DNA from: Catajapyx aquilonaris
Taxonomy: Eukaryota
NCBI GenBank assembly: GCA_000934665.2
Contig: JYFJ02003908.1
Span: 1-36,443, forward strand
DNA: 36,443 nucleotides
Reading direction: 5' to 3'
Part shown: positions 1 through 36,443 of the stretch, one piece after another
Position numbering within the stretch: position 1 is the first letter of the stretch
Layout of the letters: each line of letters starts with the position of its first letter
Notes under the pieces: model-generated
Database searches by the model: none
The model's input: the letters and a program-made list of their open reading frames with translations, nothing else
What the model was told of the DNA's origin: nothing
Position numbers and translations under genes: made by a program

Positions 1-666
1 ATGTTTTTTGGGGGAATTCGCGATTTTGACGAGCGTATATCTCTGAAACTATAACAGATACGTAAATAGTGAATAGAGACATTCTCATAGGGAATTTGAC
101 CAGCTTCAAATTTGTACATTACCACATTCTGGCTAGACCTACCCGATTTCGAGATATAATATAAAAACCAAAAAACCGTACCTTCTTCCCCCCCTCCCCC
201 CTTAGCCTCACCTCCTAGGTCCCGGGACTTTTAGTATGTTTACCTCCTAACTAGTCCAAACAAATCCCTGAGGTCAATTCTTGCCGTCCCGTCATTTCCG
301 TCTACACCCCCTTCATTGCCTGGACTATTAGGATTTCACAATAATTATGTAAAAAATATTTTTCACTCTCTCTCTCAAAAAAAAGATAAGTAATGAAATG
401 CCTGATGAGTGTAAAGGAAGAGTTCAGTCCTTCAGCACATTGGAATCCAAAAATCGCTGATTCACAATATATGCCACAAGTTTCAGTAACAAGAGTTAAA
501 AAAGACACGATAGACTATTTTTTAAAATTTGAAGCAAAAGTATTATTTTCTGCTTCAGTTCTATCACCCGCTAGTTGTTGTTTTTTTGCCTTTCTATAAC
601 TACTTTAGACATCAAAACAATTCTCGTAGCAATTAAAATTATGACCTTCGATCAGTTGAACAACCT

Positions 667-808
667 TCAATATAGAGCAACTTTCAAGATCCTGAAATAA
701 GTGCATCGGAAATTGAGAGCATTGGAACACCCCACATAGGCAACATAATATGTCGATACACTGGGCATTTGTGCATCCCGTGGAGCAGAAGGTGAATGTA
801 ATGATTTC
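667..808 (-). CDS. TDRD7: Putative TDRD7-like terminal exon (start of a truncated third Tudor-like segment)
   Basis: Acceptor gcttgcag; phase-2 frame reads KSLHSPSAPRDAQMPSVSTYYVAYVGCSNALNFRC.. then TGA at 669-667. Confidence 0.45.
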
Positions 809-3800
809 CTGCAAGCATACCACCAATCATCAGTACCAATAGTGGAACAATAAGCAGGTCTTAAGAAAGATCAATAAGGGTCACAATGCTTACATAGTGA
901 CATGAATAGCATATAAAAATTATAAGCGACACCAGGTGTAAGAAAAGGTCATACAAAGCAAACACCACATAAAGCAAGACCATCCAAATGCATGCCCTCT
1001 TTGCAACAACATGTGAAAAATATGTACTCACTGTGAATATCAATCAGCAACTTTTGATTCTTGTTGGAGAGGCTGTGAATGAAAACAAAACAATAATTAT
1101 TGGATTATGAGATTATGGATGATATTTTGGTCGTCAGTCCTCCTCACTCTGAACTTACCTTACGCTGGGCCTGCTGTATTTATCCGAACCCAGGGCAACT
1201 GTCACGTCATTCTGGGAAACAATCTTCTTGAGAACCACTTCAGGGACGGGCGAGGCAGTGGCTCCATTCACAGCCTTTCCCAAGGACACTGCCTTGATAA
1301 GGACACTCTCCTCCTTTTCAAACATGTCCCAGAAACGTTCCAACGATATGGAACTCTTCCCGGAAAGCTGGCACTCAATGGCCTGGAGTGGAGCAACAAA
1401 TGCATCAGGTTTGGGCTGAATCAAGGCACAACACTGATAAAGTGCAACTCTGATCGCAATGTGGGCAGTCAAAGCACATTCTTTCCCAGTTTCCAAGTGA
1501 AAATGAACCATGTACAAAAGATCCCATTTCATTACGCTCATTTTTCCCACTAGCAGGGTGCCCAGAATTTCCCTAGATAACCCTAGTTTGTACCTGGACC
1601 TACAGCAACGAATCCATAGGATCTTCCAGGCTAACAGGCAAGTATCAAATGAAGAAATCTTTGCCTCAACACATACTTCAGACAAAAAGGCAATCAAGCA
1701 TTGCATTGCCATCTAACCATCTTGCAAATAGCCGACATTACTCAATACGTGCTCTTCTATTAACTGCACAACAAGACCATTAAAAACGTCTTACCTGTGC
1801 TGGAATGCTGGCGAGTTTACTACCCAATACTGGCAAAGGCCAATTCACAGCAGGGTTAACTGGGTAATCAAGGTCAGCCAGAGAGTAGATGTCATCCAAG
1901 CTGAGATCCAGCCATTCGCCCAAATCCATTGCGAACATGGTGATCTGTGAACATAAAAATATGCAATTTTTAGTACGTGGCTGAGCATCAGCGAAATATT
2001 CACTGCAAGAGATGCTTGCAGCTAATGAAATTAGTCTGTTTTTGTAACTGTGTTGGTATGCAAGCTTCTAAATATCCGGGTAACTCATTCTGTAAGAACT
2101 CTAATTTCCAAATTTTCGTGCATTGAGTGCCAAGCCTGTATAAAACAAAGGTGACCAGCAGCTTTAACGTGGGGTACCTGTCCAGTAGATACAATCAAAA
2201 TTATGCCCATAGTTCAACTTACCTTCCCCGACGCATCTGGGATGGTGGTGGTAGGTGTCACTCGGCATGGCCTGTCTTCTTCATCTTTAGTAGGATAAAA
2301 TGCCAAGTAAACACCCCCCATGGCCACACGGTCCACAGGCTTGGCATTGTCGTCCATTGAGCTGGCAACATAATCCACAAGCATGTCCACATGTGAACTG
2401 AGTTCCCTCAAGGTGCGTACATATATCCGGCCATCGGACTTGGCGTTCAGCAGGATGCACTCTGTCGCATCCTTTGTCTGCAAAATCCACATCAAAAGCA
2501 GCCATTAAAAGGGTGAAGTTGCCAAGGTACGGTTAGGTAAGCCTAAGTTATGCTTAGGTGCTCAGATGAGAGAATCTATTGCCCCATCCTTTTACAGGTG
2601 CATCACAATACTGCAAACTTAAACATTCCACCATTCGGGGCCTTAAATTATGCAGGCTGACTGCATTTCCCTGGTGATGTAATTGAAAATAATAACTTAG
2701 GAGTGAAATTCTCAACTGGAATGTTAGTTCACGAATGTACATTTTCTTTTACATGTAATGACATATTTCGAGCATATTTTATTGCTAATCTGTCCCAAGT
2801 GGCATTGGAAGTCTTAAAAATGGAGAAAACCAAGTGATGAGTAGACCATTTGAATTGGCATGGCATCTTTCTGATCTTCAAAAGCAAAATTAATTAAACA
2901 GGACAATAAAGTATTGTTTGGTTCATGAACACAGCCACATGGACACTGGACCTGGTTCCAGCCAAATAGACTACATGGTTTCTAGGCCCAGTAATTCAAA
3001 CCTCGAGACAAAAGTTGACGACCAATACGTCAACTTGTCATCTGACTGCAAGACCTAAATTGGCTCCTAACTGTTCCTGTATTATTTTAAACCCATGCCA
3101 TGTTTCAAAGTACTGTAATTTACAAGCAAAGGAAAGCCATGGGGTGGGCAAAAACCGCTTATCATTTTTGACATTACTGTCAAAAAACTTTTCCCATAAA
3201 CTTATGCCCAAGTAAGCACCTTCCAATGTACATTACAGAAAATATTCAGCTGGCATTTAAAAAAAAACAAAAAAAAACAACTTTTGCTACAGCTCTTCAC
3301 TTCTTCAAACAATAGTTTTGTTTCCAACTACTGCTAAAATCTTCCAAAAATGTTGCAGATTTTACTACAAATTTGAGGAAGATCTAGACTACAAGCATTA
3401 GTGGGTCATTTTAAGCTGCACCTGTCATCATAAAGTTTTGGTAACAAAACTCAGTGAAATGAAATCCTTTCTGGAGTTACGGATCATGCACTCCTTGCAA
3501 AATTGCAAAATAAAGACAAGTGCAAAACGGTGCCACACAATGTCACACTGATGCGATTACTCATTACTAATAGAGCAATGTTTCAGTGAGAAGAAAAGAG
3601 TGCCTATGTGCAATCCCGTCATCAGTACCTTATAAATAATGTCCCCTACTTTATTAACCATGGAAACGTGACGTGCTTGAAAGTTACCGGAATCGTGCCG
3701 TGGGGTCGTTTAGGACCCCATGCCATATTTTAATTATGATTAATTTTGACGTAATACTTTTCAATGTATTGACTATATGCAATCATTCTTTGAACAACGC

Positions 3801-6800
3801 CTAAAATGATCGCTAATTCAAAATAAACATGCACATCCTGTTATATACTTTTTTTAAATGGCAAACAGTTCATTGCAATTGTAATTTCAATGCATTTTAA
3901 TTCCTTTGGGGTTCTAAAAGACCCCACGCCATGGTTCCAGGGTTAATTGTGTAGGTATTACATGTGACAAATATTCGAGCAACAAAAAAATTAGTTCGCA
4001 ACTACAAGTCAATAAAGTGACAAAATTGCTATGGAATTGCTAAAAACACTTTTGACCAACTGAAGACAAATGGCATGCATTTCACAAGACACCACCAATT
4101 AAAATATTAAAATATATTGAATAGCTACAAGTAAATCTTCATAAGCTACACCACAAGCGCAGTGTCTCATGCTCATGTGAATGCATTTCTTTCCCTTCAT
4201 TGCAAGTGGTTTTTCCTTCTGCTCTTGGACAGGATCCTGTCTGCAGATCAGAATAGGAAAAATCACATTTTGAGGCACTGACCAAGCAAAAATTAAAAAA
4301 ATTAAAAACACCAGATGCAGCATCAGCATCCACTGGATTCATGTGAATGCACCGCAATAATATGTAAATAAAAATGGCAGTAAACCAAGCTACAAGTTTC
4401 ACTCAACAAACTGAACTAATTATTAACCATTGCCTCATATTTACAAGATTGGAATCCATCCTGGTGCAATCCTGAGCCAGCTGCAAGTACACAACACCAT
4501 ATTCTTACACTGTACAAATCTTTACCAAGTAGAAGGCAAGCTATAGCTGACATTGAACACCAGCTTCTTTAAATCTACTCAAATATTGCACCTACTTCAA
4601 CACCTTGAGAAACACACAGCCCTGCTCTATAATGTCCTTATAATATATCAATTAGTTTGCTAATTTGTAAGCAAGTTGAGACTTGCTAATACCAAACATA
4701 CATGAGGGCCATTCACTCACGCCACTAAAATCCCGATCTTCCCCAAGAAGATCATGATTATATTGTGTTTAGATGTGCCATTCCCTTTGCCGATCACGAC
4801 TACAAAGGGTGGTTCTGGGAAACCAAGCTGGTTACCAGGAAACTGATCACGATCCTGACGGCACTCCCAGTCTGGACTAGTTCCTAGCCGAGTTCCTAGC
4901 CAACATGGCGGCTCTCTCCTTGGCCCCTTCTGCCGCCTCGCCCTGGGGGCACAGCCAGGACCTGCGCAGTAACGCAGATAACATGCCTCCATGATATTAG
5001 GGCCAGGCCTATTGTATGGTCACCCACGTTTTTTGCTGTGAGCCGAATCGAGAGTAATTTTTTCGCCAGGCGTGCTTCCACCGCCATCTACCGAAAATCA
5101 CAAAAAGTACGTGACTCGTGTGAACGGTCTTCCCGCGATCATGATTATACCGTCCAGAAATCATGATCTTCTCAGGGCAAACCATGATTTTAGTGGCGTG
5201 TGTGAATGGCCTTATGGTTGTATAGAAATCCTCATCCCTACAAATTTCTTCCGCCATGCTGGTGTTCTATAGATCGGTCGCTATACGTACGCAACCGAGT
5301 GGCCAATTTTATTGCAGGAATTTTATTACAAACTGTATTCCTTCATGTAATAAAATTGGCCACTCGGTTGCGTTCATATAGAGACCGACCTATACTTCCC
5401 CTTCCCTCTGTTGGGTCATTTTGGCATGAATCCTCACCATTTACATCAATTGCAAAGTCACTTCTCTCTCTTCAAAGAACAGCAAGGAAAACATTGCCTT
5501 TGGGACCGAGAGAGAGAGTGAGTTTCAAACTGTCACAAATGTGATGACGTAATATCTGTACAGCCCCTTCGGATTCCAACACAATACAGGGTGGGTAAGA
5601 AGTGGTCACATTCCTAAAGAAAATAATTTCTGAAAGTATTAATAATTACACCTGCTTTTAACAAAATCCCAAAAAGTTTAAATCACTTTCATACATACTG
5701 ATTGTGTGTCTGTATGTGCAATAGAAATGTAAAGTTCAAAAGCAATTTCCAACAAATAATGTGAATTTACTTAATTTCAAATCAACATTCCTCTAAAAGG
5801 CATACATCATACATAAAACCCTGCTGCACTCTACAAGATTTCCCAAAATCAAAATAACTAGATTTATCTTGTATAAGGTCATCATCCCTCATCAAATGCA
5901 TCGCTTGCATTTTCAAAAATATTCTCCAACCACTCTTACCGTAAGAAGGGGATTATGGTCCAATAGTGCAGTCAAGATATCCGTAATAATGTTGCCATTA
6001 ACATGCACATCTTCTGCACCAGATGTATCGATGAGGCTCACGCAGGTGACCTCCTCCTCTTCACTGCCCTCGTTTACAAGATATTCTTCACCTGGCTGAT
6101 GCATAGCTAGCAGACATCGATCCGAGTTGACATATTGATGCAATACAGTTTGCGCAATACTCGAATCTGCAAACCAGGACAGGCCATACAGGTGGAACTT
6201 GACAGCCTGAAAGAATAAGAAACAACACCTTTACTTCAAATTTATTCCTGCAGCACCAATTTCCTCTCAGTTATCATTTATCACTAGGTGCCTGTGGAAG
6301 GCAACAACAGTCCCAAACACATGGGCAGGCAATGTCCCCATCCCTGATGCTAATCATGACGCCACCTGCAGTCACTTGACACCTCCCACTGACTTCAAAC
6401 TTTGAAAATCCTTCTCGGTTTAGAGAGCCCAAACTATTTCACACTTTCACAGGTATGCTTTTTGTACGTCATGCGATGTTTTAAAATTAGTATTTTAAGT
6501 TCAAACTTTTGAGACAGTAGCCCCTGCCGGGAATATCACACACCCTTTGTAATTTTGTTTTAAATTCGGGATCCTTTATGACCTGACATCCTATGGCTAT
6601 GTCACCTCAGGTATTACCTGGTAAGGAAGCTGGAGAAATTTCTTCTGCATCCTCCGCAGTTGCGATACAGAAAACTCCTCTTCCGAACCATGGTCCACCA
6701 GATAGCAGAGGCATTTTACACCGCTTTCCTCCCCTCCATCTTCTCCTTCCCCAACTCGAACGAGAACCACTCTGTAGCAGGTTTGGTCCTCAATAACGAT

Positions 6801-9800
6801 GTATGGGTCATTCTCGACTAATTCTTCCACAGTCAAGGGAACCAAGTACCCGTCATCACCAGTGGCTCCACTTCCTTGCACTGCACCCAGGTAAAACATT
6901 TCCATCTCCGTAATAAGATCGGCACACCTGCAAGAGGACACAAAATGGTAGTGGAAATTCTTGCCATAGGTCAAACTCACATAGGCATTGCATGACCCAT
7001 TCGAGATTAGAACAAGGAAAGAAGTTCAGTAACAATCATGGGGTGCAAAAATTTAGTTTTTGAGCCTACACATCTGAAAGTTTGTTCCCAAGCTTGCAAG
7101 AAACAGCCTTAGAAAGTGAGCGAATGAACCCCATCCACAAGTTCGAGAATTGGCTTCTTTTCTCACTTGTGCTTTTGCTAAGGCCATTTCTTGCAGGTGG
7201 GGAACACAGTCCACCAATAACAATAAATTTATGACGACAACTCCACGAACAGAAGCACTGTCATTCCAAATATTACCTCGGACCTCAGCAGTTTAACTTA
7301 AATGTTGAGATTGATAAGCACATATTCTGTGTTTGTAAAACAATAAGAGCAAAATCATTCCCTTCAGTGAAAAAAAGGGTAGTAAGACCTCCGTGGCAGA
7401 ATGAAAGTACTGAAACAAGGCAGGCGCACGTAAGACCTTCACCAATTGATTTACGTTGCTCCATAGGTCTTACTCAAGCAATTTCCAATTCATGACTCAT
7501 ACAGTCGCTTTTCTGAAAACAATGGGTGGAATAATTTGCATCATACTACTATACGATTGGTGTGAATTTATGCCCATTAAACATTCATGCAGAATTGTCA
7601 CCTCTTTCATATACGGATTTTAACTCCATGTGTAATTTTTGACATGTAGATGTAAATTGGTGAATTTTAGAGGGTGTTTTTCGATTGCGTGCATTTTTAG
7701 GAGAGAAAATTTCCAAGTCTGTGAGGATGGGTTCCGTTTTTTCCGTTTTTTTCCCCTTTCAAAATGAAACCGTTCCCACTGCTCTGAGTAGTTTGCAGTA
7801 GTAATTTTTACAAGCCGCTCCTTACAGTACTTCAGAATTGCTTGAGTAAGACGTATGGTACAGTGTTGGACACATGTCGAGGCATACTGGTAGCGACATT
7901 TTCTGAAGCGGCAGAAGAAGGAATCTTGCTCGTACGGCTTGCAGTATCCTTATCTTTGATTCCTTCTTTTGTGGCTTCGGAAAATGTCGCATGCCGCCAG
8001 TGCCTTGAATGACTCGATTAATGTCCAATTTTGTACAGCTTAAATCAATTGGTGAAGGTCTTACGTGCGCCTGCCTTGTTTCAATAATTTCATCCACCAC
8101 GGAGGTCTTCCTACCCTCTTTTTCACTGAAGGGAATGTTTTTGCTCTTATTTCAGTTCTTTTTAAAACCCCTTTGCTACCAGCTATACCGCCATCACCTA
8201 GATTTTCTCATACGCGTACTGTGAAGATAAGGACAAGATATTTTACAAATAATAACAGATATAGTGCTATATGTATCATATTTACACATTCATGCTCTAT
8301 GGCAGTGTTTCCCAATTTCTTTCGCTGGTGACCCCAAAACATCTTGTAAAATTTGCGATCCCCTATATGTGCACATTTTGATCCGCCAACGTGAAAAGAC
8401 AGGTAAACAGTGAAATGACCTTACCTTATGGTCATGAACTCATGATTGTCAAGATAGATAGCATCATTTTGTGACAATAATTTGTTACCCTCCATCCTGA
8501 CCCCAAATATTATTTGACCCACAATTTGGGAAGCACTGCTCTACGGTCTACACTACGAATGTGTCGGAGATGATATTCCTTGTCTAGAAGTCCCCAAAAT
8601 AATTTCCATAAAGATCAACGTAAAAAAACGAAATTAGAGTGCTATCGGCCAACTGTTACGTCTGATTTAATTATGAAATAGCCACGTTAAAATCTACGGA
8701 ATATCTACCTTGCGAACAGGGTCAGACGAATTTGCTGAAATCGTGGTACTTTGCGAGAATTAAATCAATACTTATCTGCGGTTGCCTCCGTCACATCTGA
8801 AATCATCCTAACTTATTTAATTCTTGTGAAATACAACGATTTCAGCACATTTGTCTGACATGGTTCTCAAGGTAGGTATTCCGCATGTTGTTTCATAATT
8901 AAATTTCAGAATTAAATCAGCTAAACAGTTCGCAAGTACTACCCAAAGTTAGAGTTTTTACGGTGATCTTATATCCGTAAGTATAGCTGTTATTATTGTT
9001 TTGAAAAAATTTCTTGTCCTTCACAGTACTCTCCAATTCACATAAGAGTGAACCTTCTTCAATATGCATACGCCCGAGGGGTCGGTGAGCCGCCCGAAAG
9101 TAGTGCCCAACATGCCGGGCCCTCCTGTTCTTCACAACAAAATGTGCCGTTTGTGTAGCGCTGCAGCTCCCGCATGGGCTGCCTATGATAATTAGGCATT
9201 CGAATTACATGTACCAGCACTGTTTCTCCAAGAAAGCCATAGATACCGGGGACTAATTTTGAGGCGCGGCAGCTCACTGACCCCTCGGCGTATGGGTATC
9301 CAAAAAGGTTCACACTTATGTGAATCGGAGTGTATGTGTAAGCGAAAATCTAGCCGATGGCGATATAGCAGATAGCGAAGGGGTTAATAGTACAGTTGAA
9401 TCCAGCTGTAACCGACTTCCTGAGATCGTGGAAAAAAGTCTGTTATAACGAGGTCTGTTGTAGCCATATCATCACTTTTGCAATGAAAACAAAACTCATT
9501 TGAATGTAACTGAACCTCCAAATTTCGACTCACTTGTCATTGTGATCCTTCCCAACGAATCGGATTGCAACCTCACACCCACTGATCATCTCAGTAATTA
9601 ACACGTCGTATGCAGAATCCAATGTATCACTGGGTGGTGGAAGTTCCAGTTGAGGTGGAAACTGGTCATTAGCAGCTGCCTCACCACTTCCATGGTCTGG
9701 CTCACCACTTATGCCATGGTCTGGCTCACCACTTATGCCATGGTCTGGCTCACCACTTATGCCATGGTCTGGCTCACTACTACCTTCTTGGTCGTGGGGG

Positions 9801-12800
9801 ATGTAGGTGATGATGTAAAGGTTAGAAGCTCCTGTGATGACGCTGAAGTCAGAGGATTCGCTTATCACATCCATCCAGTTTTCCGGAAGTTCCTCCTTGA
9901 ACATATCAGCATAATCTCGCTCCAGATTGTCTTTGAACACTCCTCTGCTATGCTTAGAGAGCAGAGATTTCAGCTGTGCAAGGAGGAGCACTGTGGTGGA
10001 TGTCTTAGGAAGAACAGATGCCCCGGAATATGAAACATTCCCAGTCACAGACGAGGAAGATGCAGCAAGAATCCTCTTCTTGGTTCCCTCCATTGCTCTC
10101 TGGCAGGCCACTACTTCTGCTTCGTCACATGAGGTGAACTCCTGCTCTCCATATGAAGTGTACTTCTCGCCACCTACTGTCACCACCGTCAAGTACCTGA
10201 ATGAAAAATTCAATTAATGCAGATATCTCCATCTGCTCTCAAGAACTGCAAGAGCAAAATTAGTGATGATTATCATCACAAAGGCACATCTGCAGAGGTT
10301 TTGAAATCATTCCTCGATTGTTACATGCTGCCTGACCAGTGTGGACTCTGGTTCCAACTTGACCTTGCTATGTGGGGATGAACTGCCACTATGAATATAA
10401 AGTGGGACTCAACCCCTTCTCAACTGGGGGTCAACCCTGACACCACATTCTAAAATCCATTATGTATACATGCGTAAACACCTGCTAGCAAGAGGCAATG
10501 CTCCCGAAACACACATGGAGTTAAGACCTTAAAACCAGACACACAGCAATGCGTGATTTCAAGGTATTGCCAAGATAAACATGGGAGGGCCTTGAAGTTA
10601 CATGCATATATTTCTCCCTCAATCCATCATTTCATCTCAGCCTGAATACAACAACAACAACATACTTTGGATTACGGCCCTTGATGTGCTTGACGACCAC
10701 TTCTCCAAGATCGTACTTTCGGGCATGGGCCACCAGAATGGCCTTTGCAGAGGTGCCCATGATGGCTTCAGCAGGGGTGTCTACAACCCTCTTGATCAGA
10801 GTAGTGGTCTCCGGAAAGGAATTAGGCAGAGCATTTGAACTGCCAGCTGAGTCAGCAGGTGTCCTGACACTGTTCGACACTGAGCCAACAGTAAAGCTCT
10901 TAGGGATGGCAGGGGTGGGAGCTGGGATCTGAGCAGGAGGGATGAACTGAGGCATGGCACTTTGGTTCTGGACTGGGGCAATGGATGACTTTTGGTTAGT
11001 GGTAGAACGAGGCATCTGGTGAGGCATCCGGGGAAGAGCTTGCATACTGGTGGGTTGTGCACTAGGTACAATTTTAGGATAGATAACTGCTTCCTCCTTA
11101 GCAGGAACCGATTTCTGACCTATCTCCACCCTGCCTAACCCTCCATTCATCTGAGCAGGAGTGATGCCATTTTTAAAAGTGGTCACCTGTCGAGGCTCCT
11201 CTTCCCCTCTGCCAGTAAAGGTCACCTGAAATAGATACGACACCTCTCATCAGACAAGATTGCAGTGCTACACTGAACTCCTATAAGACATGTCCAATTA
11301 CTGTAGGTTCATTGGAAGACTGAAGCACTTGACAAAATATTTGCAAATTAATAATCACTTGCAAGTGGATATGCAAGGTGGCCTGCATTTTCTAATTTGA
11401 CAGTGCCTGGGATAAGTTTTTTTTAAACCTTCAAATGCATGTTGATTTTTTCTATGCACAGTGCAGTGTTGGACATTAATCGAGTCATACTGCAAACGAC
11501 ATTTTCCGATGCGGCAGAAGAACGAATCTTGCTCGCATTGCTTGCACTATCCACATCTTCAATTCATTCTTCTGCCGCTTCGGAAAATGTCGCTAGCAGT
11601 ATGACTCGATTATGTCCAACACGGTACATCATAATATGCATGATGGCATGAAATGATTTTAGAGGAAAAATTCAGTTTATCTGGAGAATGTAGCCATTGT
11701 GGAATAAACTGCACAGGCCACAGTGACTCAGGATGCAATTAATCTCGTTTCTCTGTTAAGCTTCCATCTGAAAACAGTCAATAAAAACCCCAAAAAAACT
11801 TTCCATAACTGGGAGTCCTTTTGGCATACGTTGAAATGCAGGTCAGGACACCACAACTGACACACTTTTGACAGCAACCATCGCTCCATGAATAACTAGA
11901 CACCAACATATCTAGTTCTTTTGATTCTCTAAGGCGGACTGCTGTTTTCTTGTGCTTGGGAGTCTTTGTGGCAGGAGGGAGGCAGTAGGGGTAATAGTGT
12001 GGTGTGATGGGGAGGTGGTCTAGTGTGATTGGCGGAGCAGGACTAAGAATAAATCCCCCTCACACTACTGTATACCATAGGCTATGTAGAATGTACCAAT
12101 ATACAGTATAATGTAGCAATGGCCAGGGCTGAGCTCACCCTAAAATCTCCCCGCACGGCTTCCGCGGCTCGGGAAGAAACTCCTCCCCAAGCACCATTTC
12201 TAGAGGGGACATCATTTCTAGAGGGGACATCATTGCCACGAGAGCTATCACCCCAGGCACCAGCTGCACTCCACGAACTTCCTCTCTCTTGCATGTAGCT
12301 TTGTCCTGCTTGGGGACCCCATTTGTTTTTCTGAAGCCTTGGTGGCAACGAAGAAGTTGCCTGTCTCTGGTAGGATCCCCTACTGAAGGAAAATCCCCCT
12401 CTTCCGCCTCTCCCACGGGAGAATCCACTTCCCCCTCTCTTGTGTGCAGGAAATCTGATTGAAGGTGGCTTGTACGCCCTTCCTTTGGCCCTGCTGCGGC
12501 TGCTGGTCTTGCTACGGGCGACCAAGTCAACAATGTGCTGAGTGGACTCGTCTTGCACGGCGGTTACCATGTCCCCTCTTACCCTGAACATGTTGGGGTG
12601 CTTCCCCAGCATGTCCTGGACAGACGTGTAGCCAAACCGTGAGAAAGGAACATGCCGGCCTTCCATCGCCCTGAATTCTCCTGTAAGAGTCAAGAGATTA
12701 TTGAGCACAGTTGTGGCCTTAAGCATACCTTGTTATTTATGAACTTAAATCTGCATCAATTCAGAATTTATTGGTATTTGCACAAGTCCAATTTTTTTTT

Positions 12801-14161
12801 TGCACCAGTGATGACAATGAGGTAGTAATGAAAAAAAACTGTAAATTCATATGGGTACCTCTTCAAACTGTATAGCTTGCCTGATTACTCCGAGTCCAGA
12901 CTTTTAGGCAAATGCCTATTTAGTTCCTTGACAGTTGGGATGGTTTTGTGAAGAGATCTATCTATTTCGTAAGTGCAGGATGTGGAAAATGTAGGTCTTA
13001 TAGTGCCTAAAATGCCTATTTCGTGGCTTTGGGAACTATTTCGCCAATTCTGGCTTTTTACGACTTCTCATGCCTATTTGGTCTTTTTTTGGGATTGTTT
13101 TTGAACTTTTTGAAGTCATTTCGGGACATTTTTGGGCCTATTCCAGACCTAAAGCCATGTTCGGATTTTTTGATGAGTATTTTTTGTGTTCCTGAAAGGA
13201 TCAAAATTGTTCAGAAGTAATACAAATTGTGTTTCCATTATGCATATGGCAAATATTTTTCTAAATTTTCCTTAGATTGGAACATATTAGAGGAAAATTT
13301 AGAAAAATATTTAGCAACATATTGTGCAAGTGGAAACTGGATATAAGTGGATCGAGTCCAGAGCAAGTGGTACTTGCTTGCACGTTGTGTCCTTTTCGCA
13401 ACGTTTTGTGATTTCCTGTCAGTTTATCGTTGTTATTTGGTTATTGCAAGGGCTTGTGACCTTATATTTATACTTTAGGCCTACAAAATTATTATACCTT
13501 TTTTTATTTTCTGTAACATGATCCTCCATACATCCCAAAATGTAAAATGTTTGTGCCTATTTGAGATTTTTCCATGCCTAAAAATCCGGACTCCAGTGAT
13601 TACATACCCTGACATGTAGCACCGAGTGACCATAATACATATTGCCATATCTTGCTTATGGTAGGCCAGCTTAATGTGAAGATGCTTGCGTATGAGCTAG
13701 ACTGCTAGAGCCGACTAGAGCATCTTTTTTGGCCCTGATATCTACTGTGCTAAATTTTCAATTTAATTATGGGCTTGAAGAAAAGCCCAAAATGAATCCT
13801 CCACAAATATTGTGTTGAAGCCTGAGATATCAGCATAGCTCACAAGCATAATTATCCATAAAAACATTTGACCAAAATCCAACACTTGCACTGCAGAATA
13901 AATTATTAAATATTTAAATGCCATGCAAAAGATTTTCTTGGGACAAGTTTACAAATAAATAAGTACACTTTTCATGATTGTGTGACTGTCAACTAGAATA
14001 ATATTCTAGCAAACCTCATTCACAATGGCAAAATTTTAAAAAATGTAATGCTTGTAGAAAGTGGGCAACTTACGAGTGAGATTGGCTATCGGCATCGTAG
14101 AATCCTTCACAGATATCAGTAAGGACCTCAGAGAAGTGAGGACGGACTTGACTTCATCCAT
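667..14161 (-). CDS. TDRD7: Tudor domain-containing protein 7-like (Tapas/TDRD7 family; LOTUS-RGG-dsRBD-like-LOTUS-eTudor-eTudor), whole spliced gene span
   Basis: Phase-compatible GT-AG exons 14161-14074, 12680-12139, 11225-10666, 10196-9534, 6927-6618, 6206-5940, 2477-2223, 1944-1795, 1382-1159 and tentatively 808-667 join to about 1066 aa. Recognisable motifs: LOTUS (LRSLLIS..REFRAMEGRHVPFSRFGYTSVQDML) and Tudor (CYRV..YLVDHG..FLQLPYQAVKFHLYGL). The 3' end is uncertain. Confidence 0.85.
1159..1382 (-). CDS. TDRD7: TDRD7-like exon 9
   Basis: AIECQLSG continues the IPAQ|AIEC motif typical of extended Tudor domains; acceptor ctccag, donor gtaagt. Confidence 0.8.
1795..1944 (-). CDS. TDRD7: TDRD7-like exon 8 (Tudor 2 core end)
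   Basis: ITMFAMDLGEW...KLASIPAQ; acceptor ttcacag, donor gtaaga, 150 nt, phase 0/0. Confidence 0.85.
2223..2477 (-). CDS. TDRD7: TDRD7-like exon 7 (eTudor 2)
   Basis: TKDATECILLNAKSDGRIYVR...GGVYLAFY; acceptor ttttgcag, donor gtaagt. Confidence 0.85.
3658..3942. mobile_element. piggyBac-type MITE
   Basis: TTAA on both sides, degenerate CCCTGGAACC termini; second copy at 36021-36308. Confidence 0.75.
4706..5211. mobile_element. MITE with PIF/Harbinger-like termini
   Basis: ggccattcactcacgccactaaaatc / gattttagtggcgtgtgtgaatggcc. Confidence 0.7.
5268..5394. mobile_element. Short palindromic MITE
   Basis: acgcaaccgagtggccaattttatt and its reverse complement; TATA at both ends. Confidence 0.7.
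5940..6206 (-). CDS. TDRD7: TDRD7-like exon 6 (eTudor 1 SN-like flank)
   Basis: AVKFHLYGL...VSLIDTSGAEDVHVN; acceptor ctttcag, donor gtaaga, phase 0/0. Confidence 0.88.
6618..6927 (-). CDS. TDRD7: TDRD7-like exon 5 (Tudor 1 core)
   Basis: CYRVVLVR...CYLVDHGSEEE..FLQLPYQ; acceptor cttgcag, donor gtaata. Confidence 0.9.
7861..8033. mobile_element. CAGTGTTGG-terminated hairpin MITE, copy 1
   Basis: TA flanks; core gcggcagaagaaggaatc shared with the 11464 and 29632 copies. Confidence 0.7.
8303..8538. mobile_element. hAT-type MITE
   Basis: cagtgtttcccaa / ttgggaagcactg; 8-bp TSD ctcta(t/c)gg. Confidence 0.8.
8662..8910. repeat. Degenerate inverted repeat (MITE relic)
   Basis: cggaatatctaccttg..tcagacgaatttgctgaaatcgt pairs with acgatttcagcacatttgtctga..caaggtaggtattccg. 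Confidence 0.6.
9029..9332. mobile_element. Tc1/mariner-type MITE
   Basis: TA flanks; ctctccaattcacataagagtgaacctt / aaggttcacacttatgtgaatcggagtg. Confidence 0.7.
9534..10196 (-). CDS. TDRD7: TDRD7-like exon 4 (dsRBD-like end, LOTUS 2, start of eTudor 1)
   Basis: YLTVVTVGGEKYTSY..EAEVVACQRAM; LKSLLSKHSRGVFKDNLERDYADMFKEELPENW; acceptor cattcag, donor gtgagt. Confidence 0.9.
9680..9780 (-). repeat. Coding 24-bp tandem repeat (GEPDHGIS) x ~4
   Basis: ccatggtctggctcaccacttatg repeated. Confidence 0.95.
10666..11225 (-). CDS. TDRD7: TDRD7-like exon 3 (P/Q/S-rich linker, start of dsRBD-like fold)
   Basis: Acceptor tatttcag, donor gtatgt, phase 0 to 2, open frame. Confidence 0.85.
11464..11624. 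mobile_element. CAGTGTTGG-terminated hairpin MITE, copy 2
   Basis: Inverted-repeat structure and homology to the other copies. Confidence 0.7.
12139..12680 (-). CDS. TDRD7: TDRD7-like exon 2 (LOTUS 1 and RGG-rich region)
   Basis: Acceptor cttacag, donor gtgagc; EFRAMEGRHVPFSRFGY...HIVDLVARSK then RGGSGFSRGRGGRGG. Confidence 0.9.
12888..13596. mobile_element. Non-autonomous DNA element
   Basis: gagtccagacttttaggca / tgcctaaaaatccggactc termini flanked by the direct repeat tgattac. Confidence 0.6.
14074..14161 (-). CDS. TDRD7: TDRD7-like coding exon 1 (start of LOTUS 1)
   Basis: MDEVKSVLTSLRSLLISVKDSTMPIANLT; in-frame TAA just upstream of the ATG; acceptor cttcctatag at ~14190 implies an upstream non-coding exon; donor gtaagt, phase 1. 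Confidence 0.85.
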
Positions 14162-15001
14162 CCTCAGCTCCTTTTCTTAGTACTCCTCTCTATAGGAAGA
14201 AAATTTCACAGTGAGAGAAAGAGAGAGTAAGAAGGCATTGCAGATGGAAAGGAAGCAGGAAGAGGCTCATCAACTATTTGGGGAGTGGCAGGAGAGAGGG
14301 ACGAGAACAGTTACATGCAGTGGGAACTGTCATATGCCACGGCTTTCAACTTGTTTAGCAGCTACTTACTAGCGGGCAAAAAAAACCGTGGCCTGTGGCT
14401 CAGTGATTATCAGGAACTTCGTGTGTCTGTCATTAACAGCCCAAGAATACATACTACCTATTAAACACATAATTATGTTACTTTGGCAATATGCATTAGT
14501 GTTGAGCAGTTTATCGGATAACATGGAACCAAGGCTTTTGGAGTGCAAAAGATGTGGGAATATTGGGCTCGCAGGTGAAGATTCTCCGATGTTTTCCCAC
14601 CACATGTGCCAAGACAAAAGCATGGTTGTGTCCAACAATGATATCCGATAATCACCCAACACAAATGCACCTCGTAACAAACCTACTCCTGCATGTGTTC
14701 CTGCGGTGTTGCTGTGACAAACACCAAGTTACTACACTCACGGTCAGCTGTTTTGAAGATATCGAATTTTTTCCTAATAACAATCCACTGTTACAATCAC
14801 ATTTTAAAATTATTTCTGGATAGCCAGGTATCCTGTTAATCACTGAGTCACAGGATAAATTTTTTGGCCATCCGCACATGGCAAACAAATGGGGCTGGAT
14901 CAGACGACTGGCCGCAAGCTAGTGGGCAGGGAGGCATAGCATAGCATAGTCAGGTATCGTCCTCGAGGCATAGCGGGCTCAAGGAGGAGTGGGGTCCACT
15001 C

Positions 15002-15562
15002 GCAGGGTTACCTCTGAAAATTCATTGCGGCCAATCTAGGGGTCGTCCTGGTTTGACAGTGCCCCTGTTGTCGAGAGGAGATTCCGACGATGCCGTCGAG
15101 GTCCATATCGGCCATAAATAACCACTGTTTATTTTACTGGAGAATTTAATAGCGAATATGAGGGTAAAAAGTGGGACATATAGCGTCAGGGAGGGTGAGA
15201 ATCTGGCGGGCTGTAACCAAACGGGTCCAGAGTGCAGGGTTGTCTCTGAAAATTCATTCCGGCCAAACTGGGGGTCGCACGGGTGTGACAGTGCCCAAGT
15301 CGTCGAGGGGAGATTCCGACGTTCCCGTCGAAGGCCATATCGGTTATAAATAACAATGGGTTAATTTACGGGGGAATTTTATTATTTTCTTCTTCCCCTC
15401 ATATTCGATATTAAATTCTCAAGTAAAATAACCGCACAGTATTTGCGGCTTATATGGACATTGACGGAATCCTCTGAATCTCCTCTCGACGATGGGGGCA
15501 CTGTCACACCAGGGCGACTCCCAGTTTGGCCGGAATAAATTTTCAGAGGCAACCCTGCACTC
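15002..15562. repeat. Three ~150-165-bp related units: two direct, one inverted
   Basis: Units ~15002-15163 and ~15233-15380 (+) and ~15397-15562 (-) share gcagggtt..tctgaaaatt..tgacagtgccc..tcgag.ggagattc. Confidence 0.8.
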
Positions 15563-15995
15563 TCCACCCGTGCATGCGGCCCGTAGAGAGAGAAAAACAA
15601 TAACCTTTTGCCACTAACGCCGCCTGGCGGCCGAACTTTCGGTGAGCCAGCCCCATTAAAGAACATGTTATTTCCACAAAAGTACTTGAAAAGTGGGGTC
15701 TTGTAAAAACTTTCATCTGCTATATCATTTCAATCGCACATTCATGTTGCAGTATTCACTATTAAAAACTATTCACTATTAAATTACCTAGTTCACTATC
15801 TGACCGCATTTTATTGCAGAAGATAACAGTTTTAAAATATGGGGTAACACGGGGTGCTTTAGAACAGTGCGTAACATTATAAAATTGAAACTGACATCAC
15901 GAGTACTGGCTCAGTGGCATGTCATGACTGCATCAGAACGCAGGTCCAATGCAAGCAGACATCTTCACTCAACCACTCGATTATCAATGAGGTAA

Positions 15996-16322
15996 GGGAG
16001 ATGAAGTGGCGCCGCGGTAACGCACGTGCCCACGGATATGAAGGTCCCGGGTTCAATCCCCACCCGGGGTTCCCACCTTTATCCGTGCAGAGTTGGGCCA
16101 TCTCGGCTTCATTTCGGGTGGCAATTTCCGACAGACTAAGCCACCCGGGGGAGTTCACAAAATGGCTGTTTGAGACATTGCACATGCACTTTGCACATCC
16201 CCTCCTACCTACCCTTGGAACACACTAAATACTATCTTAGTATACCAGTTCCACCCAGATGGTGGTATTCCACCCCCCTAAAGGATACGTAACTCCCAAT
16301 GGGGTAATGCAAAAAAAAAAAA
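15996..16322 (+). mobile_element. Second tRNA-derived SINE family, poly(A) tail
   Basis: A/B-box-like gtggcgccgcgg / ggttcaatcc; 16-bp TSD attatcaa(t/c)gaggtaa. Confidence 0.8.
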
Positions 16323-16538
16323 ATTATCAACGAGGTAAATGACACATGAAACTAAATTATGAGCAGAAAGATTAGTATGTATGCAAAAATCTCTTTCGCT
16401 TGCCTCTCTCCAACCCGGCCTTTGCCAGAACTACAATTCAGAGTACTACCCAAAATCATGTGCCAGAATTGCATTCAGAACTATTGATACTTTGACAATG
16501 CTGAACCAAGTGATCCCTGATATCAGCACGATTGCACT

Positions 16539-16885
16539 TTTTTTTTAAAAATAATAATAATAATTATTATTATTATTTTAGATACCCCGTGCTAGGGCCA
16601 AAAAGCCCTCTTAGGGGCGTGGGAATACCACCATATTTTGGAACCATGTGTATAATTTTACTATTATTTAGTTGGTCCACAATTAGGGTGGGTAGGAGGG
16701 GATGTGCAAAGTGCAAGTGCAATGTCATAGCTTGGTCATTTTGTGAACTCCCCCGGGTGGATTTGTCTAGCCAAAATTTCCACCAGAGACAAAGCCAGAG
16801 ATGGCCCAACTCTGCACGAGAGGAAGGGGGGAACCCCGGACCTTAACATCCGTGGGCGCGTGCGTTACCGCGGCACCACTCCCAC
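16539..16885 (-). mobile_element. Second SINE family, inverted copy
   Basis: Homologous to 15996-16220; tail of TAA/TTA repeats and A-run; TSD cga(t/a)tgcact. Confidence 0.8.
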
Positions 16886-17836
16886 CGAATGCACTACTTC
16901 CTTGCCTATGATATGACTTGGACTGCACTATTCCCTCAGATCTGGACTGAACGAGGGCCTTAATAAAGCAGTCATGATGCATCCTAAACTCACAGCATTT
17001 TCAGGGTAGTTTGGGAAAACACTGCTCTTAATCTTGCATCAAACTGTGCCAACACTTTATTAGACGTCCAAGAGGTTGGCTAGTTGTAGGGTAGCGTAAA
17101 TGGTGGATGACCAAGACAAATAATTTTTTCGTGAAGGGACAAAAAGCTGGACCACTGCTGGGAGAAGCACAATCACACTCAAGGAGGACTACGTAAAGAA
17201 GTACGAAAGTGCCATTCATCTGAGACAACTCCTTCATAGGTAGGCTCACTATTTATTAAACACCCCTCGTATGTGAGCGCCGAGGCTGAAATTAACATTC
17301 GATTTTCGCCCAAAACAATACTGGTTACTCGGGTTACTTAGCCTTGGCGAAGATTTCGCTCACATGTAAACGCACCTTAAATCATCTTTGGCTGGCATGC
17401 TCAAGAATAAATACCTTGTAAAATTCTCCGCTTGGCTGCAAGTAGAAATATTGCCAAGAAATGTGCTCGATGACAATTTATGCTGCTGGTGTCTGATTCA
17501 AGCCCGTAAAAATACAGCAAATTTCACGGTTCACAGTTTACCTTAATATTCCATGACTGGCATGATTCACCCAAGTTTCACCAGATTGTCTGAACCCTCA
17601 CTAATAAGCCAAGTGTCACCTGCGCCCTGCAGCCGGATAATTCTGATTACCATAATACCATTGTGATATGACCTGCTGCGGGGCAGTGACTCCATATGAA
17701 GTCCCCCTCCCAACCAAATGCCCAGAGGCCTGGCGTACAGTCCCACTCATAAAGAATGGTACGACTCTATGGACAATGGACTACATGTTTATTCTGATTA
17801 TCCAGCATTATTCCCAACCAGATTTCGTCGTGACAC

Positions 17837-17838
<2 letters not shown>

Positions 17839-17892
<54 letters not shown>

Positions 17893-18147
17893 GCTACCCC
17901 GTGATAGGCCCCTTGGGCCTCTTAGGGGATCATCTTTTGAATACCCGACTTTAATCATTTGCCTGTAATGTGATGGATTTTGATAGTGGGAGGAAACAGG
18001 AGAACCCCGAGAAAACCCACGCGAACACGGAGAGAACCCATCGAAACTCTATCCACATAAGTATCCTCCGTCCGACCCGGGGATCGAACTCGGGACCTCA
18101 GAGGTGGAAGGCTGCGGCGCTAACCACTCGGCCACCGTGTCGCCCAA
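17839..18147 (-). mobile_element. tRNA-derived SINE with V-like central domain and (TTA)n tail
   Basis: A/B boxes (tggccgagtgg; gttcgatcc); 15-bp TSD ttcgtcgtgacacta at 17824-17838 and 18148-18162. Confidence 0.9.
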
Positions 18148-19589
18148 TTCGTCGTGACACTATGGACTTGTCCTAGATCTCTGGCGACCCATATGACCCC
18201 CGTACCCGACTTTTTCCAAAATTTTTAATTCCCAAAATGTTCAACCTGGCACAATGCTTACATAGATTTGAGATGAATTTCCCCCCCCCTTAAATTTCCT
18301 GACTTTGCCTTTTTTTTCTCTCTCTCGATCTCTCTCTTTTCTTCTTGATTTAAATTGCCTTTTCCCAGCCTTCCTCATGACCCCTAAAAACATGCTGGTG
18401 ACCCAGGGGTTGGGAACAGAATAAACATTTTGTCCACAGAGCCGTACCCATTCTTTATGAGCGATAACTATACGTTTCTCCCCGGTTGTCTCTAAAGACA
18501 GCAGGTCACTCACTCCGAGCTTGTTGTGACGGTTGATCCCCCCCNNNNNNNNCCCCCCCCCCCCCCCCGATCGGAAGTGCAGTCAGTAGAGGCGAGGTCA
18601 GCCACTTTCTTCCGCATTCCCTCCCTCCCCTTGCGCCCTCCTTTTTTCTTTTCTTTTTAAATTCGGGAGGCGACACTGTCCGCCACAACTGGCCCCCACC
18701 ACGGTTGTTCGACCGACCGTTTCATTCCCCCCTTCCCCCACCGAGGCACCGACATTCGAATTCTTCTTCCCCAACTCTCACCTCTTCAAATAATCCCCGA
18801 CCTGTCCGGTGTAGGGGCCTGACGGACGTCCGACTGGTGGCCCAGATAAGCTTCCGAAAGTATTCCGAATGCCGCCGGGGGAGCCGCGGGACTAGATTAA
18901 TCCGACCAGCAAGGCACACACCACACGTCCATCTAGAAGGGGGCAGGATGGGGGAAGAGGGAAGGCGGAAGGGGCAGTGGTGGGGCGGGGGAGGGGGCAG
19001 AGTTTGCGGATCAAGGCCGACAGATGGCTCCAATGCTGGAGTCCGCATGGCGCCTTACAGATACGGTATCACCCACCGTATTCGACCCATCCATCCATCC
19101 CACTGTTCGAATGTTCCAGAAACGTCGGCCATTTCTTCTCCACTTGCCAATGCGCCGTTTACAATATTCGAAACTCATCGGTTGGTCCACATTGAAGGAT
19201 GCTATGAGGCTGTGCACACACAACAGAATTTTGCATGTGACAGCAACATGGGGGCCACATTATTCCGGATGATGATGATCCCTCTGTTGGCCCTTCAACA
19301 ATCATATTAACAATCGAGTCCCAATTTTTCAGGATGAGGATAATGGCACAAAATTACGTGCCACTGCTTCTCTCTCATGCACAGTACAGTTGACTCCGGA
19401 TATGACAGAGCCTCGGGTCTTACAATACTCGTTGTAAGAGACTCCCTTGAAGTCCGTCATATATGCAGTCTAGTACACCGGTGTTGATTATGTCCCTCAG
19501 AGATGAGAAGTAAAAGTATAATAACTCCTGAGAATTGCGACCCTGTCGCACACGTTTGGCGGCTGCCATGAAATACTATCATTGTACAA

Positions 19590-19842
19590 GGGCGACACAG
19601 TGGCCGAGCGGTTAGCGCCGCAGCCTTCCACCTCTAAGGTCCCGAGTTTGATCCCCGGGTCGGACGGAGGATACTTATGTGGATAGAGTTTCGATGAGTT
19701 CTCTCCGTGTTCACGTGGGTTTTCTCGGGGTTCTCCCGTTTCCTCCCACTATCAAAATCCATCACATTTCAGGCAAATGATTAAAGTCGGGTTTTCAAAA
19801 GATGATCCCCTAAGAGGCCCAAGGGGCCTATCACAGGGTATC

Positions 19843-19875
<33 letters not shown>

Positions 19876-19890
19876 GATTATTATTATTAC
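19590..19890 (+). mobile_element. tRNA-derived SINE, same family
   Basis: Near-identical to the 17839 and 23946 copies; (TTA)n tail; degenerate TSD tactatcat. Confidence 0.9.
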
Positions 19891-20302
19891 TATCATCGCG
19901 CATGTAAAATGCCTTTAATTTCTTGGCTGTTTCCAAGAGCATGGGATGTCCTACCGCGTGGAAAATGAAATGGCGATCTGACGTCATCGTCACACAACAA
20001 TATTGAGTAAACAGTGTCAACAAAAAGAACATTGTTTACTCCTATTGTTGCATGAGAACAAAATGATGACGTCAGATTGTCGTTTCGTTTTCCGCACTGT
20101 ACACAGTTCAGGTCACAAATCTGGTTGTCACAAGAATGAACTCATCAATGTTCCAAATGTACACTGCCACAGCATAAAGACCCCCACTCTGTGTCACACT
20201 TGCGAGTGTGTCTCCAGGCTGCTGTGGTATGACACAAAACATGTACCGATAGCCCACATGAGGACTCGGCTCTGTTACACGGTATTAAATAAATAAAACA
20301 TG

Positions 20303-20977
20303 CAGGGGCGCGTAACAAGACTCTTGGGGGCCCTGGGGCAAAAAGGTACGCGGGGCCCCCTCCATAGTAATACGTAATGATTACGTATAACCAGCGGCGT
20401 AGCCAGGAAATTTGTAAGGGGTGTACGTGAGGGTGGAGCGAAGAGGCCCGCCGCAGGCGAAATTTTTTTTGCTGTTCAAGTTCACACAAGCTTAGGTGAA
20501 TGTAACTGACCAGTTATTTATTTTTAACTGGTTTGCATGCTGCCTGGTTCCTTTCGTCAACATGCTCAAAATTTAGACATCCAAAATCATCCAAAACACT
20601 ATATCCATCCCGTTTATTGACATCTGCCAGTTATTTTCTTTAAGTGAAAATGCTGAAAAGGTCGGTAAAATGCAAGATAATTACAACTGGCAAATGACAG
20701 TGCCCACCAAACATTTTTCAGTGTTTTTGTGCCATACTGATTACTGACACTGCGACTACGCGAGAGTCTGACAGTGAGATAGTAAGACCCCGAATTGATT
20801 GGATCGAACCCGCTTTCATACGTCTTATAGAATATAGGTTATAATAGACATTAGGCCTATTATGGATTTGTGGGTTTCCTCAGAATTTTCTAAAACTCGT
20901 CGGAAAATTTGGGGGCCCCTTTTCTTGGGGGCCTTGGGGCAGTAACCCCACCTGCCCCTATGGTAGTTACGCCCCTG
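20303..20977. mobile_element. hAT-type non-autonomous element
   Basis: caggggcg(cg)taac / gttacgcccctg termini; perfect 8-bp TSD aaaacatg. Confidence 0.8.
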
Positions 20978-21163
20978 AAAACATGCAATCAAGCTGCGAT
21001 TTTGCATACAAGTGGATAGGTCAAGTCTAACAAAGGGTACAAGATTTGGGGTCTCCATTTCAAATAGCATATGCACACTGCTAATTATTTGCACTAGTTC
21101 CTAACAAAGCAATGTATATGTTAGGCTCAAACCCCGAAAACAGCCATTGCGCGAAAAAACCGT

Positions 21164-21490
21164 CCATTCTGCAGAATGATCTGTGCCAAACTATCCATTC
21201 TGCAGAATGATCTGTGCCAAACCATCCATTCTGCAGAATGATCTGTGCCAAACTATCCATTCTGCAGAATGATCTGTGCCAAACCATCCATTCTGCAGAA
21301 TGATCTGTGCCAAACCATCCATTCTGCAGAATGGATGGCGCATTCTGCAGAATGCTCCATGTCAAACCGTCCATTCTGCAGAATGCTCATTGTCCAACCA
21401 TCCATTCTGCAGAATGGACGGTTTGACATGGAGCATTGTGCAGAATGGATGTTTTAAACAGTATTAAACCGTCCATTCTGCAGAATGGAC
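21164..21490. repeat. 31-bp minisatellite built on the palindrome CATTCTGCAGAATG
   Basis: Five near-exact units ccattctgcagaatgatctgtgccaaac(t/c)at plus variant units; mirrored with fewer units at ~22967-23175. Confidence 0.9.
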
Positions 21491-21873
21491 GGTTTAATGA
21501 AACGGCCAGAGCCCGAAATGCTCTTTTTAAGGCCAGAACGCTTTCCTGGGCGAAACTTACACGTCAGGACTCCAATTTCGTGTCGGGATGGCTGGTTTAG
21601 AAGACGCCCATAACTCGTTGTGGCAGTTTCCTATTTCCCACTGTGCCATGTAGAAGCTGGAAATAAATCACCCTATTGTTGTTTGGCAAATGGTTGAAAT
21701 ACTTAGCATTTGATGCTGCTGTTTATTTTCCAGGAACTATTACCTCCAAATATTTATTACCATTATTACTAGTACATCATTTCCAAGAACTGTGTTAGGC
21801 CTACCTCCAAATATTTATAACCATTATTACTAGTACATCTTCTTCCAGGAACTCCTACCCTTCAATTATTAGT

Positions 21874-22140
21874 CTATTTGTTTTTGCAGGCACTGTTCGG
21901 ATGACACTTAGAATTGCACTTAATATTGCTTGATCGACATTTACATTTCTCATCAGTGCAGTACTTTTTGCAACTGCAACTTATGAATCCCTGCTTACTA
22001 CCTGAACTTAGAGCTGAAGCCGATCGAAGAGATACAGAACTGGTGGAAGGAACTTCGTTCAGATCTATAAAATTGGAATCAGCAGGTGTGAACTCATTGC
22101 GAGCATACAGCCTCTCTAAAATGCCTTCTTTCGTGCCCAA
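21874..22140 (-). pseudogene. C-terminal fragment of a KRBA2/Ginger2-type integrase
   Basis: GTKEGILERLYARNEF...QGFISCSCKKYCTDEKCKCRSSNIKCNSKCHPNSACKNK*; no N-terminal DDE core. Confidence 0.75.
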
Positions 22141-23945
22141 TTGGTAGAGTTAGAGGTGGCAGCACCCACCTTCATTGACTGTCTCTCCACAGCATGTGAT
22201 AACATGCTTCGCCTAAACGCAACAAATGCCCCTTAAAGGGCCGCGTGAAAAGTGCTATCTGTTTCAAAACAGCAACTTGTCCATCACTGCAGGAAGTTTA
22301 TCCTCCCTCGTCCCTCCTGAAAATTAAAAGGTAGTGGAAAGTTCGAGAGAGCAGGGATTCGTAAGTCGCAGTTGCAAAAAGTACTACATTGATCAGAAAT
22401 GTAAATGTCGTTCAAAGTAATACTAAATGTAATTCTGTGTGACTAAGTGTTAGAACGCTAGAGGCGGATTCCAAGGTCCCCTAAGTCCATATTCAAAAAA
22501 ATGAGCTGAGGACATACAGTATATTGGTAGCTTATGGTACTCCCCACCTCCTCCTGAGGTCAGAATACACCAAATGTCTCTAGGTCCAAGCACGAAAATC
22601 GGAGGATTTTTCCAAAGCCATATAAGCCCATATATACTTTATGACAAAAAAAAACTCAAATCTCAACAGGACACAAATGGACCTAGGGGACATTGGAATT
22701 CCGCCTCTTCTGATGAAGGTAAGAGTTCCGGGAAAATAAACAGCAGCATCAAATGTTAAGTATTTCAACCATTTGCCAAACAACAATAGGGTGATTTATT
22801 TCCAGCTTCTACATGGCACAGTGGGAAACAGGAAACTGCCACAACGAGTTATGGGCGTCTTCTAAACCAGCCATCCCGACACGAAATTGGAGTCCTGACG
22901 TGTAAGTTTCGCCCAGGAAAGCGTTCTGGCCTTAAAAAGAGCATTTCGGGCTCTGGCCGTTTCATACCGTCCATTCTGCAGAATGGACGGTTTAAAACTG
23001 TTTAAAACATCCATTCTGCACAATGCTCCATGTCAAACCGTCCATTCTGCAGAATGGATGGTTGTACAATGAGCATTCTGCAGAATGGACGGTTTGACAA
23101 GGAGCATTCTGCAGAATGCGCCATCCATTCTGCAGAATGGATGGTTTGGCACAGATCATTCTGCAGAATGGACGGTTTTTTCGTGCAATGGCCGTTTTCG
23201 GGGTTTGAGCCTAACATATACACTACTGGAAAAAATTGAATTCCCTAAATTTTTATTTTTTGGCAGTGTTGGTGTTACCTGGTAATCATAAACATTTAGG
23301 GAATGCAATTTTTGTCCTATAGTGTACCCTACTTCAAATGGCGCCTGCTGGACAGCCATAGAAGGTGACAGTCACTCGACTAGGGAAGTTCTTTTACAGA
23401 TCATGTCATTTTTTGCTCTGTGTATGCTGTAATATGACATAAATGACTACTTATCCCTCTTCTTTACGTGTCCACTTGAGCGGCCTGGTAATGTGGTAAA
23501 CAAAACTATGGAGAACATATTGCTACACTTACACCAACGGTCTCTTCCCCATCCCACCGCCAGGCTGACACTTGCGTGAAAATCTATCGTTCTGGCGTAT
23601 ACGACTGAACAGGAAATGCATGTTCACCCCTATGCTGGCCGACCTTTTGGCAGATTATCAAAAAACGTCATAAAGCAATTCAGATTATTTTGTCGCTTAC
23701 GACCCCTTGGCGGAACAGTAGCGATATGTGCTTAGATTCCACAATATTCAAGATTTGAAAATCACATCTCCGCTTTTCTGTGGAACCGTTCTAAAATCAA
23801 ATTAAAGTTCCCTTGTCATATGCAGCCTATGTTGTGATAAAATGGCCTGGGCATGACACACAATAGTGTAGTGCAGTGCCTTCTACTTTCCCTAGAGCAG
23901 TGCTTTGCAAATTTGGGGCTACAGACATAATACAAGGGCAAATCA

Positions 23946-24203
23946 AGGGCGACACCCGGTGGCCGAGTGGTTAGCGGCGCAGCCTTCCACCTCTAAGGTC
24001 CCGAGTTCGATCCCCGGGTCGGACGGAGGTTACTTATGTGGATAGAGTTTCGATGGGTTCTCTCCGTGTTCGCGTGGGTTTTCTCGGGGTTCTCCCGTTT
24101 CCTCCCACTATCAAAATCCATCACATTTCAGGCAAATGATTAAAGTCGGTTATTCAAAAGATGATCCCCTAAGAGGCCCAAGGAGGCTTATCACGGGGTA
24201 TCA

Positions 24204-24259
<56 letters not shown>
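23946..24259 (+). mobile_element. tRNA-derived SINE, same family
   Basis: 15-bp TSD tacaagggcaaatca at 23931-23945 and 24260-24274; (TTA)n tail. Confidence 0.9.
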
Positions 24260-24262
<3 letters not shown>

Positions 24263-24339
24263 AAGGGCAAATCATAAAGAAACGCACATATATATTTTTC
24301 CCAGCCAAATTTAAAACAAAATTAATAGGTGACAGCAAG

Positions 24340-25201
24340 GGGCAGGCAAGCACGCTGTGCACTGAACCCGCCATTTTTTTCCCCCTACGACCTTCCCACC
24401 ACCTGCGGCCATGTGGCGATAAGGGCCTACCCAAAGGCCTACCCGCGGGGCCCCGCGACGTGTACGGGTTCCCCTTCACCCGCAGGACTCTCCCAACGTG
24501 CCACTGAGCTTACCTGTCCCCAAAAAAAGGCAGTCTCAACGCGTCGGGATGACCCAAAAAGGGGCTGATCTTGTGCCCTTTGCCTGCCTTTGCGGCCAAA
24601 TGTTCGGATGAAGAAGAACAGCAAACGACCAGCCGCCGACAGAGATTACAGAATGATGACGCGCAGCATAGAGCAGGCCGCGCCGAATGGCTTTATTGGA
24701 AATCCTCCACGTTCCAATCAGCCCTACTGCCTGTCCCCTCCACGCCGCGATCCACAACAATCGATCCAACTTGCAGCTCATTATAATCCTCGAATTTAAA
24801 ACAGTGACGCAAAAACCGGCTCAATAATAATTGTTGTCGGATTGTTGCATTTATAATTCATTTTTTTCTTTAAAAGTGATTGTTGGAGTGTGCGTGCCTA
24901 CTCCCCGTGGCGGTGTTGCCAAGGATACCAAGCGCAAGGTTCAAAACTGATTCGAATCGAAGGGTCAGCTTGGAAGGGGTCACTGCTCTCAACTCGATCG
25001 GAACTGACCTCGTCGTACACCGGCCGGCCGGACACCCTCTCCTCGGATAACACCAAAAGTGTGAGCATAATTGGCTTATTATAATTAAAATTATTATTAC
25101 GACGCAGTGCGTTCGAATGGCGGCGTTCCATTTGCAGCGCCCGGATGGAACACACGTTCGAAGTGGTATGGCTGACCATGTTATCTCTCTCTTCCCCACA
25201 G
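24340..25201 (+). promoter_or_regulatory. CpG-rich candidate promoter / 5' UTR region of the PABP-derived gene
   Basis: High CpG density; ATTGG/CCAAT pair at ~24696-24718; candidate donor gtgagc at 25061; branch-like ctgac at ~25172; polypyrimidine acceptor at 25201. Confidence 0.35.
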
Positions 25202-25232
25202 CTGCTTGAAGAGATAGGTCCTAATAAGAAGA

Positions 25233-25910
25233 ATGGCAGGCGGGATACAGCAGGAGCTGGCAAATGCTGCTGAGCGGATGAAGGCTGACTTTGCAAACCG
25301 CTACAGGGGGGTCAACCTCTATGTGAAGAACCTGCACGACTCCATTGACGACGAGCACCTCAGAATGGTCTTTGCCCCGTTTGGCACCATCACTTCCGCC
25401 AAGGTCATAACCGAGGAGGGTCACTCCAAGGGTTTCGGCTTCGTCTGCTACTCCTCGCCAGACGAGGCCCTAAAGGCTATCGTTGAGATGAACGGACGCA
25501 TTGTGGCCACCAAGCCCCTGTACGTGAACCTGGCCCAGAGCAAGGAATATCGCCAGGCCTATTTGGCCAAGTTGCGCAATCAGCGAATGGCCACCGTACC
25601 ACAGGAGCCGACAGACCAGTACAGTCGCACCAGCTACTTTACGCCACCCATGACCATGCCAGAAGGGGCTCAGACATGGGCCACTCCACCTCGCTTTCCT
25701 GCTCGGGCTATCCGCGGACCACAGGCAGTCACCAAAGCTACAGGTCAGGCATTGTGTTCAGATTTCTGGAGCGTACCAGACCAGTTTAACACTAGCCACA
25801 TGCTCCAACCACAGCTCAGGTTGGTCCCGTCAACACCGCCTTCTCTACCCACCACGTCACTGGGCGCCAGCCGGTGGGGGAAACTTCCATGGCTCGTGAC
25901 CAGCCCATGA
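25233..25910 (+). CDS. Single-RRM PABP-derived protein (inverted partial duplicate of PABPC exons 4-5); expressed gene or pseudogene
   Basis: 225-aa ORF; RRM matches parental RRM4 at 63/77 residues by eye with RNP1/RNP2 intact; upstream acceptor ctcttccccacag ending at 25201; start context aagaATGG; AATAAA at 26126. Confidence 0.75.
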
Positions 25911-26125
25911 AAGACGGGCGGGCTGCTGTGCCGAGTGGCGCTTATTATTGGAAGTAGGCAGCGGATGAAGACAAGTTGGCCCCTCGGGATGCGTGACTGG
26001 AGCGGGTGGAAGGATGAGATCCAGAGTGAAGCATTATTGGAAACAAGTTTATTCATTCCTTTCTTCTCTTTTATGTAATTTGTTTATCTTTTAAGAAAAC
26101 CGCCTTGTTTGCAACATGCATGTTA

Positions 26126-26131
26126 AATAAA
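26126..26131 (+). terminator. Polyadenylation signal of the PABP-derived gene
   Basis: AATAAA ~215 nt after the stop codon, followed by a U-rich tract. Confidence 0.55.
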
Positions 26132-26353
26132 TTTAACTTTTTCTCATTCAGACTTTAAAATAATATGGCTCTGCACTTAATTCTGTCCACGATAACACAG
26201 GGTGTCTAGCAAACCCAAGGAAAAAAAAAATCCCTGACATTTCCACGTTTCCCAGTGCTAATATGACCGAATTTCCCTGATTCGCATGGCTTGTATTAGT
26301 ATAGTCAATAAGTTCCCGTCCCGGCTGGCTGGAGGCCGACAGGTGACACAGAG

Positions 26354-27085
26354 AGGTGCTGCTGTGGTCATTGGCTGTGAGGTACATTAGCAGTCACCAA
26401 TCTGGCCAAGAGTGAACTCGGTGTGCTGCGTAATAGCTGCGGTACACAGTCGAAAAATGTCGTTCACCATATCAGGCGCGTCCAAGGCGGATGAACGGGC
26501 AGTAATTCAGTTCCTGTGTGCAGAGGGAGCGGGACCGAAGGAGATTCATACACGCATGGGGGCAGTGTATGGAGACACTTGCGTGGCGTACTCGACAGTG
26601 AAGGACGGGGGACGCCATTTCCGCAGTGGTCGACAAGGCGCTTGTCCATCGACAGGATTGCTGAGCAGACTTGCATTGTTGGAGGCGGTAACAGGTCGGC
26701 CTGACCGTGCCATGTCCGACGTGCCTTGTCGACCACTGCGGAAATGGCGTACCCAGTCCTTCACAGTCGAGTACGCCACGCAAGTGTCTCCATACACAGC
26801 CCCCATGCGTGTTTGAATCTCCTTCGGTCCCGCTCCCTCTGCACACAGGAATTCTACTGCCCGTTCTTCCGCCTTGGACGCGCCTGATATGGTGAACGAC
26901 ATTTTTCGACTGTGTACCGCAGCTATTACGCAGCCCACGGAGTTCACTCTTGGCCAGATTAGTGACTGCTAATGTACCTCACAGCCAACCACAGCAGCAC
27001 CTGTGCAATGTGTATTGACGATTGTTCACACCAAAGATGCAAGCAGTTTGGTGCAAATTGCCAGAAAGAGTTGTAATGTGACTCG
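26354..27085. mobile_element. Fold-back (inverted duplication) of mariner-family transposase 5' fragments
   Basis: Arms 26354-26639 and 26723-27002 are near-identical reverse complements. Each encodes a Mos1/SETMAR-like HTH (RAVIQFLCAEG..EIHTRMGAVYGD..YSTVKDWVRHFRSGR); the right copy continues to RSGRP. A TA-CGAG mariner-like terminus lies at 27085 on the minus strand. Confidence 0.85.
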
Positions 27086-27186
27086 TAGAGCCTAAACCTA
27101 CAGAAAGAGCCCTGGAACCCCAGTAGGGCCGAACTCCAACCCGAGGTGGAGCTGGTGGCTGGCACACTGTTACCGATTCCTCATTA

Positions 27187-27284
27187 AGGCCCATTCACAC
27201 AGGCCGCCGATGGTTTTTGTCTTTGGTCCGCAGCGTCAACGCGACCAAAGACCAAAACCGTCGGCGGCCTGTGTGAATGGGCCT
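27187..27284. mobile_element. Palindromic MITE, PIF/Harbinger-like termini
   Basis: aggcccattcacacaggccgccga ... tcggcggcctgtgtgaatgggcct. Confidence 0.7.
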
Positions 27285-27572
27285 TCAGGCACAATTCCAG
27301 ACTGGCAAAGGAAATTCCCTGGTTTTCCATGTTGCTCGACACCCTGTAACAATACTGGACTCTTCCCATTATGGCAAGATCCCATGCACAATGAAAGAGT
27401 CGCTCAGGTCCACGAAAAACCTCCTCAATAGCGGCCAGGCCAGCAGGAGCCGATGGAAGCTTGCGTGAATGGACTCATGCGTGCTTCCATCCGCACCCTA
27501 GATGCTGCTGAAACAAGACCTCAGTGGCACACAAACTCAATGAAAACAAGAGCATTGCACTGGCTGATAAGC

Positions 27573-27578
27573 TTTAAT
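27573..27578 (-). terminator. Probable PABPC polyadenylation signal (ATTAAA)
   Basis: ATTAAA on the minus strand at the end of a ~1.4-kb A-rich 3' UTR, followed by GU/U-rich sequence (tcttgttttcattgagtttgtgtg). Confidence 0.55.
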
Positions 27579-28977
27579 TCCGTATATCCAATTACAACTG
27601 CAACCATGAACATTTTTTTTTTTTTCTCTCCAAACTCATACAATAAGGGGCGATGCAAGAGAACCCTAAGAACCCAAATCACAAAAAAACAAAACTGATA
27701 AATGGAAGTGGGGTTAAAACAATTTCATCTCCCGCAACATCCACTGAAAATAATAAAAAATTAAATGACTTCACCAAAGATACTTATCCCAGCCCCGGTA
27801 TTTCAATTTTTTCGTGTTTTTCTGGGTATGTTATTTTTCTTGTTTGCAATTTTTTTTTCCTTCTCTACCGTTTTCCATTCTGTAACTTGGGCAACATTTT
27901 CTTCAAGTGTCCCCGACGACTCCTACTCTCACAGATGCAAGTTACCAGTTTTTTTTTCCCCATCACTTCACGGGTTTTTCAGTAATTTTTCATTTTAGGC
28001 AATTCTGATGGTGAAAAAAATGTAAAAAAATCGTATTAGATTTTTTTTTGGACTTTACGTTTGTTTTTCAATTTTTGTTGTATTTACTGTTATTTAAAAC
28101 TGTTTCATCTTTTTGGGGGTAATTTTTCTCTCTATTCTGGTCCATTGGAATTTCTTTCATCTTTCTTTTTTTTTTTTCAAAGGCAGTTGGTGGATAATCG
28201 TGAGACAATCCCAACTTACATCTGAAATTATTATTATTTTTTTGTGGCATTTTAACTTTTAGTAAAATGTTTCCTTTTTTTGGAAAATTTTATGCAACTG
28301 TTATGGGTGTTCTTTGTAGTTTTTTTGGTGTAATTTTTTTGAAGCCTTTTCTGTGTACATTTTTTTTTTTTCGAGCCCCACTGTCAACCACCTTCCAGGT
28401 GGACTTCTAGGAAGGGGGGAGGGGGGAAATTCTTAACCCTATCAAAGGACAAAATAATAGTGTAGAGAACAAAAACAAAAGAAGAGCTGTCATTACTGTA
28501 AGTTTTTTGTGGTTTATCGCTTTGACATTTTGCGATTTTTTTGTTGTGAACTTTTCTTTGTTATATCTTTTGTAACGCTTGGTCATTATTTTTCATTTTT
28601 TTTTGTTTTTCCTCTTTGCCCTAACCCTTTTCAAAGCCTGCCCCAACGTTACTGTGTGCTCTTATGCCACTTTCTTTCTGAGCACATGAATCATGTGTAT
28701 GGGGGAGCCGTGCTATTATTTAGCACGCAGGAGAGACTTGAGAAACAAGAGGGCACGAACCCAACAAATAAGAAACTAAACTGAAGAATGAAATCTGGGA
28801 AAAGGTGCTAACCTCACAGACCACTGGGTTGTGTGCTTTGGGGAAGGGAACGACGAGGGTGTGTGTATGTGTGTTTGCGTCTCTGGGTAGGTGGTGGAAT
28901 GTGAGGGATGGGGGAATGGGAAGAATGGGACAGGTGCAGTGGGGAGGAAGTTGCCTAGCCTTTTCCCCGCCCTCGCC

Positions 28978-34245
<5,268 letters not shown>

Positions 34246-36020
34246 TCAAACACCACTTTTTCTATTTCGACGCACCACAACACACACCACGAAACACAAG
34301 CCGGATCACCAGAAGGAAACAGAGAGAAAAGAAAATACAATTAGATCTGCTGGAACACATCACTCGATGGCAGCCATTTTGTCACATTATACACAAGTTC
34401 AAGCGCCCCCAAAATTATTCCAGTTGCATTTTTAAATGTTTGGAACACTAGAAAACAAACAACCGGTCACCAAGGCAACGGATGGAACACTACTTCTGGA
34501 ATTTATCAGTCGCTTTGGGGGGGGGGGGGGGGGGNNNGGGGGGGGGGGAGGCCATCCTAATCAAACCTCTGCTCCGAGAGAGCAAAGCAAAGCCCCCATT
34601 ACGAACGTGCGGTACTTGGCACACAGAAAATCCCTGCGATATTACGCAACTTTTGTCAGTCTAATGTTGTTTCCTGGAACTATAAATCGCTCGTACCTTG
34701 TCGGCGCACAAAAAAATGCTGCCTCAGTGCGAGGTCAGCTGCACAGACGGTCGCTGCTCTACCGCCAAGAGCACACAGACTATTCACGGGCGGAGGCAGT
34801 CCGCTTGCGGCACACAACCAAAAGTCCCTTCCCAACAGGTTCTTCCCCAGACTCCAAATGACAAGATAAACAATCAGGCAACCGTTGCCCTCAACCTCGG
34901 TTGCCATGGTGGCCATCAACAATTCCAACAAGCTTTCAACAATGTGATGTCCAGGGTCGCCAACTCTTTCCTTAGTAACTCGAACAACATGTTGCCAGTA
35001 TGAAGCTGCATAATAATTGTGCAACAACAGTTGCAATGTTTTTGTATTTGCAGACATCCGGACATGTCCATGCATTTTAATCATGAGCCTCGGCAACAAA
35101 TGCTGAAATGCAGTTCACTAGCCGATCGCCTTGCAATCTGTGCAGTAAGACTCGCGTACGAACAAACCTTGAATAATAATTTAATTACATTGCCACAGTG
35201 ACCCGAACGATTACTACCGACTTCAGAAATTTGAACCGAGAAATAAAATCAAACACTTACGCAAATTATGGCATTTAAAAATCAAACAAAAAATCATTCA
35301 GCCACTAATGAGACCTTCTGGTGTATTTCTCCCCATGTGCAACAAAAACCTGTTCCGTAAAAAAACATGTGGATCTCTTGACTCACTGATATGATTCACC
35401 CTATTGCGCCACATTGTGTGACGCTCCTATTAATACATTAGTTCCTGTACCAATGAGACGTTACTGTATGCAACTTTTCCGTTCAATAATACATGAAATA
35501 TTTTAACGAAAAGGCATCACCCCCAGAATCGCTGTGTCCTCTTCCAATATTTATCGGACGTTGTACCTAATATTTGATGAAAAAGCATCTCTTGTTTTGA
35601 AATATCTCTTCACCGAGTCATCTGGGCATGAAAGTTGAACTTTTTTGTCCATGAAATGACCACTGAAGGTGCTAGAAACTTACTTTATCCAACAATGGTA
35701 GAGATTACGGCCATTTTTTTTAAAAACCGCATCTTGTTCGCTAACAATTTAATTGAAATTTTATAAATGCACGCATGATTCCACAGCGTAAAATTTCAAT
35801 TTGCAAAACATTGTGCATTTTCTTTACCCCGAATTTTTGTGTGTGAAAAATAAGCAACTAAAAAAAATTGCCGATAATCTGCTGTTGTTGGGAGTAATTC
35901 AAATTCTGCAAGCGAACATTGTTCACAAATGACAATTTTTTTACATTCCACAGCGTAAAATTTCCATTTCCAGCGTTGCCACATCGCGCAGCCTGCCTTT
36001 TTCTTAATTTTTTTTAAAAA

Positions 36021-36308
36021 CCCTGGCACCATGCCGTGCCTATGAGTATTACGTCAACCGTGCTGTGGGGTCATTTCGGACCCCACCATATTTTTATTAT
36101 TATTAATTATTATATAATACCATTCAATGTATCGACTACATACAATAATTCTTTGAACAATGCCTGCAATGATCGCTAATTCAAAATAAACCTGCACTTC
36201 CTGTTATATACTGTAAAAAAAAATGGCAAAAGTTCATTGTAATGATCATTTTAATGCATTTTTTTCCCCCCCTGGGTTCCAAAAAGACCCCACGGCACGG
36301 TTCCAGAG
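36021..36308. mobile_element. piggyBac-type MITE (same family as 3658-3942)
   Basis: Shared internal sequence tgatcgctaattcaaaataaac; ends in TTAA. Confidence 0.75.
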
Positions 36309-36317
36309 TTAACCTCC

Positions 36318-36355
36318 TGAGACCTGATGTCCAATATATTGGACATCAGGTCTCA
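36318..36355. repeat. Perfect 38-bp palindrome
   Basis: tgagacctgatgtccaata|tattggacatcaggtctca, just after a TTAA. Confidence 0.9.
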
Positions 36356-36443
36356 AGGCCTGTATCCACGTACGAGATTCTCGCATACGAGGAGCCGCGA
36401 GGAGCCAACTGCGCATGCCCAGATACGAGAAAGTTGAAAATTG

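Follow-up and report, generated by a model that had tools for sequence, protein, structure and literature searches.

PABPC is a core, highly conserved factor in which RRM1-2 provide high-affinity poly(A) binding and eIF4G binding, the MLLE domain binds PAM2 partners and RRM4 binds RNA with low specificity. In the Catajapyx aquilonaris genome, an open reading frame (ORF) resembling only part of PABPC was found near a complete PABPC gene in the window analysed here, positions 1 to 36,443 of contig JYFJ02003908.1. This raises the question of whether the partial copy is a gene in its own right or the remains of a duplication. In the reading that we prefer, with a probability of roughly 0.6, inverted duplication of part of PABPC gave rise to a lineage-specific gene, kept by selection, that encodes a stand-alone RRM4 and a basic linker helix. 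The features of the locus are listed in Table 1.

Table 1. Features of the PABPC copy and of its parent gene (positions in the window)
Feature	Position	Strand	Details
Exon 1, 5' UTR	24951..25060	+	minimal extent, contig starts at 24951
Intron A, 141 nt, GT..AG	25061..25201	+	contig joint 25060 to 25202
Exon 2, from parent exon 4	25202..25743	+	CDS start ATG at 25233
RRM fold, from PABPC RRM4	25311..25532	+	residues 27-100; Pfam, AF2 model and best fold match
Predicted basic helix right after the RRM	25542..25592	+	residues 104-120; homolog of the PABP 'linker helix'
P-R-F in place of P-R-W	25689..25697	+	residues 153-155
Intron B, 71 nt, GT..AG	25744..25814	+	contig joint 25739 to 25811, cut +4
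Exon 3, derived from parent exon 5 as far as roughly the stop codon	25815..26104	+	3' UTR after TAG at 25955-25957; contig ends at 26104
Candidate poly(A) signal AATAAA	26126..26131	+	beyond contig end at 26104
Parent PABPC gene	27555..34239	-	start codon at 34239; four RRMs, linker, MLLE; stop codon at 28978-28980
Source segment in parent	31365..32550	-	exon 4 32550..31974, intron 4 31973..31651, exon 5 31650 to ~31365

Origin of the copy

The ORF was compared with the window using tblastn, and its best match, with 104 of 181 residues identical (E value 3e-56), was to the PABPC gene on the minus strand (32502..31960). As the matches to RRM3 (41/94 identical) and RRM2 (30/63 identical) were weaker, RRM4 is the source domain of the copy. 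At the DNA level, positions 25296-25568 were 81.3% identical to 32454-32182 over 273 nt without a gap, and positions 25801-25909 were 71% identical to sequence in exon 5 of the parent (31610-31502). These matches agree with a previous reading made from the sequence only, in which the homology was limited to exons 4-5 of PABPC. The spliced coding sequence of the copy could be aligned in frame with that of the parent over residues 5-209, and two derived states are common to both, namely D77, a site with E in 23 of 23 outgroups, and the S-M-A of residues 195-197, which is absent elsewhere. The in-frame alignment to exons 4-5 and the common derived residues place the copy in the line of descent of PABPC. 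The convergent arrangement that had been described was also recovered, with the copy on the plus strand and the parent on the minus strand, separated by 5.5 kb and in inverted order. The 3' UTR of the parent ends at a poly(A) site at ~27555, where a poly-T loose end was found 18 nt past an ATTAAA.

An RNA-mediated origin, in which a partly spliced PABPC transcript gave rise to a processed retrocopy, would fit with the loss from the copy of ~305 nt of the 323-nt intron 4 of the parent. It would also fit with the 300 nt upstream of the copy, which were no more similar to intron 3 of the parent than expected from shuffled sequences (score 18; shuffled mean 17.5). However, the donor of intron B is a GT at exactly the position of the intron-4 donor in the parent and is used in the RNA, and the 18 nt between the two exon homologies start with GTCAG and finish with TTCAG, like the two ends of the intron. 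The functional acceptor before 25202 is at most 6 nt from the position of the parent exon-4 acceptor (25 versus 31 nt before the same anchor), and it is not preceded by exon-3 sequence. Splicing of the copy still takes place at the donor and acceptor positions of the parent, the homologous region is not followed by a poly(A) tract, and the parent is only 5.5 kb away in inverted order. These are not the properties of a processed retrogene, and this origin is considered improbable. The 3' UTR of the copy likewise gave no homology signal against the sequence downstream of exon 5 in the parent (score 18; shuffled mean 17.5). An alignment of ~30 nt before the acceptor, made by eye and considered as a candidate for parental homology, was rejected as not significant because the score of 18 for the upstream 300 nt is at the level of the shuffles.

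Judged from its sequence, the copy is a DNA-level inverted duplicate of the exon 4-5 region of PABPC. Approximately 1.1 kb of the neighbouring gene, from the exon-4 acceptor through exon 4 and intron 4 to a point roughly two thirds into exon 5, would have been duplicated and inverted at the DNA level, and the copy would have acquired both a new first exon, which is non-coding, and a new start codon. Most of intron 4 would then have been deleted in the copy, with the acceptor moved to an in-phase AG within the former exon 5. Protein alignment suggests that a point mutation within the conserved codons for Y-K-Y gave rise to the stop codon.

Transcript structure and protein product

A contig of 942 letters was found to match the window with 0 mismatches, joining 24951-25060, 25202-25743 and 25815-26104 via two GT..AG introns. 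This is a single contig from one public run (X1) of unrecorded kind, with no strand or tissue information, and the RNA nature of the run was deduced from the behaviour of its contigs. The depth in this run was 0 in intergenic bins and 3,600-11,700 on the 3' UTR of the parent, and it was this run that contained the poly-T loose end past the parental ATTAAA. Contigs cannot prove absence, and positions 24308-24950, 26105 onward and 26414-26881 are without contig cover. The junction into 25202, which the sequence-only reading had proposed as a test, is present in the contig, confirming that the copy has its own splice acceptor and that this is used. The AATAAA that it had pointed out is present as a candidate signal.

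Exon 1 had no significant DNA match to the parent, contains no ATG and includes stops in the CDS frame. The first 18 nt of intron B resemble the two ends of the 323-nt intron 4 of the parent, and the remaining 53 nt are former exon-5 sequence with a 2-nt deletion. The AG used as the acceptor of intron B is also present in exon 5 of the parent, in a compatible phase.

In the genomic sequence, a plus-strand frame is open from 25218 to 25910, and the ATG at 25233 predicts 225 aa, which had been taken to be the product. This open frame exists, but the RNA contig encodes 217 aa (25233-25743 plus 25815-25957, with TAG at 25955-25957) via the second intron. As splicing of intron B removes the 2-nt frameshift and restores the ancestral frame, it is the 217-aa protein that is the predicted product, and the earlier model, which missed this intron, has an incorrect C-terminus. 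In the 225-aa ORF, the final 55 residues are intron read-through followed by a frame-shifted read, a warning for annotation in that the longest genomic ORF differs from the product. The TAG aligns with a conserved Tyr (Y-K-Y) in the parent and the outgroups. All five coding indels (-3, -6, -2, -18 and +1 aa) are in frame, and the sole 2-nt indel is inside the spliced-out intron. An A at -3 and a G at +4 flank the start codon, and no ATG precedes it in the 5' UTR as far as this is known; the ATG context noted previously is upheld.

The RRM and the linker helix

The only Pfam family identified in the ORF was RRM_1 (PF00076; residues 29-96, E value 1.9e-18), with 66.5 bits against a cut-off of 20.7 and a match to positions 1-69 of the 70 in the profile. 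An AF2 model (pLDDT ~90) predicted the order beta-alpha-beta-beta-alpha-beta (E27-34, H40-50, E53-59, E67-73, H76-86 and E97-100), and the top Foldseek match was RRM4 of PABPC3 (2d9p; E value 1e-9, 76% identity). When the RRM was compared with those of Pab1 (6r5k), RRM4 scored 117 bits, against 49 for RRM3, 47 for RRM2 and 20 for RRM1.

The RRM of the copy is identical to that of the parent at 63 of 79 aligned residues, close to the 63/77 (~82%) counted by eye beforehand, and the linker, which had been called far more diverged, is identical at 29 of 66. The claim of intact RNP motifs holds for RNP2 (LYVKNL), which is the same as in the parent, but RNP1 includes one conservative change of the final F to Y; the RNP aromatics Y30, F68 and F70 are retained. 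Fifteen changes in the RRM are specific to the copy, with six in the two helices, six in loops and three in strands. The copy had also been credited with residues of other animal PABPs at two sites where the parent differs. This is correct for the P in FAPFG, which is found in 17 of 23 arthropod outgroups, the S of the parent being derived, but not for the A in IVATKP, which must be a change on the branch of the copy as it occurs in 0 of the 23 (G in 17).

The predicted linker helix differs from that of the parent at eight of 17 residues, and five basic residues are kept. Further along, the W of P-R-W, present in the parent and in 23/23 arthropod outgroups, is replaced by F. The parent has four tandem RRMs and the copy has one; no match to PF00658 (MLLE/PABC) was found in the copy, and its CDS stops within the linker derived from exon 5. 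RRM1-2 and the MLLE are thus missing, as had been stated. The product of 217 aa would consist of the RRM3-RRM4 connector helix, an intact RRM4, the basic linker helix and ~95 disordered residues of the proximal linker.

Selection and age

Comparison of the RRM with that of the parent gave a dN of 0.130, a dS of 0.607 and a dN/dS of 0.21 (NG86; 0.13-0.25 by other methods), a deficit of non-synonymous relative to synonymous differences (Fisher p 3.4e-6). Non-synonymous differences were fewer in the RRM than in the linker plus tail (odds ratio 0.30, p 2.5e-6), with no such contrast for synonymous differences (p 0.60), and flanks that are invariant in 23 other arthropods had a dN ~3.5 times that of the RRM at a similar dS; the dN of the 45 ungapped flanking codons was 0.48. 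Selection on the RRM had been proposed from the sequence and is supported by these values, as is the old age of the inverted partial duplicate by the high synonymous divergence from the parent (dS 0.6-0.8).

Gene conversion was considered as the main cause of the better-kept RRM and was rejected because synonymous differences were alike in the RRM and the flanks (p 0.43-0.60). The dS of the short flanks, which include few sites, was ~1.0-1.2 versus 0.6 in the RRM, and given this higher value some past conversion of the RRM is conceivable.

Using protein outgroups, 15 of 16 replacements in the RRM were placed on the branch of the copy, where 15 of 79 RRM residues have changed, most of them at sites invariant in 23 arthropods. 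With the polarity taken from protein outgroups only, the copy-branch dN/dS of the RRM was ~0.2-0.4 depending on how dS is split, and ~0.4 with an equal split; for the linker and tail the ratio on this branch was near 1. In neutral simulations, the probability that no stop would appear in 203 codons was 0.010-0.015 at a neutral d of 0.25-0.30, and for the linker and tail alone the probability of an open frame under neutral change was 0.07-0.14. The pattern suggests that the RRM has been kept by purifying selection, itself relaxed, and that the remainder of the protein evolves almost freely but stays in frame.

Present status of the locus

As an old copy is transcribed, spliced and has a well-kept RRM, it is best regarded as a young lineage-specific gene and not as wreckage, and probably as a protein-coding gene under selection. 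The open frame, the in-frame coding indels and the RNA junction into 25202 speak against a dead pseudogene, as had been anticipated.

A lesser but real possibility is that the copy is a transcribed relic, once useful or constrained and now a decaying, weakly transcribed pseudogene in which the spliced frame has yet to be disabled. The many replacements at otherwise invariant RRM sites, the near-neutral amino acid evolution of the linker and the 2-nt deletion in the genomic ORF all fit with decay. However, a frame of 217 codons would have remained open with a probability of only ~0.01 if evolution had been neutral throughout, every coding indel is in frame, the RNP motifs are intact apart from the conservative F to Y change in RNP1, accurate splicing restores the frame, and the ATG is in a good context with no ATG upstream. 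Recent loss of constraint and ongoing weak constraint are indistinguishable with these data.

A relic would also fit with the searches for relatives, as no ortholog of the copy was found among the 120 listed of 1,027 protein matches of similar length; the ten examined from these 120 were all fragments of ordinary PABPs with RRM3 and RRM4. Ten words specific to the copy were searched for in 240 proteins. Seven were absent from all of them, one was found in three proteins and two were found in one protein each, and no protein carried more than one word. The best protein match of the parent itself was only 89%, suggesting that the protein database is without close relatives. A literature search of limited coverage found no description of a stand-alone RRM4-type PABP paralog.

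It is very improbable that the locus acts as RNA, either as a non-coding transcript or by giving rise, as hairpin or antisense RNA, to small RNAs directed against the parent. Inverted duplicates near their parent can be a source of such small RNAs, the longest word that the copy shares exactly with the parent is 22 nt, and hpRNA loci of such design have been reported in Drosophila (PMC10317233). However, the long and highly complementary arms in one RNA that define a hairpin-RNA (endo-siRNA) locus were not found, as the two arms share only 81% identity over 273 nt, with lower values elsewhere, and the transcript is spliced and sense to the ORF of the copy. The depth was 0 in bins 26414-26881 between the copy and the poly(A) site of the parent, where contigs cannot prove absence, and a role as RNA only would leave unexplained the excess of synonymous change, relative to non-synonymous change, in the RRM. 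No Rfam match was found in the whole window.

That a plus-strand gene located upstream has a longer transcript in which the RRM ORF is no more than 3' UTR is hardly credible: exon 1 is open in frame 2, which would end at 25271-25273, and the 5' end of the contig need not be the transcript start, but no contig is found on 24308-24950, where the depth is fully explained by the 942-letter contig, the upstream part of the window yielded no plus-strand coding gene that matched a family, the upstream neighbour, which has Tudor and OST-HTH matches, is encoded on the minus strand, and selection on the RRM would have no explanation.

Predicted function and significance

If the copy is read as a protein-coding gene, its RNP surface, which is conserved, would bind RNA with the low specificity that RRM4 has. 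Without RRM1-2 and MLLE, the protein would be unable to recruit eIF4G or PAM2 partners. The copy corresponds precisely to the 'elongated RRM4' that packs against RRM1-2 of the next PABP on a poly(A) tail, and it may therefore compete at, or cap, PABP-PABP interfaces, though on present analysis this role is unlikely. A more specific proposal, and a slightly more doubtful one, is that the copy, with its RRM4, basic linker helix and proximal linker, may be a free-standing half of the PABP-PABP oligomerisation interface, serving as a chain-capper or decoy of natural origin on poly(A) tails and altering PABP spacing and the reading of tail length by Pan2-Pan3. A chain-capper would be located on RRM1-2 of bound PABPC, or on the junction of the 3' UTR and poly(A), and would have its effect in some tissue of the lineage.

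A natural gene that has kept only the RRM4 module in the long term (dS 0.6-0.8) would reveal the role of RRM4 alone, and the copy could be a lineage-specific regulator of poly(A) RNPs. RRM4 has been reported to be essential in human cells, with the Tyr of RNP2 needed, and the RRM4 of PABPC1 to be replaceable by RRM1, 2 or 3 (bioRxiv 10.64898/2026.06.05.728833). The locus also illustrates the birth of a gene in compact form, with partial inverted duplication, a new first exon, a new start codon and intron collapse. The shift of the acceptor, which turned 53 nt of exon into intron and bypassed the frameshift, is a further step of this kind.

Comparison with known systems

The mammalian neuPABP (PABPC1L2A/B) is a truncated PABPC paralog that lacks the MLLE and eIF4G binding. 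Formerly a putative pseudogene, it has conserved RRMs and is expressed, and its proposed role is to keep hold of mRNAs while the usual partners are not recruited (PMC10546976). Like neuPABP as described there, the copy is short, derived from PABPC and without an MLLE. However, the module kept in neuPABP is RRM1-2, with its high affinity for poly(A), and the protein has no linker, whereas the copy keeps RRM4, the linker helix and the proximal linker. The reported neuPABP gene is also intronless and conserved across mammals, whereas the copy includes parental introns, is located beside its parent and has no known ortholog.

In yeast Pab1, RRM4 and the linker helix ('elongated RRM4') are reported to pack on RRM1-2 of the next Pab1, forming the contact between neighbouring PABPs that is read by deadenylases (PMC6547884). 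The copy similarly encodes an RRM4 with a predicted helix of five basic residues directly after it. However, the module in Pab1 and PABPC is tethered to RRM1-3 and is in cis on the same tail, whereas that of the copy stands alone and, unlike the module in PABPC, has the altered linker helix described above.

In human PABPC1, a linker motif at residues 428-442 that includes W437 is reported to bind RRM2 of a neighbouring molecule (PMC5780489). A homologous P-R-[W/F]-P-A stretch is kept in frame in the copy, with Phe where the human motif, the parent and all 23 arthropod outgroups have Trp, and the arthropod P-R-W motif is presumably the equivalent of the human W437 motif.

New genes formed by partial or tandem duplication have been described in Drosophila (PMC4069613, PMC4889967), and the copy resembles these cases in being a partial duplicate that adjoins its parent, has recruited new 5' sequence and forms a shorter gene. 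It differs from the cases described there in being a single case in inverted order that involves a core translation factor, and in having an intron that has shrunk and a shifted acceptor that rescues the frame.

Relationship of the copy to the PABPC gene

The plus-strand copy was found in an open frame (25218–25910) in which the ATG at 25233 begins a genomic ORF of 225 aa, and RRM_1 was the sole Pfam family detected (E 1.9e-18). Its best relative inside the window was the convergent minus-strand PABPC gene, the parent, which codes for four RRMs, a linker and an MLLE domain, and whose exon 4 shares 85–89% identity with insect PABPs, ~80% with decapod PABPs and 83% with a centipede PABP; these identities mark the window as arthropod DNA. 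The homology to exons 4 and 5 of this neighbour proposed in the sequence-only reading was borne out, as 104 of 181 residues are identical to parent RRM4 and its adjoining linker (E 3e-56), with RRM3 and RRM2 much poorer matches. At the DNA level, 25296–25568 and 32454–32182 share 81.3% identity over 273 gapless nt, and 25801–25909 shares 71% identity with parent exon 5.

Parent exon 5 also includes an Ala/Gln/Gly-rich linker insertion of ~30–40 residues that is missing from the copy and from 23 of 23 arthropod outgroups, and is therefore a lineage-specific low-complexity expansion. Two short N runs mark assembly gaps, the second of which (~34500) sits in the parent 5' region, so the 5' UTR and promoter are interrupted and unreadable across it.

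Coordinates of the copy, its parent and neighbouring features
Feature	Position	Strand	Remark
ORFs with Tudor and LOTUS matches	6597–12732	minus	
N run	~18550		
31-nt tandem array	21157–21418		8.7 copies
Skipping joint	22309–22531		221 nt
31-nt tandem array	23043–23118		2.5 copies
Contig-rich region with (ATT)19	23840–24307		
Blocks of 942-letter contig	24951–25060, 25202–25739, 25811–26104	plus	
Copy, spliced CDS	25233–25743, 25815–25957	plus	217 codons
Copy, intron B	25744–25814	plus	71 nt, allowing for 4-nt joint ambiguity
Inverted-repeat arms	26354–26600, 26762–27002		94% identical
Parent gene	34239–27555	minus	
Parent 3' UTR	27555–28977	minus	~1.4 kb
Parent insertion in exon 5	31250–31500	minus	
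Parent exon 5	starts 31650	minus	
Parent intron 4	31973–31651	minus	323 nt
Parent exon 4	32550–31974	minus	
N run	~34500		

Transcription and splicing

X1, the sole public sequencing run covering the stretch, is of unrecorded kind, and its RNA character was judged from the pattern of its contigs on 21500–28500. Depth was 0 in several intergenic bins and 3,600–11,700 over the parent 3' UTR, and at the parent poly(A) site (27555), 18 nt past a minus-strand ATTAAA, a contig ends in a 25-letter poly-T loose end. By this pattern, X1 behaves as RNA.

One contig (942 letters, depth 24.8) was placed on the copy gapless and with zero mismatches, in three blocks joined at two GT..AG joints; the contigs carry no strand, end or level information, and an unspliced isoform is compatible with them. 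The ends of both introns fit the plus strand only. The first joint (25060 to 25202) provides the anticipated junction into 25202 and adds a new first exon that is non-homologous to the parent.

The frame of the 225-aa product originally suggested is open at the genomic level, but intron B is spliced out in this contig, giving the shorter CDS in the table. Relative to the parent, the genomic ORF has a 2-nt deletion near 25800, and its final ~37 codons lie outside the ancestral frame. Intron B removes this deletion within 53 nt of former exon 5, together with an 18-nt intron remnant, and the AG used as its acceptor is also present in parent exon 5, in a phase suited to the phase-1 donor. Over residues 5 to 209 the spliced CDS and the parent align in the same frame, and in the multiple alignment the frame runs on to a stop aligned with the second Tyr of the conserved Y-K-Y. 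In-frame stops lie upstream of ATG 25233, and no ATG was found in the known 5' UTR.

Many RNA contigs (summed depth 300–430, numerous mismatches and loose ends) fall on the region containing the (ATT)19 microsatellite, 650 nt upstream of exon 1, which is probably an expressed dispersed repeat. The GT..AG skipping joint comes from a single contig of depth 8.7, which has just 30 letters on its shorter side; it may reflect either repeat-related sequence or, upstream of the copy, a further spliced plus-strand transcript. The unit of the 31-nt arrays has a palindromic core (CATTCTGCAGAATG), and these could be satellite or MITE remains. Minus-strand ORFs further upstream matched Tudor at 24.2 bits (cut-off 23) and, under the cut-off of 23.8, OST-HTH/LOTUS at 20.6 bits; this neighbour is probably a germline-type Tudor/LOTUS gene, TDRD5/7-like.

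Selection on the copy

Nei–Gojobori dN and dS were calculated for the copy versus the parent, and the conserved RRM and more diverged linker perceived earlier were recovered.

Divergence of the copy from its parent
Region	Codons	dN	dS	dN/dS
RRM	25–103	0.130	0.607	0.21
Linker	104–170	0.457	0.761	0.60
Tail	171–209	0.345	0.697	0.50

Within the RRM, nonsynonymous differences (21.5/180.5 sites) are far rarer than synonymous ones (23.5/56.5; p 3.4e-6). They are also rarer there than in linker and tail (odds ratio 0.30, p 2.5e-6), while synonymous differences are alike (p 0.60). The contrast persists against the 45 ungapped codons immediately beside the RRM (dN 0.48), whose invariance in other arthropods equals that of the RRM. 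Changes were polarised using 23 arthropod PABPs out of 24 sequences retrieved, with the mollusc row omitted. This assigned 15 of 16 RRM differences to the copy's branch and one to the parent's, and 27 linker differences to the copy and none to the parent, with 10 ambiguous. Given an equal split of synonymous change, the copy-branch ratio would be ~0.4 in the RRM and ~1 in the linker. Under neutral substitution from the parental sequence (d = 0.25–0.30), 203 codons stayed stop-free in 1.0–1.5% of trials, and linker and tail alone in 11–14%. All five coding indels in the copy are multiples of three. Taken together, these results suggest that the RRM and frame have been under lasting constraint, and the linker residues under little. 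That the copy is instead a relic, its constraint lost only recently, is rather unlikely.

Origin of the copy

Exon-4 homology in the copy is closed by a GT exactly at the parental donor position, and exon-5 homology resumes after 18 nt with an intron-like start and end. The acceptor before 25202 lies 25 nt from the first anchored homology, versus 31 nt in the parent, and neither exon-3 sequence nor a poly(A) remnant was found around the copy's homology. From these features the copy is concluded to have arisen when ~1.1 kb of DNA was duplicated in inverted orientation, after which ~305 nt within intron 4 were lost. Retroposition, which the retained donor, the intron-like remnant and the missing exon 3 and poly(A) remnant all speak against, is quite improbable. 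Homology past both ends of the segment was no better than in shuffled controls, placing the breakpoints close to the acceptor and to the stop codon.

Copy and parent share D77, which is E in 23 of 23 outgroups, and S-M-A at 195–197, and the S in the parent's F-A-S-F-G postdates their split, indicating that the duplication occurred within this lineage with this PABPC gene as its source. The proposed inverted partial duplication beside the parent was upheld, as was, among arthropods, the reading of the P in FAPFG as a residue that the copy shares with other animal PABPs.

Both arms of the inverted repeat between the convergent genes contain ORFs matching Mos1/mariner HTH_48 (E 3e-3 and 4e-5, neither scoring above the Pfam cut-off). 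They are mariner-like transposon fragments and, as they lie near the duplication, could have mediated it.

A role of the copy as RNA alone or as a hairpin is very unlikely, as the 81% arm identity is a poor fit and such a role is at odds with the codon-level pattern; that it is merely the 3' UTR of an upstream gene, for which the X1 contigs give no support, is scarcely credible.

Predicted structure and possible role

Structure prediction with 26 aligned sequences was run on P0001, the translated genomic ORF, the last 55 residues of which differ from the true tail of the spliced product. The model has a helix (3–23), a canonical RRM (27–100, pLDDT ~90), a second helix (104–120) and disorder from 128 on, and its best solved-structure match was PABPC3 RRM4 (2d9p). 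Against yeast Pab1, the RRM4 domain scored 117 bits and other RRMs at most 49. The RNP motifs, previously described as intact, are so for RNP2, which is unchanged, but RNP1 has one change, F to Y. The 15 copy-specific RRM changes comprise six in the domain's own two helices, six in loops and three in strands.

RRM4 is reported to be essential in human cells, with the RNP2 Tyr required (bioRxiv 10.64898/2026.06.05.728833), and the copy retains this Tyr (Y30). The affinity of RRM3-4 for poly(A) is described as similar to that for A/U-rich RNA (PMC10546976). Yeast Pab1 RRM4 and a basic 'linker helix' are described as packing against RRM1-2 of the next protomer, an interface read by Pan2-Pan3 (PMC6547884), and in human PABPC1 a linker stretch near W437 reportedly binds the neighbour's RRM2 (PMC5780489). 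The copy's linker helix has five basic residues and 8 of 17 residues altered, and F stands in place of the linker-motif Trp. Our best guess is that the putative product would be a weakly specific RNA binder, devoid of effector-recruiting parts, which may compete at PABP–PABP interfaces.

Genes that began as partial duplicates are common. No stand-alone RRM4-linker paralog of PABP was found in the literature searched, and no protein resembling the copy's product was present among 240 retrieved proteins. Truncated PABPC paralogs are already known, such as neuPABP, which is described as keeping RRM1-2 only (PMC10546976), whereas the copy keeps RRM4 and linker.
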